IMG/VR virus record: IMGVR_UViG_3300031688_001339
Length of the DNA: 64,000 bases
From: a virus
Direction: 5' to 3' (one strand)
Shown here one piece after another: positions 1 to 64,000 of the stretch. The notes under the pieces were generated by a model. That model was not told the origin of the DNA, made no database searches, and saw nothing but the letters and a program-made list of their open reading frames with translations. How positions within the stretch are numbered: the stretch's first letter is position 1; the number at the start of each line of letters is the position of its first letter. Made by a program: the position numbers and the translations under genes.

Positions 1-1480
1 AGCTGGTAATCTTGAACAAGATTTAATGACCGAAGAACTTACAATTGTTGAATCAACTTCAACAGAGTCAATTGTAATCGTTGAAGATTTTAAAATAGAA
101 TCAGAACCTCTAGTAAATACTACCGAAATATCAGAGGATATTATTACAGATGATTCAGTTAATACGGAAGTTGATACATCATATTACGATCAATGGGACG
201 ACAATGCCTATGACTCTGAATACGGATGGGTAGATGAGAATGACCAAGTAACTGTTTGGGATGCCAAAGGTGAAACTAAAATGAATTATGAAGATAGTAA
301 AAAGATGTATGCAGAAATGGACAAAGCATATATGAAGGCTATTGGTTGTGAAAATAATTGTAATTGGGAAAGTATTGATTGGGACAGTATTGATTGGGAC
401 GATGTTGATTGGGATTCTTTATCTCAACAACAAGACGCTACAATGTCAGCATATGGTTTAGATACTGATTGGAATCAATATAATGATGAAACTAAAAATG
501 ATGAACTTAATGTTACAGATGATGTATTTGTTGATATTGAAAAACTTGAAGGCGACATAACATATGAAGATGATATGGATAGTTTTAACAATGAAGATGA
601 TACAAACAGCACAGAAGCAAATTTTGAAGATAACAATAACAATTACTATTCAGGATCAGGTCCTTACGTGGTGACAGGTAAAGAGGATTGGTGTGATCCA
701 ACTTGGTGTACACAGCAATACATTGATGAAACTAATGAATGGAATCAAATGGATTGGGATTTAAATACAGAATATGATTCATGGACAAAGGAATCTAAAA
801 AGTTATTTGATAAATTACACTTGCATTGGTATGGTGATACAACAGAAGCTCCGAAACCTTGGACAATATCAGCACTAAAAAATAAGTACATTAATGATTG
901 GGGTTGGGCTGATTGGGATATCTTTTGGGATGCTTTTGATGAATGGCAAAACCAAGGCGCATATGATAACTGGGAATCTGACTATGAAGAATTAAGTTTA
1001 GTAGATCAGTACTCATTTGAAACAGATGAAATTGATGATTGGGAAAAAGATTATTTAGCAAATCTTCAAACTGAATCTGATTGTATATACTCTGGTTACT
1101 ATTGGGATAAAAGTAATAGCATTTGTGGTACAAAATGGGTTGATAATACAGGTGTTACCACTAAAGTAAAAGCAACTGGTGAAATAATTAACTATTATAC
1201 AGGTGATATAACTCAAACGGTGACAACAACTACAAATGGTGTTTCATCTTCGGTAACAAATACAGGTAGATATTCAACTTTTGATAATACAGCAAATTTT
1301 TCAGTTCACTCTGGCGACAACGGTTATAAAAGAATGGATAGAATATTTGACAATCATAGAGTATATCTTACTACTAACTCTCTTGAAAATTTTGATATTA
1401 TGGTAATACAAGGAATAGAAACTCAGGCTTTAGTAGCTGGATCTAATGGTGCTAAGGTTACAATAATCCAGTCTAAATAG
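1..1480 (+). CDS. Very acidic Trp/Asp-rich protein, 5'-truncated; probably secreted and possibly the partner of the downstream cyclase
   Basis: The frame of ORF 26..1480 is open back to position 2. D/E/W/N-rich with DW repeats (WESIDWDSIDWDDVDWD) and Cys pairs. Stop lies 4 nt before the cyclase start. Confidence 0.6.
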   Translation, partial: AGNLEQDLMTEELTIVESTSTESIVIVEDFKIESEPLVNTTEISEDIITDDSVNTEVDTSYYDQWDDNAYDSEYGWVDENDQVTVWDAKGETKMNYEDSKKMYAEMDKAYMKAIGCENNCNWESIDWDSIDWDDVDWDSLSQQQDATMSAYGLDTDWNQYNDETKNDELNVTDDVFVDIEKLEGDITYEDDMDSFNNEDDTNSTEANFEDNNNNYYSGSGPYVVTGKEDWCDPTWCTQQYIDETNEWNQMDWDLNTEYDSWTKESKKLFDKLHLHWYGDTTEAPKPWTISALKNKYINDWGWADWDIFWDAFDEWQNQGAYDNWESDYEELSLVDQYSFETDEIDDWEKDYLANLQTESDCIYSGYYWDKSNSICGTKWVDNTGVTTKVKATGEIINYYTGDITQTVTTTTNGVSSSVTNTGRYSTFDNTANFSVHSGDNGYKRMDRIFDNHRVYLTTNSLENFDIMVIQGIETQALVAGSNGAKVTIIQSK

Positions 1481-1484
1481 ATAT

Positions 1485-3143
1485 ATGATTAAATTTACTT
1501 CCGTATGGGCAGTAATAGTAAGTGTAGTAATTCTATTAGGAATAAAACTTTATAATCCAATACCTCTACAAACACTACAACTAAAAACATTTGATTTATA
1601 CCAACAGTTTGGTAATAATTACAAATCTAAAAGTTTGGTAATGTTAGACATATCAGATGAGGCATTAGTTAAAGAAGGACAATGGCCATGGAAAAGAGAC
1701 AAACTAGGTCGTGCCATAGTTAATGCATATAGAAACGGTGCAGCTCTAGTATTTCTGAACGTAGTATTTGTACACAAAGATAGACTTGGTGGTGATGAAA
1801 TGTTTTTGAAGATGATCTCCAAATATCCAGTTATACTAACTGAAACAGATCAAGCAAAGAACTTAATTGCCATAGGGAGGAGGGCACTAGCAGTCGCTAA
1901 CGTGGAAGTGGCAATAAGTGTTGACAATGTTATACGAAAATTACCTCTGGATAATTCCGTGCCTAAAAAGATTTTAGATATTATTAAGTTTAAAGTACCT
2001 AATCAGGATGAAATATGGATTGATTTCAGACACCACGTACCTAGAGTAGATTATGCAGATAAAGATTGGTCGTCTATGAAAGGTAAGATAGTATTCATAG
2101 GTGCTACGTTTACAGGTTCTACTTTTGTACAAACACCTAATGGTTTAATGAACACACATGAAATCATGGCAGTATCAACAGAGACCTTACTATCAGGTAA
2201 GTTTATAACTAGACCAGATTGGACACCTATTGCAGAGTGGATTATATTAATACTAGCATTAACTTTCTTTATACTTGTTATGCCTAGAGTTGGTCTACTA
2301 TGGTCATCATTATGTTTAATAGGTTTCTATTGTGAGTTAGCAGTTGCAAGTGGCTATCTATGGCAAAGTAAAATGATAATTACAGATTGGTCGTCAATCG
2401 CAATAATAGGTAGTATAGTATGGACACATTTAATATACAATAACTTTGCAAGAGAAAACAGATTAAAACTACAAATTAAAAAACAGTTTGAACATTACCT
2501 AGAACCAAAGATGGTTAAGAAGTTACAAGAAAATCCTAATTTATTAAAATTAGGTGGCGAAACAAGAGATATGACCTTTTTGTTTTGTGACATAAGAGGT
2601 TTTACTCCTATTTCAGAAAAGTTTCAAAGTAATCCACAAGGACTTACTGTAATCATAAACAAATTTCTAACACCTATGACAGACATAATAATGAAGAACG
2701 GTGGTACTATTGATAAGTATATGGGAGATTGTATCATGGCGTTTTGGAACGCTCCGATAGATCAACCTAACCATAGGTCACTAGCTGTATCTTCAGCACT
2801 AGAAATGATTGATTGTTTAAAAGAATTAAATGATAATGCACACTTTGGGAAAGACAATAACATAAATATAGGCATTGGAATAAACTCTGGTTCTGCCGTA
2901 GTAGGCAATATGGGATCAAAGCAAAGGTTTGATTATTCAGTTTTAGGTGACGCAGTAAATTTGGCAAGTAGATTAGAAGGCATATCTAAAAATTATGACG
3001 CTACTCTAATAGTCGGTTACGATACCTACGGAGAAATCCGTAATAAATTTAATTTTAAGAAATTAGATCAGGTTAAAGTAAAAGGCAAGTCAAATGAAGT
3101 ATCAATTTTCACAGTGGAGGTTAATGATAAAAAAGATAACTAA
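1485..3143 (+). CDS. CHASE2-domain transmembrane class III adenylate/guanylate cyclase
   Basis: N-terminal TM, CHASE2-like GQWPWKR motif and three TMs, followed by cyclase motifs FCDIRGFT, IDKYMGDCIMAFW, GIGINSG and DYSVLGDAVNLASRLEG. Confidence 0.92.
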   Translation: MIKFTSVWAVIVSVVILLGIKLYNPIPLQTLQLKTFDLYQQFGNNYKSKSLVMLDISDEALVKEGQWPWKRDKLGRAIVNAYRNGAALVFLNVVFVHKDRLGGDEMFLKMISKYPVILTETDQAKNLIAIGRRALAVANVEVAISVDNVIRKLPLDNSVPKKILDIIKFKVPNQDEIWIDFRHHVPRVDYADKDWSSMKGKIVFIGATFTGSTFVQTPNGLMNTHEIMAVSTETLLSGKFITRPDWTPIAEWIILILALTFFILVMPRVGLLWSSLCLIGFYCELAVASGYLWQSKMIITDWSSIAIIGSIVWTHLIYNNFARENRLKLQIKKQFEHYLEPKMVKKLQENPNLLKLGGETRDMTFLFCDIRGFTPISEKFQSNPQGLTVIINKFLTPMTDIIMKNGGTIDKYMGDCIMAFWNAPIDQPNHRSLAVSSALEMIDCLKELNDNAHFGKDNNINIGIGINSGSAVVGNMGSKQRFDYSVLGDAVNLASRLEGISKNYDATLIVGYDTYGEIRNKFNFKKLDQVKVKGKSNEVSIFTVEVNDKKDN

Positions 3144-3212
3144 AAAACTTATCTTTTTCTTCGTTTGTTGGGTGATACTATGGACAATAATTAATTGACA
3201 ACAACAGACTGT

Positions 3213-3220
3213 TATAAATA
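3213..3220 (+). promoter_or_regulatory. T4-type late promoter
   Basis: TATAAATA 8 nt before the ATG at 3229. Confidence 0.7.
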
Positions 3221-3228
3221 GTAGTAAT

Positions 3229-3726
3229 ATGGTAAATAACGATCAAACATCAATTCACGTACAATTAGCAGAGTTAACCAAAGACGTACAACAGGTTAAT
3301 AATATTCAAAGTAGATTGGATATTGCTATTGATAAGTTAACAGATGTATCAACTCATATTAAATCTATGCTGGCAGTACATGAAGAAAAGATAGAACACC
3401 AGGAAAAAATAGATGATGTCATATTCTCAAAACTTAAAATTAGAGCTAGTGAGACATCAACGTTAGAAAACGAGACTAGACAACTAATAGAAGAATCAGA
3501 GCATAGACTATTAAGTGAGATAAAAGAACGAAAGACAGAGAGTATTGATTCCGAGACCAGAATAATGAACGAGATAAAAGATTTAAAGAAAAGTATAGGT
3601 AATCGGGTAAGTTTATTAGAAAAATACAAATGGATAATCATCGGTGCCTTTCTGGCAATGGAAGCTGTAACAGCAATGTCACTATCTAGGAACGGATTGA
3701 TCTCCTGGTTCTCATTTTTAAATTAA
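3229..3726 (+). CDS. Coiled-coil protein with C-terminal TM helix (late, membrane-anchored)
   Basis: Heptad-rich body, hydrophobic WIIIGAFLAM segment, preceded by a late promoter. Confidence 0.6.
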   Translation: MVNNDQTSIHVQLAELTKDVQQVNNIQSRLDIAIDKLTDVSTHIKSMLAVHEEKIEHQEKIDDVIFSKLKIRASETSTLENETRQLIEESEHRLLSEIKERKTESIDSETRIMNEIKDLKKSIGNRVSLLEKYKWIIIGAFLAMEAVTAMSLSRNGLISWFSFLN

Positions 3727-3734
3727 AATCAGGC

Positions 3735-3763
3735 TTGACATTTAGAGTATAATCTAGTATAGT
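3735..3763 (+). promoter_or_regulatory. Sigma70-type promoter for the primase/nrd genes
   Basis: TTGACA-17 nt-TATAGT. Confidence 0.7.
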
Positions 3764-3772
3764 GTACTTACT

Positions 3773-4777
3773 ATGTCTAGTTATATTGATCTAAAATTTA
3801 TTAACAACCTTTCAGGTAGATTAGGACAGTTTAAGAAGAAAACTGACTATCTATTTAATTTCAGATGTCCACATTGTGGAGATTCAGAAAAATCCAAAAC
3901 AAAAGCAAGGGCATATTTCTACAGAGTAAAGAACGACATGTTTTTTAAATGTCATAACTGTGGTCAAGGCCAAAACTTCTCTAACTTCTTAAAGTATGTT
4001 GATCCTAAAATGTACGAAGAATATCTATTAGAAAGATATAAAGGGTCGGCACCATCTACAAAGAAACCAGATTGGGAGTTTGAGAAACCTGTATTTAAAA
4101 ACATTGGTATATTAGAATCATTAAAAACTATAGAACAATTAGATGATGAACATACAGCAAAAATTTACATAAAGAAAAGAAAGATACCTGAAAAGTTTTA
4201 TGATAAACTATATTATACTGATAAATTTGAGGAGTTAGTAAACAAAATTAAACCAAACACATACAAAATTCAAAATGATCACGAAAGATTAGTAATACCT
4301 TTTTATAATACAACTGGTGATTTATTTGCGTTTCAAGGTCGTGCATTAGGTAAAGAAAATCCTAAATACTTAACAATTAAACTAGATGAAAATAAACAAA
4401 AAGTATTTGGTTTAGAACGTATAAATTTTCAAGATCATGTATATATAGTGGAAGGACCTATAGACGCTTTGTTTATAGACAACTGTATCGCAGCTGCTGG
4501 TGCAGATTTAATGTTAAATAACAAGGTACCTAATAATAAAATTACCTATATATTTGACAACGAACCAAGAAACAAAGAAATTATAAACCGTATGTATAAA
4601 ATGATTGATAACGGATTCAATATTGTTATATGGCCTGAAGATCAAACACTAAAAGATATTAATGATATGATAATTAGTGGCTTGACAAAACTACAAATAA
4701 AAGATATAATAACAGATAACAGTTACTCACAGTTAAGTGCTCTTACTAAACTAAACCATTGGAAAAAAATTAAATGA
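3773..4777 (+). CDS. gp61: DNA primase (T4 gp61-like)
   Basis: Zn finger CPHCGD..CHNC; TOPRIM motifs VEGPIDA and FDNEPRN. Confidence 0.95.
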   Translation: MSSYIDLKFINNLSGRLGQFKKKTDYLFNFRCPHCGDSEKSKTKARAYFYRVKNDMFFKCHNCGQGQNFSNFLKYVDPKMYEEYLLERYKGSAPSTKKPDWEFEKPVFKNIGILESLKTIEQLDDEHTAKIYIKKRKIPEKFYDKLYYTDKFEELVNKIKPNTYKIQNDHERLVIPFYNTTGDLFAFQGRALGKENPKYLTIKLDENKQKVFGLERINFQDHVYIVEGPIDALFIDNCIAAAGADLMLNNKVPNNKITYIFDNEPRNKEIINRMYKMIDNGFNIVIWPEDQTLKDINDMIISGLTKLQIKDIITDNSYSQLSALTKLNHWKKIK

Positions 4778-7086
4778 CATCAGAAATATTAAACGTTAAA
4801 AAAAGAGGTGGTCGTGGATTAGAACTACTTAGCATTGAAAAAATACATGAAATGGTTGAGTTTGCTTGCGAAGATATAAAAGGTGTATCAGCGTCACAAG
4901 TTGAAATGAATAGTGGTTTACAATTTTATGATGGCATGTCAACAGATGACATACAACAAATTTTAATTAAGTCTGCTTCAGATTTAATATCACTAGACAA
5001 TCCAAATTATCAATATGTAGCTGCTAGATTGTTATTGTTTAGTTTAAGAAAACAAGTTATTGGCAGATTATGGGATCACCCTAGTATGATTGACCACGTA
5101 GAGAAGTGTGTTAAAAGAGGTGTTTATGATCCTGATATAATGAAAAAATATGAGAGAAAAGATTTTAGTAGAATGCAAAACTGGATAACACATGAAAGAG
5201 ATAACAACTTTACATATGCCGGTTTAAGACAAGTTATAGACAAGTATCTAGTACAAGATAGATCAAACGGAGAAATTTATGAAACTCCACAATTTATGTA
5301 CATGATGATTTCTGCTACACTGTTTCAAAATTATCCAAAATCAAGGAGAATGACCTATGTCAAGAAGTATTATGATTCGATATCCAATTTTAAAATTAAT
5401 ATACCTACACCTGTTATGGCTGGTGTCCGTACTCCTATTAAGCAGTATGCTAGTTGCGTACTTGTTGATAGTGACGACACTCTTGGTAGTATTTTCAGCA
5501 GCGACATGGCTATTGGCTCTTACGTTGCACAAAGAGCCGGCATTGGAATCAATGCAGGAAGAATACGTGGAATCAATGCAAGAATCAGAGGAGGTGAAGT
5601 CCAACACACAGGTGTTATTCCTTTTCTCAAAAAATTTGAAGCAACGGTTAAGTGTTGTACTCAAAACGGAGTTAGAGGCGGTTCAGCAACTGTACACTTC
5701 CCAATTTGGCACCAAGAAATAGAAGACATTATTGTTTTAAAGAACAACAAAGGTAGTGAAGATAACAGAGTTAGAAAATTAGATTACTCTATTCAACTTT
5801 CTAAATTATTCTATGAAAGATTTATTAATGAAGAAGAAATAACTCTATTCTCTCCACATGATGTACCTGAATTATATGAAGCTTGGGGAACACCAGCATT
5901 TGATGAACTATATGAAAGAGCAGAAAGAAAAACTTCTATTAAGAAACAAAAAGTAAGCGCTCAAACACTATTTACAGACATATTAAAAGAAAGAGCAGAA
6001 ACAGGTCGTATTTACATAATGAATATTGATCATTGTAATACACACTCCAGTTTTAAAGATACTATCACTATGAGTAACCTATGTCAAGAGATCACACTCC
6101 CTACCACTCCTATACAGCATATAGATGGTCAAGGAGAGATTGCTCTATGTATTCTATCAGCAATTAATGTTGGTAAACTCAATCAACTGGATGAACTGGA
6201 AGAACTATGCGACCTTGCAGTAAGATCATTAGAAGAAATTATAGACCATCAACAATATCCTGTTAAGGCCGCCGAAGTATCAACTAAAGGAAGAAGATCA
6301 TTAGGTATTGGTTATATTGGTCTCGCACACTTTTTAGCAAAAGCAGGGTTTAAATACAATGAAAAAGGTGCCTGGAAAGAAGTAGATAAATTATCAGAAG
6401 CGTTTCAATACTATCTGTTAAAGTCATCAAATACACTTGCAAAAGAAAAAGGTCAGTGTGATCTATTTCATAGAACAAAATATGCAGATGGTATATTACC
6501 AATAGATACTTACAAAAAAGAAGTAGATGAGATCGTAACTCGTAAGTTATCTATGAAATGGGAACAATTAAGAAAAGATATTAAAGAATTTGGGCTAAGA
6601 CATAGTACTCTATCGGCCCAAATGCCTTCCGAGTCTTCTAGTGTGGTATCAAATGCTACAAATGGCATTGAACCACCTAGAGACCACTTATCAGTTAAGA
6701 AAAGTAAGAAAGGCACATTAAAACAGATAGTACCAGAATATAACAAATTAAAAAATTATTATACTTTATTATGGGATATGCCTAGTAATGAGGGATATAT
6801 AAATGTAGTAGCCGTAATGCAAAAGTACTTTGATCAAGCTATATCAGGTAACTGGTCTTATAATCCAGATAACTATGAAGATAATCAAGTACCTATATCG
6901 GTTATGGCACAAGACTTACTAACAACTTATAGATTAGGTTGGAAAACATCTTACTATCAAAACACTTATGACAGTAAGAAAGACATTGAAGAGCCTAAAC
7001 ACTCTATAGATTACGATACACCAATAACACCTGAAGATCCTCCTAAAGAACAAATTGAAGAGGATTGTGATAGTTGCACAATATAA
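4774..7086 (+). CDS. nrdA: Ribonucleotide reductase class Ia alpha subunit
   Basis: ATP-cone, PTPVMAG, SCVL, SNLCQEI, TSYY and C-terminal CDSC. Confidence 0.97.
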   Translation: MTSEILNVKKRGGRGLELLSIEKIHEMVEFACEDIKGVSASQVEMNSGLQFYDGMSTDDIQQILIKSASDLISLDNPNYQYVAARLLLFSLRKQVIGRLWDHPSMIDHVEKCVKRGVYDPDIMKKYERKDFSRMQNWITHERDNNFTYAGLRQVIDKYLVQDRSNGEIYETPQFMYMMISATLFQNYPKSRRMTYVKKYYDSISNFKINIPTPVMAGVRTPIKQYASCVLVDSDDTLGSIFSSDMAIGSYVAQRAGIGINAGRIRGINARIRGGEVQHTGVIPFLKKFEATVKCCTQNGVRGGSATVHFPIWHQEIEDIIVLKNNKGSEDNRVRKLDYSIQLSKLFYERFINEEEITLFSPHDVPELYEAWGTPAFDELYERAERKTSIKKQKVSAQTLFTDILKERAETGRIYIMNIDHCNTHSSFKDTITMSNLCQEITLPTTPIQHIDGQGEIALCILSAINVGKLNQLDELEELCDLAVRSLEEIIDHQQYPVKAAEVSTKGRRSLGIGYIGLAHFLAKAGFKYNEKGAWKEVDKLSEAFQYYLLKSSNTLAKEKGQCDLFHRTKYADGILPIDTYKKEVDEIVTRKLSMKWEQLRKDIKEFGLRHSTLSAQMPSESSSVVSNATNGIEPPRDHLSVKKSKKGTLKQIVPEYNKLKNYYTLLWDMPSNEGYINVVAVMQKYFDQAISGNWSYNPDNYEDNQVPISVMAQDLLTTYRLGWKTSYYQNTYDSKKDIEEPKHSIDYDTPITPEDPPKEQIEEDCDSCTI

Positions 7087-7104
7087 AACAATAAATAAGA
7101 ACAT

Positions 7105-8208
7105 ATGAGTAAATCAGTATTTAACAAAACAAAAGGTATAGACACGACTAAACAGTTAATGTTTTTTGGACCTGACCTATCTGTACAAAGGTATGATACT
7201 TTTAAATATCCTATCTTTGATAAACTTACTCAACAACAACTTGGTTATTTTTGGAGACCTGAAGAAATATCTTTACAGAAAGATAGAAACGATTATCTAG
7301 ATTTAAGCGAAGGACAAAAATTCATATTTACAAGTAACTTAAAGTACCAAACACTATTAGATAGTGTACAAGGAAGAGGTCCATGTTTAGCATTTTTACC
7401 TTTCGTATCACTTCCAGAATTAGAGGGTGCCATAATAGTATGGGACTTTATGGAAACAATTCATAGTAGAAGTTACACGTACATAATTAAAAATTTATAT
7501 CACAATCCAAGTGAAGTATTTGACATGATTTTAGAAGACGAGAAGATTGAAAAACGAGCAGCCTCGGTCACTAAAACTTACGATGAGTTAATCAAATCAG
7601 GTTATCAATGGACACTAACACCAGATAAAGTTGATATGATGGACTTAAAGAAAAAACTATATCTTGCAATGATATCAGTTAACATACTAGAGGGTTTAAG
7701 ATTCTATGTATCGTTTGCTTGTTCATTTGCTTTTGGTGAATTGAAAAAACTAGAAGGTTCTGCTAAGATTATATCCTTTATAGCAAGAGACGAGAGTCAA
7801 CACTTGGCGATGTCTCAAAGAATTATTAATAATTGGAAAGATTACGAAAACGATAAAGATATGTTAAAAGTAATCAAAGAAAATGAAAAAGAAGTTTATA
7901 AGATGTATGATGAAGCAGTACAAGAGGAGAAACGTTGGGCAACTTATCTGTTTAGTAAAGGTTCTATGATCGGATTATCTGAAAAGTTATTACATATGTT
8001 TGTAGAGTACACAGCTAATAGAAGAATGAAAGCAATTGGTTTAAAACCTATGTATGAAACAAAGAATAATCCATTACCATGGGTTGAACACTGGTTGAAT
8101 AGTAGATCGGCTCAAAATGCACCACAAGAAACTGAAATTGAATCTTATGTAGTGGGTGGAATAAAACAAGACGTTACCAAAAATCAATTTAAGAAATTCA
8201 AACTATAA
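7105..8208 (+). CDS. nrdB: Ribonucleotide reductase class Ia beta subunit
   Basis: FWRPEE, ETIHSRSY (radical Tyr), EGLRFY, RDESQH, APQETE. Confidence 0.97.
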   Translation: MSKSVFNKTKGIDTTKQLMFFGPDLSVQRYDTFKYPIFDKLTQQQLGYFWRPEEISLQKDRNDYLDLSEGQKFIFTSNLKYQTLLDSVQGRGPCLAFLPFVSLPELEGAIIVWDFMETIHSRSYTYIIKNLYHNPSEVFDMILEDEKIEKRAASVTKTYDELIKSGYQWTLTPDKVDMMDLKKKLYLAMISVNILEGLRFYVSFACSFAFGELKKLEGSAKIISFIARDESQHLAMSQRIINNWKDYENDKDMLKVIKENEKEVYKMYDEAVQEEKRWATYLFSKGSMIGLSEKLLHMFVEYTANRRMKAIGLKPMYETKNNPLPWVEHWLNSRSAQNAPQETEIESYVVGGIKQDVTKNQFKKFKL

Positions 8209-8384
8209 TGGCTCAATTAATAAAACAAAAAAATCAGTGTGCTAACTGTGATACTAAATATATCGTTGAATGGGACCTACATATACAGGACCTTAAACCA
8301 ATCACCTGTCCATTTTGTGGACATGAAACGGAAGACTTGACAGATTATGAAGATACAGAAAGCAGATTCGATAATTGGGATTGA
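8208..8384 (+). CDS. Small zinc-ribbon protein (58 aa, not in ORF track)
   Basis: Hand-translated MAQLIKQKNQCANCDTKY...CPFCGHE...; two CxxC motifs; TAATG coupling to nrdB. Confidence 0.75.
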   Translation: MAQLIKQKNQCANCDTKYIVEWDLHIQDLKPITCPFCGHETEDLTDYEDTESRFDNWD

Positions 8385-8922
8385 TTACAGTTTAAATAGT
8401 CCTGCCATATGTGTGGTAGACAAAGAAAATACTTTTGATTTTAACAAATGTCAATTTTACTTCTTAACAAATAAGAAGAAATACATTGGCAAGATGAGGC
8501 ATAATATAATAGGTGATGAAATACAAGAATACACTAGTCCAATCCATAGATTTGCTAACATTTCAGATTGGGTTTGCAATATACTTTCTAAAACAATCAA
8601 TCATAAAATTTTCATTGAAGGATACTCTTACGGGTCTAAAGGCCAGGCTGTCTTTCAGATTGCCGAGAATTGTGGTATTCTTAAATATAGATTATCTTTG
8701 TTACACAACATTGAATATGATACAGTTGTGCCTAGTGTCGTTAAGAAGTATGCTTCAGGCAAAGGTAATGCAGACAAAGAACTTATGTATCAAACTCTCA
8801 AAAAAGAAACGAAAGTAGATTTAATGAAAGACTTTGATCAACAAAAATTAAATAATCCTGTAACAGATATTGTGGACGCATATTATATAGCAAAGGTTGG
8901 TTATGAAAATCAAAGTAATTAG
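8347..8922 (+). CDS. RuvC-like Holliday junction resolvase / RNase H-fold nuclease
   Basis: IGIDYSLNSP, FIEGYS, VKKYASGKGNADK, DIVDAYYIA. Confidence 0.8.
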   Translation: MKIQKADSIIGIDYSLNSPAICVVDKENTFDFNKCQFYFLTNKKKYIGKMRHNIIGDEIQEYTSPIHRFANISDWVCNILSKTINHKIFIEGYSYGSKGQAVFQIAENCGILKYRLSLLHNIEYDTVVPSVVKKYASGKGNADKELMYQTLKKETKVDLMKDFDQQKLNNPVTDIVDAYYIAKVGYENQSN

Positions 8923-9571
8923 TACATGGAACGATAAGTTATTTAAAGAGTATGCTCATAGATTTCAAAAGACATATAATTGGCCATTTGATCTAGAAAT
9001 ATTTGATGATGAAGACCTATATGATATACCTTCTTTTAAAAAATTTGTAGATAGAAACAAAGTAGATATTCCATTAGACTATAGAAAAGACGCAGTACGT
9101 TTTTCTTACAAAGTATATGCATACACACAATCAATCTTAACAACTAAAGGTTATGACGGTATTATCTTTATAGACGCAGACAGTGTATTCTATAAAAAGA
9201 TTGATGCTAAATGGATTGAAAAGAACATATACAAAGAAGGCCACATGATATCCTATCTTGGTAGACCAACTGAATACAGCGAATGTGGTTTCATTTTCTT
9301 TAATATGAAACACCCATTTATAAAACAATTTGCTTATGATATGAGAAAGATGTATGATGAAGAATTACTATTTAAAGAAGAACAACAACACGACTCATGG
9401 ATATTTGATGTAGTTAGGAAAAATTTAGAAGAAAAGTATGGTGTTTTAAATCATAGTATAGGTGATGGCAGAGTAGGTCATGTACAAGCCAGGTCTATAT
9501 TAGGTAGAGTTTACGATCACACAAAAGGTGCCAGAAAAAAAACAGGTAAAAGTAAAGAAAGTAGTCTATGA
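8903..9571 (+). CDS. Putative glycosyltransferase (GT-A)
   Basis: RFSYKVYA, IFIDADSV (DxD), SECGF, HTKG. Confidence 0.7.
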   Translation: MKIKVISTWNDKLFKEYAHRFQKTYNWPFDLEIFDDEDLYDIPSFKKFVDRNKVDIPLDYRKDAVRFSYKVYAYTQSILTTKGYDGIIFIDADSVFYKKIDAKWIEKNIYKEGHMISYLGRPTEYSECGFIFFNMKHPFIKQFAYDMRKMYDEELLFKEEQQHDSWIFDVVRKNLEEKYGVLNHSIGDGRVGHVQARSILGRVYDHTKGARKKTGKSKESSL

Positions 9572-10236
9572 TTAATATCTTTATAGGGTACGATGAGGGA
9601 GAGAAAATTGCTTATCACACACTATCTGAAAGTATTAGAAAACACTCTAGTGTACCTGTAACCATAACACCATTAAGTTTAAATAATTTACCACAATTCA
9701 CAAGAGAAAAACAATCTAATCAATCAACAGACTTTGCATTTAGTAGATTTCTAGTACCTTATCTATCAAACTATAGAGGGTGGTCTATCTTTATGGATTG
9801 TGATATGATGTTACGATCAGATATTGCAGAGTTATATAATCAGGCTACGTTTAAATATTCTGTTATGTGTAGTCAACATAATTATAAACCTAAACAAGAT
9901 ATAAAATTTAGAGGTGCAAAAAACCAGCAATTTCCTAAAAAGAATTGGTCTAGTGTAATGCTTTTCAACAACTCACAATGTACAAAACTAACACCCGAAT
10001 ATGTTAACACAGCAAGTGGTCTTGATCTCCATCAGTTTAAATGGTTAGAAAGAGACTATATGATAGGTCAACTACCATTAGAGTGGAATTGGTTAGTAGG
10101 TGAGTATGGTTATAATGAAACAGCAAAGAACGTACATTGGACATTAGGTGGTCCTTGGTATAAAGAGTTTAAAGATCAAGATTATGCAGACGAATGGCAT
10201 AAGTTATATAAAGAAACAACAGAGGTAAACTTATGA
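9568..10236 (+). CDS. Putative glycosyltransferase (GT8-like)
   Basis: IFIGYD, STDFAFSRF, FMDCDM, KNWSSVMLFN, EWNWL, HWTLGGPW. Confidence 0.8.
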   Translation: MINIFIGYDEGEKIAYHTLSESIRKHSSVPVTITPLSLNNLPQFTREKQSNQSTDFAFSRFLVPYLSNYRGWSIFMDCDMMLRSDIAELYNQATFKYSVMCSQHNYKPKQDIKFRGAKNQQFPKKNWSSVMLFNNSQCTKLTPEYVNTASGLDLHQFKWLERDYMIGQLPLEWNWLVGEYGYNETAKNVHWTLGGPWYKEFKDQDYADEWHKLYKETTEVNL

Positions 10237-11138
10237 TCATAGGTATCAAAGGACCTTTTAACAAAAACAATCATTATGTTTTTCCTACACATGAAGATTT
10301 TAAATTAATAGAATGGTCAGATAAAGATAATCATAAAGCAGACGCATATATTCAAACAAACATTAAAGGTAATATAAAAACTGTTAATGCCGACAAATAC
10401 AAATGGATATCGGCTCAATCAAAACCTATACTAGTTGTAGAACAAGCAACCTTTAGACAAAATTTAGATATACAAAAACCAGATTATTACTATAGAGTTG
10501 GTAAAGAATGTTATACTTACAATAAAGGTTATTTTAATAATAAGAACTGTCCTTCAGATAGATGGTTACAAATACAAAGAGAACAAAATATAGAAATAAA
10601 ACCTTGGAAGAAAAATGGTGATTATATTTTATTACTATTACAAAATCCGAAAGATACTAGTTTAAATGACCTTTGTAAATATGATAATGACTATGAAAAA
10701 TGGATAAGACATACTATTATGGAAATATCAAAGTATAGTGCTGAAGATATTATGATTAGAGTACACCCTAGATTTCCTTTAAAGTATTTAAGAACACTAT
10801 TAAAACTACCTGTAAGAAACACAATTCTTTTTAGTAAAAATGTTGGTCAAACATTTAATAAATCTAGTAGTAAAGACTTATATAAGGACCTAGATCATGC
10901 TAGAGTAGCCATTTCATATTCAAGTAATAGTTTGGTAGAAACAGTATGTGAGGGTGTTCCTACTATTACATTATCAAAAACATCACATGCTTGGCCAGTA
11001 TCTTCTCATAAACTAAATGTTTTAGAAGAAACAACAATGCCTACACACGATAGAACTCAATGGTTATACGATACGGCATATACACAATGGAAAATGGGTG
11101 AGATAAATACAGGTGAGGTACACAAAAGATTATTATGA
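10233..11138 (+). CDS. Capsule-biosynthesis (KpsS/KpsC)-like GT-B protein
   Basis: ILLLLQNP, IRVHP, SYSSNSLVETVCEGVP, AYTQW. Confidence 0.6.
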   Translation: MIIGIKGPFNKNNHYVFPTHEDFKLIEWSDKDNHKADAYIQTNIKGNIKTVNADKYKWISAQSKPILVVEQATFRQNLDIQKPDYYYRVGKECYTYNKGYFNNKNCPSDRWLQIQREQNIEIKPWKKNGDYILLLLQNPKDTSLNDLCKYDNDYEKWIRHTIMEISKYSAEDIMIRVHPRFPLKYLRTLLKLPVRNTILFSKNVGQTFNKSSSKDLYKDLDHARVAISYSSNSLVETVCEGVPTITLSKTSHAWPVSSHKLNVLEETTMPTHDRTQWLYDTAYTQWKMGEINTGEVHKRLL

Positions 11139-11968
11139 TTTATACACACAAAATGCAAAAGGTAGATTGTCTATCCCATGAGATTTGGCCTGCTATTGAA
11201 AAAGGTTGGAAACAAGAAAGTATATACGATACACATTTTTTCTGGGGATTAGGAGAATCAAATGTACAAAAGATCATAGAACTAGAAAAGAATAACATAG
11301 ATTGGTATTATGTTGATGTTGGTTATTTAACTGAACAAATTACAAGGTATCCTATACCTAAAATACATGATGTAGATAAGACTTACTTTAGAATTGTAAA
11401 AGGAAATATACACACGTTAACAGGATCAAAAAGAGGTGGTGCAGAGAGATTAAAAGATTTAGACAGTAAAGGTATCAATGCAACCTTTGATGGTTGGAAA
11501 CAAGGAGAAGGAGATCATATACTTGTATGTCCTTCTTCCGAAACAGTAACATACAAACACAATGGCACAACTCAAGGAGAGTGGATAGAATCTATAACAA
11601 AAGAGATAGAAAAATATACTACAAGAGAGATAAGAGTTAGACTTAAACCTAGACCTAGAAATGAATGGTGGAACAGAGACATAAAAGACGATCTAGATGA
11701 TTGTCACTGTCTAGTAACCAATATGAGTTTATCGGCTGTAGACGCAGTAATGAACGGTGTACCTGTAGTTACAGATGGTAGAAATGTTGCATGGCCAGTT
11801 TCAACAAGATTTATACAGTTTATAAATGACCCATTAAGACCTACAGATGATAATGTAAATGAGTGGTTAAAACTATTAGCAAACAATCAGTTTACTATAA
11901 AAGAAATGGCAGATGGTACAGCATACAAAGTAATGAGTAAACAATCAGATAAAATATTTGTAATATGA
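11135..11968 (+). CDS. Capsule-biosynthesis-like GT-B protein, paralogous to 10233..11138
   Basis: YVDVGY, ILVCPSS, VRLKP, VTNMSLSAVDAVMNGVP, NQFT. Confidence 0.6.
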   Translation: MIYTHKMQKVDCLSHEIWPAIEKGWKQESIYDTHFFWGLGESNVQKIIELEKNNIDWYYVDVGYLTEQITRYPIPKIHDVDKTYFRIVKGNIHTLTGSKRGGAERLKDLDSKGINATFDGWKQGEGDHILVCPSSETVTYKHNGTTQGEWIESITKEIEKYTTREIRVRLKPRPRNEWWNRDIKDDLDDCHCLVTNMSLSAVDAVMNGVPVVTDGRNVAWPVSTRFIQFINDPLRPTDDNVNEWLKLLANNQFTIKEMADGTAYKVMSKQSDKIFVI

Positions 11969-12732
11969 AAAAGATACTATTAGTTAGTGGTTGTAGTTTT
12001 ACTGATACTAATATGGTTTCAGTACAACACCCAGACTTGGATACATCATGGCCTAAATGGCCTGAACTAGTTGCAAAAGAACTAGATATGGATTGTGTAA
12101 ACTTAGCAAGTAGTGGTGCAGGTAATGAAAAAATTTATAGTAATATATCAGATTACCTAACTCAACCATATGCAGTTAGAAAAGGAATGACTTATCATAA
12201 ACCAGATATAGGTTTAGTAGTAGCTGCCTGGTCACAAGGTAATAGACGTGATTGGTCAGAAAGAAAATTAGTAACTCGTACACAAAAACAAGACAGCTGG
12301 ACAAATATGAATTTTGATGATAAAGGTGATCTTTACTATTGGCTTTTAAAATCTGTAAGATATCAATATGCATATCAAAATTTATGCAAACAACTTAAAT
12401 TACCATATGTACAATTTCAAATGATATCTTTATGGAGAGGATATGTATTTAATAAAATAAGTGATGATAGAGAAATTAAAAAACATTGGGAATCTGAAAT
12501 GAAAGAATGCCTGGTTTCTACAGGTTACAATGAGTTGATGAATAGTAATTTTTTAGGTTGGCCAGGTGATGTAATAAGTAACACATATTGGAATCAAAAA
12601 TCATGGACATTAAAGGATTGTTTAGAAAAACAAGATAAAATATCAGATGAAGATGTACACCCTAACAAACAAGGTCACGAAAAATTAGCAACTGAATTTT
12701 TAAAACATTTACATGAAAATAAGATATTATAG
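11965..12732 (+). CDS. SGNH/GDSL-like hydrolase or acyltransferase
   Basis: GCSFT, NLASSGAGN, DVHPNKQGH. Confidence 0.65.
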   Translation: MKKILLVSGCSFTDTNMVSVQHPDLDTSWPKWPELVAKELDMDCVNLASSGAGNEKIYSNISDYLTQPYAVRKGMTYHKPDIGLVVAAWSQGNRRDWSERKLVTRTQKQDSWTNMNFDDKGDLYYWLLKSVRYQYAYQNLCKQLKLPYVQFQMISLWRGYVFNKISDDREIKKHWESEMKECLVSTGYNELMNSNFLGWPGDVISNTYWNQKSWTLKDCLEKQDKISDEDVHPNKQGHEKLATEFLKHLHENKIL

Positions 12733-13433
12733 TGGTTAATGTAGTTTGTGTATATTGGGGAAACAAGTATAGTCCTGACTATGTAAGTAAACTATATAAT
12801 ATGGTAAAAAGAAACCTTTCTATACCATTTAACTTTATAGTTTACACCGATCACCCTTCACAGAACTTTGCTCACGAAACATTTGATTTTAGGAATAACC
12901 AGATACCAAATTACCAGACTAGAAGACTGCCTTTTACGAATTACGATGGGTGGTGGAACAAACTAACACTATTCAGTCCAGAGGCTGACTTAAAAGGTAA
13001 TTGTTTATACTTTGATTTAGATGTAGTGATACTAGATAACATAGATGAACTAGCAACATTTGGTGATGATGATACCTTTGGTGTTATTAATGATTTCAAT
13101 CCTAATAGCACTGTATACAATTCAAGTATAATGAAATTCAACAACAAAACAGCAGATTACGTATGGAAGTCATTTAAAGAAGATGAAAACAATATGTTAA
13201 GAAACCATGGTGATCAAAATGTAATAAGTTATTTTATGAAGAAAACATCATATATCAAGGTAATGCCAGATGAGTGGTCTTTCTCATATAAATGGTACGA
13301 TAGAGTTAATCCAAGAATTGATAAATCGCAGATGACCTTTGATAAAAGACCTAATACCAAGGTATGTGTATTCCATGGCCAACCTAATCCACACGAATCA
13401 TCGCAAGAATGGGTGCTTTCCAACTGGAAATAG
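12732..13433 (+). CDS. Putative glycosyltransferase (GT-A)
   Basis: VCVYWGNKY, WWNKLTLF, YFDLDVV, NSSIM, GDQ, FHGQPNP. Confidence 0.8.
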   Translation: MVNVVCVYWGNKYSPDYVSKLYNMVKRNLSIPFNFIVYTDHPSQNFAHETFDFRNNQIPNYQTRRLPFTNYDGWWNKLTLFSPEADLKGNCLYFDLDVVILDNIDELATFGDDDTFGVINDFNPNSTVYNSSIMKFNNKTADYVWKSFKEDENNMLRNHGDQNVISYFMKKTSYIKVMPDEWSFSYKWYDRVNPRIDKSQMTFDKRPNTKVCVFHGQPNPHESSQEWVLSNWK

Positions 13434-13447
13434 AACAATACCAGAAC
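13433..13447 (+). promoter_or_regulatory. Alphaproteobacterial LexA (SOS) box
   Basis: GAAC-aatacca-GAAC, about 44 nt upstream of the -35 at 13491. Confidence 0.55.
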
Positions 13448-13490
13448 ACTCTACGCCAATAACCCTTATCCCACAACAAAAAAATAACGC

Positions 13491-13601
13491 TTGACTTCCT
13501 TGGTCAGTATGATAGGATAATGATATGAAAACAAAAAAGATGGTAATAAAAACAAACACTACAAAAGACTTGTTGCCAAACGTATCTTTTTATGATAGGA
13601 T
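13491..13601 (+). promoter_or_regulatory. Tandem sigma70-type early promoters
   Basis: TTGACT-16-TAGGAT (13491-13518) and TTGCCA-17-TAGGAT (13573-13601), both with an extended TG. Confidence 0.75.
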
Positions 13602-13634
13602 TAATAATATAAACACTAACAAAGGAAAAACACT

Positions 13635-13823
13635 ATGTCAAAAATAAAACAATACATTGAAACTTCAGTAGAAAATGCTGTTGATCAAATTATCAAAAAT
13701 CTAAAAGAAGACTTAATAGACTTTGATACTTGTAAAATGAAAATATTAAAATTAGACAACTTATCAATGGTTGGTATTGATTCAGATAATGTTGAAGAAG
13801 TGATAACACAGGAGATCCAATAA
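13635..13823 (+). CDS. Small early hypothetical protein
   Basis: ORF with AAAGGA RBS right after the tandem promoters. Confidence 0.7.
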   Translation: MSKIKQYIETSVENAVDQIIKNLKEDLIDFDTCKMKILKLDNLSMVGIDSDNVEEVITQEIQ

Positions 13824-14065
13824 TGATTACAATAAACGATTTAAATAATTTATCAATCACTCAATTGCAAGATACAAAAGTGTTGATTGATACAATTGTA
13901 CAAAACAAGATCAAAAGAGAATTTAAAATTGGTATGCAAGTTAACGTAGTACAAAAGACTAAAAAAACTCTTGGTGTTGTTACAAAGATAATGTCTACAA
14001 AATGTTTAGTTGACCTAAACGGTAGAATTTATAGAGTATCAATGAGTATGTTGGAGGCAGCTTAA
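13823..14065 (+). CDS. Small hypothetical protein (SH3/KOW-like C-terminus)
   Basis: FKIGMQVNV..GVVTKI..CLVDL; translationally coupled. Confidence 0.6.
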   Translation: MITINDLNNLSITQLQDTKVLIDTIVQNKIKREFKIGMQVNVVQKTKKTLGVVTKIMSTKCLVDLNGRIYRVSMSMLEAA

Positions 14066-14469
14066 TGTTAAACAAGAATAATACAATTCATTTAGTTTAT
14101 GGTAGAGAATACCAAGATAGTGATGACGGTGGAGATTTCTTCTTCTCATATTCAACTATCTTTAGAAACGTATCTATGAAACATGTTAATACACTAATGA
14201 AGTTTAAAGATAAGATTAAAAAATATTGTGATAAAAATTACGATGAATCAGCAACCAACTTTGTTGGTGGTACCAAAGTTAAGATAATGCATGGTAATGA
14301 TTACTATACAACTTATGAAGAAGCGTTTGGTGAGATTGCTACAGGTGATAATTCATTGTTTAATGATTATGGTCAATTATATAATGGCAGACAATTCTTT
14401 AAAAAAGATTATGCACCAGAGATTACAGAATCATTTAATCATAAAAATTTAAATAGGAGAGCAAGTTAA
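14065..14469 (+). CDS. Hypothetical protein
   Basis: Coupled ORF, 134 aa. Confidence 0.65.
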   Translation: MLNKNNTIHLVYGREYQDSDDGGDFFFSYSTIFRNVSMKHVNTLMKFKDKIKKYCDKNYDESATNFVGGTKVKIMHGNDYYTTYEEAFGEIATGDNSLFNDYGQLYNGRQFFKKDYAPEITESFNHKNLNRRAS

Positions 14470-14816
14470 TGAAATACGGTGAAGATAAGATAGTAAAAGA
14501 AATAGGAGATTATATTAGTTCAACTTATGGCCAACACTATAGTACAACTAAAGATGGTTTTCAAGTACAAGATATGTTAAGACAATTAAAGATTGATAAA
14601 GATTTCTGCCAGGCTAATGCAATTAAATATCTTTGTAGATATGGTAAGAAAGATGGTAAGAATAGAAAAGATTTATTAAAGGCAATACACTACATAGTTT
14701 TATTAATGAGTAGTGAGGACGCTAAAGATGAAGAATGGTCAGTAGATGGTTTTTTAGAATCAGATACTAAAGTTGAACAAATGGCTAAACTTAAAGACCC
14801 AATATCGCCAGTATAA
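14469..14816 (+). CDS. DUF3310-like (SaV-like) phage protein
   Basis: HY...FCQANAIKYLCRYGKKDG..DLLKAIHY. Confidence 0.8.
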   Translation: MKYGEDKIVKEIGDYISSTYGQHYSTTKDGFQVQDMLRQLKIDKDFCQANAIKYLCRYGKKDGKNRKDLLKAIHYIVLLMSSEDAKDEEWSVDGFLESDTKVEQMAKLKDPISPV

Positions 14817-14833
14817 TTAAAAGGAGAACACTA

Positions 14834-15226
14834 ATGACAATAGATACAAATGTAATGGTAATGAAAGAAGATTTAGGTAAAAATCTTTATAGAAAAAAGA
14901 CCTATTACACACTTTGCATAGAGCAAGATGTGTTGGCAGATAATAAAGAAGCTGCTGAAAATAAACTTGGCGACAATGGTATAGACCACTCTCAAATAAA
15001 CCATGAGATCACTGAACAAAAAGACGGCGTTGAAACATATATGGTTGACGCTAACTATAGTGAATCAGGAGATATTGAGTATGTTGGTAAAGTATCATAT
15101 ACAGATGATGAGTATGCTGAAGAAAACGGAGACGTTGAGGTTAACTCAATGGCAGACGAAGTGTACATACCAGATGAGGTTGACACAATGATTAATATTA
15201 ACGCTGAAGAAATGAGAGGTAAATAA
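14834..15226 (+). CDS. Acidic hypothetical protein
   Basis: AAGGAG RBS, 130 aa. Confidence 0.7.
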   Translation: MTIDTNVMVMKEDLGKNLYRKKTYYTLCIEQDVLADNKEAAENKLGDNGIDHSQINHEITEQKDGVETYMVDANYSESGDIEYVGKVSYTDDEYAEENGDVEVNSMADEVYIPDEVDTMININAEEMRGK

Positions 15227-15227
15227 T

Positions 15228-15443
15228 ATGGCAATACACGACTTATTCAGACCACTTAACGACCTAAAAGAGATTAAGGTATCGTTAGGTGAAGGAACTG
15301 ATTCAACCACTATGGATTTGATTGATGAAAAGATCAAAGAGTATGAAACTGATATAGAAGCAGTTGACAAATACTTGAATAGTGAAGAATACAAAAAAGA
15401 CAATGGTTTACCAATGGGATCGTTCAATTTTCATGGTGAATAG
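15228..15443 (+). CDS. Hypothetical protein
   Basis: ORF with GAGGT RBS. Confidence 0.65.
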   Translation: MAIHDLFRPLNDLKEIKVSLGEGTDSTTMDLIDEKIKEYETDIEAVDKYLNSEEYKKDNGLPMGSFNFHGE

Positions 15444-15522
15444 AGTACGAATCATTGATTTTAAGGCGTCCGGGACTGTCCTAGACGCAGGAAAGTCAAT
15501 GTTTATCACGCTTTTTAATGGC

Positions 15523-15551
15523 TTGACTTTTAAGAAGAACTGTGGTAGGAT
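15523..15551 (+). promoter_or_regulatory. Sigma70-type early promoter
   Basis: TTGACT-17-TAGGAT with an extended TG. Confidence 0.75.
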
Positions 15552-15584
15552 AAAGACTATTAACATAACAAAAGGATATACTAT

Positions 15585-15923
15585 ATGAGTGCAACTTTCA
15601 GATACGACAAAGAAAACTTATACAAAGAGTTTGCAGACGCAAAAGTAAAAGACGTTAAACTGTCTAAACTTGAAACACTAGATGAACAAGAAAATGACTA
15701 CTTTACTAACAGACTTAAATTCTGTGTAGAACATAAAGAGTTGAAGAAGTCTAACCCTCATTATTATGAGAACGTTAGTGTTAACTTTGACGCTTTAGAA
15801 AATGCATATAGAACTGTCAATCCGAGAGATACTTTTTATCAAATCGGTTTCGGTATGACTTATGCAATGAAGAAATCACTAGAGTCACAAGAACTTGAAA
15901 TTAACATTAACAAAGAAGAATAG
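15585..15923 (+). CDS. Hypothetical protein
   Basis: AAAAGGA RBS downstream of the promoter. Confidence 0.7.
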   Translation: MSATFRYDKENLYKEFADAKVKDVKLSKLETLDEQENDYFTNRLKFCVEHKELKKSNPHYYENVSVNFDALENAYRTVNPRDTFYQIGFGMTYAMKKSLESQELEININKEE

Positions 15924-16186
15924 TGAAAAAAATTAGAGAGAGATACAGACCTGTGAATCTAAAGTTAATCAACGGTGTAAAGACTATGCCTGATTATACT
16001 TTAGATATCAATGGTCAGAAAATGAACTCTCTACCAACAAGTGATAATATTTCAGGCAGTACTCGTAAACGTAGTTTACCAAAAGTTACATTGCCTGCTG
16101 GTAAAACAATAGGGATCGGTTACAATAAGGGAACATATCAGGTTGTAGATTCTTCCGATTTCAAAACTATGGGACGTAAAATATGA
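15923..16186 (+). CDS. Conserved phage hypothetical protein
   Basis: GYNKGTYQVV motif; coupled. Confidence 0.65.
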   Translation: MKKIRERYRPVNLKLINGVKTMPDYTLDINGQKMNSLPTSDNISGSTRKRSLPKVTLPAGKTIGIGYNKGTYQVVDSSDFKTMGRKI

Positions 16187-16389
16187 AAACTATGATGATG
16201 TTAACCATTGCTGTCTTAATGACAATGACAATGGCTAAAAGTGAAGATGTTGCAACTAAAGTTACAAATCATTTGTCTAACGAAATTGTAAAGACAAAAG
16301 AATACCAAGCTAAGAGTTGGGCAGAGGGCAAAGAGCAGTTAAGTAATACTATTAACAAAATTAAATTGTTATTTGCTAAGAAACAATAA
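16183..16389 (+). CDS. Small secreted protein
   Basis: Signal-peptide-like N-terminus. Confidence 0.6.
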   Translation: MKTMMMLTIAVLMTMTMAKSEDVATKVTNHLSNEIVKTKEYQAKSWAEGKEQLSNTINKIKLLFAKKQ

Positions 16390-16872
16390 ATGATGAGACT
16401 TATACTTATAATTTTAGTCGGGTTAACCCTAACAAATTGTGCCAACACGAATAGATCGCAAGTTGGTGCTGTGTTAGGTTCAACCACAACCACTGGTGCA
16501 TGTATAAACCTTGGTGTGCAAGACCCATATATGATAGCCGGTTGTGCTGTTGTTGGTGCCTTTGCTGGTGCAGAAATTATGTATAATTCAGATTACGATG
16601 TACACAATGCTGTATTCGTAGATCATTTAAATAATGGTCCTAGTGGTTCATCTTACACAAATTGGTACAATAAAAAAACAGGCAATTCAGGTATTATAAA
16701 AGTTACTAAATCATACCTAGAGGGTCCTTTTAAGTGTAAAGATTATGACGCCACTGTAGATATAACAAGTCAATGGCCACTAATTGGTGTTGGTGGTGTT
16801 AACCGTTCGGTTGTCTTTGGTACTACTTGTCAGTTACCAGATGGTCGTTGGGTAGAAATGGTGAGTAAATAA
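16390..16872 (+). CDS. 17-kDa surface antigen (RT0821/Lpp0805)-like lipoprotein
   Basis: Lipobox LTNC, glycine zipper, W.N..TGNSG and C..PDGRW. Confidence 0.8.
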   Translation: MMRLILIILVGLTLTNCANTNRSQVGAVLGSTTTTGACINLGVQDPYMIAGCAVVGAFAGAEIMYNSDYDVHNAVFVDHLNNGPSGSSYTNWYNKKTGNSGIIKVTKSYLEGPFKCKDYDATVDITSQWPLIGVGGVNRSVVFGTTCQLPDGRWVEMVSK

Positions 16873-16873
16873 T

Positions 16874-17062
16874 ATGATACATAGAATAAGTGATCTTTGT
16901 AAAAAGATTGATGGAATAAAAAAAGTGAGTGATAGATTATATGATACAAAATACAATCAACCTAAAACTCCTGAAAGAGACGCTGAAGTGAATGCAATGA
17001 TAGAAGATGTACAACTACAGTGTAAATTAGTTTCTAATGATAAGGGTAAATATGAGCGATAA
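16874..17062 (+). CDS. Hypothetical protein
   Basis: Tightly packed ORF. Confidence 0.6.
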   Translation: MIHRISDLCKKIDGIKKVSDRLYDTKYNQPKTPERDAEVNAMIEDVQLQCKLVSNDKGKYER

Positions 17063-17210
17063 TCCTACAGTGAATAGATTAAGAGAAGAAAAGAAACAAA
17101 TTATAGAACAAATGGATCATTATCAAGGTAGAGACGAAACAAAAGTACACCAACTTGAAGATGAACTTTTTGAAGTTAATGATACGTTAAAGAAATTAAA
17201 GGTACAATGA
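17052..17210 (+). CDS. Small coiled-coil protein (52 aa, not in ORF track)
   Basis: MSDNPTVNRLREEKK...LKVQ; fills the gap, ATGA overlap with the next gene. Confidence 0.6.
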   Translation: MSDNPTVNRLREEKKQIIEQMDHYQGRDETKVHQLEDELFEVNDTLKKLKVQ

Positions 17211-17686
17211 ATAAATTTTTAGTAATATTAATGATACTTACAGTAAGTGCCAAAGCAGACCATGATCATGGTGAGAATGGTGATCTATCTGGTCTAGTTG
17301 TGCCTGTAAAAAATGTTGAGGTATCAGATACCGTTAATAAGACTATTGAAGTATTAGACAAAATTGAAAGAGTTGAGAAAGAAAAAGACAAAGTTTATTA
17401 TAACAAGATCACTACAATAGAACCAAAAAATGCAGCTGATCAATATTGTTATGTCAAAATTACTATCAAAACAACCGACAATACAGTTGAAAAACAAGAG
17501 ACGTTGGAGTGTGCTGATGGTAGAAAAAAAGTAGACGGCCCAAGTTATTGGGAACTGTTTGCTCAGTTTTACTATAGAGATATATCTGCTCCAGAGTACT
17601 GTAGAGTCTATAGTAGACCAAAACACGTGTTTAAGTCGTTCGGAAAGACGTGTCTTAACAAGGACGGTGAATGGAAGGTACAATAA
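17207..17686 (+). CDS. Secreted protein with a 17-kDa-antigen-like C-terminus
   Basis: Signal peptide; YCRVY...TCLNKDGEW. Confidence 0.6.
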   Translation: MNKFLVILMILTVSAKADHDHGENGDLSGLVVPVKNVEVSDTVNKTIEVLDKIERVEKEKDKVYYNKITTIEPKNAADQYCYVKITIKTTDNTVEKQETLECADGRKKVDGPSYWELFAQFYYRDISAPEYCRVYSRPKHVFKSFGKTCLNKDGEWKVQ

Positions 17687-17687
17687 T

Positions 17688-17834
17688 ATGATTAAAAATC
17701 TAATCATACTATCACTTTTATTTGTAATAATCACTGGATTGTCTGGAAGTGAGTTCCTGGACTATATTCAAATAGGACTTGACAAAGCAGGTCAATTAGT
17801 GTATTATATAAAAAGTGAGGTAAATAATATATGA
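17688..17834 (+). CDS. Small membrane protein
   Basis: MIKNLIILSLLFVIITG; likely true start of track ORF 17559..17834. Confidence 0.55.
   Translation: MIKNLIILSLLFVIITGLSGSEFLDYIQIGLDKAGQLVYYIKSEVNNI
17779..17807 (+). promoter_or_regulatory. Sigma70-type promoter
   Basis: TTGACA-17-TATTAT. Confidence 0.65.
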
Positions 17835-18454
17835 TGAAAAACAAAGTAAGTAAACTTATTGGAATTGCAGTAGCAGGCCTATTAATGGCTAACTGTTCGG
17901 CAACTTACAATATGAAGTCCGAGAAAGGCAAAGTCCTTAATGAAGTGCCAAAGTGGTACATGGCTGACTTTAAAGAAAGTAAAGCATGTGATACACCTAA
18001 ATTTGGTAAAGACAAAGATAAAATGTGTATCTTTGGTGTTGGTACTGCCGTATCACCAGACCTTAATCTAGCAATAGAAAAAGGTATGATGATTGCGAAA
18101 GCAGAATTAGCCGACATTATCAAAGGCGAAATGAATAAGTCTAGTAAGCAGTTTATTACTGAACTAGGAAAGAATAATAACAAAACAACTGTATCAGAGG
18201 TTGAGTCTACAATAGTAAACTTAATCAAAGAGACACCTGTTAGAGGTTATGAAATCTTTGCTAAAGATGTAACTATAACTAAAAATGGATACTACAGAGC
18301 TTGGATTGGTTTAAGATTACCAATGGGCGAATACAATAAAATGTATAACTTCACAATTGAAGAAGCTGTGGATTCATATAATGTTAAGAAAAAAGCAAAC
18401 ATTGCTTATGATAACTTAATGAAAACAGAAAATGAAAATAGTAATATACAGTAA
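17831..18454 (+). CDS. LPP20-like lipoprotein
   Basis: Lipobox MANC, VPKWY, GVGTAVS..LA..K...AKAELA. Confidence 0.7.
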   Translation: MMKNKVSKLIGIAVAGLLMANCSATYNMKSEKGKVLNEVPKWYMADFKESKACDTPKFGKDKDKMCIFGVGTAVSPDLNLAIEKGMMIAKAELADIIKGEMNKSSKQFITELGKNNNKTTVSEVESTIVNLIKETPVRGYEIFAKDVTITKNGYYRAWIGLRLPMGEYNKMYNFTIEEAVDSYNVKKKANIAYDNLMKTENENSNIQ

Positions 18455-18692
18455 AAATAACTGTCAATTCTGTACCAAGGCCAAAGAACTTGTAAAGAAT
18501 CTTGGCCTTGAATACGAAGAACGTAAGATGGAAGACTTTGCGTCTTTAGATGTTATGTTAGAGGACATTGGTAAAAAAGTTAAATCAATGCCACAAGTTA
18601 AAATAGATGATGAACTAGTCGGTGGATATAATCAACTACTAGAGTTTTTTGTAGAAGAAGGCAAGATTAATTTTGAGGGTAAGGTTTTATAG
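18432..18692 (+). CDS. Glutaredoxin
   Basis: YSKNNCQFC, MPQV, VGGY. Confidence 0.92.
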   Translation: MKIVIYSKNNCQFCTKAKELVKNLGLEYEERKMEDFASLDVMLEDIGKKVKSMPQVKIDDELVGGYNQLLEFFVEEGKINFEGKVL

Positions 18693-19204
18693 TGGTAGAT
18701 GAAAAAGATAATATTATACAGTTTCCTACTAATAAGATTGTAAGATATAAAGGTGGTACAAGTGAACCTACTCCAGACTTTGTAAAGAAACAATCTGAAG
18801 CTAATGATAAAATTAAACATGCTCAGACGAAAGCATTTGTTGAATCGTCTGTAGATAATATAGTTATGAATTTAATAAACAGTTTTTTAGACATTGCAAT
18901 CAAAACAGATAAGATTAACTTTACAAAAGACTTAGCAATGGTGGTTGACTCATTAAGAGGTTTAATATACAGAGACTTTGGTATGAAACATACATCACAC
19001 TCTCTTATAGATAAAATAGTACAAGTAAAACAAATGAAAAATGGCCACAGATCAGCAACAATTGATTACAGTAGAGTTATGGAAACACTTAAACCTACAA
19101 GACCATTTAATAAAGAAATTAAAGAAGAACTAGATGATCTAACAAATGGTGCCGGCACTTTCTTTGAAAGTGATGAGGACCTTGGTAACGATGATGACAA
19201 ATAG
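18692..19204 (+). CDS. Hypothetical protein
   Basis: NIIQFP N-terminus, acidic tail. Confidence 0.7.
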   Translation: MVDEKDNIIQFPTNKIVRYKGGTSEPTPDFVKKQSEANDKIKHAQTKAFVESSVDNIVMNLINSFLDIAIKTDKINFTKDLAMVVDSLRGLIYRDFGMKHTSHSLIDKIVQVKQMKNGHRSATIDYSRVMETLKPTRPFNKEIKEELDDLTNGAGTFFESDEDLGNDDDK

Positions 19205-19287
19205 TCTTTCTAACAAAATTACTCCGGTAATCGCCTCAGCAGGTTGTAAAATAGCATTTAATAACAACAAAAGGAGAGTTAAACAAA

Positions 19288-19584
19288 ATGTTTAAATCAA
19301 TTAAAAACGCTTTTGGTAGAGTCGGAAGACCTGCTATGAGCAAAACTCAAAAGGTATTAAATCTTTTGAACAAAGGTGAAGCTGTATCTTGGACAGTATT
19401 AAGAAACAAGTTTGACCTTATATCGCCAAGAGCGATGGTTGATAAATTAAGATCACAAGGTAATATGATCTATATCAACAAGTCAGCAAAAGGAACTTCA
19501 TACAGAATTGGTTCACCAACTAAAGCTATCATAGCTGCTGGTATTACTAAACTGTACGGAACACCATTCGCTTACAAAAACTAG
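19288..19584 (+). CDS. Basic winged-helix DNA-binding protein
   Basis: KTQKVLNLL..G...L..KF....PRAMVDKLRSQG..IY...YRIG; strong AAGGAG RBS. Confidence 0.6.
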   Translation: MFKSIKNAFGRVGRPAMSKTQKVLNLLNKGEAVSWTVLRNKFDLISPRAMVDKLRSQGNMIYINKSAKGTSYRIGSPTKAIIAAGITKLYGTPFAYKN

Positions 19585-19596
19585 AACATTGTGTAT

Positions 19597-19616
19597 GGTG
19601 GCGAGCAATCGCCACC
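19597..19616 (+). other. Perfect GNRA-capped hairpin after the wHTH gene (no U-tract)
   Basis: GGTGGCGA-GCAA-TCGCCACC. Confidence 0.7.
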
Positions 19617-19640
19617 TACCTAACTCAACCAGGAAACCAG

Positions 19641-19853
19641 ATGTCAACAGTAAAACAATTACAAACTCAAATCAAGACATTACAAGAGACCAATAAATGG
19701 TTTAAAAAACAAATAGAACCACATGATTGTGGTTGGATGTGGACAACCATTGATGGTATCAAGTATAGAATTTCAGTATTACGAAGTAGAATAAGAGCAA
19801 AGATTAAAGGTAAAGTAACACCTAAAGACAAGCATTGGAGTGAATATAATTAA
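19641..19853 (+). CDS. Hypothetical protein
   Basis: AGGA RBS, 70 aa. Confidence 0.65.
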   Translation: MSTVKQLQTQIKTLQETNKWFKKQIEPHDCGWMWTTIDGIKYRISVLRSRIRAKIKGKVTPKDKHWSEYN

Positions 19854-20702
19854 ATGATACTCGTAGATTTAAATCAAGTACTAATTTCAAACCTGATGGT
19901 GCAGACCAGAGGCAAAGCAGATGTTAAACCTAATTTAGAAATGGTAAGACAAATGGTATTAAATTCATTACGTGGTTTTAATCTAAAGTTTAGAGAAGAA
20001 TATGGTACAATGGTACTATGTTCAGACGCTGCCAATCCATGGAGAAGAACTATATTTCCTAACTACAAACATGGTAGAAGAAAAGGAAGAGTAGATTCGG
20101 ATACTGATTGGGATAACATATTCAAAATTATGATGGAGATCAAACAAGAATTGATTGATAACTTTCCATACGTAGTTATGCATGTAGATAATACAGAGGC
20201 TGACGATATTATCGCTAGTCTTATAAAATTGAGAGAAGAAGACAAATACTTAATCGTATCAGGTGACAAAGACTTTATACAGTTACACCATTACGGAGAT
20301 GTTTACCAATTTAGTCCAATTCTTAAAAGTTTTATTGGTGAGCAAGTAGACCCTATACAATTCTTACACGAACAAATTATCAAAGGTGATAGATCAGATG
20401 GTGTACCAAATGTATTAAGTGATGACGATATATTTTTAAGAGACGAGAGACAAAAGCCTATCAATAAGAAAAGATTGGAAGAGTTTAAAAATATAGAGAC
20501 TTCATTAGAAATAGACCCACAAGTAAAAAAGAACTATGATAGAAACAAGACTTTGATTGATCTATCACAGATACCGGAAGACGTAGAAAAAACGATTATA
20601 AATACTTACAGAAATTATAAAGTAAAAGATAGGTCGCTCCTATTAAACTACTTTATTGATAATAAATTGAAATCATTAATTGAAAATACAAGTGATTTTT
20701 AA
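19854..20702 (+). CDS. rnh: T4-type RNase H / 5'-3' flap exonuclease
   Basis: MILVD, WRR..FPNYK, EADDIIA, SGDKDFIQL, GDRSDGVPN. Confidence 0.93.
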   Translation: MILVDLNQVLISNLMVQTRGKADVKPNLEMVRQMVLNSLRGFNLKFREEYGTMVLCSDAANPWRRTIFPNYKHGRRKGRVDSDTDWDNIFKIMMEIKQELIDNFPYVVMHVDNTEADDIIASLIKLREEDKYLIVSGDKDFIQLHHYGDVYQFSPILKSFIGEQVDPIQFLHEQIIKGDRSDGVPNVLSDDDIFLRDERQKPINKKRLEEFKNIETSLEIDPQVKKNYDRNKTLIDLSQIPEDVEKTIINTYRNYKVKDRSLLLNYFIDNKLKSLIENTSDF

Positions 20703-20726
20703 CAACATATATATGGAGAATAAATT

Positions 20727-21227
20727 ATGCCACAATTACCACCAGTAAACAAAGCTTTAATGGCGGCTCAGAGAACGTCAGGTTCAGGAGAACAAACTGT
20801 ACATGAAATTTTTACGCTGATCAACAACGCTAAAAACAAAGAAGACAAATTAAAAATATTAAAAAAGAACGATACAGCTGCCATGAGACAATTACTCAAA
20901 GCTGCATTTGATCCGGCAATCGCATTTGATATGCCACCTGGTAATCCACCGTTTATGAGAAACGAAGCACCTGAAGGGACTGAACATACTAGTCTATTCT
21001 ATGCAAGTAAAAAACTATGGCACTTTGTTAAAGGTGCAGATCCGGTAACTAATTCTTTGCAAAAAGAGAAAATGTTTCTTGGACTACTAGAATCATTACA
21101 CAACAAAGACGCAGATGTATTATTAGGCATTAAGAACAAAGACCTAAACAAAACATACAAAGGTTTAACTGAAAACCTAGTTAAAGAAGCATTTAACTGG
21201 TCAGATAATTTCGTTAAAAACAACTAA
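20727..21227 (+). CDS. Conserved T4-like hypothetical protein (DUF6433-like)
   Basis: FDP...PPG.PP, KEKMFLGLLESLH..DA; follows rnh. Confidence 0.6.
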   Translation: MPQLPPVNKALMAAQRTSGSGEQTVHEIFTLINNAKNKEDKLKILKKNDTAAMRQLLKAAFDPAIAFDMPPGNPPFMRNEAPEGTEHTSLFYASKKLWHFVKGADPVTNSLQKEKMFLGLLESLHNKDADVLLGIKNKDLNKTYKGLTENLVKEAFNWSDNFVKNN

Positions 21228-21237
21228 AAACCTCACG

Positions 21238-21271
21238 TTTTAGAGGGTGCGACACAAAGTACCCTCTAAAA
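21238..21271 (+). terminator. Long inverted repeat, possible terminator
   Basis: TTTTAGAGGGTGC-gacacaaa-GTACCCTCTAAAA. Confidence 0.5.
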
Positions 21272-21308
21272 ACCCTCATTTTACTCGCTTTTCTAAAAAA
21301 CTTTTCGC

Positions 21309-21337
21309 TTGACTTCTATACCAAACTGTGGTATCCT
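21309..21337 (+). promoter_or_regulatory. Sigma70-type promoter
   Basis: TTGACT-17-TATCCT with an extended TG. Confidence 0.65.
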
Positions 21338-21368
21338 AAATATATTAATAAGAACAAAAGGATATATT

Positions 21369-21701
21369 ATGAAAAAGTTGTTAATGACGATTGCGATAGT
21401 AAACATTGTATTATGGAATGCTCTATCATCACTTGCTAAGGCAGACGATTATAACACGGCAGTTATTGGTCACGTTATATCGGAGACGATTAAGGGTACA
21501 TCTATAGACAATCAAGCTATAATGGAATCTGAACTACAGAAACTTGGTCACCTTTACGCTTTAGAAATGGTAAGTGTACTTCAAAAGTATTTACCATCAA
21601 TTTTAGATTCTGTTATGACAGATTTAAGATTACAAGCAGACAAGAAGTATAAATGTGAACTATTAAAAGACACAAAAGCGGTTGACAAGGATTGTATATA
21701 A
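21369..21701 (+). CDS. Secreted hypothetical protein
   Basis: AAAAGGA RBS; signal peptide ending AKA. Confidence 0.65.
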   Translation: MKKLLMTIAIVNIVLWNALSSLAKADDYNTAVIGHVISETIKGTSIDNQAIMESELQKLGHLYALEMVSVLQKYLPSILDSVMTDLRLQADKKYKCELLKDTKAVDKDCI

Positions 21702-21722
21702 TGATTAACTTAATAAGGAAAT

Positions 21723-22154
21723 ATGGCATTAAGAAAATCAACAAAACTACACAAAATAAAGAAAGTTAAATCTATCATTAAAGAAGATATATCTAAAGTT
21801 GACAAGAAATACAAAACAACTTACAAAGATATAAAAATGTATTTTACTATGATAAATGAACTAGTCTTTGATAACAAACTTTCCCCTTTTAACAAAGTTC
21901 TTATTAAACAGCTTAGACACAAAACAGAGAAAATATACGGCCAAGTATTAACCTACGATTGGGATAGAACTGGTGCTAGAGAGTACCAACTTCATATGAT
22001 ACCGTATTATAAAAACAAAAAAGATTTCGCTTGTACGTTAGCACACGAAATGGTTCATCTATATCAGATGGCCAACGAAGGAGACACCGGTAACCATAAT
22101 CAATTATTTTATAGTTATCGTTCTAAATTAAACAAAATAGGATTGGACTTATAA
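21723..22154 (+). CDS. SprT-like zinc metallopeptidase domain protein
   Basis: N..VF.NKL, TLAHEMVH..Q, H...F. Confidence 0.8.
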   Translation: MALRKSTKLHKIKKVKSIIKEDISKVDKKYKTTYKDIKMYFTMINELVFDNKLSPFNKVLIKQLRHKTEKIYGQVLTYDWDRTGAREYQLHMIPYYKNKKDFACTLAHEMVHLYQMANEGDTGNHNQLFYSYRSKLNKIGLDL

Positions 22155-22155
22155 C

Positions 22156-22464
22156 ATGGACAAAGTGAGAAGAAAAGTAAAAGAACTTGACCCTTACCTT
22201 AAAGGTAGAATTGGTGAAGCATTAATACAACTACAAGAAATAGGAAAACCTTCAAATTTATCAGGAACAAGTAGAGTATACTACACTGGTAATTGGGCAA
22301 AAGACGTATACGATAACTTCACTGATAAACAGGCACAAGTTATATTTGATAAAGTTACCAAACTTAAAACTGGTCTATCTTTATATCAAGTTAAACTTCC
22401 TAAATTTACAGATGAAGAAGGACAAGAGTGGTCTGGTTACGATTACACAGCGAGGAAGATTTGA
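22156..22464 (+). CDS. Hypothetical protein
   Basis: Tightly packed ORF. Confidence 0.65.
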   Translation: MDKVRRKVKELDPYLKGRIGEALIQLQEIGKPSNLSGTSRVYYTGNWAKDVYDNFTDKQAQVIFDKVTKLKTGLSLYQVKLPKFTDEEGQEWSGYDYTARKI

Positions 22465-23033
22465 AAACATTTAAAATAGTATCTAAAACCTTAATGGTTG
22501 GATTTATTATTGTATTTTGTGCAGTTACTTTTCATTTTTATAAAGCACAGGCAAATAGTAATCTACCAAAGAAACCTAACTTTGAACATATAAACAATCA
22601 ACAGTTTATAGACAACGTTAATCAATGTTTAACCTATATCTATTTCTATAATCTTACAACGAATAGAGTAGATAAAGATTTACTATTGGCACAGGCAGCT
22701 TTAGAGTCTGGTTGGGGAGATAGTAGATTTGCCAAAGAAGGTAAGAACCTATTTGGTATTAGAACATATGATTTAAGAGAACCTCATATGTTACCATCAA
22801 ATAATCCTAAAAAATGGGGAGTTAAGGTATTTCAACATGAATGTGATGGTGTGGTATGGTATATAAATACATTAAGTAATCACCACTCATATGAAAAGTA
22901 CAGAGCTCAGTTAGCTTTAGGTGCAGATAGTTTAGAACTAGTTGACACACTAGACGCATATGCCAGTGATAAAGATTATTCATGGAAAGTTAAATCAATA
23001 ATCAAAAAAATAAGAGAGACTTTTAGACACTAA
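22461..23033 (+). CDS. GH73 glucosaminidase (Bax/FlgJ-like peptidoglycan hydrolase) with N-terminal TM
   Basis: AQAALESGWG.SRF, NLFGIR, YASD..Y. TTG start inferred; track ORF starts at 22428. Confidence 0.85.
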   Translation: MKTFKIVSKTLMVGFIIVFCAVTFHFYKAQANSNLPKKPNFEHINNQQFIDNVNQCLTYIYFYNLTTNRVDKDLLLAQAALESGWGDSRFAKEGKNLFGIRTYDLREPHMLPSNNPKKWGVKVFQHECDGVVWYINTLSNHHSYEKYRAQLALGADSLELVDTLDAYASDKDYSWKVKSIIKKIRETFRH

Positions 23034-23034
23034 T

Positions 23035-23955
23035 ATGTTCCTAATTTTACTAACATTTTTGAGTGCGATATCTATATCTGTAATAGCCGCTGGTTATTCT
23101 ATCATAGGTCTTGCAACACTATTTGCTGGTGCAGTAACACCTATTATCGCAATGGGTACGGCATTAGAAGTAGGTAAGTTAGTAGCAGCCTCATGGTTGT
23201 ACAATAATTGGCAGAGTGATATACCTAGACTATTAAAGGCGTATCTATTCATAGCAGTTATAGTATTAGTCTTTATTACATCTATGGGTATCTTTGGTTT
23301 CTTATCAAAGGCACACCTAGATCAAGTTAAACCTACATCTGGTAATAATATCAAACTAGAACAAATTACCAATCAGATTGAAAGACAACAAGTAGTTATA
23401 GATAGATCACAAAAGACTTTAACTCTATTAGATAAAGCATTAGAAGTCTATATTGACAAAGAATATGTGACTAGAGGTTTAAAAGAAAGAGCGAAACAAG
23501 AAGAAGAAAGAACTGCCTTAAACAATGCGATTGAAAATGCAAGTGATAAGATACAAGAGTTGTCAGATAAGAAAGCAACACTATCACTAGCACAAGATAA
23601 GATAGAGGCAGAGGTTGGTCCTATCAAGTACGTTGCAGAGTTAATATATGGTGAAAATGCAAAAGATAATCTTGACAAGTCTGTTAGGATTGTTATACTG
23701 ATACTAATATTCGTATTTGACCCATTAGCAGTATTGTTATTGATAGCTGCCAACATATCATTGAGACAGTGGAGATTGAAAAGACAATTGATTACTTCCG
23801 GTAAAAAGGTAGACTTACAGAGAAAATTAAACAGGCTACAGAAATCAAATAGAAATTTAAAAAAATATAAAGGATTGGTAAAAGACCTTGGTGACAATCC
23901 AGATGAGATTAAACTTAAACTTAATCAGATAGTGAATTTAGATGATAAAGGTTAG
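23035..23955 (+). CDS. Multi-TM membrane protein with a long coiled coil
   Basis: Three N-terminal TMs, TSMGIFGFLS, coiled coil, EVGPIKY, FVFDPLAV. Confidence 0.75.
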   Translation: MFLILLTFLSAISISVIAAGYSIIGLATLFAGAVTPIIAMGTALEVGKLVAASWLYNNWQSDIPRLLKAYLFIAVIVLVFITSMGIFGFLSKAHLDQVKPTSGNNIKLEQITNQIERQQVVIDRSQKTLTLLDKALEVYIDKEYVTRGLKERAKQEEERTALNNAIENASDKIQELSDKKATLSLAQDKIEAEVGPIKYVAELIYGENAKDNLDKSVRIVILILIFVFDPLAVLLLIAANISLRQWRLKRQLITSGKKVDLQRKLNRLQKSNRNLKKYKGLVKDLGDNPDEIKLKLNQIVNLDDKG

Positions 23956-24109
23956 TCTATTATTAACAATGTTACTCTTTTTGAGTGGTTGTTTTGGCGC
24001 TGAACTGTTTACTATTGGTCCTTTTACAGTAAAACCAGGCGATATTGCAACTAAATCACTTGGAATTGGTAAGAAATTAAAAGAAAAAGCGCTTGACAAA
24101 GGCGAATAA
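23942..24109 (+). CDS. Small lipoprotein (55 aa, not in ORF track)
   Basis: MIKVSLLLTMLLFLSG-C lipobox; overlaps the end of the previous gene. Confidence 0.65.
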   Translation: MIKVSLLLTMLLFLSGCFGAELFTIGPFTVKPGDIATKSLGIGKKLKEKALDKGE

Positions 24110-24121
24110 ATGTGTTATATT
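24093..24121 (+). promoter_or_regulatory. Sigma70-type promoter
   Basis: TTGACA-17-TATATT with an extended TG. Confidence 0.7.
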
Positions 24122-24126
24122 AGACT

Positions 24127-24336
24127 ATGAATATGAAAGAAAATGATCTAACAAGTATCGGAGTTGATCTCCAGACACTTACAAATGAACAAGTAATAAG
24201 AATATCAAATGCTGAAAGGTCTTGTAGAAATGCAAGTACTAATTGGTCTAAAGAGTATTGGCATGAAACTTTTAAGAAGTTATGTAAAGAATATAATGTC
24301 ATGTCTTATTATAGTAAAATGACTGTAGGCAGTTAA
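24127..24336 (+). CDS. Hypothetical protein
   Basis: ORF right after the promoter. Confidence 0.6.
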   Translation: MNMKENDLTSIGVDLQTLTNEQVIRISNAERSCRNASTNWSKEYWHETFKKLCKEYNVMSYYSKMTVGS

Positions 24337-24351
24337 CAAAAAGGATATATT

Positions 24352-24465
24352 ATGAAAAGAAAAACTAAAAAACTAATACTAGAATTACTACACTTTTGGC
24401 CGATGACCATAGTGGTACCAGCAATGTTGCTTGCCATTTTGTTTGGTCCGTATATAATGAGGTAG
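24352..24465 (+). CDS. Small membrane peptide (37 aa)
   Basis: AAAAGGA RBS; MKRKTKK followed by a TM segment. Confidence 0.55.
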   Translation: MKRKTKKLILELLHFWPMTIVVPAMLLAILFGPYIMR

Positions 24466-24466
24466 T

Positions 24467-25051
24467 ATGAATATATTTTATCTAGATAAAGATCCCATTA
24501 TAGCTGCTAAGATGTCATGTGATAAACATGTGTGTAAGATGATTATTGAGTCTGCTCAAATGTTATCTACTGCTCATAGAATGCTAGACGGTGAAGAATA
24601 TCTACAAAGAAATAAAAACGGTAATAGAAATATTAAAAGATGGTTGATGAAAGATAACTTATTTGAAACTACTCTATACAAAGCATGTCATACAGGACAC
24701 CCTAGTACAGTGTGGGTTATGGCAAATGTAATTCACTATGTATGGTTGTATAAACATATGATTGCTCTTGGTGATGAATTTAAATTAAGATATAATCATA
24801 CGAAAGACCACATGACTATTCAGAAATTAAAAGATGTATTATCCCATACACCTAAAAATATACCTATAAATAAGATTGCTACAGACCCAACACCTGCTAT
24901 GCCAGATGAATGTAAAATACCTGGTGATGTGATTGGTTCTTATAGACTGTATTATATAACTAAAAAAAGATTATTTGCTACATGGAAATCACCAGCAGTG
25001 ATACCAGAGTGGTACGAAAAAGGAATAAAAGATGACAAAAAACAACTTTAG
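24467..25051 (+). CDS. Pyrimidine-dimer DNA glycosylase (DenV/endonuclease V superfamily)
   Basis: MNIFYLD, DKHVCKMIIESAQMLSTAH, HPSTVW, AMPDE, YRLYY. Confidence 0.8.
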   Translation: MNIFYLDKDPIIAAKMSCDKHVCKMIIESAQMLSTAHRMLDGEEYLQRNKNGNRNIKRWLMKDNLFETTLYKACHTGHPSTVWVMANVIHYVWLYKHMIALGDEFKLRYNHTKDHMTIQKLKDVLSHTPKNIPINKIATDPTPAMPDECKIPGDVIGSYRLYYITKKRLFATWKSPAVIPEWYEKGIKDDKKQL

Positions 25052-25331
25052 ACATGATGGTAGAACTCGTCCTATTAATGACGTTTATGCTAAAAGATGG
25101 TCAGAAATATTTGGTGAGAAACAAGATAAAGAACTTGCAGAATCATTTAAACAATCTAAACAGAATAAAAAAGAGAGACTAGATAATGAGTTAAAGAAAG
25201 AAAATGAGGCGTCCATAGCTTCATTTTTTAAGTCTTGCTTATCTCCAGAGGAACAAAAAAAACTTGACAAGGTTAAAAAGACGAACAAGGCTAATGAAGA
25301 TAACAGGAAAGACGATTGGATATGGACATAA
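25032..25331 (+). CDS. Hypothetical protein
   Basis: DGRTRP...Y..RW..IFG motif. Confidence 0.6.
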   Translation: MTKNNFRHDGRTRPINDVYAKRWSEIFGEKQDKELAESFKQSKQNKKERLDNELKKENEASIASFFKSCLSPEEQKKLDKVKKTNKANEDNRKDDWIWT

Positions 25332-25424
25332 ATATGATTAGAGAATATACTAACGAAGAAAAGAAAATATTAATAGAAGGACTAATTTTAAGTGAATTGT
25401 CCGATAACGAGTTAGAGGAGAACA

Positions 25425-25667
25425 ATGACAAAAAAGAGAAAATTAAGAATTAAACATCAAGTAACACCAAAAACAACAGGCATTATTCCTATGTGGAATT
25501 GGCTTGCAGAAAAAATATTACCACCATTGGTAATGAATGAAGAGCATAAACCTAAACGTGCTAGAACCAAACGTGGAAGATACAAAGGTGACGACAAGTC
25601 TACTGCTGATTATAACGAGGCATGGGTTGGTGGTAAAGCACCTAAAAAGTGGTACAAACCTTGGTAA
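25425..25667 (+). CDS. Basic hypothetical protein
   Basis: GAGGAG RBS; RAR..RG...DD.ST...NEAWVGGKAP motif. Confidence 0.65.
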   Translation: MTKKRKLRIKHQVTPKTTGIIPMWNWLAEKILPPLVMNEEHKPKRARTKRGRYKGDDKSTADYNEAWVGGKAPKKWYKPW

Positions 25668-25668
25668 G

Positions 25669-25812
25669 ATGATAAAAGAAAAAGCAAAAATATACGAAAG
25701 AAACCCTAACACAGGCGTTATTCGTTGGAGATACGTAGGTGAGTCACCAGATAAATTTGGTTGGCCAAACTATGGTAGAATACTAAATGATAAAAAAAAT
25801 AAAAGAAAGTGA
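25669..25812 (+). CDS. Small hypothetical protein
   Basis: KIYERNP..G.IRWRY; likely true start of track ORF 25537..25812. Confidence 0.55.
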   Translation: MIKEKAKIYERNPNTGVIRWRYVGESPDKFGWPNYGRILNDKKNKRK

Positions 25813-25925
25813 ATACTCTAATCTTTATGAATGCATAAAGAGTGATCAAGTACCAGCAAATGCAATTGCTGAATACTTTCAAGATAAAGACTTTTTTAAA
25901 TACGTAAAAAAGAGAGAAAAGAAAA

Positions 25926-26111
25926 ATGATAAAAGACGCATTGATTAAAAAACTAGAGGGTGATATTGCAGTGGCAAAAGCAGATATTAATTTGTTTATG
26001 GAAAAACCTATTGGTGTTGCAGAACATATAGACTATGTTGCTACTGCCGAGAAGAAGTTAGAAATCCTAGCAACTGCTGAAGATAAATTATCATCACTTA
26101 AAAGTCTGTAA
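25926..26111 (+). CDS. Conserved small phage protein
   Basis: PIGVAEH motif, helical. Confidence 0.7.
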
Positions 26112-26113
26112 TA

Positions 26114-26437
26114 GTGGCATACAGTGTTAATGATAAATGTATCATGTGTAAACACACTGATTGCGTTGAGGTCTGTCCTGTAGATTGTTTCTATGAAGGA
26201 GAGAACATGTTAGTGATCAATCCAGATGAATGTATTGATTGTGGTGTATGTGAACCAGAGTGTCCTGAAGGAGCAATACTATCAGACATGGAAGAAGAAG
26301 GCAAGAAGTGGATTCAATTTAATGATAAATGGTCAAGACAATGGCCAGTGATAACAGATAAGAAAGATAGTATGGATCCAGATAACAAACATAGAGACGA
26401 ACCAGATAGATTGAATAAGTACTTTAAAAATAAATGA
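26114..26437 (+). CDS. fdxA: 7Fe ferredoxin (FdxA type)
   Basis: [18 protein letters not shown]...[12 protein letters not shown]. Confidence 0.93.
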
Positions 26438-26850
26438 TAATAGATTTAATAAAAGAAGCAGGATCAGATATAAAGATGTTAGAAGGACATGATAGATTTC
26501 ACTATCTTATAGACAAGGCAAAAGATATTAAACCATTACCAGAATGGTTGAAGACAGAGACAAATAGAATACATGGTTGTGCTAGCAAACTGTGGATTAC
26601 TGGTAGTAAAAACCCTAAAGACGGTACTATGATTTACCATGCTGATGGTGAAAGTCATATAACTAAAGGCACTGCCGTAGTGGTAACTAATTTAGTTAAT
26701 GGTCAGAAAGCCGAAGAAGTTGCTAGTCTAACTGTAGAAGATTTTACACCGTTAGGTATCAAAGAACTACTTACTATGCAAAGACAAAATGGATTAGGTG
26801 AGTTAATTAATAGAATTATAGGAATTGCAAATGCCAATATACACGTTTAG
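26434..26850 (+). CDS. sufE: SufE-family sulfur acceptor
   Basis: [29 protein letters not shown]. Confidence 0.88.
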
Positions 26851-27148
26851 AAACAAAAGAACTAAAAAAGAACATACAGATATGATGACCATTGCAGAAA
26901 TGGAGACATATATGAAGAAAAATAAGAACATTGTACAGGTACCACAGGTACTAAATATATCCGCTGGAGTAATGGGCATAACAATGAAAAACGATGGTGG
27001 CTGGAAAGAGAACATGTCACGAATCGCAGAAAACCACCCAACAAGTCCCTTAGCAGAGCGATATGGCAAGAGAACAGCAAAAGAAATTGCAACTAAACAA
27101 GTTGTACAAAAACACCTAAAAAGGCAATCAAAAACAAAAGGAAAATAA
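26831..27148 (+). CDS. FmdB-like protein lacking the Cys ligands
   Basis: MPIYTF N-terminus, DGGWKE..SRIAE.HP. Confidence 0.6.
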   Translation: MPIYTFRNKRTKKEHTDMMTIAEMETYMKKNKNIVQVPQVLNISAGVMGITMKNDGGWKENMSRIAENHPTSPLAERYGKRTAKEIATKQVVQKHLKRQSKTKGK

Positions 27149-27541
27149 ATGAGTAACGATTTACCAGACTACATGAGAGGTTTTGATTTGACCGATGATT
27201 GGGGTATGACAGCAGTAGCAACTCCACCTAAAGAAGAAACACCAAAGATTAATACAAAAGCAATTGAAAATTCTACTTTAGAAATATCAAAGGTTAAATC
27301 AGATGTTTCATCTATTAAAGCCATGATGAATGAAATTATGCAGATAGTGGCAGAAAAAGATACTATTACAAAAGCAGTATCAGACGAAGATACAAAAGCA
27401 ACTTTCAAAGAAATTGAAAAAGTAATATTACCTTTCTTATATAACTTAAGCAAAACAACTGAACCTTATATACATTGGCCAAACAGAGGTCCGATTATTA
27501 AGGCACAGATAGAGAAAATATTAAAACTAACAAGAGGATAA
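27149..27541 (+). CDS. Conserved phage hypothetical protein
   Basis: ILPFLYNL....YIHWPNR motif. Confidence 0.7.
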   Translation: MSNDLPDYMRGFDLTDDWGMTAVATPPKEETPKINTKAIENSTLEISKVKSDVSSIKAMMNEIMQIVAEKDTITKAVSDEDTKATFKEIEKVILPFLYNLSKTTEPYIHWPNRGPIIKAQIEKILKLTRG

Positions 27542-27543
27542 GA

Positions 27544-27990
27544 ATGAACATTAATAAGTTAAGAGAACAACTAAAGATTGACGAAGGAGTTAAGTATGAG
27601 GTCTATGATGACCATCTAGGTTACAAGACTTTCGGAATTGGTCATTTAGTAACTGCTAAAGACGAGGAATATGGTGCCAAAGTAGGTCATCCAGTTTCAG
27701 AGAAAAGAGTTAATGCAGTATTTGACAACGATGTAGAAACTTATGTAACAGAATCTAAAAAAGTATTTTCTGATTTAGATAAACTACCAGATGAAGCACA
27801 AGAAGTAATTGTAAATATGTGTTTCAACATGGGTGCTCCAAGACTATCAAAGTTTAAGAAGTTTGTAGCAGCCGTAAATGATGGTAATTGGTCAACAGCA
27901 GCCGTTGAAATGATGGACAGCCGTTGGGCAAAACAAGTTGGTGTTAGAGCAGAGAGATTAAGAGATAGAATTAAAGCACTATCTACTTGA
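27544..27990 (+). CDS. Phage lysozyme (T4 lysozyme/GH24-like)
   Basis: DEG...Y.D.LG..TFGIGHL, NMCFNMG, SRWAKQV..RA.RL. Confidence 0.9.
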   Translation: MNINKLREQLKIDEGVKYEVYDDHLGYKTFGIGHLVTAKDEEYGAKVGHPVSEKRVNAVFDNDVETYVTESKKVFSDLDKLPDEAQEVIVNMCFNMGAPRLSKFKKFVAAVNDGNWSTAAVEMMDSRWAKQVGVRAERLRDRIKALST

Positions 27991-28071
27991 ACGCCCACAC
28001 CGATTAACGATGAACATAAGAAAACACGTGACGAACTAAACGACATGTACGCCAAAAAAGGCATTTAAATT

Positions 28072-28746
28072 ATGAAGTATGAGAATGAATTTGGAACAAT
28101 AAAGGTACTAGAAGATAGTAAGTTTAAAAACAAAACTATTGCAGTTGCCATGTCAGGTGGCGCTGATAGTACCTTATTGTGTTATCTCATAGCAAATACA
28201 ATACAAGAACAAGATTTAAATATTACAATACAACCATACAATGGTCTTGACCTATGGGCACCTGGTGATGGTAAACAGATACCTAAAATCATATATTACA
28301 TTAGAAACAAATTTCCATTTGTAACAATCAACTGGCCATTATCTGTGGTGTTTGATACAGAGGGCGGCGAAGCTCCATCAAAACATACTTACATTAGACC
28401 AATGTCAAAAATGTTAGAAGAAAAAATAGTAGACTATACTTTGCATGGCATATCAATGGGTCCTCCTAAAGATATACAAAATTCATTTAAAATTACACAA
28501 GGTCATCCAGAGAAACTAGTAAGGTTACCTGGTGGTCTATATTGGGAAGAACTAGAGAGACAAGAAGATGATCTAGCACCATATAAGACAGTTGATAAGA
28601 GATTTATAATACAAGCATACAATGATCACGACATTACCGATCTATTAGATATGACAGCCTCTTGTATTGTACCTGGTGGTTGTGGTAATACCTGTTGGTG
28701 GTGTCAGGAAAGACAATGGGCATTAGACGAAGTAAATAAGGGTTGA
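28072..28746 (+). CDS. PP-loop ATPase, QueC-like
   Basis: AMSGGADS; C-terminal SC...CGNTCWWCQER. Confidence 0.65.
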   Translation: MKYENEFGTIKVLEDSKFKNKTIAVAMSGGADSTLLCYLIANTIQEQDLNITIQPYNGLDLWAPGDGKQIPKIIYYIRNKFPFVTINWPLSVVFDTEGGEAPSKHTYIRPMSKMLEEKIVDYTLHGISMGPPKDIQNSFKITQGHPEKLVRLPGGLYWEELERQEDDLAPYKTVDKRFIIQAYNDHDITDLLDMTASCIVPGGCGNTCWWCQERQWALDEVNKG

Positions 28747-28771
28747 CAAATTAACAATAAAGTGATAGGAT
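28743..28771 (+). promoter_or_regulatory. Sigma70-type promoter
   Basis: TTGACA-17-TAGGAT. Confidence 0.75.
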
Positions 28772-28780
28772 AATTATATT

Positions 28781-29473
28781 ATGAGCAAATTTACATTTAA
28801 GAAACTAGACGAGACACCTTTGCCGAAAACAAAGGGTAAGAAAATAGATGGATTCAGATTTTACGAAATAGATGGTAAACACTATCCTTCAATAACAACA
28901 GTACTTGGTATTTCAAAGAGTAAAGAACTACAAAAGTGGAGAGACAGTATTGGTGAAGACGTTGCTAATTGGGAAATGAGAAGAGCAGCCAAACGTGGTA
29001 CAGCAACTCACAACTTGATTGAACAATACATGAAAGGTGAAACACCGAGTGAGAGAAGTGTGTTACCTCTAGGTATGTTCAGACTAATTAAACCATACGT
29101 AGATCAGATCAATAACATACATGCTTTAGAGACAATCATGTACAGTAAGAAGTTAACAATTGCTGGACAAGTGGACTGTATTGCAGAGTATAATGGTAAA
29201 CTATCAGTAATTGATTTTAAGACTGCTAACAAAGAAAGACAAGAGTCTTGGATTGAGAATTACTTCTTACAAACATGTGCCTATGCGATGATGTATGAAG
29301 AACTATATGGTACTGAAATTAATCAGTTAGTAATATTAATTGCTGGCGAAGATGGTTCAATGGTGCCTTTTGTTAAAGAAAGAAAACCATATGAAGAAAA
29401 ACTAGGTATTGCTATACAAGGTTTCTATAAACATTATGAAGAAATGAATAAGAATAAAATCAAAGTAGTTTAA
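28781..29473 (+). CDS. PD-(D/E)XK exonuclease
   Basis: YPSITTVL, RGTATH, AGQVDCIA, IDFKT, YFLQ..AYA. Confidence 0.88.
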   Translation: MSKFTFKKLDETPLPKTKGKKIDGFRFYEIDGKHYPSITTVLGISKSKELQKWRDSIGEDVANWEMRRAAKRGTATHNLIEQYMKGETPSERSVLPLGMFRLIKPYVDQINNIHALETIMYSKKLTIAGQVDCIAEYNGKLSVIDFKTANKERQESWIENYFLQTCAYAMMYEELYGTEINQLVILIAGEDGSMVPFVKERKPYEEKLGIAIQGFYKHYEEMNKNKIKVV

Positions 29474-29847
29474 TGGGTAGTTTAAAGAACATACTAATCG
29501 CTTTGGCGATAGTTATGTTTACTCTATTAATTCTATCAACAGGTTTTAAATCAGTAAAAGCAGACGAGTACATGGACAACCCGAACTTGGCTGGAGGCAC
29601 TGTGCCTGTGATATGTGGTGAACCTATTTACGTTTATGAATTTATTGCCTCTAAAGGTTTTATACCAGAGACAGCAAGTTTAGGCAGAGCAGGTGCAGAA
29701 GCAACTGGAGATCCTGTTATGATGGTCACAGAGTTTCAGATGAAAGACCAGAAAATCTATACAATAGATATACCTACAGGCGAACAAACTTGTATACTAG
29801 TACATACATTTAATAGAACAAGTTTAATAAAGGAAAACAATGATTAA
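29473..29847 (+). CDS. Secreted hypothetical protein
   Basis: Signal peptide; PVICG...TCIL. Confidence 0.6.
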   Translation: MGSLKNILIALAIVMFTLLILSTGFKSVKADEYMDNPNLAGGTVPVICGEPIYVYEFIASKGFIPETASLGRAGAEATGDPVMMVTEFQMKDQKIYTIDIPTGEQTCILVHTFNRTSLIKENND

Positions 29848-30064
29848 AATGAACTCCAAGACTTTCTCACAAGAGATAGAAACTGCTGTTAAGAAAGAGA
29901 AATTGTCTTATATGGATGCTATAATACATTTATGTGAAGAAAAAGATTTAGATCCAGGTAAAGTTAATTCATTTATCAACAAACAAATCAAAGAGAAATT
30001 AAAGGTTGAAGCGATCAATTTAAAACTATTAAATATACCAAAACAAGGGTCGCTACCGGTATAA
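29840..30064 (+). CDS. gp33: Late-transcription coactivator (gp33)
   Basis: F...IE......SYMDAI...C, KEKLKVEA..L; adjacent to gp59. Confidence 0.85.
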   Translation: MIKMNSKTFSQEIETAVKKEKLSYMDAIIHLCEEKDLDPGKVNSFINKQIKEKLKVEAINLKLLNIPKQGSLPV

Positions 30065-30066
30065 TA

Positions 30067-30675
30067 ATGCATGACGGATTTGACGTATTTAAAACTTATC
30101 TAGCAATAAAATTACACTTCACAACAGACAAGTATGATTTTCATAGCTATAGTGGCAAGGTCAACTGTAAACTAGATACATTTACAAAGAGAAATGATAG
30201 ATATTTCTTTCACAAGTTAAGTAAACAATACGATAAATATGAGATAACAGACTTCTTCGTTGCTAACTTTTTAGACAATGATAAACAATGGGTCGGAAAC
30301 TTATTAGAAAAAGATGGCAAAAATATATACCTCAATTATAGAAAATATTCAGATAGTGTTAATTACCATTTTAGAGCAGATTGCAAGAGTATTGATACCG
30401 ATTTTGCTAGTCGTGGTATTTCTTTTGACGATGGCCTATCTATTACTGGAGGCCAGCATCCTCGCCTGTTTAAACTTCTTCTCTCAAAAAGAATAACCTT
30501 TCAGACCATGGTGATTCTAAATCATCATTTAGGTTTTGTAAACCGATGGGATAAACAAATTACAGAGACATTTGTATGGCCCATATACTCTAAAAGACTT
30601 AAAAAACACAAAAACTTCATCAAATTCAACGAAACCGAGACTAAATTAACGTTAAAGGACGTGTTTGTTCACTAA
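30067..30675 (+). CDS. gp59: Helicase loader (gp59)
   Basis: YLAIKLHF...YDF..Y.GK, F.KR.DRYFF.KL, FFVANF. Confidence 0.9.
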   Translation: MHDGFDVFKTYLAIKLHFTTDKYDFHSYSGKVNCKLDTFTKRNDRYFFHKLSKQYDKYEITDFFVANFLDNDKQWVGNLLEKDGKNIYLNYRKYSDSVNYHFRADCKSIDTDFASRGISFDDGLSITGGQHPRLFKLLLSKRITFQTMVILNHHLGFVNRWDKQITETFVWPIYSKRLKKHKNFIKFNETETKLTLKDVFVH

Positions 30676-30681
30676 ATGTTC
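30667..30681 (+). promoter_or_regulatory. Alphaproteobacterial LexA (SOS) box
   Basis: GTTC-actaaat-GTTC, 13 nt upstream of the -35 at 30695. Confidence 0.55.
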
Positions 30682-30694
30682 TCATATTAATTAC

Positions 30695-30723
30695 TTGCCT
30701 TTTGCATGTTTTTATGTTATTAT
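30695..30723 (+). promoter_or_regulatory. Sigma70-type promoter
   Basis: TTGCCT-17-TATTAT with an extended TG. Confidence 0.65.
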
Positions 30724-30761
30724 ATACCAATAATATGACAAATAACAAAAAGGAAAACACT

Positions 30762-31955
30762 ATGAAAAAATACTTAACGTTTATTATCACACTTAACATA
30801 CTATTATGGTTTGGTTTATCTAGCATTGCTAATGCACACCATAAATCGTTTGAACAAATGTATAAATTGTACAACTATGGTTCAGATGGTTCAGAAAATT
30901 ACAAGAAATTAGAAACTGAACTTATACAAGAAAACGATTATACAAAATTAATTGATAAACAATTAGCTAACAACAAGAAAACTGCTTTGGTTAATGTTGT
31001 AGTCTTTCAAAATGGTAAGATAGTTGTAGACAAATCTAACTATGAAGGAAGTAATAGTGCGAAAGAATTTAAAAAGAATGATAATCTGTTAAGATCAAAT
31101 TCTATGGGTAAGAGTTTAGTTACCTATGTTGTTGGTCACGCAGTTTGTCAAGGTTATATTGGTAGTGTAAGTCAATCAGTTGCAGATTGGGACGTTTTAA
31201 ATGATACACTATATGCCGATAATACTTTGTTACAAATATTAAACATGACAGCAGGTGATCATAACTTTGTAGGTGAATACAAATATGGTCAGTTTAAAAA
31301 GAGTTCTGATGGTGCTATCTTTGGTAAGGCAGACCAAACTATACAGAAAACAAGTATTGCAAGAACTATGAACATGTACTTTAAAGGTTCTAAAAAGAAA
31401 TCTAACCAATACAATTACTCTGCTCTAGCAACACACGTTGCTGTAAATTATATGATCAGTAAGTTTGATACTGCTCAAGATTATGAGAAGTTTTTAACTT
31501 CAATCTTTAGAGATCATGTTGGTGTTAAAGATAGAGTTAGTTTTCAAAAGACTACTTGGTCGTCAGCAGACTTTAAAGAGGGTAACTCTAGATTTACTTT
31601 CTTTGCTAAGTCACACGATTATATAAGAATAGCAGACCAAATCATAAAAGATTATAACTCTGATTCTTGTATTGGTGAATATTTAAGATTTATTAACGAC
31701 AATAAAGTTAACAAAGGTCACGATGGTTATAAGCCATATCAAATCGGTGCTATCACTAAACAATATGGTGGTCAGTTTCACATGGGTTTCATTGGAATAG
31801 ATAAAAATAGAACTGTTTGGGGAATGGACGGACATGGTGGTCAACAGATAACTCTTGATATGGACAATGGTACAATCATAATGGTTAACTCTGTAGATCA
31901 ACACTACAATTGGAAAAAGATTGTATACGATGTTCTAAAAAAAGGTATTAAGTAA
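30762..31955 (+). CDS. Secreted serine hydrolase, beta-lactamase/PBP fold
   Basis: Signal peptide ending ANA; SMGK (SxxK), LNMTAG, YNYS, GMDGHGGQ. Start set at the RBS-preceded ATG. Confidence 0.8.
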   Translation: MKKYLTFIITLNILLWFGLSSIANAHHKSFEQMYKLYNYGSDGSENYKKLETELIQENDYTKLIDKQLANNKKTALVNVVVFQNGKIVVDKSNYEGSNSAKEFKKNDNLLRSNSMGKSLVTYVVGHAVCQGYIGSVSQSVADWDVLNDTLYADNTLLQILNMTAGDHNFVGEYKYGQFKKSSDGAIFGKADQTIQKTSIARTMNMYFKGSKKKSNQYNYSALATHVAVNYMISKFDTAQDYEKFLTSIFRDHVGVKDRVSFQKTTWSSADFKEGNSRFTFFAKSHDYIRIADQIIKDYNSDSCIGEYLRFINDNKVNKGHDGYKPYQIGAITKQYGGQFHMGFIGIDKNRTVWGMDGHGGQQITLDMDNGTIIMVNSVDQHYNWKKIVYDVLKKGIK

Positions 31956-31979
31956 ACAACAAAAGGAAGGGAAAACAAC

Positions 31980-32174
31980 ATGACGACAAAGAAACTAAAC
32001 TATAAGCTTAAGAAGTACAAATGTACAGTGTGTGACGTTAAATTCATACACAATAAACCAGAGACATTGGTGGGTAAGTTAAGTATTATACCAGTAAACT
32101 TGTGTAAGAAACATTTTACTTTTATAATGAAGAAAGATCATTTACCTCTTAATGATAATAGGAAAGAGGCATAA
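31980..32174 (+). CDS. Small Zn-finger-like protein
   Basis: CTVC...CKKH. Confidence 0.55.
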   Translation: MTTKKLNYKLKKYKCTVCDVKFIHNKPETLVGKLSIIPVNLCKKHFTFIMKKDHLPLNDNRKEA

Positions 32175-32386
32175 TGGCACAATCAGTATATAGCTCCCAT
32201 GATTGGAGAAAGAATACGGCAAGTGCAGTTGTGATGAACGCCGATACATTAGATAAAATGATGGTCAACGATTGTATAGTAAGGTTTATAGACCCTACTA
32301 ACTTAAAAGAGACAGAGGTTGATCTATCAAGATTAGTCAGAGTCTTTGTAACAAATAAGGAGCAAAATAGAAAAAGTGTTAAATAA
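32174..32386 (+). CDS. Hypothetical protein
   Basis: Coupled ORF, HDWRKNT motif. Confidence 0.6.
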   Translation: MAQSVYSSHDWRKNTASAVVMNADTLDKMMVNDCIVRFIDPTNLKETEVDLSRLVRVFVTNKEQNRKSVK

Positions 32387-32615
32387 ATTAGATATAACGT
32401 ATAAGATTGCCATTTTAGGTTTACTCATATACATGGCAATCAGTGTGAAAGAACTTCAAGACGAAGTGTTTAGAGATCCAAGCATAATGATACCAATGTT
32501 TATGAAACCATTATAATGGGATTAGGTGGCCTATTTTTTATAGGAATGATATTAACGATAATCATATTGTATATTGCATACAGTATAGGTTCAAAAGATA
32601 TGAAAGAAACAAAAG

Positions 32616-32969
32616 ATGACGAATAGTGGAATGTTTGAAGACGGAGATGAGATTATCAAACTTAAAAAACAAATCTCAAAATTAAAACAAATCAAAAAAC
32701 AAGAGGTGAGAAAACCTACAATGATTAAGAAGATAACACCATTACATGACTTCTCATGGTATTTAAAATGGTTCAGTTGTTTCTTAATACTAGTGGCAGT
32801 ATGTTTAAGATCAACAGGTTCTTATGCTACTGGCGATCTATATTTTAGTTTGATAGGTACTCTAGGTTGGTTATGGGTAGGTATTCTATGGCATGACAGA
32901 GCATTGATAGTACTGAACACGTGCCTTGCCCTTGTATTACTAATAGGAACAATGAAATTATATGTCTAA
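32616..32969 (+). CDS. Small membrane protein (DUF6552-like)
   Basis: SWYLKW...GWLWVGILWHDRALIVLN. Confidence 0.7.
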   Translation: MTNSGMFEDGDEIIKLKKQISKLKQIKKQEVRKPTMIKKITPLHDFSWYLKWFSCFLILVAVCLRSTGSYATGDLYFSLIGTLGWLWVGILWHDRALIVLNTCLALVLLIGTMKLYV

Positions 32970-33837
32970 CGCATTTGTAATAGGTAACGGAGAAAGTCGT
33001 AAAGAATACGATTTAAATAAATTAAAAGGCAAAGGTAAAATTTATGGTTGTAATGCACTGTATAGAGAATTTACACCAGACGCTTTGATAGCAGTTGATT
33101 CTGGTATCACACATGAAATATATAACAGTGGTTACTGCCAAGAGAACGAAACATATTTAAGAGGTTGGACTAGATTGCCTGCTATGTTATACGACAGTGT
33201 AATAAATGCTGGTGCCTCTATATCTGCTCAAGAAATGGCAGTGGTCAAAGAGAACAATATGATTAACGCCAACGAGAAAGGTGATTGTCAAGAGTTTGTA
33301 ATGCATGGTTCTAATATATCTGGTGCAGTTAAAATAGTACAGAAAGATAAATCTATAACAGATAAGAATGTAAACCATACTGCTGTAGATGTTAGTTGGT
33401 GTACAATGAACTCTAAAGAACAATCTATTGACGATGTAATGACACCAAGAGATTTTGGATTTGGTGCAGGTCCTACAGCTGGTGCAATTGCCATAATACA
33501 AAATCAATCAAAAGTTGCTGCTGGTGAACTAGTAGAAAGTTTACAACTTTTTTTGGTTGGTAATGACCTAGCAACTAACGACAAAGAAGGCAAGATAAAC
33601 AACTTGTACAAAGACAGTAAATATTATGGTGTAAAAGATCAACAACAAGTGCTACCTGATAATTGGATTACACAATGGAAGTCATTGATAATAAACAACC
33701 CTAACGTGACTTTCTACAAAGTAAATCCAAACGCAGACCTAGGACATGACGCAATCAGTAGACCTATCAAAGATTGGGAAGGACATAAAAATGTCTTCTA
33801 TATTGATTACGAAACCATGGAGACATTAATAGGATAA
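32962..33837 (+). CDS. Conserved phage protein, sialyltransferase/MAF-like Rossmann fold
   Basis: VIGNGESR, YGCNALYR, AVD, AGPTA, LVGND, NNLYKD. Confidence 0.6.
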   Translation: MSNAFVIGNGESRKEYDLNKLKGKGKIYGCNALYREFTPDALIAVDSGITHEIYNSGYCQENETYLRGWTRLPAMLYDSVINAGASISAQEMAVVKENNMINANEKGDCQEFVMHGSNISGAVKIVQKDKSITDKNVNHTAVDVSWCTMNSKEQSIDDVMTPRDFGFGAGPTAGAIAIIQNQSKVAAGELVESLQLFLVGNDLATNDKEGKINNLYKDSKYYGVKDQQQVLPDNWITQWKSLIINNPNVTFYKVNPNADLGHDAISRPIKDWEGHKNVFYIDYETMETLIG

Positions 33838-33839
33838 CA

Positions 33840-33868
33840 TTGCCATTTAAGTGGTAGTGTGTTATATT
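33840..33868 (+). promoter_or_regulatory. Sigma70-type promoter
   Basis: TTGCCA-17-TATATT with an extended TG. Confidence 0.6.
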
Positions 33869-33873
33869 AACAT

Positions 33874-34083
33874 ATGACAGTGAAGAAGAAAGATCAGAAT
33901 ATTGTTATTAACGACTATGTAAGATACTACGATAACTCCGCTGATAACGGACATGATATATCAATCCTGAAGACAGATGGTAGCCAACTTAAAATTAAGA
34001 TGAGGTGGCCAAAGGGAGAAGATAGAGTCAATAAACCTGGTAGAGCACATAAAACTGTTATAAATAACTATGATTCCGATTAA
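33874..34083 (+). CDS. Hypothetical protein
   Basis: ORF starting at the predicted transcription start. Confidence 0.55.
   Translation: MTVKKKDQNIVINDYVRYYDNSADNGHDISILKTDGSQLKIKMRWPKGEDRVNKPGRAHKTVINNYDSD
34059..34066 (+). promoter_or_regulatory. T4-type late promoter upstream of gp32
   Basis: TATAAATA. Confidence 0.6.
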
Positions 34084-34137
34084 ACAGGAAACACAAATAC
34101 AATAATACGAAAATATATACAAAAGGAGAATACGAAT

Positions 34138-35037
34138 ATGGATTTTGAAGCATTAAAATCATCATCAAGTGGCTTTGACAAATTAACTAAAGCACTTGAA
34201 ACAAACCTCAATCCTGAGGATAAATCAAACAAGAACAAATATCAAGACGACAGATTTTGGAAGCCTGAACTAGATAAAACTGGTAATGGTTACGCAGTGA
34301 TAAGATTTTTACCTGCTGTAGAGGGAGAAGAACTTCCTTGGCAGAGAGTATGGTCTCATGCTTTCCAAGATAAAGGTGGTTGGTATATTGAGAACTCATT
34401 AACAACAATGAACCAAAAAGATCCTGTGTCCGAAGAAAACACAAGATTGTGGAACACTGGTGTTGATAGTGATAAAGAAATTGCTAGAAAAAGAAAAAGA
34501 AAACTTTCTTATTTTGCAAATATTCTTGTAGTATCAGACCCAAAACATCCAGAATACGAGGGCAAAGTACACTTATTTAAATTTGGTAAAAAGATTTTTG
34601 ATAAGATTACAGAAGCAATGCAACCGGCATTTGAAGATGAGAAACCAATTAACCCATTTGACTTTTGGAAAGGTGCAAACTTTAAACTAAAAATCAGAAA
34701 AGTTGATGGTTACTGGAACTATGATAAGTCAGAATTTGAGGCAGTAACAAGTGTTGCTGAAAGTGACGAGGCGATCAAAACATTATGGTCAAGTCAACAC
34801 GCTCTTAAACCATTCTTGGCAACCGACAATTTTAAATCCTATGATGAACTCAAAGAGAAACTGATTAGGGTAATTGCTGGTACAAGAAGCACGAAGACAG
34901 CAGATAGCGAAGAGCTCCCGCCAACCGCTACACCTACTGGCAAAGTGCAGAGTATGAGTGAAATACCTACTACTCCAGCAGCTAGTGACGATGACGATAC
35001 GTTATCCTACTTTAGTAAATTAGCTGAAGACGAGTAG
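34138..35037 (+). CDS. gp32: Single-stranded DNA-binding protein (gp32)
   Basis: DDRFWK, GNGYAVIRFLP, FGKKIFDKI, GANFKLKI, NYDKSEF, acidic tail. Confidence 0.97.
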   Translation: MDFEALKSSSSGFDKLTKALETNLNPEDKSNKNKYQDDRFWKPELDKTGNGYAVIRFLPAVEGEELPWQRVWSHAFQDKGGWYIENSLTTMNQKDPVSEENTRLWNTGVDSDKEIARKRKRKLSYFANILVVSDPKHPEYEGKVHLFKFGKKIFDKITEAMQPAFEDEKPINPFDFWKGANFKLKIRKVDGYWNYDKSEFEAVTSVAESDEAIKTLWSSQHALKPFLATDNFKSYDELKEKLIRVIAGTRSTKTADSEELPPTATPTGKVQSMSEIPTTPAASDDDDTLSYFSKLAEDE

Positions 35038-35068
35038 AACTAACAATTCCCTCCGTTAGGCATACTTT

Positions 35069-35098
35069 AAGGGCGACCCTCAAAAGTCGCCCTTTTTT
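35069..35098 (+). terminator. Rho-independent terminator
   Basis: AAGGGCGAC-loop-GTCGCCC followed by T6. Confidence 0.85.
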
Positions 35099-35101
35099 CG
35101 T

Positions 35102-35109
35102 TATAAATA
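35102..35109 (+). promoter_or_regulatory. T4-type late promoter
   Basis: TATAAATA 6 nt before the gp2 start. Confidence 0.75.
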
Positions 35110-35115
35110 TACCGT

Positions 35116-35643
35116 ATGGCAATAAGTGTTTTAGATAAACTAGTAGATAACGCAGGTGGTACACCAAAGTCTGCTTCATGGTATAGAAAAGCAATATCAA
35201 CTATTGCAGATAGAGTAACATCTAGAAAGTTGATGAATCAAGGAAAACTAATTGGCCGACCAAGTGTTGGTAGATTAAATATGTTTTTCTATGACCCTAA
35301 ATACAAGAAGACATTACCATATTATGATACGTTTCCGTTGGTACTACCAATAGAGACAATACCAGGTGGATTTGCAGGTATTAACTTTCATTACCTACCA
35401 CCAGCACAGAGATTTACTTTGTTACAACAATTACAAAGATTTGCCGTAAGAGGCACTATTGATGATAAGAATAGATTTGATGTTAGTTATAATAGAGTAA
35501 AGAATATAAGTTTAACAAAAGGTGCAATTAAAAAATACTTATGGGCACATACTAGAAGTAGTTTTTTAAGAATAGATTATGATGAAGCTGCATTAGCAGT
35601 TTATTTGCCAGTTGCACAATTTAAAAAAGGGAAACCGTATTAA
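35116..35643 (+). CDS. gp2: DNA end protector protein (gp2)
   Basis: FFYDPKYK..LPYYDTFPLV, GINFHYLPP..R. Confidence 0.9.
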   Translation: MAISVLDKLVDNAGGTPKSASWYRKAISTIADRVTSRKLMNQGKLIGRPSVGRLNMFFYDPKYKKTLPYYDTFPLVLPIETIPGGFAGINFHYLPPAQRFTLLQQLQRFAVRGTIDDKNRFDVSYNRVKNISLTKGAIKKYLWAHTRSSFLRIDYDEAALAVYLPVAQFKKGKPY

Positions 35644-36623
35644 TGGCAATTTTAAGAGGCGGCAAAAGAATTGGTGGTTACGATATTCGTATCGGTATAC
35701 CGAGAGATAGATCACTAGACAACGTAACAGGTGATCCAAGATTAAAACGTACACAAGGTGGTAATCCTGAATCTACAATGGGTAGAGTACAGGCAATGGT
35801 CAACGAGGCAGAGGGTTTTGCTAGAAAGGCAAGATTTTATGTTGAGTTTCATTTACCTAAATCACTACCTGGTGACCTCAATGGTGGTGTAGGCAATGTA
35901 TCTTCTTCAATGACCGATGAAACGTATGACTCATTTTTTAAGGCCGAAGATATGAATGCTATGCACATTGCAAACGCTAAACGTGTTCAAGCATTTTGTA
36001 GTGCAATTGAAATGCCCGATAGAGAGATAGTCACAAAAGAAATTAGACATGGTAATGCTCCACCTAGAAACGTGGCATATGACATGAAGACACAAGAAAT
36101 AACAGCAACATTTTATGCAGACAAATATTTAAGAGAGAGATCGTATTTTGAGGCATGGCAATCAGCAGCATTTAGTAACAAGTCTTATAACTTAAATTAC
36201 TTTAAGAACTATGTAACTGATATGAGAATATATCAATTAGGTTCATTTGAGTCAAGACAAGAGAGAGACGAGATAACATATGGTGTACAACTTATGGAGT
36301 GTTTACCTACTTCTATTAGTAAAGTTGAATATTCACATGACGAGAATACTGTACAGACATTTTCTGTTACATTTAAATTTACAAACTGGATCAATTTCTT
36401 TTTAGATAAATCAGGCAATATTGAACTAGGCCAATCGCAGTTCAGTACACCAACAGTTAAACAAGATTCAGGTTTATTGGGAGGTTTATTAGGTAAACTA
36501 CCACCGGAATTGAGAAGAGCAGGTAGAGACGTGTTGAATGATTTGAGACGTAGAGTACCACTAGGTAAAATTACCGGCGGTAGAGCGTTCCCACCATTTA
36601 AACTACCACCAATAAATATATAA
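35643..36623 (+). CDS. Tail tube-like baseplate initiator (gp54/gp19 fold)
   Basis: AR..RF.V, C....MP, TFY.D....R.YFEAW, P..IS; follows gp2. Confidence 0.65.
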   Translation: MAILRGGKRIGGYDIRIGIPRDRSLDNVTGDPRLKRTQGGNPESTMGRVQAMVNEAEGFARKARFYVEFHLPKSLPGDLNGGVGNVSSSMTDETYDSFFKAEDMNAMHIANAKRVQAFCSAIEMPDREIVTKEIRHGNAPPRNVAYDMKTQEITATFYADKYLRERSYFEAWQSAAFSNKSYNLNYFKNYVTDMRIYQLGSFESRQERDEITYGVQLMECLPTSISKVEYSHDENTVQTFSVTFKFTNWINFFLDKSGNIELGQSQFSTPTVKQDSGLLGGLLGKLPPELRRAGRDVLNDLRRRVPLGKITGGRAFPPFKLPPINI

Positions 36624-36641
36624 TAACAAAAGGATAATATT

Positions 36642-37376
36642 ATGGCATTACCAATAATAGAGACACCAACATATGAGTTGACATTACCTTCCCAAGACAC
36701 AAAGATTAAATTCAGACCGTTTCTTGTTAAAGAAGAAAAAATGATGTTGATAGCATTAGAGTCTGGTGAAGAAAAACAAATACAAGACGCAACTAAAGAA
36801 GTTTTAGGTGCATGTACATTTAATAAATTAGACATGGACAATGTACCAACGTTTGACATAGAATATATGTTCTTACAAATAAGAGCCAAGTCAGTAGGTG
36901 AAGTTTCAAAATTCAAAGTAGTTTGTCCAGACGACAAGAAAACTTACGTAGATATTGAAATAGATTTATCTAAAGTTGAGGTACAAGTAGACGATGAACA
37001 CACAAATAGAGTAGTTATTGATGAACAAAGGCAATTAGGAGTTGTTCTTAAATACCCTACTTTAAAGATGTTAGGTCAAAAAGATACAATGTCGGCAGAC
37101 TATGATACTGTATTTGAAATGATGTTAAACTGTGTTGATCAAATATATGAGGGTGAGAAGATATACCCTGGTGTAGATACTAGTAAAGAAGAATTGAAAG
37201 ATTTCTTTGAGAAATTACCAACTGGTTCTTTTGAGAAGATTAAAAAATTCTTTGATACAATGCCTAGATTGAGACACGAGCAAGAGGTAACCAATCCTGT
37301 TACTGGTGTTAAGAGTACAGTGACCTTTACCGGTCTACAAGATTTTTTCGGATTGGCCTCTCCCATAATAGCCTAG
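36642..37376 (+). CDS. gp26: Baseplate hub assembly protein gp26 (tail-assembly-chaperone-like)
   Basis: MALP...PTYEL, FRPFLVKEEK, FDIEY.FL.IRAKSVGE, FF.TMP, GLQDFF. Confidence 0.9.
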   Translation: MALPIIETPTYELTLPSQDTKIKFRPFLVKEEKMMLIALESGEEKQIQDATKEVLGACTFNKLDMDNVPTFDIEYMFLQIRAKSVGEVSKFKVVCPDDKKTYVDIEIDLSKVEVQVDDEHTNRVVIDEQRQLGVVLKYPTLKMLGQKDTMSADYDTVFEMMLNCVDQIYEGEKIYPGVDTSKEELKDFFEKLPTGSFEKIKKFFDTMPRLRHEQEVTNPVTGVKSTVTFTGLQDFFGLASPIIA

Positions 37377-37381
37377 AGGCC
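37343..37381 (+). promoter_or_regulatory. Candidate -1 programmed ribosomal frameshift signal
   Basis: In-frame heptamer T TTT TTC (37343-37349), 5-nt spacer, stem GGCCTCT (37355-37361) / AGAGGCC (37375-37381). Confidence 0.75.
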
Positions 37382-37540
37382 TACTTTGAAATTAACTTTT
37401 CGTTAATGCAACATCACAAGTATAGCATTAGTGAAATAGAAATGATGATACCATGGGAACGTGATATATACGTTACTATGTTGATCAACTATATTAAAGA
37501 AGAAAATGAACGAAGACAAAGAGAAAGTGCAGGAAAATAA
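37349..37540 (+). CDS. gp51: gp51-like baseplate hub assembly region, in the -1 frame of gp26 (not in ORF track)
   Basis: RIGLSHNSLEAYFEINFSLMQHHKYSISEIEMMIPWERDIYVTML...; the gp51-like residues begin upstream of the first ATG in this frame. Confidence 0.8.
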   Translation, partial: RIGLSHNSLEAYFEINFSLMQHHKYSISEIEMMIPWERDIYVTMLINYIKEENERRQRESAGK

Positions 37541-37542
37541 AA

Positions 37543-37809
37543 ATGAAAAAGAAACAAATTAAAGAGAATAAGTTAGACATAGATGGTGATGGTAAGATAA
37601 GTTTTGCAGAAGCTTTCCCTTATTGGTTTGATAAGTTAAGAATATTCCCTAGAGTGTTCATATCAGTGTACATTTATATGTTCTATCAAGTGGCACAATG
37701 GTTTATGTTATTAGAAAGTCCAAATAATGCACAAGCAGGTCTTGTATCTGTTGTAGTAGGTGCTGGCGCTGCCTGGTTTGGGTTATATGTTAATTCAACA
37801 AAGAAATAG
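37543..37809 (+). CDS. Small two-TM membrane protein with an EF-hand-like loop (holin-like)
   Basis: DIDGDGKISFAE followed by two hydrophobic helices. Confidence 0.65.
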   Translation: MKKKQIKENKLDIDGDGKISFAEAFPYWFDKLRIFPRVFISVYIYMFYQVAQWFMLLESPNNAQAGLVSVVVGAGAAWFGLYVNSTKK

Positions 37810-37810
37810 A

Positions 37811-37818
37811 TATAAATA
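37811..37818 (+). promoter_or_regulatory. T4-type late promoter
   Basis: TATAAATA 5 nt before the ATG at 37824. Confidence 0.75.
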
Positions 37819-37823
37819 GTATT

Positions 37824-39200
37824 ATGGCATTACCATTAGTAGACAACCAAGACACAGATAACACTAGAATTGCAATAGAAAATTTAGGCAATCAAATTAT
37901 GGAAAGGGCGAGTTCGTCTATATCGGCGGCTACGAAGTCTATTATTCCTAATGTACCTAAAATGATTGAAACTTTAACTGTTGATCTACAAAAAGGTCCT
38001 ATTAATAGTTTTAATAATGTCATTGTAAAGTTAGAGAGAATGGTACAAGCATTAGGTTTAGATTTAAGAGAGTACAGTACAGACTTGGCTGACATGTTAC
38101 AACAAAGAGAAGAAAAGGCAATAGAGTCAGACAAGAGAGTAATGAACTTAAAGGAACAGAATATTGTTGCACGTGTTAACAAAGACACCAAAGAAGTTGA
38201 AATCTTAACTAGAGCACAAATAAGAACTGAAGAAAAATTATTAAAGAAGAAAGAACTGTCTATTATATTACTAGAGAAAGAGATTAAACTTGATAGAAAG
38301 AATTTACAAACAAAAGATAATCTATCTAACGCAGAGAAAAAGGCAACAAAAATTAGATTAGAAGAAAATTCAGAGAAGTTACAAAACATTAAAGGCGAAA
38401 GAGACCAATCAGCAGAAATGTTACAACCAAGTGGTTCAACAGTAGACACAGGCAGATCACAAGGTCTACCAATGTTTTTAGAAGAACTAAAAGACGCATT
38501 TATGGGACCTTTTCAAGCAATTGGTGAATCATTTAACATGATCAAAGATATGGGTAAAAACACAGGTGAGTTAATGAAATTCTTAGGTGGTGGTTTTCTT
38601 TCTACATTTAAATCATTAGGCAAAGGAATAAAAGCAATAGGTGGTTTCTTTACACTTGCAAGACTAGTGTTAATTGCTAAATTTGCATTGATTGTAGGCG
38701 CTCTAACATTTGTAGCATTGAACATCAAAAAGATCAAAAACTTCTTTGTTAAAATTATAGATTGGTTTAGAAATTCAAAACTAGGTAAACTATTAGGTCT
38801 TAACAAAGACCAAACACCAGAGGAGAAAATAGAGAGAAAGAGAAAACAAGAAAGTTTTGGTATGGACGATATGATGAGTGATTTTCCTTCTGTTGAGAAA
38901 TATGAAGACGCAGGTCCTCAAAATGCACCTATAGAGAAGAATAGTAAAATGGGTACAAAACGTATTGATCAATTAAATAACAATGATTTTAAGTTTACTG
39001 ATAACAAAGCGGCAGTAACAGAGTTTGATAGTTTACAAAAGAAAGCAAACGAACAATTATCAAAGAATAATATAATAATTAATAATAACTCACCAACTGT
39101 AAATTCATCAAGTAGTGGATCAGTAGTATCAGGTTTTATTAATAATAGAGCAGACGATAGCTTTATAAATGTAGGCAACAAAAGTTGGGCAGACGTTTAA
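37824..39200 (+). CDS. Putative tape measure protein (gp29-like)
   Basis: Coiled coil plus Gly-rich amphipathic/hydrophobic segment, C-terminal NNNSPTVNSSS; lies after gp26/gp51. Confidence 0.55.
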   Translation: MALPLVDNQDTDNTRIAIENLGNQIMERASSSISAATKSIIPNVPKMIETLTVDLQKGPINSFNNVIVKLERMVQALGLDLREYSTDLADMLQQREEKAIESDKRVMNLKEQNIVARVNKDTKEVEILTRAQIRTEEKLLKKKELSIILLEKEIKLDRKNLQTKDNLSNAEKKATKIRLEENSEKLQNIKGERDQSAEMLQPSGSTVDTGRSQGLPMFLEELKDAFMGPFQAIGESFNMIKDMGKNTGELMKFLGGGFLSTFKSLGKGIKAIGGFFTLARLVLIAKFALIVGALTFVALNIKKIKNFFVKIIDWFRNSKLGKLLGLNKDQTPEEKIERKRKQESFGMDDMMSDFPSVEKYEDAGPQNAPIEKNSKMGTKRIDQLNNNDFKFTDNKAAVTEFDSLQKKANEQLSKNNIIINNNSPTVNSSSSGSVVSGFINNRADDSFINVGNKSWADV

Positions 39201-39652
39201 CGGCCAATACCTAAATCCTTTTCAGTAATAATCTTAAATTCAGCATTTTGATCTTCACAATATTTTGAAGCGGCTTGCCATTTGGCTTGGTTCTTGATAT
39301 ACTCTAAAGATTCACGCATGTAAGACTTGGTCTTTCTGCTTACTGGTTTCTTTGGTGGTTTGCATTGACGTGATGGTTTAATCTCTATAATCAATTTCTT
39401 ACCTTGTTTAGTCTTCACTATGAAGTCAGGATAGTATCTGTGCCATTTGTTATCAATTGGACTGTAGTATCTAATTGCCAATTCTTCACTTGCCCAATTA
39501 TCTATGTTAGGACTGTTATCGCAGAACACCATAAACCGTCTCTCTAAAAGAGACCGATATATGATGGTCTTTACGTTACCTACATACTTTCCTGGGTTGA
39601 TTGGGTTATATATTCCTTTAAAAGACTTCTTCATAATGTTATAAATATACAA
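39197..39652 (-). CDS. gp4: Head completion nuclease (gp4, TnsA-like)
   Basis: P.NP.KYVG, YRS.LER.FM..CD, WASEE, HRYYPDF, IEIKP, NQAKW. Confidence 0.92.
   Translation of the reverse strand: MYIYNIMKKSFKGIYNPINPGKYVGNVKTIIYRSLLERRFMVFCDNSPNIDNWASEELAIRYYSPIDNKWHRYYPDFIVKTKQGKKLIIEIKPSRQCKPPKKPVSRKTKSYMRESLEYIKNQAKWQAASKYCEDQNAEFKIITEKDLGIGR
39640..39647 (+). promoter_or_regulatory. T4-type late promoter for gp48
   Basis: TATAAATA. Confidence 0.65.
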
Positions 39653-39673
39653 TATATATAAGAGAATTAAAAT

Positions 39674-40834
39674 ATGGCTTGGACATCAAAGATAGCAAAC
39701 GTAATCAAAGGTAAAGTAGGAACAATGATTGGCTCATCAATTGCCAATAAATTGAGTTTCGCTTCATCTGGTCAAACAACCAAAGTCGCTGCTAAACTAT
39801 TAAATAAATCACCACTAGAGATAGGCACAGTAGGTCCTACTTCTCACATGGAATCTGTAAACAATCCATATCAATATGGTACTGTCTCATATCCTAGAGA
39901 GGCAGGTAATTTAGGTGCTGGTCACTATATAATATTTGATATTGTAAATCACAAGTCATCTAAATTTAAAAATCAAACATTTAAAAATGGTAAACTATCA
40001 TCATCTAAAGAGGTGCCAATGGGTGATTTTGACGCTCCAAGTAACAGAATTGCTAATATCAAAAGAAAAGGTATTACACAATCAAGCAGATTAAGATCAA
40101 CATCTACAGGTATCATGTCTAAAGTTGATGACAATCACAATTATATTTCAGATAGTATTATATTATACACACCAGCCGAGGGAATGAAATTCAATTATAG
40201 TGTAAACTATGAAGACACGCAGACAGGTCTTGCAGGAGATTTAGGTCAAGCACTTGGTGGTATAATGAACGATCCAGGTTTCTTAAACAAGATAGAAGCT
40301 GGCGCCAAAGGTGTTGCCGGTATTGGTAGTGAATTAGGTAAGACTGCCTTATTCGCAGCTGCTAGTATCATACCAGGTTTTGAGAATAGTAGACAACTAT
40401 ACGACAAGGCACTAGGTCAGGCAAAGAACCCTAATTTAGAAACAATATTCCAATCAGTACCATTTAGATCGTTTTCTTTTCCATTTATATTTGCACCTAA
40501 AGATGAGAAAGAGAAAGATGATGTACATAAAATTTTACAACTGTTTAGATTTCATATGTTACCAGAACAACAAGCAAGTGCTATAACTAATGGTTATTTC
40601 AATACGCCAAGTGAGTTTCAAATTACTTACATGTATAGAGAAAATGAAAACAGTTACTTACCAAGAATTAGTAGATGTGTTTTAAAATCTTGTAACATAG
40701 ACTATGCACCAGAGGGTGTTGTGTCTTCACTGATACCAGATGAGAAAGGCGCACCACCTACTATCATCAATATGAATTTAGAGTTTGGCGAAACAGAAAT
40801 TATGACTAAACAAACAGTAGCGGAGGGTTTCTAA
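39674..40834 (+). CDS. gp48: Baseplate tail-tube cap (gp48)
   Basis: I.LYTP, NPNLETIF....FRSFSF.F.FAP, P.EF.I.Y, L.F.ETEI.T. Confidence 0.85.
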   Translation: MAWTSKIANVIKGKVGTMIGSSIANKLSFASSGQTTKVAAKLLNKSPLEIGTVGPTSHMESVNNPYQYGTVSYPREAGNLGAGHYIIFDIVNHKSSKFKNQTFKNGKLSSSKEVPMGDFDAPSNRIANIKRKGITQSSRLRSTSTGIMSKVDDNHNYISDSIILYTPAEGMKFNYSVNYEDTQTGLAGDLGQALGGIMNDPGFLNKIEAGAKGVAGIGSELGKTALFAAASIIPGFENSRQLYDKALGQAKNPNLETIFQSVPFRSFSFPFIFAPKDEKEKDDVHKILQLFRFHMLPEQQASAITNGYFNTPSEFQITYMYRENENSYLPRISRCVLKSCNIDYAPEGVVSSLIPDEKGAPPTIINMNLEFGETEIMTKQTVAEGF

Positions 40835-40835
40835 T

Positions 40836-41360
40836 ATGTCATACTTTGATAAGTTCCCTAAAGGTAATTATTCTACTGATAACATAACATACAAACAAGT
40901 TACTGATCTATTCAGAAAGATCAAGATCAAAGACAAGATTATAGAAGAAGCAAGTTTATACCAAGAGTATGATGTACCAAATGGCGAGAGACCTGAAGAT
41001 ACATCAATGAAACACTTCGGTGATCCTCAATATCATTGGGTTGTTTTAATGACTAATGGTTCACAAGATGGTCTATACGATTGGCCACTTGATTTCAGAG
41101 CATTTGAAACATATGTAAAAGAGAAATACGCAAATCCAGATGGCATACACCATTATGAGATTGCACAGACAAGTGGTGTTACAAAGTCTAATGATTACTC
41201 ACATTTAATTGAGGTCAATGAGACGCAAGCAGGTGCAATGTCTGTTTCAAATAGAGAATATGAACAAAGACACCAAGATGAGTTAAGAAAGATTAAATTA
41301 TTAAACCCAGGTTTCTTACCAATATTATTAGAAGAATTTGAGAAAATGATGAATGAATAA
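40836..41360 (+). CDS. gp53: Baseplate wedge protein (gp53)
   Basis: YF..FP, GERPE, GDPQYHWVVLM.N, WP, HHYE, R.IKLL.P. Confidence 0.9.
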   Translation: MSYFDKFPKGNYSTDNITYKQVTDLFRKIKIKDKIIEEASLYQEYDVPNGERPEDTSMKHFGDPQYHWVVLMTNGSQDGLYDWPLDFRAFETYVKEKYANPDGIHHYEIAQTSGVTKSNDYSHLIEVNETQAGAMSVSNREYEQRHQDELRKIKLLNPGFLPILLEEFEKMMNE

Positions 41361-41362
41361 TT

Positions 41363-42853
41363 ATGTACGATCAAATTAATGCTGACACTTTAACAAAAGC
41401 AGGCCAATTCGCCTTATCAGATATACAATTAATTTCTTATGTATCATCTGCTGGTGGTAATGAGCCAAAGAAAGTAAGTGTTAGAAGTTCCACAATAGAA
41501 ATAAACATATACGAAGATATATTCTCAAAAGGTCTATCAGGTAACATAGTCGTAGTTGATGGTCAGAATATTGCCAATCACTTACCACTTACAGGATTTG
41601 AACGTATAGAGTTTAAGATCAATACACCAGGTATTGGAAAAGGTTTTGATTTCACGGCTGTCACAGGACACCCAATGTACATATATAAAATATCAGGCAG
41701 ACAAGAGTTGTCACCTAGAACACAAGCATATGTACTACACTTCGCAAGTAAAGAAGTAATTACAAACGAACAAAGAAAAGTAACCAGATCATTTACAGGC
41801 ACTATTGATCAGATAGTACTAGATGTATTTCGTAATGAACTAGAATCTAATAAGACAATCATAGTAGAAGAAACAAAGGGTGCTCGTAAGTATGTACCAA
41901 CAGGCAATAGACCATTTGAATTTATAGATGGTGTATCTAAAGAGGCAGAATCAGGTAGATTTGAAAACTCTGGCATGTTTTTCTATGAAGACAGTACTGG
42001 TTTTAGATTTAGAAGTTTAGAAAATATGTTGGCGATTACAGACGGCGCTGCTAGACCAGTGGTCGCAAGATTTGAAAAGAAACCTAGATCAGTTAAAGGT
42101 GGTACAGGTATGACCAACGTAGTACAAGAAATGCAAACTGTTGATAGTTTCGTAATACAAAACCAGTTTGACACAATAAAGAATTTAAGAAATGGCGTCT
42201 ATGCTAGCAGAACGATAGCACATGACCTATTTAACAAAACGTATACAAAAATAGATTACGATTACAATACAGAGTTTAGTAACATATATCACACTGAACA
42301 TGATGGTGATGGTGGTAAAACAGATAATAAATCTATTGCACCATTGATTAACTATAATGGCAAACAATTCAGTGATTTTCCTAATGGCACATTATATCTA
42401 CAGTCTACAACGACCAAGATACACAATGATTACGAAGACGCACCAAAGGGTACAAATATGGCCAAGAGATTAAGTCAGAGATTGGCATTTGCGGCTATGC
42501 AAGTTTCATTGGACGCAAGAGGTTTTACTGGATTATCATGTGGTGATGTAGTTGCACTAGAAATTCCGTCATACGAACCAGTAGGTGCTGACAATCCCCT
42601 AGATAATGACCCTTACATGTCTGGACGCTATCTGGTGAAGTCCATAAGACACAAAATAGACACGGCTAAAGATATGCACACTATGGCAATCAATTGTATT
42701 AAGGACGCAGTGAGAGTGCCTTATCCAGAGGAGAGTATAGATACATTTACAGGTAGAGAAAACGCCGACGCTACAAACATATTACAATACGAGTTAGACG
42801 ACACATTAATAACAGAGGCAACAGATGAATCAAATAATGGCATACTCTCGTAG
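41363..42853 (+). CDS. Baseplate hub protein (gp27/VgrG-hub-like)
   Basis: IYEDIF....G, LPLTGFE, FFYE...GF.F.S, SGRYLV..IRH; lies between gp53 and gp5. Confidence 0.7.
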   Translation: MYDQINADTLTKAGQFALSDIQLISYVSSAGGNEPKKVSVRSSTIEINIYEDIFSKGLSGNIVVVDGQNIANHLPLTGFERIEFKINTPGIGKGFDFTAVTGHPMYIYKISGRQELSPRTQAYVLHFASKEVITNEQRKVTRSFTGTIDQIVLDVFRNELESNKTIIVEETKGARKYVPTGNRPFEFIDGVSKEAESGRFENSGMFFYEDSTGFRFRSLENMLAITDGAARPVVARFEKKPRSVKGGTGMTNVVQEMQTVDSFVIQNQFDTIKNLRNGVYASRTIAHDLFNKTYTKIDYDYNTEFSNIYHTEHDGDGGKTDNKSIAPLINYNGKQFSDFPNGTLYLQSTTTKIHNDYEDAPKGTNMAKRLSQRLAFAAMQVSLDARGFTGLSCGDVVALEIPSYEPVGADNPLDNDPYMSGRYLVKSIRHKIDTAKDMHTMAINCIKDAVRVPYPEESIDTFTGRENADATNILQYELDDTLITEATDESNNGILS

Positions 42854-42983
42854 ACCATTCAGAGAATCTCCGAGATTTCCGAGTTGTCCGCTCGCTTTGA
42901 CGATAGATATTACTCTAACGGCCAATACAATGGCCAGACGAGAGGATAACCCCATAACATAACACATATGAACGTGAAAGGCA

Positions 42984-43241
42984 ATGAATAAACCAACAAT
43001 GAATAAACTGATAGATAAAATCAACAAACACATAGACACGGTCTCTCTGGAGGCCTTTGATAAGGCATACTCTTATCATCTACTATACTTCTACAAGGGC
43101 CGTCAAGAAGTAATAAACACAATGAAACACGAAGTTAAAGACAAGCTAGCGCATGTCTTTTCTCATATAGGACAAGGTATAAATAAGGTTAACAACAAAA
43201 TTAAGGTTAAATGCTGGCCTGCGTACACCAAAGAGAAATAG
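42984..43241 (+). CDS. Possible hypothetical protein
   Basis: 85-aa ORF in the hub-gp5 gap; no recognisable motif. Confidence 0.35.
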   Translation: MNKPTMNKLIDKINKHIDTVSLEAFDKAYSYHLLYFYKGRQEVINTMKHEVKDKLAHVFSHIGQGINKVNNKIKVKCWPAYTKEK

Positions 43242-43304
43242 GTAAGAATAATGGCTAGCGTTGTAATTAAAAATAAACATATATCGGTAAATATTTAAAA
43301 GTAC

Positions 43305-44663
43305 ATGAGCAATTTTATAGGCAAAACAAATAATTTTATCTGGTTCTCAGGTGTAGTAGAGGATAGACACGACCCACTCTACGCTGGCCGTTTAAGAGTT
43401 AGATGTTTAGGTTATCATACTGATAGTAAGTCCGAATTACCCACAGTTGATCTACCTTGGGCAACCGTAATGTTATCAACGGCCTCACCTGGTATTTCAG
43501 GCATTGGCCATAGTCCTAGTTTTTTATTAGAAGGCAGTTGGGTATGGGGATACTTTCGTGACGAGGGTAACCAAGAGCCAATCATCGTGGGCAGTTTACC
43601 TGGTAAACCTAGTGAACTTGGCAATACGGCCATTGGCTTTAATGACCCTAACAGCCGACTTGATAAAGACGGCGTAGAGACAGGTGTTTCGGTTTATCCT
43701 GTAAATAAGAATGAGGTGGACACCAATAGGTTGGCGGTCAATGATCCTCTCGTAGAAGCGATATCGTTAACGGCTCGTAAAAGGGATCGTATAACGGGAG
43801 TACCAACGGCAAGGTTTGACGGTTTAAATAATATTACCCAGATGTCGGACATGGACGCCATAGCGGCACAAGAGATTGGCCTGATTGACCCAGACTATAG
43901 AGGGTTAAGAAGATACAATGGAATTTTATTAAACAATGACGCCGATGCTATAGAGGCATTGTTATATGGCTCAACGTTTGATGACGAAGAATGGTCAGCG
44001 AGGGCTCTATTGATTCGAAAGTATTCTATCACACAAGCGACAGACATACAAGCATTATTAGCCGAGATAAGAAATACAGTAAGAGGCATTATCGCAAACA
44101 CAACAACGGATGCCGAATTATGGAATCAACCCGAGATTGCATACAAGGCTCTCTATCCTTATAACCATGTATTTGAATCAGAAAGCGGCCACATAAAAGA
44201 ATACGATGACACGCCACAACATGAAAGAATATTTGAAAGACATAACAGTGGTAGTTCTTACGAGTATACCCCTAATGGAGACCGAATTGATATCATCACC
44301 AATAACCATTATACACTGACAAGCAAAGATAACCTATGTAACATACAAGGCAATTCAGATATCACAGTCAATGGCCGTCACAAAGTTTATATTAACAAAG
44401 ACGGACAAAACGACAATCACTATGATATACAAGTAGGGCCAAACGCCAACGTTAATATACAAGTAGACAAAGGCAATCTCAATGTAGTAACAAAGACAGG
44501 CCAGTTTAACTTTGATGTAGGTGCAGACTTTAATGTAAACGTAGGTGGTAATTATAACCTTACAGTACAAGGTTCAGAAACAAAAACAATTGAAGGCAGT
44601 ACAACACACAACACAACAGGCGCTACGATTATACGTGGTAGCACTATTGATTTGAATCCATAG
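43305..44663 (+). CDS. gp5: Baseplate central spike gp5 (OB-fold plus beta-helix, no lysozyme domain)
   Basis: WF.GVVEDR.DP...GRLRVRC.G.H, LPWA, GSWV.G.F.D, YPYNHV.ESESGH..EYDDTP, V.G repeats, IDLNP end. Confidence 0.9.
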   Translation: MSNFIGKTNNFIWFSGVVEDRHDPLYAGRLRVRCLGYHTDSKSELPTVDLPWATVMLSTASPGISGIGHSPSFLLEGSWVWGYFRDEGNQEPIIVGSLPGKPSELGNTAIGFNDPNSRLDKDGVETGVSVYPVNKNEVDTNRLAVNDPLVEAISLTARKRDRITGVPTARFDGLNNITQMSDMDAIAAQEIGLIDPDYRGLRRYNGILLNNDADAIEALLYGSTFDDEEWSARALLIRKYSITQATDIQALLAEIRNTVRGIIANTTTDAELWNQPEIAYKALYPYNHVFESESGHIKEYDDTPQHERIFERHNSGSSYEYTPNGDRIDIITNNHYTLTSKDNLCNIQGNSDITVNGRHKVYINKDGQNDNHYDIQVGPNANVNIQVDKGNLNVVTKTGQFNFDVGADFNVNVGGNYNLTVQGSETKTIEGSTTHNTTGATIIRGSTIDLNP

Positions 44664-44828
44664 AAAACGAACCAGGCCTCCTGGAGAAAAAGCGCTTATT
44701 GAAATAGTGTAGTGGTTTTTAATCTATAAATGCAATAACAACTTTAAGCTTAATGTAAAGTACTTATTTTTCTTTGGAGGATTTTCCTGGTGGCTGGAAG
44801 TTGGCCATACCTTTAATACGTTTAAGGG

Positions 44829-44857
44829 TTGACTTTATATACAAACTACTATATACT
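44829..44857 (+). promoter_or_regulatory. Sigma70-type promoter
   Basis: TTGACT-17-TATACT; ATG 7 nt downstream. Confidence 0.6.
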
Positions 44858-44863
44858 TACCTA

Positions 44864-44953
44864 ATGGATTTACTTCTAGCAATACTATACTCAGCAATGC
44901 CTCTACTTGTGATTGTATTGATGTTTATTAAATGGAATAAAGAAAAACCTTAA
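44864..44953 (+). CDS. Small TM peptide (29 aa), probably leaderless
   Basis: MDLLLAILYSAMPLLVIVLMFIKWNKEKP. Confidence 0.5.
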   Translation: MDLLLAILYSAMPLLVIVLMFIKWNKEKP

Positions 44954-45516
44954 ATAAAAGGTCTACCATAAAAGAACACAGGTAGACTATGCCTTTCACC
45001 GGTCTCTATGGGTGTTACTCTATGACCTAACCAAGCAGGGAATACAACAACTGTTCCTCTTTGCATATCTATTGTAAAGTTCTCTATATCATGTTTCTTT
45101 ATTTGAAACTTACCACCTGTAAATTCAGAGGGTTCATTAAGTAATATAGTCATTGATATTTTTCTTGTAAGGTTATGTAATGGATCAGCAAGGTCTTGTA
45201 TTACACTATTATGGCCTACTATGCCGTCTCTATGCCACATATACTGATTACCTGGTTTATAATTATGCAGTTGTATTTGTTCGCCATCTATACTGTAGTG
45301 CCAACCTTTCTCGTTAGCCTTATTCATATAGTGATATAATCTTTCTAGTAACCACGGATCATTCTTTTCGCAGTTTATAATACGTTTTATTTCCTCGTCA
45401 TTAAAAGCGTTATGTTCCGAATAGTATAATGGATCACTTTCTTTCTGGTACTTAAAATGATTGTTACTATCAGGACAGCTTTTAGGTTTATCGTTGGTCA
45501 TCCATTTCATAAACAC
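44950..45516 (-). CDS. 2OG-Fe(II) oxygenase (prolyl-hydroxylase-like)
   Basis: Q...Y..G..Y.WHRD, RKISMTILL, GG, FP....HRVTP...G.R.S; minus-strand TATAAATA at 45517-45524. Confidence 0.9.
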   Translation of the reverse strand: MFMKWMTNDKPKSCPDSNNHFKYQKESDPLYYSEHNAFNDEEIKRIINCEKNDPWLLERLYHYMNKANEKGWHYSIDGEQIQLHNYKPGNQYMWHRDGIVGHNSVIQDLADPLHNLTRKISMTILLNEPSEFTGGKFQIKKHDIENFTIDMQRGTVVVFPAWLGHRVTPIETGERHSLPVFFYGRPFI

Positions 45517-45640
45517 TATTTATAATGTTATCCTGTCACACCTTGCTGTGCTGTATTCTCTTATACATAACGGTGTTGGTCCGTCAGGAAAAGCTTAGAG
45601 TCCTAATGGAGATAATTTCTCACTTATACACATAAAAGTC

Positions 45641-45790
45641 CTAAATAGTTTAACGAGAGTGAATGTCTTCTCTCGGTAATCAAGAGACATATACACATAC
45701 ATTATTAGATTGGCTTGCTAATCATTGATTTTTTTATACAGTAGAGTTCGCAAGAACGGCTATGGCATAGCAACTCTGTTGCTACATAAT
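45641..45790 (+). ncRNA. Candidate structured RNA (pseudoknot plus tetraloop hairpins), family unknown
   Basis: H-type pseudoknot 45654-45690, G(CUUG)C hairpin 45708-45723, GCAA hairpin 45746-45757, all in a non-coding gap. Confidence 0.5.
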
Positions 45791-45809
45791 AAACAAATAA
45801 AAGGGTAAG

Positions 45810-46139
45810 ATGGCTAATTATAAAAAGTACGCTTTAATGGCGTTAAAGAAGAAGGCACCGAAAGTACCGGCATATACTTGTACGGATATAGATAACGTAA
45901 TCACTACACTAGAAAACATACACTCAGGTACGAAGAAACTAACGAAGATACGGCTTGACGTTTTGGAACGTAAGTTGGAAAGACTTCGGTCTTCTAATGA
46001 GGGTTTGAGAGATAGTGGTATATACTGGTATGGTATAACGAAGAAGATAATTAAGAATTTGAAAGATAATGGTAAGAAAGCGAATTTAAGTAAACGAAAT
46101 AAAAAAAATCGGAAAAATCGGAATTACGACTCTGATTAA
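45810..46139 (+). CDS. Basic hypothetical protein
   Basis: APKVP..TC.DID, ERLRSSNE.LRDSG.YWY. Confidence 0.65.
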   Translation: MANYKKYALMALKKKAPKVPAYTCTDIDNVITTLENIHSGTKKLTKIRLDVLERKLERLRSSNEGLRDSGIYWYGITKKIIKNLKDNGKKANLSKRNKKNRKNRNYDSD

Positions 46140-46157
46140 TACTAGGAGAGAAGAAAA

Positions 46158-46400
46158 ATGGGAGAATACTTTTTAGTTATAGTATTTTGTATAATGGGTG
46201 AGTGTACATCAATAGATCCACAAACACCATATCCTGATTATAACACCTGTCAAGAGGTGAGTGAAGAAACGGCTGTGTTGTTTCAACGACAATACCCAAA
46301 CAGTAAAGGTCAGATATATTGTCTTTCGGAAGATGAGTATAAGGAGTATATAAATACTACTGAACCTAAAGAAGCACCGAAAGTTGGTAGTCCAGTATGA
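46158..46400 (+). CDS. Small Cys-containing secreted/membrane protein
   Basis: AGGAG RBS, hydrophobic N-terminus, four Cys. Confidence 0.6.
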   Translation: MGEYFLVIVFCIMGECTSIDPQTPYPDYNTCQEVSEETAVLFQRQYPNSKGQIYCLSEDEYKEYINTTEPKEAPKVGSPV

Positions 46401-46624
46401 CAGTTGAAAAGAAACTAACGTTTAGAGAAAAATGGAAGAACGCCTGTAATACAGACAACGCCATTGACTTCTCTGTAGACATTGGACTTATTGCATTTGA
46501 TGTATTAGCAAGTCCTATTTTAATAGTAGTTAGAGTCTTTCGTTGGGCAATGAACAAATGGGTAAACGGTTATATTAAGAGATTTTTAAAATGGTTTGTA
46601 CATAAAGTATTAAGGATAAAATGA
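46397..46624 (+). CDS. Small membrane-associated protein
   Basis: Hydrophobic core; coupled to its neighbours. Confidence 0.6.
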   Translation: MTVEKKLTFREKWKNACNTDNAIDFSVDIGLIAFDVLASPILIVVRVFRWAMNKWVNGYIKRFLKWFVHKVLRIK

Positions 46625-46929
46625 TAACAATATTAGAGAATGCAGTAAAGCATTTATCAGAATTAAAAGCCAAACACAACGTCAAATACATAAGACTTGA
46701 AGTAAAAGGTGGAGGTTGTGCTGGGTACGAATACAAGTGGAGTTTTGAGAATGAAATTAACGAGATAGATGATTTAGTAATAGGTGATCTAGTTGTTGAT
46801 AGTATGTTTGAAATGTATATTGCTGGTATGGAGTTAGACTATAAAGAAGAAATCTTTGGTAGTCAATTCGTATTCAGTAATCCAAATAGTAAATCATCAT
46901 GTGGTTGTGGAACCTCTTTTAGTGTGTAA
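46621..46929 (+). CDS. iscA: A-type Fe-S carrier (IscA/SufA/HesB)
   Basis: GGGCAG.EY, LDY, F.NPN...SCGCGTSF. Confidence 0.92.
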   Translation: MITILENAVKHLSELKAKHNVKYIRLEVKGGGCAGYEYKWSFENEINEIDDLVIGDLVVDSMFEMYIAGMELDYKEEIFGSQFVFSNPNSKSSCGCGTSFSV

Positions 46930-46946
46930 CTAAATAGTCTTATATT

Positions 46947-47630
46947 ATGACTGAAACGAATAGAAGTAAAATTGAAGGAACTGAATCAGCACACAACATC
47001 ACTATAAAAGAAAACAGTTTTTTTGATAGAAGACATAAACGATTAAACATTGATCTATCTCATAGATGTCCTTTAGAATGTTTAAGATGTGGTAGACAAA
47101 GAAGTTTTACCAATAAAGGTCTTAAAGTACCTGGTCGTGATCTATCAATATCCGAATTTAATAAAATACTAGATTGGTTTCCTAGAATATCTTTCTGTGG
47201 TCAATATTCTGACCCTATACACCACCCTAAAATAAACGAATTACTTACTATCACAAAAGATAGAGGTGTTAAAGTAGAGGTACATTTAGCCTCATCTTTA
47301 AAACCAAAGAAAGCTTACATAGAAGCATTTAAAGCCAACCCTAAAGCAAACTGGATATTTGGTATAGATGGCATGCCTGAAGAAAGTAAACAATACAGAG
47401 TTAATCAAAATGGTCAGAAACTATTTGATCTTATGTTAGAGAGTAAAAAGTATTTAACAACAAGACCTCTATGGCAGTTTATTATATTCAGTTATAATGA
47501 AAAGAGTATTGACAAAGCAATGAAGATGGCCAAAGATAACGATGTTGATTTCATATTAGTTAACAGTGCAAGATGGACAGATGATGACGATTGGTTAATG
47601 CCAAAAACTAAAAGGACTATGAATGACTAA
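46947..47630 (+). CDS. Radical SAM protein
   Basis: CPLECLRC (CxxxCxxC), FCG..SDP, FGIDG, YRVN, WQFIIF.YNE. Confidence 0.85.
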   Translation: MTETNRSKIEGTESAHNITIKENSFFDRRHKRLNIDLSHRCPLECLRCGRQRSFTNKGLKVPGRDLSISEFNKILDWFPRISFCGQYSDPIHHPKINELLTITKDRGVKVEVHLASSLKPKKAYIEAFKANPKANWIFGIDGMPEESKQYRVNQNGQKLFDLMLESKKYLTTRPLWQFIIFSYNEKSIDKAMKMAKDNDVDFILVNSARWTDDDDWLMPKTKRTMND

Positions 47631-48009
47631 AGTTACTGACAATCATTTAGGTGCAGTACCATTATGGGCAGAGGGAGATATTGAATTAGACCCTTTATGT
47701 TTTAAAGACGCAATTGCCTTAGCAGTCACCAACCAAGGTGTATTAATACCTTGTTGTAGAATGGACGATCCTAAAACAATGAACGACCCTAGAATGAAAA
47801 AGATGTTAGAGGTTAGTACTATCAATAATAACAATACAGTAGAAGATATACTAAAGTCAGGTGAATGGAAAGAATTTGCAAACAACTTATCAAAGAACAT
47901 AGGACCTAATGCGTGTAGAACAACATGTGCCAAAGCAAAAAAATATTCACAGACAGTAGAATGGATTAACACCAAAACAGGTAAAACAACTAGTACTGAA
48001 AAGAAATAA
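47623..48009 (+). CDS. Stand-alone SPASM/twitch-like Fe-S domain protein
   Basis: PLC...V...G.LIPCC...CRTTC. Confidence 0.7.
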   Translation: MTKVTDNHLGAVPLWAEGDIELDPLCFKDAIALAVTNQGVLIPCCRMDDPKTMNDPRMKKMLEVSTINNNNTVEDILKSGEWKEFANNLSKNIGPNACRTTCAKAKKYSQTVEWINTKTGKTTSTEKK

Positions 48010-48845
48010 TGAAAAAGAAATTGATAGTAGCAGGTTGTAGTTTTACAGATATGAACTACGTTAGTTCAATTAATACTACAGGTGGAAAACAATGTGATGA
48101 GTTTCCTACATGGGGAGAAATACTAGCAAAACAATTAGATATGGATTTAGTTTGTCTAGCAAAAAACGGTGCTGGTCAAGAGCAGATATATTCTAGTGTA
48201 CAAGATTATCTATTAGAAAATGATCCAAAAGAAATAGGTTTATGTATTGCAGGTTGGTCAAAATGTCAAAGAGTAAATTGGCAAAAGAAAAACCTGGAAT
48301 GGTGTGACGCTAAACCTAATATGTATGGTCATGTATATGGGTGGATAAAGTCTTCATTAAGATATCAATATGCATTTCAAAATTTATGTGAACAACATAA
48401 TATACCATATAAACATTTTCAAATGATTTCTTTATTTGTAGATCATATCTATGAATATGAATTTAAAGAAGCAGGTGGTAATTATGAAAAGATAAGACAA
48501 GGTTGTGTTGATGTAATTAAAAACTCACCACAATATAAACATATGAAAAACTTTATTGGTTGGCCTATATTTAATGAAGAAGATGGTTTTGTTGTTGCAG
48601 ATTTAAAAATCCACAAAAATTGGGGAGTAGAAGATAGATTGGCTAATAATATACCTACATCTACTTTTAATCCTGCTAATAGAGATTACGATGAGAAGAT
48701 TTACTTTACGGATATATATGGTAAGCCGGTTGGTCTAGCACCAAAAGGAACAATTGATTATGACCATGTTATTGAAAAGAGTAATCCACACCCAAACAAA
48801 AAAGGTCACGAATGGCTTGCTAAATATATAGAGGATAAATTATGA
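48009..48845 (+). CDS. SGNH-like protein, paralog of 11965..12732
   Basis: GCSFTD, LA..GAG.E.IYS, SLRYQYAFQNLC, PHPNKKGHE. Confidence 0.65.
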   Translation: MKKKLIVAGCSFTDMNYVSSINTTGGKQCDEFPTWGEILAKQLDMDLVCLAKNGAGQEQIYSSVQDYLLENDPKEIGLCIAGWSKCQRVNWQKKNLEWCDAKPNMYGHVYGWIKSSLRYQYAFQNLCEQHNIPYKHFQMISLFVDHIYEYEFKEAGGNYEKIRQGCVDVIKNSPQYKHMKNFIGWPIFNEEDGFVVADLKIHKNWGVEDRLANNIPTSTFNPANRDYDEKIYFTDIYGKPVGLAPKGTIDYDHVIEKSNPHPNKKGHEWLAKYIEDKL

Positions 48846-49258
48846 ACGATAAAAAAGTAGGATTTACATGTAGTACTTTTGATTTGTTACATGCTGGTCA
48901 TGTACAAATGTTAAAGGATGCCAAAGACCAATGCGATTACTTAATCGTAGGTTTACAAACAGACCCAACTATAGATAGACCTGATACCAAAAATAAACCA
49001 ATACAAACATTGGTAGAAAGAGGTATACAGTTATCAGCAGTTAAGTATGTAGACGAAGTTATTACGTATCAAACTGAACAAGACTTGGAAGATATATTAA
49101 CAATGTTTAATATATCAGTAAGAATTATGGGAGAAGAATATCAAGGTACAGAGTTCACAGGTAAGGAGATATGTGTTAAGAAACATATAAAGATAGTTTA
49201 CAACAAAAGAGACCACCGTTTTTCATCAACAGATTTAAGAAAAAGAATTAAAAATTAG
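48842..49258 (+). CDS. Cytidylyltransferase (TagD/glycerol-3-phosphate type)
   Basis: FDLLHAGH, CDYLIVGL, VDEV, FSSTDLR. Confidence 0.9.
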   Translation: MNDKKVGFTCSTFDLLHAGHVQMLKDAKDQCDYLIVGLQTDPTIDRPDTKNKPIQTLVERGIQLSAVKYVDEVITYQTEQDLEDILTMFNISVRIMGEEYQGTEFTGKEICVKKHIKIVYNKRDHRFSSTDLRKRIKN

Positions 49259-49267
49259 GAGAAAATA

Positions 49268-49696
49268 ATGTCAAAAGCAAAACTAGGAGATGTAACTGAT
49301 TTCAGTTATAGAGTTAAGAGAGTAACAAAAATAGTAGATGGTGATACAATAGATGTATTATTAGATATGGGATTTGATATTTTATATCAACAAAGAGTTA
49401 GACTATTCGGTATAGATACACCAGAGTCTAGAACAAGAGATTTAGTAGAAAAGAAATTTGGTCTTAAAGCTAAAAAGTTTCTAACAGATCAAATTAAAAA
49501 AGCAACAAAGATTACAATTAGAACATACAAAGGTGACGAAACAGGTAAGTTTGGTAGAATATTAGGCGATGTATATTGTGATGGTAAATCCGTTAATTCA
49601 TTAATGTGTAAAGTAGGTCACGCAGTACAATACTATGGACAAAACAAAGAACTTGTTGAATCAGCACATTTAAAAAACAGAAAAAGGGTAAAATAA
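49268..49696 (+). CDS. Thermonuclease (SNase-like)
   Basis: IVDGDTID, RVRLFGIDTPE, GKFGRILG. Confidence 0.9.
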   Translation: MSKAKLGDVTDFSYRVKRVTKIVDGDTIDVLLDMGFDILYQQRVRLFGIDTPESRTRDLVEKKFGLKAKKFLTDQIKKATKITIRTYKGDETGKFGRILGDVYCDGKSVNSLMCKVGHAVQYYGQNKELVESAHLKNRKRVK

Positions 49697-49699
49697 TTT

Positions 49700-49924
49700 A
49701 TGAGTAATTTTGATAATCACGACAAAGATAACGATCACGATAGATCGTATGAAAATGAATCTACAAGAGATACAACACCTATGGTTTCTATATCATTAAG
49801 AGAATATGATAAGTTAAAATCAGGAAGTGCTTTCATCACAGACAAAGCAACGATTGATATTATAGATAATCTTGAAAGACTCGTTAGAGCATTAAGAAAA
49901 CATATAGTTAGATCAGAGATTTAA
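49700..49924 (+). CDS. Hypothetical protein
   Basis: VSISLREYDKL motif. Confidence 0.6.
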   Translation: MSNFDNHDKDNDHDRSYENESTRDTTPMVSISLREYDKLKSGSAFITDKATIDIIDNLERLVRALRKHIVRSEI

Positions 49925-50221
49925 TTATCTGTGATATACGGCAAACGTTGTCGCCATGTTCATATGACAAAATGATTGTGGTCTTTTATAGAATTGAGTA
50001 GAGTTTCCTCTATATCTATATCTAATAGGTTTAGCATTTTTATGTGCCGATACTTCTTTAAAGTATTTTAAATACTTCATTGGTATGCCGGCAGCTATAC
50101 ATCTACTATCGCTTTTCCATGGATCCAACATATGTTTGATTAACACAGAATTTACAATTTTATTAAATACTCTTTGTCTTCTATTCATAATTATCCTCTC
50201 AAATATTCGGGACCAGTCCAT
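49925..50221 (-). CDS. Hypothetical early protein
   Basis: RYRYRG...RPQS.C....T.FAVY; last gene of a minus-strand operon. Confidence 0.6.
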   Translation of the reverse strand: MDWSRIFERIIMNRRQRVFNKIVNSVLIKHMLDPWKSDSRCIAAGIPMKYLKYFKEVSAHKNAKPIRYRYRGNSTQFYKRPQSFCHMNMATTFAVYHR

Positions 50222-50541
50222 CTAATAGAATAGCCTCCAGTTAGTACATTGCCTCTAGCTTTGTTTAATGCAGGAGCATTAAAACCAGCCGCCTTTAATA
50301 CGTCACCTTTTTTAAAGTGTTTAAAGTCTTCTTTAACAATAAAAGCAAACACTCCGTTTTCTTGTACAACTTTAATGTACTTCTTACCTTGTGTTACTTT
50401 AGTTTTACTGTCCCATTCTTCTAATTGTCTTTTTCCGTAATCAGAACCTTTTCCCCAATTAGCATAATCATGTTTGGCACCAGCCATCATGTTCTTAATA
50501 CCTTCGTCTAAAGTTTCTGCTGTTTTATCTACTATACTCAT
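50191..50541 (-). CDS. Conserved phage hypothetical protein
   Basis: GKKYIKV...V.AFI...GDVLKAAG..APA...ARGN..WTGP.YL. Confidence 0.75.
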   Translation of the reverse strand: MSIVDKTAETLDEGIKNMMAGAKHDYANWGKGSDYGKRQLEEWDSKTKVTQGKKYIKVVQENGVFAFIVKEDFKHFKKGDVLKAAGFNAPALNKARGNVLTGGYSIRWTGPEYLRG

Positions 50542-50888
50542 TATATTCCTACTCCTTCATGTCTAAAATCTACGATTGGGTGAAAATCATAAGCGTATTC
50601 ATTATCAGGTAATGTACCTGACATTTGAACATGACAATCATTTTTCTTTTTATTATCAAAGAAAGTCTGTAAAGTTTTCTTTAGATTATTTGCCATCTGT
50701 TCATGTATTGAAACACCAAACTTTGCAAATAAAGTACCACACATGATAGTACAATCAGTAGCGCTTTCTTCTAATGCAAGTTTCATTATGTCTTTTCTCA
50801 ATTGAATAGACTTGTTTTTATAATCAGCCATTTCTTGACCTTTTTCTTCTTGTATTCTTAACTCGTTATACATTTCTGGTGTAATCAT
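50541..50888 (-). CDS. Hypothetical protein
   Basis: Coupled ORF in the minus-strand operon. Confidence 0.65.
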   Translation of the reverse strand: MITPEMYNELRIQEEKGQEMADYKNKSIQLRKDIMKLALEESATDCTIMCGTLFAKFGVSIHEQMANNLKKTLQTFFDNKKKNDCHVQMSGTLPDNEYAYDFHPIVDFRHEGVGI

Positions 50889-51106
50889 TATTTTTGCTCC
50901 TTATAAAGTTCTTGTGAGTACAAAGAAAGTATAAACATTGTTATACCAAGCATTGCAAGAGCACCAGCACCAATCCACTGATCAGTTTCAACAGCACCTG
51001 CTGAACCAACTAATGCAAGAGTACCAATAATAGCACAAACTATTGTTGTAAATTCAATTAACTTTTTTTTCATAGTGTTTCCTTTTGTTATAGTGTTTTT
51101 TTTCAT
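50888..51106 (-). CDS. Small two-TM membrane protein
   Basis: Two hydrophobic helices; RBS-preceded ATG at 51073 is the likely start. Confidence 0.65.
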   Translation of the reverse strand: MKKNTITKGNTMKKKLIEFTTIVCAIIGTLALVGSAGAVETDQWIGAGALAMLGITMFILSLYSQELYKEQK

Positions 51107-51117
51107 ATTACTCGTCC

Positions 51118-51146
51118 ATCCTATAACATAAATACAGCAAAGTCAA
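51118..51146 (-). promoter_or_regulatory. Sigma70-type early promoter
   Basis: Minus-strand TTGACT-17-TAGGAT. Confidence 0.75.
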
Positions 51147-51164
51147 GAAAAAAAAGCATAAAAT

Positions 51165-51344
51165 ATGAAAATAATTCAAATAATTGTGATTTGTTCTCTT
51201 TTTGTACTGGTTTCTTGTACTAGAAGTGTTACGGATTGCAAAATTAAGGCAGATTTAGAAAAAATAGGCGAATCAGCGTTAAAAAATAAAGAAAACTTAT
51301 CTGAAACTGAATTGCGACAAGCTCAAATGTCGTGTAATTTTTAA
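51165..51344 (+). CDS. Small lipoprotein (59 aa, not in ORF track)
   Basis: MKIIQIIVICSLFVLVS-C lipobox. Confidence 0.55.
   Translation: MKIIQIIVICSLFVLVSCTRSVTDCKIKADLEKIGESALKNKENLSETELRQAQMSCNF
51193..51207 (-). promoter_or_regulatory. LexA-box variant
   Basis: GTTC-tcttttt-GTAC, about 47 nt upstream of the minus-strand -35. Confidence 0.4.
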
Positions 51345-51358
51345 GGATAAATAATATT

Positions 51359-51517
51359 ATGATCAATTGTCAAAATTGTGGATATAAATGTCATTGTGGA
51401 GAAAAAAAGTACATAAATTATGGAGAAAAGAAAAAAACTGAAGTTTGTACTAATTGCCGACACAACGAATCAGACGATTCTTGGAAAGATCAAGTAAAAT
51501 ATGATAATACTAATTAA
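51359..51517 (+). CDS. Small Cys-rich protein (52 aa, not in ORF track)
   Basis: CQNCGYKCHC...CTNCRH. Confidence 0.6.
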   Translation: MINCQNCGYKCHCGEKKYINYGEKKKTEVCTNCRHNESDDSWKDQVKYDNTN

Positions 51518-51529
51518 TGGAGTTATAAA

Positions 51530-51787
51530 ATGAAGAAAATGAGAATATTTAAGTTTTGGAATGAAGCAGGTGACGAAAAAGAGAAAGAAGCTATGAGTTT
51601 GAAGAAGGCAGTTATCTCTGTACAAGGTGATTTTAAAGATAAATTCATCGGTGTTGAATATATGAGTAAAAAAGGCAAACAAATTACTGATTCCGTAAAA
51701 ATACCTATGGGTAGAAAAATAAGACAAGCGGCAATCATAGAAAAAAAGAAAGCAGCTGCAAAAGCAGCAAAAGAATTGGGAAAATAA
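51530..51787 (+). CDS. Basic hypothetical protein
   Basis: GGAG RBS; coupled to the PAAR gene. Confidence 0.65.
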   Translation: MKKMRIFKFWNEAGDEKEKEAMSLKKAVISVQGDFKDKFIGVEYMSKKGKQITDSVKIPMGRKIRQAAIIEKKKAAAKAAKELGK

Positions 51788-52086
51788 TGCCAGCAATCAG
51801 TAGACAAGGCGACAGTTTGAGTACAGGACACATTTGTGTTGGTACAACGACTTTAAATACGCCTGGTCAAAGTACTGTTAAGGCAAATAGTATCTTAATA
51901 GCGAGAGTGGGTGACCCGACGGTCTCCCACCCATTCCCACCAGCACCACCTTGCGCTCCTCATGTTGCAGTAGTCAATGTAGGCAGTTCAACAGTAAGAG
52001 TTTGTGGCATACCGGTTGCACGTATTGGTGACAGTACAGACGCTGGAGCAATGACTTCAGGTTCTTCAAATATATTCGCCGGTTGA
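51787..52086 (+). CDS. PAAR spike-tip protein (gp5.4-like)
   Basis: PAISRQGD..H.C, ARVGD..H, PH, PVARIGD, GSSNIFAG. Confidence 0.9.
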   Translation: MPAISRQGDSLSTGHICVGTTTLNTPGQSTVKANSILIARVGDPTVSHPFPPAPPCAPHVAVVNVGSSTVRVCGIPVARIGDSTDAGAMTSGSSNIFAG

Positions 52087-52088
52087 CG

Positions 52089-52096
52089 TATAAATA
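52089..52096 (+). promoter_or_regulatory. T4-type late promoter
   Basis: TATAAATA before gp25. Confidence 0.7.
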
Positions 52097-52105
52097 TATG
52101 GTGTA

Positions 52106-52531
52106 ATGCCAAACTTTGATAGTAGTAATACAAACAACAGTAAACGAAAGAATAGAATCTATACAGATTTAGATTTGAATTTCGGTCGTAATACAGTTAC
52201 AAGTGATGTTAATAAATTGACAGATGTAGAGGCCGTTAAAAGAAGTGTTAGAAATTTAATCAATACTTCTCACTTTGAAAGACCTTTTCATCCAGAGATT
52301 GGTAGTGATGTAAGAAGAATGTTATTTGAACCAATGACACCTCTAACAGCATTAAATTTACAAAGAAAAGTTGGCGAAGTATTAAATAATTTTGAACCAA
52401 GAATTAAATTAGTTCAAATTTTAGCTAGACCAGATTTAGACAGAAATAGTTATCACTTAACAATTATGTTTTATGTAATAGGTGTTTCTGAACCAGTAAC
52501 AGTAGAAACTTTTTTAGAGAGAACAAGATAA
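52106..52531 (+). CDS. gp25: Baseplate wedge subunit gp25
   Basis: YTDLDL.F, AVKRSVRNL..T...ERPF.PE.G, FEPR. Confidence 0.93.
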   Translation: MPNFDSSNTNNSKRKNRIYTDLDLNFGRNTVTSDVNKLTDVEAVKRSVRNLINTSHFERPFHPEIGSDVRRMLFEPMTPLTALNLQRKVGEVLNNFEPRIKLVQILARPDLDRNSYHLTIMFYVIGVSEPVTVETFLERTR

Positions 52532-52532
52532 A

Positions 52533-54374
52533 ATGGCAAGTAACAAATTAATAGTATCTGATTTTGACTTTGATAACATAAAATCAAACTTAAAAACATT
52601 TTTACAAAATCAACCAGAATTTTCAGACTATAATTTTGAAGGATCAGGCTTTGCCGTTCTTTTGGATACATTAGCATACAATACACACTATCTTGGCTTC
52701 AATGCTAACATGTTAGTTAATGAAGTTTATCTAGACAGTGCAGACGTAAGAAAAAATATAGTTTCATTAGCAAAGGCATTAGGTTATACACCATCATCAG
52801 CTAGAGCTTCAACAGCAAGTGTTGACATAACAATAAACAATGCTTCAGGTTCAAGTATCTTGATGAACAAAGGAACAACTTTCACAACAAGTGTAGATGG
52901 AACAGGATTTAATTTTTGTACTAATGAAGATATTACAATTACACCATCAAACGGTGTTTACAAATTTTCAAAAGTAAATATATACGAAGGTACTTTAGTT
53001 ACTTTCAAATATACAGTTGACAGTACAGATGTTGATCAAAAGTTTGTAATACAAAATGTTAATGCTGATACATCTACTTTAAAAGTAACAGTACAAAATT
53101 CATTATCAGATTCAACTGTAAACACTTATTCAGGCGCTACAGGTTTAAGAAACTTAAATCACTTATCTAAAGTTTACTTCACACAAGAAACAGATACAGG
53201 TAGATTTCAAGTTTACTTCGGTGATGATGTAATAGGTAATAAATTAGAAGATGGTAACATAGTTACTTTAGAATATATCGTTACGAACAAAACAGAGGCT
53301 AATGGCGCTAAGTCATTTGAGTTAGGTTCTACTATCGGTAGTTTTTCAAACGTAACTATAACAACTAAATCAAGTGCTCAAGGTGGTGCAGAACCTGAAA
53401 CTAAAGAGTCAATTAGATTTAATGCTCCATTACAATACACAGCACAAGACAGAGCAGTTACAGCTACAGACTATGAAACAATTGTTAGATCAATTTATCC
53501 TAATGCATTATCTATTAGTGCTTGGGGTGGAGAAGATGATGAAACACCGGTTTATGGTGTAGTAAAAATTTCTATCAAGGCTGCTTCGGGTTCAACATTA
53601 ACTGATAGTACTAAAGCGTCTATTATAAAATCTTTAATACCTTATAACGTTGCTTCAGTTAGACCAGAAATTATTGATCCAGAAATAACATCTATTCTGT
53701 TAACAACTAATGCTAAGTATGATAAGAAAAGTACAAGTAAATCACTTGATACCTTAAAGTCAGAAATCACTACTGCTATTACAAATTACAACACTTCAAC
53801 TTTACAAAAGTTTGATGGTGTCTTTAGATTTTCTAAATTAACAGGTCTAGTAGACAGTGTAGATAAAAGCATACTATCTAACATCACAACAGTTAAAATG
53901 AGAAAGAATTTTACACCTACTATTGCGGCTTCAACAAAATACGATATGTACTTTAGAAATGCAATACATAATCCACATTCTGGTCATACATCAATACTTT
54001 CATCTACTGGATTTAAAGTTACAGGCAGTGATAATGAAATGTTTTTAGATGATGATAGTTACGGTAACGTTAGAAGATATTATCTAGTAAGTGGTGTTAA
54101 AACTTATGCTAATGCAACACAAGGTATAGTTAATTACAAAACAGGTCAAGTAACAATCAATTCTTTGAACGTTGCTTCAATATCTAATATTAGAAATGCA
54201 GTATCTAACGTTATTGAGATTACGGTATCGCCTAGTTCAAACGATATAGTGCCAGTTAGAAATCAAGTAATAGAAATAGACATAGCAAACTCAAATATAA
54301 CTGTAGAACAAGATACATTTGTTGGTGGTTCAGCAGAAGCTGGTGTAGGCTATACAACTACAACAAGTTACTAA
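52533..54374 (+). CDS. gp6: Baseplate wedge subunit gp6
   Basis: DFD.IK..L, DY.FEGS, LAYNTHY, LGY.P, FGD...G, Q.RAVT..DY. Confidence 0.95.
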   Translation: MASNKLIVSDFDFDNIKSNLKTFLQNQPEFSDYNFEGSGFAVLLDTLAYNTHYLGFNANMLVNEVYLDSADVRKNIVSLAKALGYTPSSARASTASVDITINNASGSSILMNKGTTFTTSVDGTGFNFCTNEDITITPSNGVYKFSKVNIYEGTLVTFKYTVDSTDVDQKFVIQNVNADTSTLKVTVQNSLSDSTVNTYSGATGLRNLNHLSKVYFTQETDTGRFQVYFGDDVIGNKLEDGNIVTLEYIVTNKTEANGAKSFELGSTIGSFSNVTITTKSSAQGGAEPETKESIRFNAPLQYTAQDRAVTATDYETIVRSIYPNALSISAWGGEDDETPVYGVVKISIKAASGSTLTDSTKASIIKSLIPYNVASVRPEIIDPEITSILLTTNAKYDKKSTSKSLDTLKSEITTAITNYNTSTLQKFDGVFRFSKLTGLVDSVDKSILSNITTVKMRKNFTPTIAASTKYDMYFRNAIHNPHSGHTSILSSTGFKVTGSDNEMFLDDDSYGNVRRYYLVSGVKTYANATQGIVNYKTGQVTINSLNVASISNIRNAVSNVIEITVSPSSNDIVPVRNQVIEIDIANSNITVEQDTFVGGSAEAGVGYTTTTSY

Positions 54375-54381
54375 TTAAACA

Positions 54382-56958
54382 ATGGCTAAATTTGATAATA
54401 AAATATCCAATTTAATACCAACTCAATTACCAGATTTTGTAGTTGATGATCACCCTAAATTCGTAGAATTTTTAAAAACATACTATCAATTTATGGAAGC
54501 TGCAGAATTGCAGGTAACTTCAATTCAAACTACAGAGGGAATAACTTTAGAAAATCAAACAGGCACAAAATCTAATTTAACACTAGACGCCGGTTCTCTT
54601 GGTTCAGAAAATACTCAATTAGATATAAATGATAAGATATTACTAGAAGAAAGTACTTTTGGTAAGTTTACATACAATGAAACTATAACAGGACAAAATT
54701 CTAAAGCGACAGCAACAATTTTAGCTGAAGATTTAGATTCAAATAGACTATTCATAACATCACAAGACAAATTTGAAGTGGGAGAAACTATTTTAGGCAA
54801 TTTGTCAAATGCAAGTGCAGTTGTTAATCTTTACAGACCTAATCCTGTTCAAACTATTCAACAATTAACAAATTTTAAGGATCCTGACAAAGTAATCTCT
54901 AATTTCTTAAATAATTTTAGAAATGAGTTTTTTAAAACTATTCCAGAGAACTTAGCTAAAGGAATAGACAAAAGAAACCTAATTAAAAATATTAAATCGT
55001 TATATACTTTAAAAGGCACTCAAAAAGGGCACGAACTGTTTTTTAGAATACTATTTAACGATACATCTGAAACTTTTTACCCTAGAGAGCAGATGTTAAA
55101 AGTATCTGACGGTAATTACGACACAAAAACAGTAATGAGAATAATTGCTAGTCAAGGTGATACATTAAAATTAATAGGAAGAACAATTACAGGTAAAACT
55201 TCTAAAGCAACAGCAATAGTAGAAAATGTATCAAAATTTTATATAGGTAGCAGTGAAGTTTCTGAAATAACTGTAAACAAAGATAGTATCGTAGGTACTT
55301 TTGTTGTAGAAGAAGATATACAAGGTACAGCAACTGATACAGACGATTACTTTATAATTGCAACAGTAACCGGAGTACCAGGAAATAAAACAATTACTAA
55401 TGATGGTAATCTTTATACTACAGAGGATCAAGTTACAGTTTCAGGTGGTGGTCAACAAGCTTCGTTTCAAATCAATAATGTTGGTTCAGGTAAAGTAACT
55501 GAAACAGTTGTAGACACAGGTGGTTCAGGATATGTAATTGGAGATACTTTAAGTTTCAATAATACTAATACAAATGGTGCAGGCGCCACAGCTGTTGTTA
55601 CAATTGTAAATGGTGGTATTACAGGAGATACTACTGAACACATTATACTAGAAGATGAAACATGCTCTGGTGACTATATTTCAGGAGATAAATTTGTACA
55701 AGAAACTAACACAGGCACAGGAGATATTACAGACATTTATTTAATAAGTGGTGGTGACGGATATAAATCTTTACCTACAGTTGTAGTAACATCTACTGCC
55801 GGTACAGGTGCAAAAGTATTATCTTATGGAACAGACATAGGTAAAATTTTAGGAATAGAAACATCAAATTTAGGTATAGAGTATGAAAAATCTCCATCAC
55901 CTACATTATCATTTGTACAAAATTTATTTGTAACAGGTGTTACAGGTTCTTTCACTGCTAATACTATTGTAACCGGTGGTACATCGGGTGCTACGGGTAC
56001 TGTTACTAGTTGGAATACAAATACTAATTTATTAAAACTAAAAACAGTTTCAGGATCTTTTCAACTAAATGAATCATTATCAGCAAGTGGTGGTAGTGCA
56101 ACTTTAAACAGATTAGATATACCAACAACAAGTGTATCAGTTGTTTCTGTGGTAGATACAGATGGTAAATTTATTGATGAAAAAGGATTTGTTTCAGAAA
56201 ATACTATGAAAGTACAAGATAGTTTATACTATCAAGATTTTTCTTATGTATTAAAAGTAGGTAACTCAATTAATTTATGGAGAGACGCATTTAAAAAAAC
56301 AATGCATACTTCAGGTTTTTATTTTACAGGACAAGTTGATATAGAAAACAGATTGAATATGAGAGTTAAAATTGCAGAGGCAATAAACACTGGTGTAATT
56401 GGCGAACCAATAATTTCAATGATGAAATTAATATTTGAAACTGTATTTGGTAGAAGAACAGGAACAGTTGATGATGGTTCAAATTTGTCTGCTCAACCTC
56501 AACAGCCTAATCCAAATAACTCTAGAGACGTAACTTTAACAAGAGCGCCTATAGCTATTAAATTAAATTTAAGATTAAGAAGAAAAGTTGGAACAGGCGT
56601 GACTATAAATCAAGGATTTGCATATTGTGGTCCTAGATTTGCTTCAATAAACAAGTGGGCTAATACAGCATATGGTGTTACAGGTAATAGATCAGGTGGT
56701 ATTAATGGTACAACAGGTATTACTTTTGATAGATTAAATGAATTAAAGGTTACAGGTACTAGATCAAGTTTAGATGGCACAACAGCAATATTTAATATGA
56801 TAAGTGGAAACAACGCAAACGAAGATGATTTTGGTTTCATGTTAAAGACCAACTTCGCTTTTCCAACAGATATTACGTTCCCAGGTGAAGAATCGTTCAG
56901 TGGTAATACTTTGAAATATGATTCAACAAACAAAAAATTTGACAAAACAACTGTATAA
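54382..56958 (+). CDS. Baseplate wedge initiator (gp7-like)
   Basis: QLP.FV...P.F..FL..YY, Y..KGT....LFFR.LF, QDS.YYQDFSY; follows gp6. Confidence 0.75.
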   Translation: MAKFDNKISNLIPTQLPDFVVDDHPKFVEFLKTYYQFMEAAELQVTSIQTTEGITLENQTGTKSNLTLDAGSLGSENTQLDINDKILLEESTFGKFTYNETITGQNSKATATILAEDLDSNRLFITSQDKFEVGETILGNLSNASAVVNLYRPNPVQTIQQLTNFKDPDKVISNFLNNFRNEFFKTIPENLAKGIDKRNLIKNIKSLYTLKGTQKGHELFFRILFNDTSETFYPREQMLKVSDGNYDTKTVMRIIASQGDTLKLIGRTITGKTSKATAIVENVSKFYIGSSEVSEITVNKDSIVGTFVVEEDIQGTATDTDDYFIIATVTGVPGNKTITNDGNLYTTEDQVTVSGGGQQASFQINNVGSGKVTETVVDTGGSGYVIGDTLSFNNTNTNGAGATAVVTIVNGGITGDTTEHIILEDETCSGDYISGDKFVQETNTGTGDITDIYLISGGDGYKSLPTVVVTSTAGTGAKVLSYGTDIGKILGIETSNLGIEYEKSPSPTLSFVQNLFVTGVTGSFTANTIVTGGTSGATGTVTSWNTNTNLLKLKTVSGSFQLNESLSASGGSATLNRLDIPTTSVSVVSVVDTDGKFIDEKGFVSENTMKVQDSLYYQDFSYVLKVGNSINLWRDAFKKTMHTSGFYFTGQVDIENRLNMRVKIAEAINTGVIGEPIISMMKLIFETVFGRRTGTVDDGSNLSAQPQQPNPNNSRDVTLTRAPIAIKLNLRLRRKVGTGVTINQGFAYCGPRFASINKWANTAYGVTGNRSGGINGTTGITFDRLNELKVTGTRSSLDGTTAIFNMISGNNANEDDFGFMLKTNFAFPTDITFPGEESFSGNTLKYDSTNKKFDKTTV

Positions 56959-56973
56959 ATATAACTATAAATA
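56954..56973 (+). promoter_or_regulatory. Tandem T4-type late promoters
   Basis: TATAAATA at 56954 and 56966. Confidence 0.65.
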
Positions 56974-56982
56974 GAGATAGAA

Positions 56983-57909
56983 ATGACAAAACAAACAATA
57001 GCAATAGGTTCAACTCCAAATGACGGCACAGGTTCTACTATCAGAGCTGGTGGTGACTTAATCAACGATAACTTTACCGAAATCTATACTGCTTTCGGAG
57101 ATGGTACTACTTTAAATTCTGGTGTAATTACCGGCAAACAAGAAGGATCAAATTTCGCAAACTCTTTAATGATCGGTCACTCGGTGACAGGTACTTTGAG
57201 TTCAGCACAAGAAAACGTTGCCGTTGGTAAAACATCTTTAAGATCAATTACTTCAGGAGATGATAATACTGCCTTGGGTTTTGCAGCTTTACAATCAGTT
57301 ACTTCTACATCAAAAAGCACAGCCATAGGACACTCAGCAGGTAAAGACGCAACAGGAGAAAAAAATACTGTTATAGGTGCAAATGCAGGTGTTAGAGTAT
57401 CTTCAGGACAACACAATACTTTTGTAGGTTACAATGCAGGTCAAACTGTAGAAACTGGATCAGGTAATGTTATTATAGGAAATGCCGGTGGTAATGCAGC
57501 TGCTTCAACTAGAGCAATGATAATTGCAGGATCAGATGGTTCTACTTTGACGACTTGGTTAGAAGGAGATAGTACAGGCGAGGTTACAGTATTTGGTAAC
57601 CCAACAAAAAATTTAGGTATTGCAACAAAACAATACGTTGACACTCAACTTGCTAGTGAAAATGAGATAAATGAAATGAACGATGTCACTTTAACAAGTG
57701 TTACAAGTGGTGATATTTTACAGTGGAACGGTAGTCAATTTGTCAATATAGCTTTAGGTACAATAGGTACTATGGCTGCTCAAAATTCAAACAATGTTAA
57801 TATTTCTGGTGGTTCTATTACTATGGGATCTCTATCTAATACGTCAAGTGTATTAATAAAAAATTCTAGTGGTACTACATTAAAAACAATTATTGGAACA
57901 ACTTCGTAG
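56983..57909 (+). CDS. gp9/gp10-like baseplate-attached fibre protein with adhesin-type repeats
   Basis: KQ.I.IG..PNDGTG...R......N.NF.EIY N-terminus; N.A.G..A repeats; ATKQYVD. Confidence 0.7.
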   Translation: MTKQTIAIGSTPNDGTGSTIRAGGDLINDNFTEIYTAFGDGTTLNSGVITGKQEGSNFANSLMIGHSVTGTLSSAQENVAVGKTSLRSITSGDDNTALGFAALQSVTSTSKSTAIGHSAGKDATGEKNTVIGANAGVRVSSGQHNTFVGYNAGQTVETGSGNVIIGNAGGNAAASTRAMIIAGSDGSTLTTWLEGDSTGEVTVFGNPTKNLGIATKQYVDTQLASENEINEMNDVTLTSVTSGDILQWNGSQFVNIALGTIGTMAAQNSNNVNISGGSITMGSLSNTSSVLIKNSSGTTLKTIIGTTS

Positions 57910-57917
57910 GAAAGTAT

Positions 57918-57925
57918 TATAAATA
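57918..57925 (+). promoter_or_regulatory. T4-type late promoter
   Basis: TATAAATA before gp8. Confidence 0.7.
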
Positions 57926-57937
57926 GGAGTATCAATT

Positions 57938-59407
57938 ATGCCAGCGATTATAACAACAAAATTCAGAATAAACAACAGTGAACAGTTTCACGAATCTTTT
58001 ACGGAAGCTTCTCCAAATGTTTATTACCTAGGTCTAGCAAGACCACAAGCTTTCGGCACATCTACAAGAGGTGATGGTCGTACAGATTACGAAGGAACAG
58101 ACTCAGCACCAATTATACCAGGTGATACCGTTGTTGCAGAGTTCAATACTTTTGATGATCTATTAGCTGCTAAAAAAATTACAAGTTCAGATATTAGTTT
58201 TGCAGTACCAAGAAGAAATTGGGCAACTGGAACAACATACGATATTTACAGACACGACTATGGAGAATATATTACAGGTAGTACATCTTTAAGAAATACT
58301 GCTAATGGTGGTGCAACAACTTTACATGACGCTAATTTTTACGTACTAACTACAGACAGAAATATTTACAAGTGTATTGACAACGATGGTAACACGGCTT
58401 CTTCAACAGAACCAACTGGTACAAGTTCTAGTGTCATAACAACTGCTGATGGTTACAAATGGAAATATATGTCTACTATGTCAGCGGCTCAACAATCAAA
58501 TTTCTTATCAACAGACTTTATGGGACTTTCAACTAACACAACTGTTAGTTCAGCTGCTGTAGACGGATCAATTGACTGTATAAAAGTTAAAACTGCCGGT
58601 TCAGGTGGTGCAGATGGTTCTCATTCAGTAACAATCAAAGGTGACGGATCAAGTGCAGTTGCTAATGTTATAGTATCAGGTGGTACTATTACTTCGGTAG
58701 TTATGACTAACGTAGGATCAGGTTATACTTTTGGTACAGTTTCAAATGCAGAAATAGTATCTGCTGGGGCAACAAGTTTAGTTGGTGCAGAATTAGACGT
58801 GATTATTTCTCCAAAAGGTGGTCATGGTTTTAATGCAATAGAAGAATTAGGTGGTTTCTTTGTAATGTTAAACGTAAATTTAGAAGGATCAGAATCAGCA
58901 AACTCTGGAGATTTCCACGCTGGTAACGACTTTAGAAAAATTTGTTTAATCAGAGATCCAAAAGCTTCAGGTTCAGCTGCAAGTACTACAACATTAAGAG
59001 GTACTAAAGCAGTAAGACTAGCAGCTAGTCCAACTCCAGGTACTTTTACAGTTGATGAAGAAATAAATCAATCAACTACAGGTGCTGTTGGTAAAGTCGT
59101 AGAATGGGACGCAACAAACAGAATTTTATACTACATTCAATCAAGACACAATGACGCCGGCGTTGACAGTAATGGTAACTTGACAGCTATTTCTAGTACT
59201 CACGTAATCACAGGTCAAACGTCTTCAGCAACAGGAACACCAGACACAGGAGTTTCGGCAACGGTTAACAATGTTGTATTTTCAAGTGGGTATTCTGCTT
59301 CTGAAATAGATCATGACTCTGGCGATGTATTGTACATAGAAAACAGAGCACCTATTCAAAGAGCAACAGACCAAACAGAAAATATTAAACTAGTTATTGA
59401 GTTTTAA
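57938..59407 (+). CDS. gp8: Baseplate wedge subunit gp8
   Basis: AIIT.KFR, RRNW, YKCIDN, DGYKWKYM, P.GGHG....EL, LYIENR.PI.R...Q.E.IK.VIEF. Confidence 0.9.
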   Translation: MPAIITTKFRINNSEQFHESFTEASPNVYYLGLARPQAFGTSTRGDGRTDYEGTDSAPIIPGDTVVAEFNTFDDLLAAKKITSSDISFAVPRRNWATGTTYDIYRHDYGEYITGSTSLRNTANGGATTLHDANFYVLTTDRNIYKCIDNDGNTASSTEPTGTSSSVITTADGYKWKYMSTMSAAQQSNFLSTDFMGLSTNTTVSSAAVDGSIDCIKVKTAGSGGADGSHSVTIKGDGSSAVANVIVSGGTITSVVMTNVGSGYTFGTVSNAEIVSAGATSLVGAELDVIISPKGGHGFNAIEELGGFFVMLNVNLEGSESANSGDFHAGNDFRKICLIRDPKASGSAASTTTLRGTKAVRLAASPTPGTFTVDEEINQSTTGAVGKVVEWDATNRILYYIQSRHNDAGVDSNGNLTAISSTHVITGQTSSATGTPDTGVSATVNNVVFSSGYSASEIDHDSGDVLYIENRAPIQRATDQTENIKLVIEF

Positions 59408-59418
59408 AGGGAGATATT

Positions 59419-62400
59419 ATGCCAAGTCCAACAGACTTCAATCTTTCACCTTACTACGATGACTTTAATGAAACAAAAAAGTTTCATAGAGTTCTTTTTA
59501 GACCAGCATTTGCTGTACAAGGTAGAGAGTTAACACAGTCACAGTCTATTCTACAGAATCAGATTGAGAGACTATCAGACCACGTCTTTGAACAAGGCGC
59601 TATGGTTATACCTGGTGATATTGGCTACGACTTAAACTATTACGCAGTTAAATTAACTTCATTTACAGATTCAGCTTCAGTTGGTATTACTCTATCAAAC
59701 TTTGTAGGGTTAACATTAACAGGTGCTTCTTCAGGTGTTCAGGCAAGAGTTGTACATCAAGTAGCAACAGATGGAACTGACCCTAACACATTATTTGTAA
59801 AATACATAAATTCAGGTACAGACAATACTAAAACTGCCTTTGATGATAGCGAAACAATTTCAGTTGCAACTACAATTGACGGAACAGGCACAACTGTTTC
59901 AGCAGTAGTTACTTCTACAGCAGTTGGTAGTGCAGCTTCAATTAAAGAAGGTGTTTATTACATAAATGGTTTTTATATCAAAGTAAATGACCAAGTTTTA
60001 ATACTAGACAAGTATACAAACACTCCTTCTTACAGAGTAGGTTTAACAGTAACAGAAAGTTTTGTAACACAAAACGATGACGCAACTTTAAATGATAATG
60101 CACAAGGCGTTTCAAATACAAATGCTCCAGGTGCTCACAGATTTAAAATAGATTTAACATTAGCTAAAAAATCTTTAACTGCTACAGATGACGCAAGTTT
60201 CGTAGAGTTATTAAGATTAAAAAAAGGTTTTATACAAAATCAAGTTAGAACAACTGAATATGCTATATTAGAAGATACATTAGCAAGAAGAACGTTTGAT
60301 GAATCAGGCGACTATGCAGTAAGAGACTTTGATTTAGATTTAAGAGAACATTTAATATCAGGTACTAACAGAGGAATATATTCATCAGGAAATGGTGGAT
60401 TAGAAACTAAAATTGCAGCTGGTCTAGCACCAGGTAAAGCATACGTTAGAGGTTTTGAAATAGAAACTATCGGTACTAGTTTTGTTGACGTAAACAAAGC
60501 AAGATCATTTGATACACAAAATAATTCTAATACTAGATTTGATATAGGTAACTTTGTATATGTTAATAATGTATATGGTTCTCCAGATGTTGGATTTGTT
60601 TCAGGTGATGTTGCAGCTTTCAAAAAAGTTGGTTTATACAATAAAGAAACATCAGCAAGAGGAACAGAAAATGCTGGTTCAGGTTCTAGTATAAATTCAA
60701 TAGGTCGTGCTAAGTCTAGAGGATTTGAATATACTTCAGGTTCAGCAACTTCAGGTTTCTTTGCTAGTTCTAGTGCAAACGCTTCAGTTTTCAAACACTA
60801 CTTATTTGACCTTGTTATGTTTACACATATCAACGTTGCAAAAAATCAATCGTTTACTAATGGTGAAAAAATTACAGGTAGTACTTCAGCTGCTACAGGC
60901 ACATACGAAAATATTTCAACAAACAATAGTCACACAATAACAGGTGCAACAGCAGCTAATCCTGTTGTAATAACATCGTCTAACACTTTAAAAGAAGGAC
61001 AACAAGTTACAATTTCTACCGTTGTTGGTATGACAGAATTAAATGGTAATACATATACAGTAAAAAATCCAACTGCTTCAAATTTTGAATTAGATGTAGA
61101 TGGTTCTTCTTTCACTACATATACAAGTGGTGGTATAGCAGATCAATCTGTTGTTGTTTTATCTAGTGTATCAGGAACATTTACACCTGGCGAAACTATA
61201 ACAGGTGCTATTTCATCTAACACTGCCACTATTCAAGCAAATGCTAGAGGTTTCAAAGGTGTTACTTCGTTTGATTTCTCATCTACTAAACAACTTGGTA
61301 TGGCTGGATCTCCAACATACACAGCAGACACTAAATTAGATAGTACATACGGAGAAAGTCTACAAATTACAGGTACAATATCAATTGCAAACAGTAGTAA
61401 TACTGTTACTGGTTTTGGTACTAAATTTAATACAGAATTAAGAGTTAATGACAAATTATCATTTACTACAAATGCAGGTACTACAGTTAATAAAATAGTT
61501 GAAGCAATTATTTCAGATACTAGTTTAGTATTTTCAACTGCTGTTGGTGGTTCAGATGTATCAACTAAATCCAATTCAAACAGAAATAGAGGTAAACTTA
61601 CAGATTCAAATAAGAACGTAAACGTATTTAAGTTACCTTATGAAAATGTTAAGACATTAAAAACAACGGCTAATTCAGGTGCTAGTGATACAAACTTTAA
61701 AGTTAGAAGACACTTCGCAACAACATTAGGATCAAATGGTGACGCAACCATTTCAGCAGGTACAAATGAAACATTTACAAGTCTAACAGAAAACGATTTT
61801 TCAGTCTCAATTATGACAACCGGTTCAGGTGGAACAGGTGCAGTAGGAGACTTTATGAGTTTAACAGGATCAAACCATGAGGGTGATTCAATATTTACAT
61901 TAGGTGGTTCTCCATCAGGTAAATCTTTAACGTTAGATTTTGGTTCTAATTTTGCAGGACATAAAATTAAAATCTTAGCAACAATCAATAGATCAGTTGT
62001 AGAAGAAAAAACAAAATCTTTAGTTACAGGTTATACAAGAAATCAAATTAGTTTAGCAGATATTAATAAACAAGGTGGTATGAGATTAAGTGTAGCTGAC
62101 GTTTACAAATTAAACTCTGTTAAAATGGCAACTGCTTTTGGTACTTACTCATCTTCAGGAGAAGTTGATATTACAGATAGATTTACTTTAGACAATGGTC
62201 AAAGAGATAACTTCTATGATATAGGTAGAGTATTTTTAAAAACAGGTGCAGTAGCACCAACAGGTTCAATTCAAATTAATGTAGATTACTTCTCTCACGG
62301 TTCAGGAGATGTATTTACTGTAGATAGTTATTCAGGTGCTGTTGACTATGCAGATATTCCTTCTCATACTTCCGATACAACAGGAGACATATTTGAGTTA

Positions 62401-64000
62401 AGAGATTGTTTAGACTTTAGACCAAGAGTTGACGATAACTCAACAATCAATAAAGGTGAACAAGACAAGTATTATAATGGTGCTGGCGCTTCAGTTGTAG
62501 ATGTTGCTAAGTTCGGTACTGATATAACTTCAGATTTAGAATATTACTTACCAAGAATAGATAAAATCTTTTTAGACAGAAACGGTAAGTTTAAGGTAGC
62601 AGAGGGCGCTAGTGCTTTAGTTCCTCAAGCACCAAAAGATATTGATAGTGCAATGCACCTTTACACTTTAGATGTGCCAGCATATACTTTATCTACAGAT
62701 GATATAACGATTACTAGAGTTGACAATAAAAGATACACAATGAGAGACATTGGTAGATTAGAGAATAGAATTGAAAATGTAGAATATTATACTCAACTAT
62801 CTTTGTTAGAATCACAAGCACAAAATTTGCAAGTACAAGACGCAGAAGGATTTGATAGATTTAAGAATGGATTTATAGTAGATAATTTCACAGGTCATAG
62901 TATAGGTGATGTAAAGAATTTAGACTACAAGGTTTCTATGGACATGGCAAGAGGTGAGTTAAGACCTATGTTCAATGAGGATGCCGTACAATTGATTGAA
63001 AGCGACAATGACGGTACTACTATTACTGCTTTAGATAGAACTGAAGCTAAGTATGCAAAAACAGGAGATTTAATTACTTTACCTTACACAGAGGCAACTT
63101 TAATTGATCAACCTTTTGCAAGTAAATTTGTTAACGTAAACCCTTTTGACATATTCACATGGTCAGGTAGTATTGCGTTAACACCACCGTCAGACGAATG
63201 GAAAGAAACAGAAAGAGTGCCAGAATTAGTTGTTAATTCAATAGGTGGTTTTGATACTCTAGTACAAAATTTAGGTAATCCAAATTTACAAAGTGTAGAA
63301 ATTGGTACAGTATGGAATGAATGGCAAGATTTCTGGACAGGAACACCAACTGTAACTGGCCGTAGAAGATTAGGAAACGTTAGACGAGGTAGAAGAATTA
63401 ATGCACGTCACGAAATTACTGAAACTGGTAATCAAACATCAACAAGAACAGGTGTTAGATCAACAATAGTACCACAGGTAGTAAGAAATTCAATTGGCGA
63501 CAGAGTTGTTAGTGTTGGTTTTGTTCCTTTTTTAAGAAGTAGAACATTATCATTTAGTGCTACAAGATTAAAACCTTTAACAAGAGTTTACCCTTTCTTT
63601 GATAACATTGATATAGCAACTTATGTTACACCAAATGGTGGTTCATTAGGTGGTAATATAGTTACAGATATTAATGGTGCTTGTTCAGGTACTTTTGCAA
63701 TTCCTGATCCAAAAGTTAATGCTAATCCAAGATGGAGAGCAGGTCAAAGAGTATTCAGATTAACAAGTTCATCAACAAACGTATTAAGTACGGCAGTTGA
63801 AACTTCAGGTGAAGCAGACTATATCGCAAAAGGTATTTTAGAAACAGTACAAGAGACAGTTGTTTCTACAAGAGAACCTTTAGTTGTTAGAGAAAGTACT
63901 GTTGAATCAGTTAGTAGATCAAACGTAACTGCTACACGTATTACAGAAATGACAATTGGTTGGACTGACCCATTAGCACAAACATTTATGATAGATGATG
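59419..64000 (+). CDS. Giant virion structural protein (DUF4815/VrlC-like), 3'-truncated
   Basis: MPSPTDFNLSPYYDDF...VLFRP...Q.RELTQ.QSILQNQ, RTFDESGDY, YTMRDIG.LE.RI, DPLAQTF; no stop before the window end. Confidence 0.85.
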   Translation, partial: MPSPTDFNLSPYYDDFNETKKFHRVLFRPAFAVQGRELTQSQSILQNQIERLSDHVFEQGAMVIPGDIGYDLNYYAVKLTSFTDSASVGITLSNFVGLTLTGASSGVQARVVHQVATDGTDPNTLFVKYINSGTDNTKTAFDDSETISVATTIDGTGTTVSAVVTSTAVGSAASIKEGVYYINGFYIKVNDQVLILDKYTNTPSYRVGLTVTESFVTQNDDATLNDNAQGVSNTNAPGAHRFKIDLTLAKKSLTATDDASFVELLRLKKGFIQNQVRTTEYAILEDTLARRTFDESGDYAVRDFDLDLREHLISGTNRGIYSSGNGGLETKIAAGLAPGKAYVRGFEIETIGTSFVDVNKARSFDTQNNSNTRFDIGNFVYVNNVYGSPDVGFVSGDVAAFKKVGLYNKETSARGTENAGSGSSINSIGRAKSRGFEYTSGSATSGFFASSSANASVFKHYLFDLVMFTHINVAKNQSFTNGEKITGSTSAATGTYENISTNNSHTITGATAANPVVITSSNTLKEGQQVTISTVVGMTELNGNTYTVKNPTASNFELDVDGSSFTTYTSGGIADQSVVVLSSVSGTFTPGETITGAISSNTATIQANARGFKGVTSFDFSSTKQLGMAGSPTYTADTKLDSTYGESLQITGTISIANSSNTVTGFGTKFNTELRVNDKLSFTTNAGTTVNKIVEAIISDTSLVFSTAVGGSDVSTKSNSNRNRGKLTDSNKNVNVFKLPYENVKTLKTTANSGASDTNFKVRRHFATTLGSNGDATISAGTNETFTSLTENDFSVSIMTTGSGGTGAVGDFMSLTGSNHEGDSIFTLGGSPSGKSLTLDFGSNFAGHKIKILATINRSVVEEKTKSLVTGYTRNQISLADINKQGGMRLSVADVYKLNSVKMATAFGTYSSSGEVDITDRFTLDNGQRDNFYDIGRVFLKTGAVAPTGSIQINVDYFSHGSGDVFTVDSYSGAVDYADIPSHTSDTTGDIFELRDCLDFRPRVDDNSTINKGEQDKYYNGAGASVVDVAKFGTDITSDLEYYLPRIDKIFLDRNGKFKVAEGASALVPQAPKDIDSAMHLYTLDVPAYTLSTDDITITRVDNKRYTMRDIGRLENRIENVEYYTQLSLLESQAQNLQVQDAEGFDRFKNGFIVDNFTGHSIGDVKNLDYKVSMDMARGELRPMFNEDAVQLIESDNDGTTITALDRTEAKYAKTGDLITLPYTEATLIDQPFASKFVNVNPFDIFTWSGSIALTPPSDEWKETERVPELVVNSIGGFDTLVQNLGNPNLQSVEIGTVWNEWQDFWTGTPTVTGRRRLGNVRRGRRINARHEITETGNQTSTRTGVRSTIVPQVVRNSIGDRVVSVGFVPFLRSRTLSFSATRLKPLTRVYPFFDNIDIATYVTPNGGSLGGNIVTDINGACSGTFAIPDPKVNANPRWRAGQRVFRLTSSSTNVLSTAVETSGEADYIAKGILETVQETVVSTREPLVVRESTVESVSRSNVTATRITEMTIGWTDPLAQTFMIDD

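Follow-up and report, generated by a model that had tools for sequence, protein, structure and literature searches.

The stretch of DNA analyzed here, 64,000 nucleotides from a marine T4-like phage (IMG/VR record IMGVR_UViG_3300031688_001339; hereafter, the window), carries a gp26 ORF whose 3′ end is overlapped in the −1 frame by a gp51-like coding segment (Table 1). The gp26 ORF matches the T4_baseplate family of Pfam (PF12322; 1.9e-66, residues 8-236) and the baseplate hub family phrog_150 (2e-71, profile positions 5-234 of 282), and is the one ORF with a PF12322 domain in the window. Its 3′ end reads ..GAT TTT TTC GGA.., and the zero-frame product terminates in ..GLQDFFGLASPIIA. The first T of the heptamer is the third base of an Asp codon, giving the phase required for a −1 slip; an earlier note on this DNA was right in placing a correctly phased T TTT TTC at the end of gp26.

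Table 1. Features of the gp26-gp51 junction and of the genes that follow it (positions in the window)
Feature	Position	Strand	Remarks
gp26 ORF, zero frame	36642-37376	+	244 aa; short form, presumed equivalent of TAC-N
Slippery heptamer T_TTT_TTC	37343-37349	+	X_XXY_YYZ phase
−1 frame tail	37349-37540	+	63 codons; first codon CGG (37349), stop TAA at 37538-37540; homolog of the C-terminal tail of gp51
Spacer GGATT	37350-37354	+	5 nt, between heptamer and hairpin
Hairpin, candidate frameshift stimulator	37355-37381	+	7-bp stem GGCCUCU/AGAGGCC, 13-nt loop
Zero-frame stop TAG of gp26	37374-37376	+	spans the boundary between hairpin loop and 3′ arm
88-aa ORF	37543-37809	+	between the chaperone gene and the long ORF; outside the recoding signal
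458-aa ORF, possibly the tape measure protein	37824-39200	+	lead from synteny and features

Architecture of the gp26-gp51 junction

The −1 frame, with the reading FFRIGLSHNSLEAYFEINFSLMQHHKYS..PWER.., stays open over 37313-37540. The earlier note's view that it continues as a gp51-like sequence is upheld by a match of the tail to phrog_634 (baseplate hub assembly catalyst, 3e-29). The same tail also corresponds to positions 230-276 of the 282 of phrog_150, resuming the profile where the gp26 ORF leaves it. The ends of PF12322 map to the slip site, and the gp51-type tail is collinear with this domain only given a −1 shift; positions 36642-37349 joined to the tail give a predicted long form of 299 aa. 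The first ATG, GTG, or TTG of the −1 frame lies at 37406, 21 codons past the slip and inside the conserved part, and no Shine-Dalgarno-like motif was found upstream of it, as had been claimed from the sequence alone.

The earlier note further placed a probable tape measure gene close behind. A candidate does exist in the 458-aa ORF, whose syntenic gene in HTVC008M is annotated as a “putative tail tape measure” and whose feature score to the PF25671 T4_Tape_measure cluster is 0.93, which is to be read as a lead only. However, the ORF matches nothing in Pfam or PHROGs, BLASTP against the HTVC008M gene and T4 gp29 gave nothing significant, and the 88-aa ORF intervenes. The latter belongs to phrog_10198, a family of unknown function (6e-18), and contains a weak EF-hand-like motif below the Pfam cut-off; small ORFs occupy the same position in Mosig, Melnitz, and HTVC008M. 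On the upstream side, a complex prediction pairing the tail with the neighboring gp54-like tube initiator (35643-36623) scored 0.01, which says nothing either way.

Conservation of the slip site, the frame switch, and the hairpin

The heptamer is uninformative by itself: TTTTTTC occurs 31 times in the window against 37.8 expected, five of these on the plus strand. The signal exceeds chance because of its conserved context. In all 84 loci of a first set, comprising the window, 79 IMG/VR relatives (61-80% identity), Mosig, Sf-CH11, S-H68, and Melnitz, the phase of the T-run is identical and the tail follows in the −1 frame. The same holds for 82 of 82 loci from P-SSM2-like cyanophages and KVP40-like vibriophages, and for 12 named phages of distant genera (HTVC008M, P-SSM2, Vibrio nt-1, phiM7, phiM9, pf16, Stenotrophomonas Ps15, Delftia PhiW-14, Aeromonas Ah1, S-PRM1, ACG-2014i, and S-CAM4), of which phiM9 has the less canonical T_TTT_TTG. 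Overall, the in-phase slip site was seen in about 180 loci from more than 10 genera, finished isolate genomes among them. The earlier note had proposed such an alignment of the junction across marine T4-like phages; T-run and −1 overlap proved invariant over these loci. The run consists of six T in the window and most relatives and is longer in a few, with seven T in three relatives (L064, L065, and L075) and eight in Melnitz and HTVC008M.

The nucleotides of the slip site are conserved beyond what the encoded amino acids need. Among 60 unique coding sequences of the window's clade, 8 of 72 conserved degenerate codons are invariant, two of them being slip-site codons (GAT and TTT); in the P-SSM2 clade (73 unique coding sequences), 5 of 100 codons are invariant, and two of these are the slip-site TTT and TTC, with TTC being the minor Phe codon outside the slip site. 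GAT, TTT, and TTC are thus frozen where 89-95% of comparable codons vary, and on this comparison of sequences there is selection on the nucleotides at the slip site. A corresponding switch is seen in the pattern of variation, which up to the T-run is highest at third positions of the zero frame and beyond it at those of the −1 frame. The −1-frame periodicity already holds in the 20 codons that precede the first ATG, and the tail is under purifying selection. The zero-frame stop falls either 10 or 31 nt past the first T among relatives, and the conservation of the tail is unaffected by this.

Stimulators of −1 frameshifting usually lie 5-9 nt from the slip site. In the window, GGCCTCT (37355-37361) pairs with AGAGGCC (37375-37381), so that the perfect 7-bp stem after a 5-nt spacer described earlier is exact in this sequence; as a conserved feature, however, it amounts to 5 bp only. 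The hairpin is present in the minimum-energy fold of its region (−16.5 kcal/mol, z = −2.4), a modest signal in that 4 of 200 shuffled sequences fold equally well. Of 43 distinct sequences, 41 preserve its core GCCUC/GAGGC, with a single compensatory change (C-G to G-C), and the synonymous sites within it are frozen. The compensatory changes that the earlier note had proposed to look for are represented by this one pair; covariation statistics for the hairpin gave no significance, and the outer pairs vary. In other lineages the hairpins differ from this one and lie 3-9 nt past the slip site, and the structures are weak in three pelagiphage-type relatives (Mosig, Melnitz, and HTVC008M). Conserved in part, the hairpin is weakly supported by these alignments as a stimulator. 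A search of Rfam found no family at the slip site. The locus contains no terminator-like site, and we therefore reject the hairpin as a transcription terminator.

Counterparts in T4 and possible analogy with lambda

In T4, gp26 (208 aa) and gp51 (249 aa) are hub assembly chaperones (Leiman et al. 2010, PMC3004832, Table 2), and both genes code for PF12322 domains. T4 gp26 resembles the zero-frame product of the window in consisting of PF12322 and ending at the same profile position, 2-3 residues past the equivalent of the slip position. T4 gp51, on the other hand, has the architecture predicted for the fusion: its residues 1-201 are PF12322, followed by a tail homologous to the −1 product of the window, with residues 200-244 aligning to window tail residues 2-47 (E = 2e-5). 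The two parts meet at F200, the T4 equivalent of the second slip-site Phe in the window. T4 gp51 shows that the tail works when joined to a PF12322 domain. The two systems differ in gene organization. The T4 genes are separate and divergently transcribed, 26 from the minus strand and 51 from the plus strand, whereas the window has a single PF12322 gene. Further, the two Phe codons of T4 gene 26 are TTC TTT, which is non-slippery and serves as a natural control; neither T4 gene has the slippery run. The arrangement of T4, with short and long forms as two genes, was not found in the window, Mosig, HTVC008M, or P-SSM2, and the complete genomes of the latter three have one PF12322 copy each. A second PF12322 gene elsewhere in the genome of the window's phage is excluded only by analogy with the single copy of these complete relatives.

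Lambda gpG/gpGT provides an analogy, and a −1 frameshift is conserved in the tail assembly genes of long-tailed phages (Levin 1993; Xu, Hendrix and Duda 2004, 2013, 2014; summarized in PMC5009743). If the analogy holds, the window's gene, like that of lambda, would give two products with a common N-terminal part, neither of them expected in virions. Beyond this likeness, the systems share no detectable sequence similarity; the N-terminal domain of the window's gene spans about 235 aa, roughly twice the size of lambda-type domains; and, unlike lambda G/GT, the gene belongs to a baseplate-hub cluster and is followed by a small ORF before the presumed tape measure gene. The slip sites are likewise distinct. 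That of lambda is G_GGA_AAG, without a strong stimulator, against T_TTT_TTC with a possible hairpin in the window.

For the fold of the shared N-terminal part, the protein modeled was P0002 (pLDDT 87.9), a 299-aa in-frame metagenomic relative, rather than the fusion of the window itself. Its best three matches among 48,161 chains were the HK97 tail assembly chaperone 2OB9 (Z = 7.1; rmsd 3.4 over 84 aligned residues), 3FGX (Z = 6.9), and YqbN 3KLU (Z = 6.8). These Z scores are middling, and the matches are confined to the first 90-95 residues of the model. That tail assembly chaperones head the list would lend the analogy with lambda G/GT some support. A Foldseek search of the long-form model against the PDB gave nothing meaningful, and a profile search against PDB sequences gave a chance match only.

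Decoding of the junction and its alternatives

The observations above bear on how the tail comes to be translated. Were it a separate small gp51 (44 aa from the ATG at 37406, or read from a non-canonical start), the T-run would merely code for a conserved Asp/Ser-Phe-Phe. Many GenBank records do annotate a small separate gp51. Moreover, an ATG lies 3-6 codons past the slip in many cyanophages, vibriophages, and rhizobiophages, sometimes overlapping the gp26 stop (TAATG, TGATG), and such lineages might additionally translate a small gp51 on its own. In the window, however, the first start would cost 20 conserved residues, it has no Shine-Dalgarno-like motif, and the codons ahead of it evolve as −1-frame coding sequence. 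This ATG is lost in many close relatives, where it is ATA, TTA, CTA, CTG, or ATT; among 58 unique tails, the first ATG is at codon 21 in 23 and only at codons 34-45 in 33, and the tail starts called in 149 database clusters are scattered over four zones. Judged from these relatives, a conserved start codon for the tail is absent, and most of them have none that would yield the conserved tail. Independent translation also leaves without a role the freezing of the slip-site codons beyond their amino-acid requirement, and sits poorly with T4, where the long gene is separate, the codons are TTC TTT, and the gp51 tail functions attached to PF12322. We consider it very unlikely. To the idea that the tail is left over from a long gene whose frame was broken by mutation or by an error in sequencing the homopolymer, we assign a vanishingly small probability. 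Homopolymer runs are error-prone, and a few singleton in-frame 299-aa ORFs do exist in metagenomes (P0001 and P0002), but in these two the change of frame falls a few bases before the T-run (..TRFFRI.. and ..KRFFRI..), as errors would. The selection on the tail and the recurrence of the same frame relation in some 180 independent loci, including finished isolate genomes of more than 10 genera, refute decay or error for practical purposes. Another ORF, P0010, is possibly a natural in-frame form.

The frame could also be changed during transcription, with RNA polymerase adding an extra U on the T-run such that a fraction of the mRNAs would have the tail in frame. Insertion of 1 nt gives the same frame change and the same two proteins, and the runs of seven and eight T coincide with the weakest hairpins. 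Bacterial RNA polymerase slips efficiently from roughly 8-9 residues upward, however, and the run in the window and most relatives falls short of this length. Three further features speak against slippage: the T ahead of the paired Phe codons, which P-site re-pairing requires, never varies; several lineages have a hairpin 3-9 nt downstream; and the zero-frame stop is close behind, as at lambda G/GT-type sites. We regard polymerase slippage as quite unlikely, and a minor contribution from it may be compatible with this evidence. A broader alternative, which we deem unlikely, is either that polymerase slippage accounts for some or all of the long form, at least in the lineages with T7-T8 runs and weak hairpins, or that a ribosomal one-gene state with lineage-specific hairpins is ancestral to T4 26/51, which would have arisen from it by duplication. 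Should slippage or an ancestral one-gene state prove true, it would add to the bioinformatic description of 2022 considered below.

Among the readings compared, a programmed −1 shift is the sole one that fits all of the comparative evidence from these sequences. The fusion of gp26 to gp51 by a −1 shift, as suggested in the earlier note, finds support in the invariant slip site, the frame switch in variation, the lack of a start for the tail, and the architecture of T4 gp51. It is therefore likely that this baseplate-hub assembly gene is a two-product gene for tail or hub assembly chaperones that operates through programmed −1 ribosomal frameshifting. The comparison shows the signals, their conservation, the frame switch in the variation, and the matching order of domains; that the shift occurs on the ribosome, how efficient it would be, what the hairpin does, and what the two proteins bind are inferences from it. 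Under programmed frameshifting, most ribosomes would terminate at the TAG of gp26, which yields the 244-aa short form with the PF12322 domain. In a minority, a pause with TTT-TTC (37344-37349) occupied by Phe-tRNAs, to which the hairpin 5 nt downstream probably contributes, would be followed by a slip back of one base, with the Phe-tRNAs re-pairing on TTT-TTT and reading continuing in the −1 frame (CGG ATT GGC..) to 37540. The resulting 299-aa long form would combine the same PF12322 domain with a 63-residue helical tail through the junction ..GLQDFF-RIGLSH... Predicted tryptic peptides, given in window numbering, are STVTFTGLQDFFR for the −1 fusion and STVTFTGLQDFFGLASPIIA for the short form. 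The short form would correspond to T4 gp26 and the long form to T4 gp51, which in T4 are diverged genes. Their roles would be like those of lambda gpG/gpGT: the shared N-terminal domain would act on the hub/tape-measure complex, the rarer tail-bearing form would recruit another tail component, and neither form would be part of the virion.

The principle, to judge from how two later papers cite it, appears to be already published. Vladimirov, Gautam and Davidson (Virology 2022; 566:9-15; PMID 34826709) are cited in PMC10885494 and PMC12846349 for the tail assembly chaperones of T4-like phages in a short (TAC-N) and a long (TAC-NC) form. The latter paper attributes to them the poly-T −1 slippery sequences of T4-like TAC-N genes, and the former the observation that some T4-like phages have a short gene and a fused long gene without frameshifting. 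Our results agree with both statements as so credited. Since that work appears to describe the T4-like case, the novelty implied by the earlier note is not sustained; the window appears to be one more instance and, as a discovery, a minor one. A literature search for a gp26/gp51 frameshift returned matches only to unrelated phages with coincidental gene numbers.

A programmed frameshift would nevertheless extend to the T4-like phages the two forms of tail chaperone that long-tailed phages possess almost universally, and it would resolve a puzzle from 2010. Sullivan et al. (2010; PMC3037559) reported that gp51 of cyanophages and marine vibriophages is about 20% of the length of others and is without the first ~200 residues, a difference for which that paper offers no explanation. 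This “short gp51” is the same object as the −1 tail. Marine T4-like gp51 would be one fifth the length of its T4 counterpart because the missing ~200 residues are supplied by gp26 through the frameshift. The same circumstance points to a systematic annotation error. None of the GenBank records examined annotates the shift; they either call a 44-60-residue “gp51” with an arbitrary start or omit the tail. A search with the tail profile retrieved 1,838 protein clusters in public data, and the error is therefore widespread.

The gp26-gp51 junction in the window

The window comes from a marine T4-like myovirus, and the nearest named relative for its gp26 gene is Pelagibacter phage Mosig, with 53% protein identity. 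The slippery heptamer that the earlier note had placed in the correct phase at the end of gp26 is borne out by the sequence, as are the 5-nt spacer and perfect 7-bp stem reported downstream of it. The reading of the -1 frame as gp51-like also holds: from both Phe codons on, its product (hereafter the tail) matches PHROG 634, "baseplate hub assembly catalyst" (gp51), at 3e-29. Moreover, gp26 matches positions 5-234 of the PHROG 150 profile and the -1 product matches its C-terminal positions 230-276, so that the profile is continuous across the frame change. The heptamer alone is no more than chance expectation (31 copies of TTTTTTC in the window against 37.8 expected, with only 5 on the plus strand), and the case depends on comparison. 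The remaining 26 of the 31 copies lie on the minus strand, a bias consistent with an A-rich coding strand (positive AT skew) and depletion of sense-strand T-runs in genes.

Features of the junction and of other genes discussed (window coordinates)
Feature	Coordinates	Strand	Remarks
gp26 ORF	36642-37376	+	244 aa; Pfam PF12322 T4_baseplate, 1.9e-66; PHROG 150 "baseplate hub" (= T4 gp26)
-1 frame	37313-37540	+	open; gp51-like tail
Slippery heptamer T_TTT_TTC	37343-37349	+	X_XXY_YYZ phase; gp26 3' end ..GAT TTT TTC GGA..
Spacer GGATT		+	5 nt, between heptamer and hairpin; from sequence
Hairpin	stem GGCCTCT 37355-37361 / AGAGGCC 37375-37381	+	13-nt loop; from sequence
gp26 stop TAG	37374-37376	+	straddles boundary of loop and 3' arm
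88-aa ORF	37543-37809	+	between chaperone gene and presumed tape measure gene; phrog_10198 (unknown function)
gp4 head completion protein	39197-39652	-	phrog_218, 6e-56; sole minus-strand gene in this plus-strand tail-gene stretch
ORF, 165 aa	3229-3726	+	phrog_451 positions 7-109
ORF, 334 aa	3773-4777	+	phrog_451 positions 131-461; also DNA primase phrog_47

Conservation of the slip site and selection on nucleotides

Junctions were compared across relatives, as the earlier note had proposed, in two sets. One comprised 80 IMG/VR loci related to the gp26 gene (61-98% identity), four named phages and the window, with 84 usable loci; the other comprised 80 loci like that of Prochlorococcus phage P-SSM2, together with two from KVP40-like vibriophages. 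In 84 of 84 usable loci of the first set, a run of at least six T begins at the third base of the codon preceding two Phe codons, with the tail in the -1 frame. The same in-phase T-run and -1 tail are seen in 82 of 82 loci of the second set and in 12 named phages of distant lineages (HTVC008M, P-SSM2, Vibrio nt-1, Sinorhizobium phiM7 and phiM9, Pseudomonas pf16, Stenotrophomonas Ps15, Delftia PhiW-14, Aeromonas Ah1, S-PRM1, ACG-2014i and S-CAM4). The junction frame is constant across all of these, and the heptamer has the variants T_TTT_TTT and, in phiM9, T_TTT_TTG. The phiM9 site (locus L090, 1201-1207) places Leu in the A site and departs from T_TTT_TTY; in this phage a -1-frame ATG also overlaps the gp26 stop (TGATG).

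Codon usage indicates that selection at the slip site acts on nucleotides, beyond amino acids. In the window clade (60 unique gp26 sequences), 72 columns combine an invariant amino acid with a degenerate codon; only 8 of them are codon-invariant, and two of these are the adjacent slip-site GAT and TTT. TTC follows in 57 of the 60, though elsewhere it is the less used Phe codon. The P-SSM2 clade (73 unique sequences) is similar: only 5 of the 100 comparable columns never vary, two of them being the slip-site TTT and TTC. Column variability peaks at gp26-frame third positions before the T-run and at -1-frame third positions directly after it, the latter pattern covering 20 codons upstream of the first ATG. 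T4 gp26 ends in ..KEFFELL with both Phe encoded as TTC TTT, lacking a slippery run; with its separate long gene, T4 serves as a natural control.

Probable frameshifting, its rivals and the hairpin

Programmed -1 ribosomal frameshifting on T_TTT_TTC is the best explanation of these observations, and we consider it probable. Reading in the 0 frame would yield the 244-aa short form, and a -1 slip a 299-aa long form of 236 residues from the 0 frame and 63 from the -1 frame, joined as ..GLQDFF-RIGLSH... In lambda gpG/gpGT the tape measure is bound by the shared domain and the tube protein by the -1 domain, with the two forms at a ratio near 30:1 (PMC5009743); by analogy, the two domains here may have the same partners. 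Slippage of RNA polymerase on the T-run is unlikely, as the run has only six T and the heptamer is strictly in phase. Decay or sequencing error, set beside the constancy of the junction across the compared loci, has a negligible chance of being correct.

An independently initiated small gp51 is quite improbable. The first ATG/GTG/TTG of the window -1 ORF, at 37406, lies within a conserved block (..NFSL-M-QHHKYS..) without a Shine-Dalgarno-like motif, which agrees with the earlier claim that the conserved part starts before any ATG; this Met is often replaced by Ile or Leu in close relatives (ATA, TTA, CTA, CTG, ATT). Of 58 unique tails of about 64 codons, 23 have their first ATG at codon 21 and 33 have it at codons 34-45. 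A tail profile search of 1.84 billion representative proteins recovered 1,838 clusters, 530 of them with E no higher than 1e-10. Among the 149 top-ranking of the 1,838, called starts lie upstream of Phe-Phe in 46, at positions 4-9 in 53, at positions 10-20 in 19 and at position 21 or later in 22. In many phages of cyanobacteria, vibrios and rhizobia, an ATG follows the slip site by 3-6 codons, in some cases within TAATG or TGATG, and a separately made small tail protein may exist in these lineages. The slip site is kept equally strictly there, and, to judge from the sequences, independent initiation fails to account for the tail.

A role for the hairpin as stimulator of the frameshifting is plausible but unproven. 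The window hairpin is moderate (z -2.4). Of the compensatory stem changes that the earlier note had looked to, one C-G to G-C change was found (loci L075/L076, where a synonymous Leu change compensates for a Glu-to-Gln change). The 5-bp core GCCUC/GAGGC persists in 41 of 43 distinct clade sequences, but the two outer pairs of the 7-bp stem are unconserved and covariation statistics within the clade are not significant. Synonymous sites inside the hairpin are frozen, also in relatives with an earlier gp26 stop, and its Leu and Glu codons, CTC and GAG, are GC-rich choices in a genome of 34% GC. Other lineages have different hairpins 3-9 nt past the heptamer (P-SSM2, z -3.9; Sf-CH11, z -3.5; also phiM7, nt-1 and phiM9); Mosig, Melnitz and HTVC008M have weak hairpins only, with T8 runs in two of these three.

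Relation to T4 and to known tail chaperones

In T4, genes 26 (minus strand) and 51 (plus strand) are divergent neighbours, and both products contain PF12322 (gp26 residues 2-205, 5e-63; gp51 residues 1-201, 4e-52). T4 gp51 matches PHROG 634 as well as PHROG 150, the latter over its full profile (13-280 of 282), and residues 200-244 of T4 gp51 align to residues 2-47 of the window -1 product (E 2e-5). F200 of T4 gp51 falls on the second Phe of the slip site, where PF12322 also ends; T4 gp26 stops 2-3 residues further on. By this shared domain order and these end points, T4 gp26 and gp51 correspond to the predicted short and long products. Whereas T4 has two PF12322 genes, a single match is found in the window and in each of the complete genomes of Mosig, HTVC008M and P-SSM2, so that in these phages a gp51-type protein would be possible only through recoding. 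This would explain the cyanophage and marine vibriophage gp51 lacking the first ~200 residues (Sullivan et al. 2010, PMC3037559).

The arrangement is already known in T4-like phages, as far as the statements that two papers credit to Vladimirov et al. 2022 go: some T4-like phages do without frameshifting and carry a fused long gene beside the short one (PMC10885494, the PRFect paper), and poly-T -1 slippery sequences occur in the TAC-N genes, the presumed counterparts of gp26, of T4-like phages (PMC12846349, the phage Adele paper). The present findings match both. We found no experimental proof of T4-like frameshifting in the literature, the full text of Vladimirov et al. 2022 being outside the search. 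None of the GenBank/RefSeq records examined joins gp26 and the tail; a small separate ORF is annotated or the tail is blank, as for Ah1, S-PRM1, ACG-2014i and S-CAM4. Roughly 170-180 nt of tail coding thereby stands as unannotated "intergenic" DNA (locus L176 of Ah1, 2217-2384; loci L177, L178 and L179, about 913-1095). Precomputed labels assign the recent Pfam accession PF28602.1 to the tail-bearing proteins P0001, P0003-P0005 and P0007-P0010, and this family may already define the gp51 tail domain.

For structure prediction we folded P0002, a 299-aa in-frame metagenomic relative (63-row alignment; 50% identical to window gp26 and 65% to the tail), whose in-frame state is probably an assembly error, with a frame change a few bases upstream of the T-run. 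In the model (pLDDT 87.9, pTM 0.84) the tail forms four helices, residues 232-298. A Foldseek search with it gave no match; an exhaustive VIA search was led by the bacteriophage HK97 tail assembly chaperone (2OB9; Z 7.1, rmsd 3.4, 84 residues aligned), followed by 3FGX (Z 6.9) and YqbN (3KLU, Z 6.8). YqbN belongs to the same chaperone group. All three align to model residues 1-95, and no other chain exceeds Z 5.2. The modelled similarity is suggestive of a chaperone fold in the shared N-terminal part; Z of about 7 is middling. The similarity agrees with the literature.

Two other proteins contain the tail. P0010 (301 aa, 3 member sequences) joins it in frame to a divergent PF12322 through ..NIRDILALSLSH.., without Phe-Phe or a T-run of this type, and could represent a long form encoded naturally in one frame, as T4 gp51 is, in an uncultured lineage. 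In P0004 (JGI metagenome, 213 aa, one contig), the tail ORF continues in frame into a downstream Gly/Ala-rich hydrophobic protein resembling a tape-measure N-terminus, which may reflect a genuine fusion or an artefact of gene calling or assembly. The 88-aa ORF next to the chaperone gene has a DxDGDG EF-hand-like motif, below Pfam cut-offs, and a hydrophobic C-terminal half; a small ORF occupies the equivalent place in Mosig, Melnitz, HTVC008M and phiM7. Elsewhere in the window, the adjacent 165- and 334-aa ORFs look like a split primase or a primase with a separate N-terminal domain.

Follow-up and report, generated by a model that had tools for sequence, protein, structure and literature searches.

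We found that an H-type RNA pseudoknot stands at the head of the 5′ leader of a late gene in a phage sequence assigned to the T4-like pelagimyophages, and that the same pseudoknot recurs in the leaders of temperate T7-like pelagiphages. The module occupies positions 45654 to 45690 on the plus strand of the 64,000-nucleotide virus sequence that was analysed (the window), and both of its stems, S1 and S2, covary across the myophage and podophage copies. We concluded that it is a real, uncatalogued leader RNA, which constitutes a new family of an already known type, and we infer its function below from its conservation and distribution.

The region is bordered on one side by a gp5-type baseplate hub gene (43305-44663) and on the other by a group of small ORFs and Fe-S/radical-SAM genes. 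The nearest gp5 proteins from isolates belong to the Pelagibacter phages Mosig (57% identity) and HTVC008M (41%), and therefore, as judged from sequence comparison, the window comes from a T4-like myophage that belongs with the pelagimyophages. A blastn search of 50,697 phage records returned no nucleotide-level relatives of the 1.6-kb region. The leader occupies a gap that is flanked on its upstream side by a 2OG-Fe(II) oxygenase gene on the minus strand (44950-45516). This gene behaves as an indel, being present in some relatives and absent from others, and it adjoins the leader segment that is swapped among sister phages (see below). A full-consensus late promoter (TATAAATA) is found on the minus strand at 45508-45524, 6 nt upstream of the conserved oxygenase ATG, implying a leaderless or nearly leaderless late mRNA. 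On the downstream side is ORF 45810 (45810 to 46139, plus strand), the gene served by the leader, which encodes a basic protein of 109 amino acids and is preceded by a Shine-Dalgarno-like AAGGG (45801 to 45812 including the start codon). Homologues of ORF 45810 were present at 22 loci on viral contigs, with identities of 55-94%. Its product had no match in Pfam, PHROG, Atlas or phage tblastn searches, and an AF2 model of it was helical, with low confidence (pLDDT 64). About half of the IMG/VR contigs with a homologue (L007-L023) begin 0.1-1.5 kb upstream of it, suggesting that assemblies break in the hypervariable, cassette-swapping region upstream of these genes.

The T4-type late promoter core CTAAATA is located at 45641 to 45647 on the plus strand. 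The earlier note on this DNA, made from the sequence alone, had called this motif late-promoter-like, and it was right to do so: the position was kept in 22 of 22 homologous loci, in which relatives carry ATAAATA or TATAAATA at the same place. T4-type late promoters consist of a TATAAATA-like octamer about 6 nt before the start; the window matches seven of the eight consensus bases, and one relative (L090) has the full late-promoter consensus where the window has CTAAATA. Transcription is predicted to start about 6-7 nt after CTAAATA, at 45653/45654, and the RNA would then begin directly with the pseudoknot. Many other ORFs of the window have the same heptamer close upstream, and their leaders are short and unstructured; thus, a long folded leader is peculiar to ORF 45810. 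We concluded that the segment from 45641 to 45809 comprises the promoter and the roughly 156-nt 5′ leader of the late mRNA for ORF 45810.

The leader was covered by assembled contigs from four metatranscriptome runs, and contigs from three of the four runs (representing three studies) linked the pseudoknot or the leader to ORF 45810. One RNA-library contig of 572 nt, covering 45654-46227, had its end exactly at 45654, 7 nt downstream of the promoter and within one base of the start predicted by the T4 late-promoter rule; we regard this as a weak hint that 45654 is a transcript 5′ end. Another contig was identical to the window from 45667 to 45858, and a further one (45552-46150) extended upstream. 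These are assembled contigs, not reads, and DNA carry-over is possible. In the RNA libraries, then, the pseudoknot and ORF 45810 are on one molecule. The contigs were unbroken from the pseudoknot across a downstream U-run and into ORF 45810, which argues against a distinct small RNA that stops at the U-run, and the suggestion that the element is a nuclease-resistant sRNA was abandoned for this reason. The suggestion of an origin primer RNA was likewise dropped, no evidence for it having been found in the analysis and the module being a sense-orientation 5′ leader element in two unrelated phage types. Contigs from two of the runs end at 46150, 11 nt past the stop codon of ORF 45810, which could be either a transcript end or a strain breakpoint.

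The pseudoknot is made up of S1 (45654-59 paired with 45670-75), loop 1 (45660-62), S2 (45663-68 paired with 45685-90), a single junction U (45669), and an A-rich loop 3 (45676-84), all on the plus strand. Further copies were collected by pattern scans of viral and metagenome contigs and from 42 protein-anchored MarR-like loci, which gave 18 versions of the module, with S1 of 5-6 bp, loop 1 of 2-4 nt, S2 of 5-7 bp, a junction of 1 nt, and loop 3 of 9-11 nt. Among these 18 distinct sequences compensatory changes were observed in five of six S1 pairs and three of seven S2 pairs; the covariation of these eight pairs with two-sided changes was reached by none of 500 shuffles. In a model-based alignment 88.6% of cells were paired, as compared with 35-57% when the partners were slid; S2 was absent from the structure of the alignment model, and its flanking pairs were absent from every search pattern. 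The 5′ strand of S1 occurred as GAGAG, AAGUG, GAGUG, AACUC, and ACAGUG, each with a matching 3′ strand, and U.G pairs in S1 were found on the plus strand. The pseudoknot had been placed correctly by the earlier note, and comparison of homologues, the check that the note had proposed for it, revealed two-sided changes in both stems. With two interleaved covarying helices, and loop lengths compatible with coaxial stacking, the module has the properties of an H-type pseudoknot. The window contains one copy of the module pattern, and none of 100 shuffles matched it.

Conservation within the module was uneven. Hardly any change was seen in the core of S2, in the UG of loop 1, or at the junction U, and loop 3 was A-rich without fixed letters; S2 and the loops stayed this constant in podophage lineages that share no more than 32-50% identity in their MarR-like proteins. 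The search patterns that supplied most of the module sequences had the S2 core and loop 3 built in, and the apparent invariance is therefore partly a matter of ascertainment; the protein-anchored set contained some S2 mismatches and variable loop 3 letters. An alternative helix, formed by the pyrimidine tract with the AGAGA before S2, was rejected, since it is broken by a G-to-A change in L029 and L101 while S2 is intact.

No match to Rfam 15 was obtained at the gathering score anywhere in the window, and a search of 45400-45950 at E values up to 10 gave three chance-level hits only (two snoRNA families and osmY). The 172-nt leader was no more stable than dinucleotide shuffles of it (z = +0.27; opposite strand, +0.38). 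Given no excess stability and no Rfam match, the case for the element rests on comparison with other sequences.

The most informative comparison was with a podophage. A permissive blastn search with the 293-nt intergenic region gave a sole match (E = 5e-4), to the podophage HTVC134P, the host of which is Pelagibacter; 32 of 35 bases were identical to 45655-45689 of the window. The HTVC134P copy lies in an unannotated gap directly before the Shine-Dalgarno sequence of a MarR-family regulator gene, which is followed by an integrase gene. In the larger collection the module was found in two settings, one being the window's own myophage lineage, where it always comes right after the late promoter, and the other being several lineages of temperate T7-like pelagiphages, where the gene order is upstream ORF, module, Shine-Dalgarno sequence, MarR-like gene, integrase, tRNA-like segment, RNA polymerase. 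In the podophages 2-25 nt separate the module from the ribosome binding site (RBS) of the MarR-like gene, and over all copies the distance to the Shine-Dalgarno sequence ranges from 2 to 110 nt. Every copy of the module was a sense-strand part of a 5′ leader, and each podophage genome had one strong copy. Similarity between the window and the podophages was limited to the module itself, and the pseudoknot is a self-contained, portable RNA module common to two unrelated phage types. A scan of 185,579 species genomes for host copies with an exact-core pattern yielded two chance matches, both lacking S1. The tRNA-like segment of the podophages, which immediately follows the integrase gene and precedes that for RNA polymerase (4871-5065 in L029 and 7272-7476 in L033), is likely to be attP, as judged from translated tRNA-arm-like ORFs.

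In both settings the module behaves as a facultative, dispensable cassette. Near-identical podophage leaders were found with and without it, the boundaries being clean (L003 vs L166 and L152 vs L151). Among sister myophages, a segment between two conserved blocks, consisting of the late promoter, the 5′ structure and the spacer, was swapped as a whole. Close relatives have a plain hairpin at the module site, or nothing; in those with 73-83% protein identity the position is taken by unrelated simple hairpins, behind which a U-rich tract often follows.

Between the pseudoknot and ORF 45810 the leader contains additional structure. Hairpin H2 (45708 to 45723, plus strand) has a 6-bp stem with two G-C pairs and a CUUG loop, and is followed, 5 nt past the stem, by a U7 run; it is a possible weak attenuator. 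The earlier note had pointed out this hairpin and the nearby U-run (U7 at 45729-45735), and their positions were right; conservation beyond the closest relatives was not seen. H2 was confined to the closest, pseudoknot-bearing relatives, its stems being identical in L005, L006, and L101 and differing in L002 by a one-sided change of G.U to G-C, and no two-sided change occurred. H2 with U7 was not called as an intrinsic terminator by a terminator scan, and RNA contigs cross it. The U7 run forms, together with AUACAGUAGA, a block (45729 to 45745) that was invariant in nine distinct relatives; a pattern drawn from the invariant bases past the U-run matched only the same lineage and, by chance, coding sequence. 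In the minimum free energy fold U7 (45729-45735) pairs with an A-run (45793-45800) before the Shine-Dalgarno sequence and thereby encloses the next two hairpins, Pa and Pb, as a three-way junction; both runs are kept in relatives, and the pairing is of low complexity.

Pa (45746 to 45757) consists of GUUC, a GNRA-like loop, and GAAC, with two-sided changes in three pairs. In relatives the GUUC/GAAC base is kept and is extended by 3-5 further pairs of differing sequence, and the base pair of Pa alternates between G-C and G.U, which fits an RNA on the plus strand. Pb (45768-45784) occurs with four different stem sequences and has two-sided changes in four pairs. For Pa and Pb together, the observed score for the seven pairs with two-sided changes was reached by none of 500 shuffles. 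Around Pb is an outer helix, Pc (45760-64 with 45785-89; element 45760 to 45789), with an invariant GCA bulge; in the window group Pc is invariant or weaker, and RNAalifold favours instead the pairing of 45741-44 with 45760-63 as an extension of Pa, both pairings involving invariant bases. Within this region the invariant CUAUGGCAU (45762-45770) contains an upstream AUG, the first two codons of which are the same as those of many main ORFs. The mini-frame that it opens has two codons in the window and 3-13 in relatives; in L013 it ends with UAAAUG, overlapping the main start, and in L011 it is in frame with the main ORF.

These comparisons bear on the switch that had been suggested for the leader, in which a three-way junction and a TAGCAAC/GTTGCTA hairpin were held to be mutually exclusive. 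The hairpin is Pb, and it is where it was said to be and covaries. The GTTC/GAAC helix of the junction (45746-49 with 45754-57) also covaries; the other helix of the junction, GCTAT/ATAGC, is found in the window only, its site having uncompensated changes in relatives, and mutual exclusion of junction and hairpin is therefore not a conserved feature. Thus, of the riboswitch-like leader of the earlier note the structured leader stood and the junction/hairpin switch did not. The broader proposal, a structured and uncatalogued RNA leader downstream of a late promoter, was borne out, the pseudoknot and two hairpins being evolutionarily maintained. We found no conserved alternative pairing linking the pseudoknot to H2, the U7 run, or the Shine-Dalgarno sequence. 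In particular, antiterminator pairing of loop 3 with H2 or the U-run was rejected, there being 5-6 bp of low-complexity complementarity only, in a block that is also conserved in relatives lacking the pseudoknot. Masking of the RBS in read-through transcripts, of the type known for T4 lysozyme, was likewise rejected, as there was no convincing complementarity between the sequence before the promoter and the Shine-Dalgarno sequence.

The closest functional counterpart of the element is the T4 gene 32 leader, and its closest structural counterparts are the small pseudoknot aptamers preQ1-I, SAM-II, and SAM-V. The gene 32 mRNA leader of T4 and T2 has a 5′-terminal H-type pseudoknot that is an autogenous translational operator and stabilises the mRNA. 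The two leaders are alike in having a sense, cis-acting H-type pseudoknot at the extreme 5′ end, far upstream of the RBS. They differ in that there is no sequence relation, the gene served here does not encode a single-stranded DNA-binding protein (the ORF 45810 product belongs to no recognisable nucleic-acid-binding family), and the module also serves the podophage regulator and integrase genes. In addition, the tract between knot and RBS is unstructured and A/U-rich in gene 32, whereas here it holds the two covarying hairpins Pa and Pb, unlike an operator of the gene 32 type. With preQ1-I (RF00522), SAM-II, SAM-V of Pelagibacter, and guanidine-III the module shares a length of about 35-40 nt and the H-type topology. 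It is also like the small pseudoknot aptamers in its covarying stem 1, its conserved stem 2, its A-rich loop 3 able to line the minor groove of stem 1, and, for the podophage copies, its position just upstream of the Shine-Dalgarno sequence; it is unlike them in matching no Rfam model, in being associated with genes that are not metabolic, and in leaving the Shine-Dalgarno sequence outside stem 2. Membership in preQ1-I itself is contradicted by the lack of an RF00522 match, by a Shine-Dalgarno sequence 2-110 nt past stem 2, and by the absence of adjoining queuosine genes; moreover, the junction is a single U here and a loop of 4-6 bases in preQ1-I. The swapping of the segment as a unit among sister phages is reminiscent of the mobile regulatory cassettes (promoter plus stem-loop) of T4-type phages, except that those carry early promoters and plain hairpins, and here there are a late promoter and a pseudoknot common to podophages.

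We tentatively propose, giving it somewhat less than an even chance, that the pseudoknot is a cis-acting control element whose sequence is specifically recognised by a trans factor that SAR11 cells have in common; the binding of such a factor, its identity and the direction of control are all putative. S1 drifts by compensation while the S2 and loop letters are fixed, which points to sequence-specific recognition of the folded RNA, and a division into covarying and invariant positions is typical of aptamers and of protein-binding sites. Since the two phage types share only their host, a host-derived ligand or RNA-binding protein would be the simplest partner. The factor might be a small ligand, with the module as a riboswitch-like aptamer, or a host RNA-binding protein, and the folded state would set the amount of downstream message that is made or translated. 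In the podophages this could occur through steric or anti-Shine-Dalgarno effects by the RBS, where translation could be set by release of the pyrimidine tract; the myophage pseudoknot would cap the 5′ end and act with the downstream H2 and U7 run. The presence of one fold with two downstream arrangements (H2 with U7, or an abutting Shine-Dalgarno sequence) resembles what riboswitch classes often show. Roughly half of the likelihood that we assign to a factor-responsive cis-regulator belongs to a small-molecule aptamer. We consider it unlikely that the module represents a new class of riboswitch aptamer, restricted to SAR11 phages and sensing a host metabolite or second messenger; the signal would then be relayed in podophages to translation of the lysogeny regulator and integrase, and in the lytic myophage to read-through or stability of the late message. 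Recognition by a trans factor has several points against it: the pseudoknot of the window is 110 nt from the Shine-Dalgarno sequence, the module is dispensable, which fits a generic structural role as well, and the downstream genes (regulator and integrase; basic protein) point to no metabolite.

The generic role is that of a passive 5′ stabiliser, a compact terminal fold which senses no factor and shields the message from 5′-end-dependent decay, by RNase E 5′ sensing or by a 5′-3′ exonuclease, and whose conserved letters serve the tertiary fold, for example as minor-groove triples between loop 3 and S1. Precedents for mRNA stabilisation exist in 5′ stem-loops (ompA, for example) and in T4 gene 32, whose leader likewise has a 5′ pseudoknot. 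Such a role would account for a pseudoknot that begins at the predicted +1, as does the terminal structure of the E. coli ompA leader, and for the unrelated simple hairpins that sister phages have exactly there, after the same promoter, and it would be compatible with the facultative presence of the module in podophages and with a distance to the Shine-Dalgarno sequence varying from 2 to 110 nt. What it leaves unexplained is why S2 and the loop letters should be nearly fixed while S1 drifts: 5′ stabilisers need no conserved loop or stem sequence, and the module keeps both across distant phages. In addition, podophages of the HTVC134P type seem to have the module some 25 nt into the leader or right after the upstream ORF, and so away from the 5′ end, with the promoter placed by eye. 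We hold a purely stabilising role to be rather unlikely, although it is the chief alternative to our proposal. A nascent pseudoknot might also act on RNA polymerase, or recruit a factor to it, in processive antitermination or attenuation of the put or nut kind, allowing read-through of H2 and U7 in the myophage and of signals before the RNA polymerase gene in podophages. The promoter-proximal position of the module, upstream of a co-occurring hairpin and U7 run which the RNA contigs read through, is what such a mechanism would call for; H2, however, is weak, 5 nt from the U-run and uncalled by the terminator scan, the podophages have no terminator-like site before the regulator gene, and Rfam revealed no similarity to put or boxB, making this mechanism quite improbable.

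Two further explanations dispense with RNA function altogether. The inverted repeats could be operators in the DNA for the MarR-like or another DNA-binding protein, the myophage copy having been captured, and it is true that the podophage module precedes the gene for a winged-helix regulator and that palindrome arms bound by a homodimer also change together. MarR operators do not look like this, however: the arms here interleave, measure 5-7 bp, and have spacings of 10 and 16-17 bp. S1 varies between phages that have the same S2, U.G pairs are limited to a single strand, every copy has one and the same orientation with respect to the gene that follows, and no MarR-like gene was found in the 64 kb of the window. 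An element of this kind is therefore highly improbable. As for the idea that the complementarity is a functionless accident of an AT-rich intergenic spacer, it would be consistent with a whole leader no stabler than shuffles (z = +0.27), and it is already refuted by the near-identical 35-nt module in unrelated phages (E = 5e-4), by the failure of all 100 shuffles to match the module pattern and by covariation in both stems; what probability it retains is negligible.

Several more specific roles were considered and rejected. A leader peptide could be read through the pseudoknot in a frame of 6-13 codons from an invariant GTG, but no Shine-Dalgarno sequence precedes it, and variation falls on the first and second codon positions and spares the third. 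A stimulator of frameshifting or read-through would need a slippery site, of which there was none, and the upstream stop codon is at a variable distance, from 8 to about 70 nt. The module is not attP, the tRNA-like segment being on the far side of the integrase gene, and its single copy per genome excludes a T7-like phage-polymerase promoter or other repeated signal. Similarly, there were no tandem repeats and one copy per genome, which is unlike a type III antitoxin RNA (ToxI-like), with its pseudoknot-forming tandem repeats of about 36 nt, or a phage mimic of one, and the exact-core pattern found no true match to a ToxI-like host counterpart in the 185,579 species genomes.

Few biological entities in the sea are as abundant as SAR11 bacteria and their phages, and SAR11 is known for using RNA switches in place of protein regulators. 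An uncatalogued, covarying pseudoknot before the regulator and integrase genes of temperate phages, and also in a lytic myophage, is thus a concrete candidate, of about 40 nt, for an element through which SAR11 phages control lysogeny or late expression at the level of RNA. The module also illustrates the exchange of a regulatory RNA cassette between unrelated phage families with a common host. If it were a riboswitch, phage life-cycle decisions would be wired to host physiology via RNA in the ocean's most abundant bacterium; if it were a stabiliser and nothing more, it would be an ordinary element with an unusual distribution. Riboswitch scans of pelagimyophages have reported none except glutamine riboswitches in Melnitz- and Mosig-type phages (PMC7029224, PMC9004378), and our literature search found nothing linking pelagiphages with pseudoknots.

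The most widely conserved part of the gap lies outside the leader, in a block just upstream of the late promoter (45558-45612), which is kept even in relatives at 55-62% protein identity. RNAalifold gave no consensus structure for this block. It holds a local hairpin that changes from ACGG/CCGT to GCCG/CGGC, and it could act as a signal in the DNA or mark where an upstream transcript ends.
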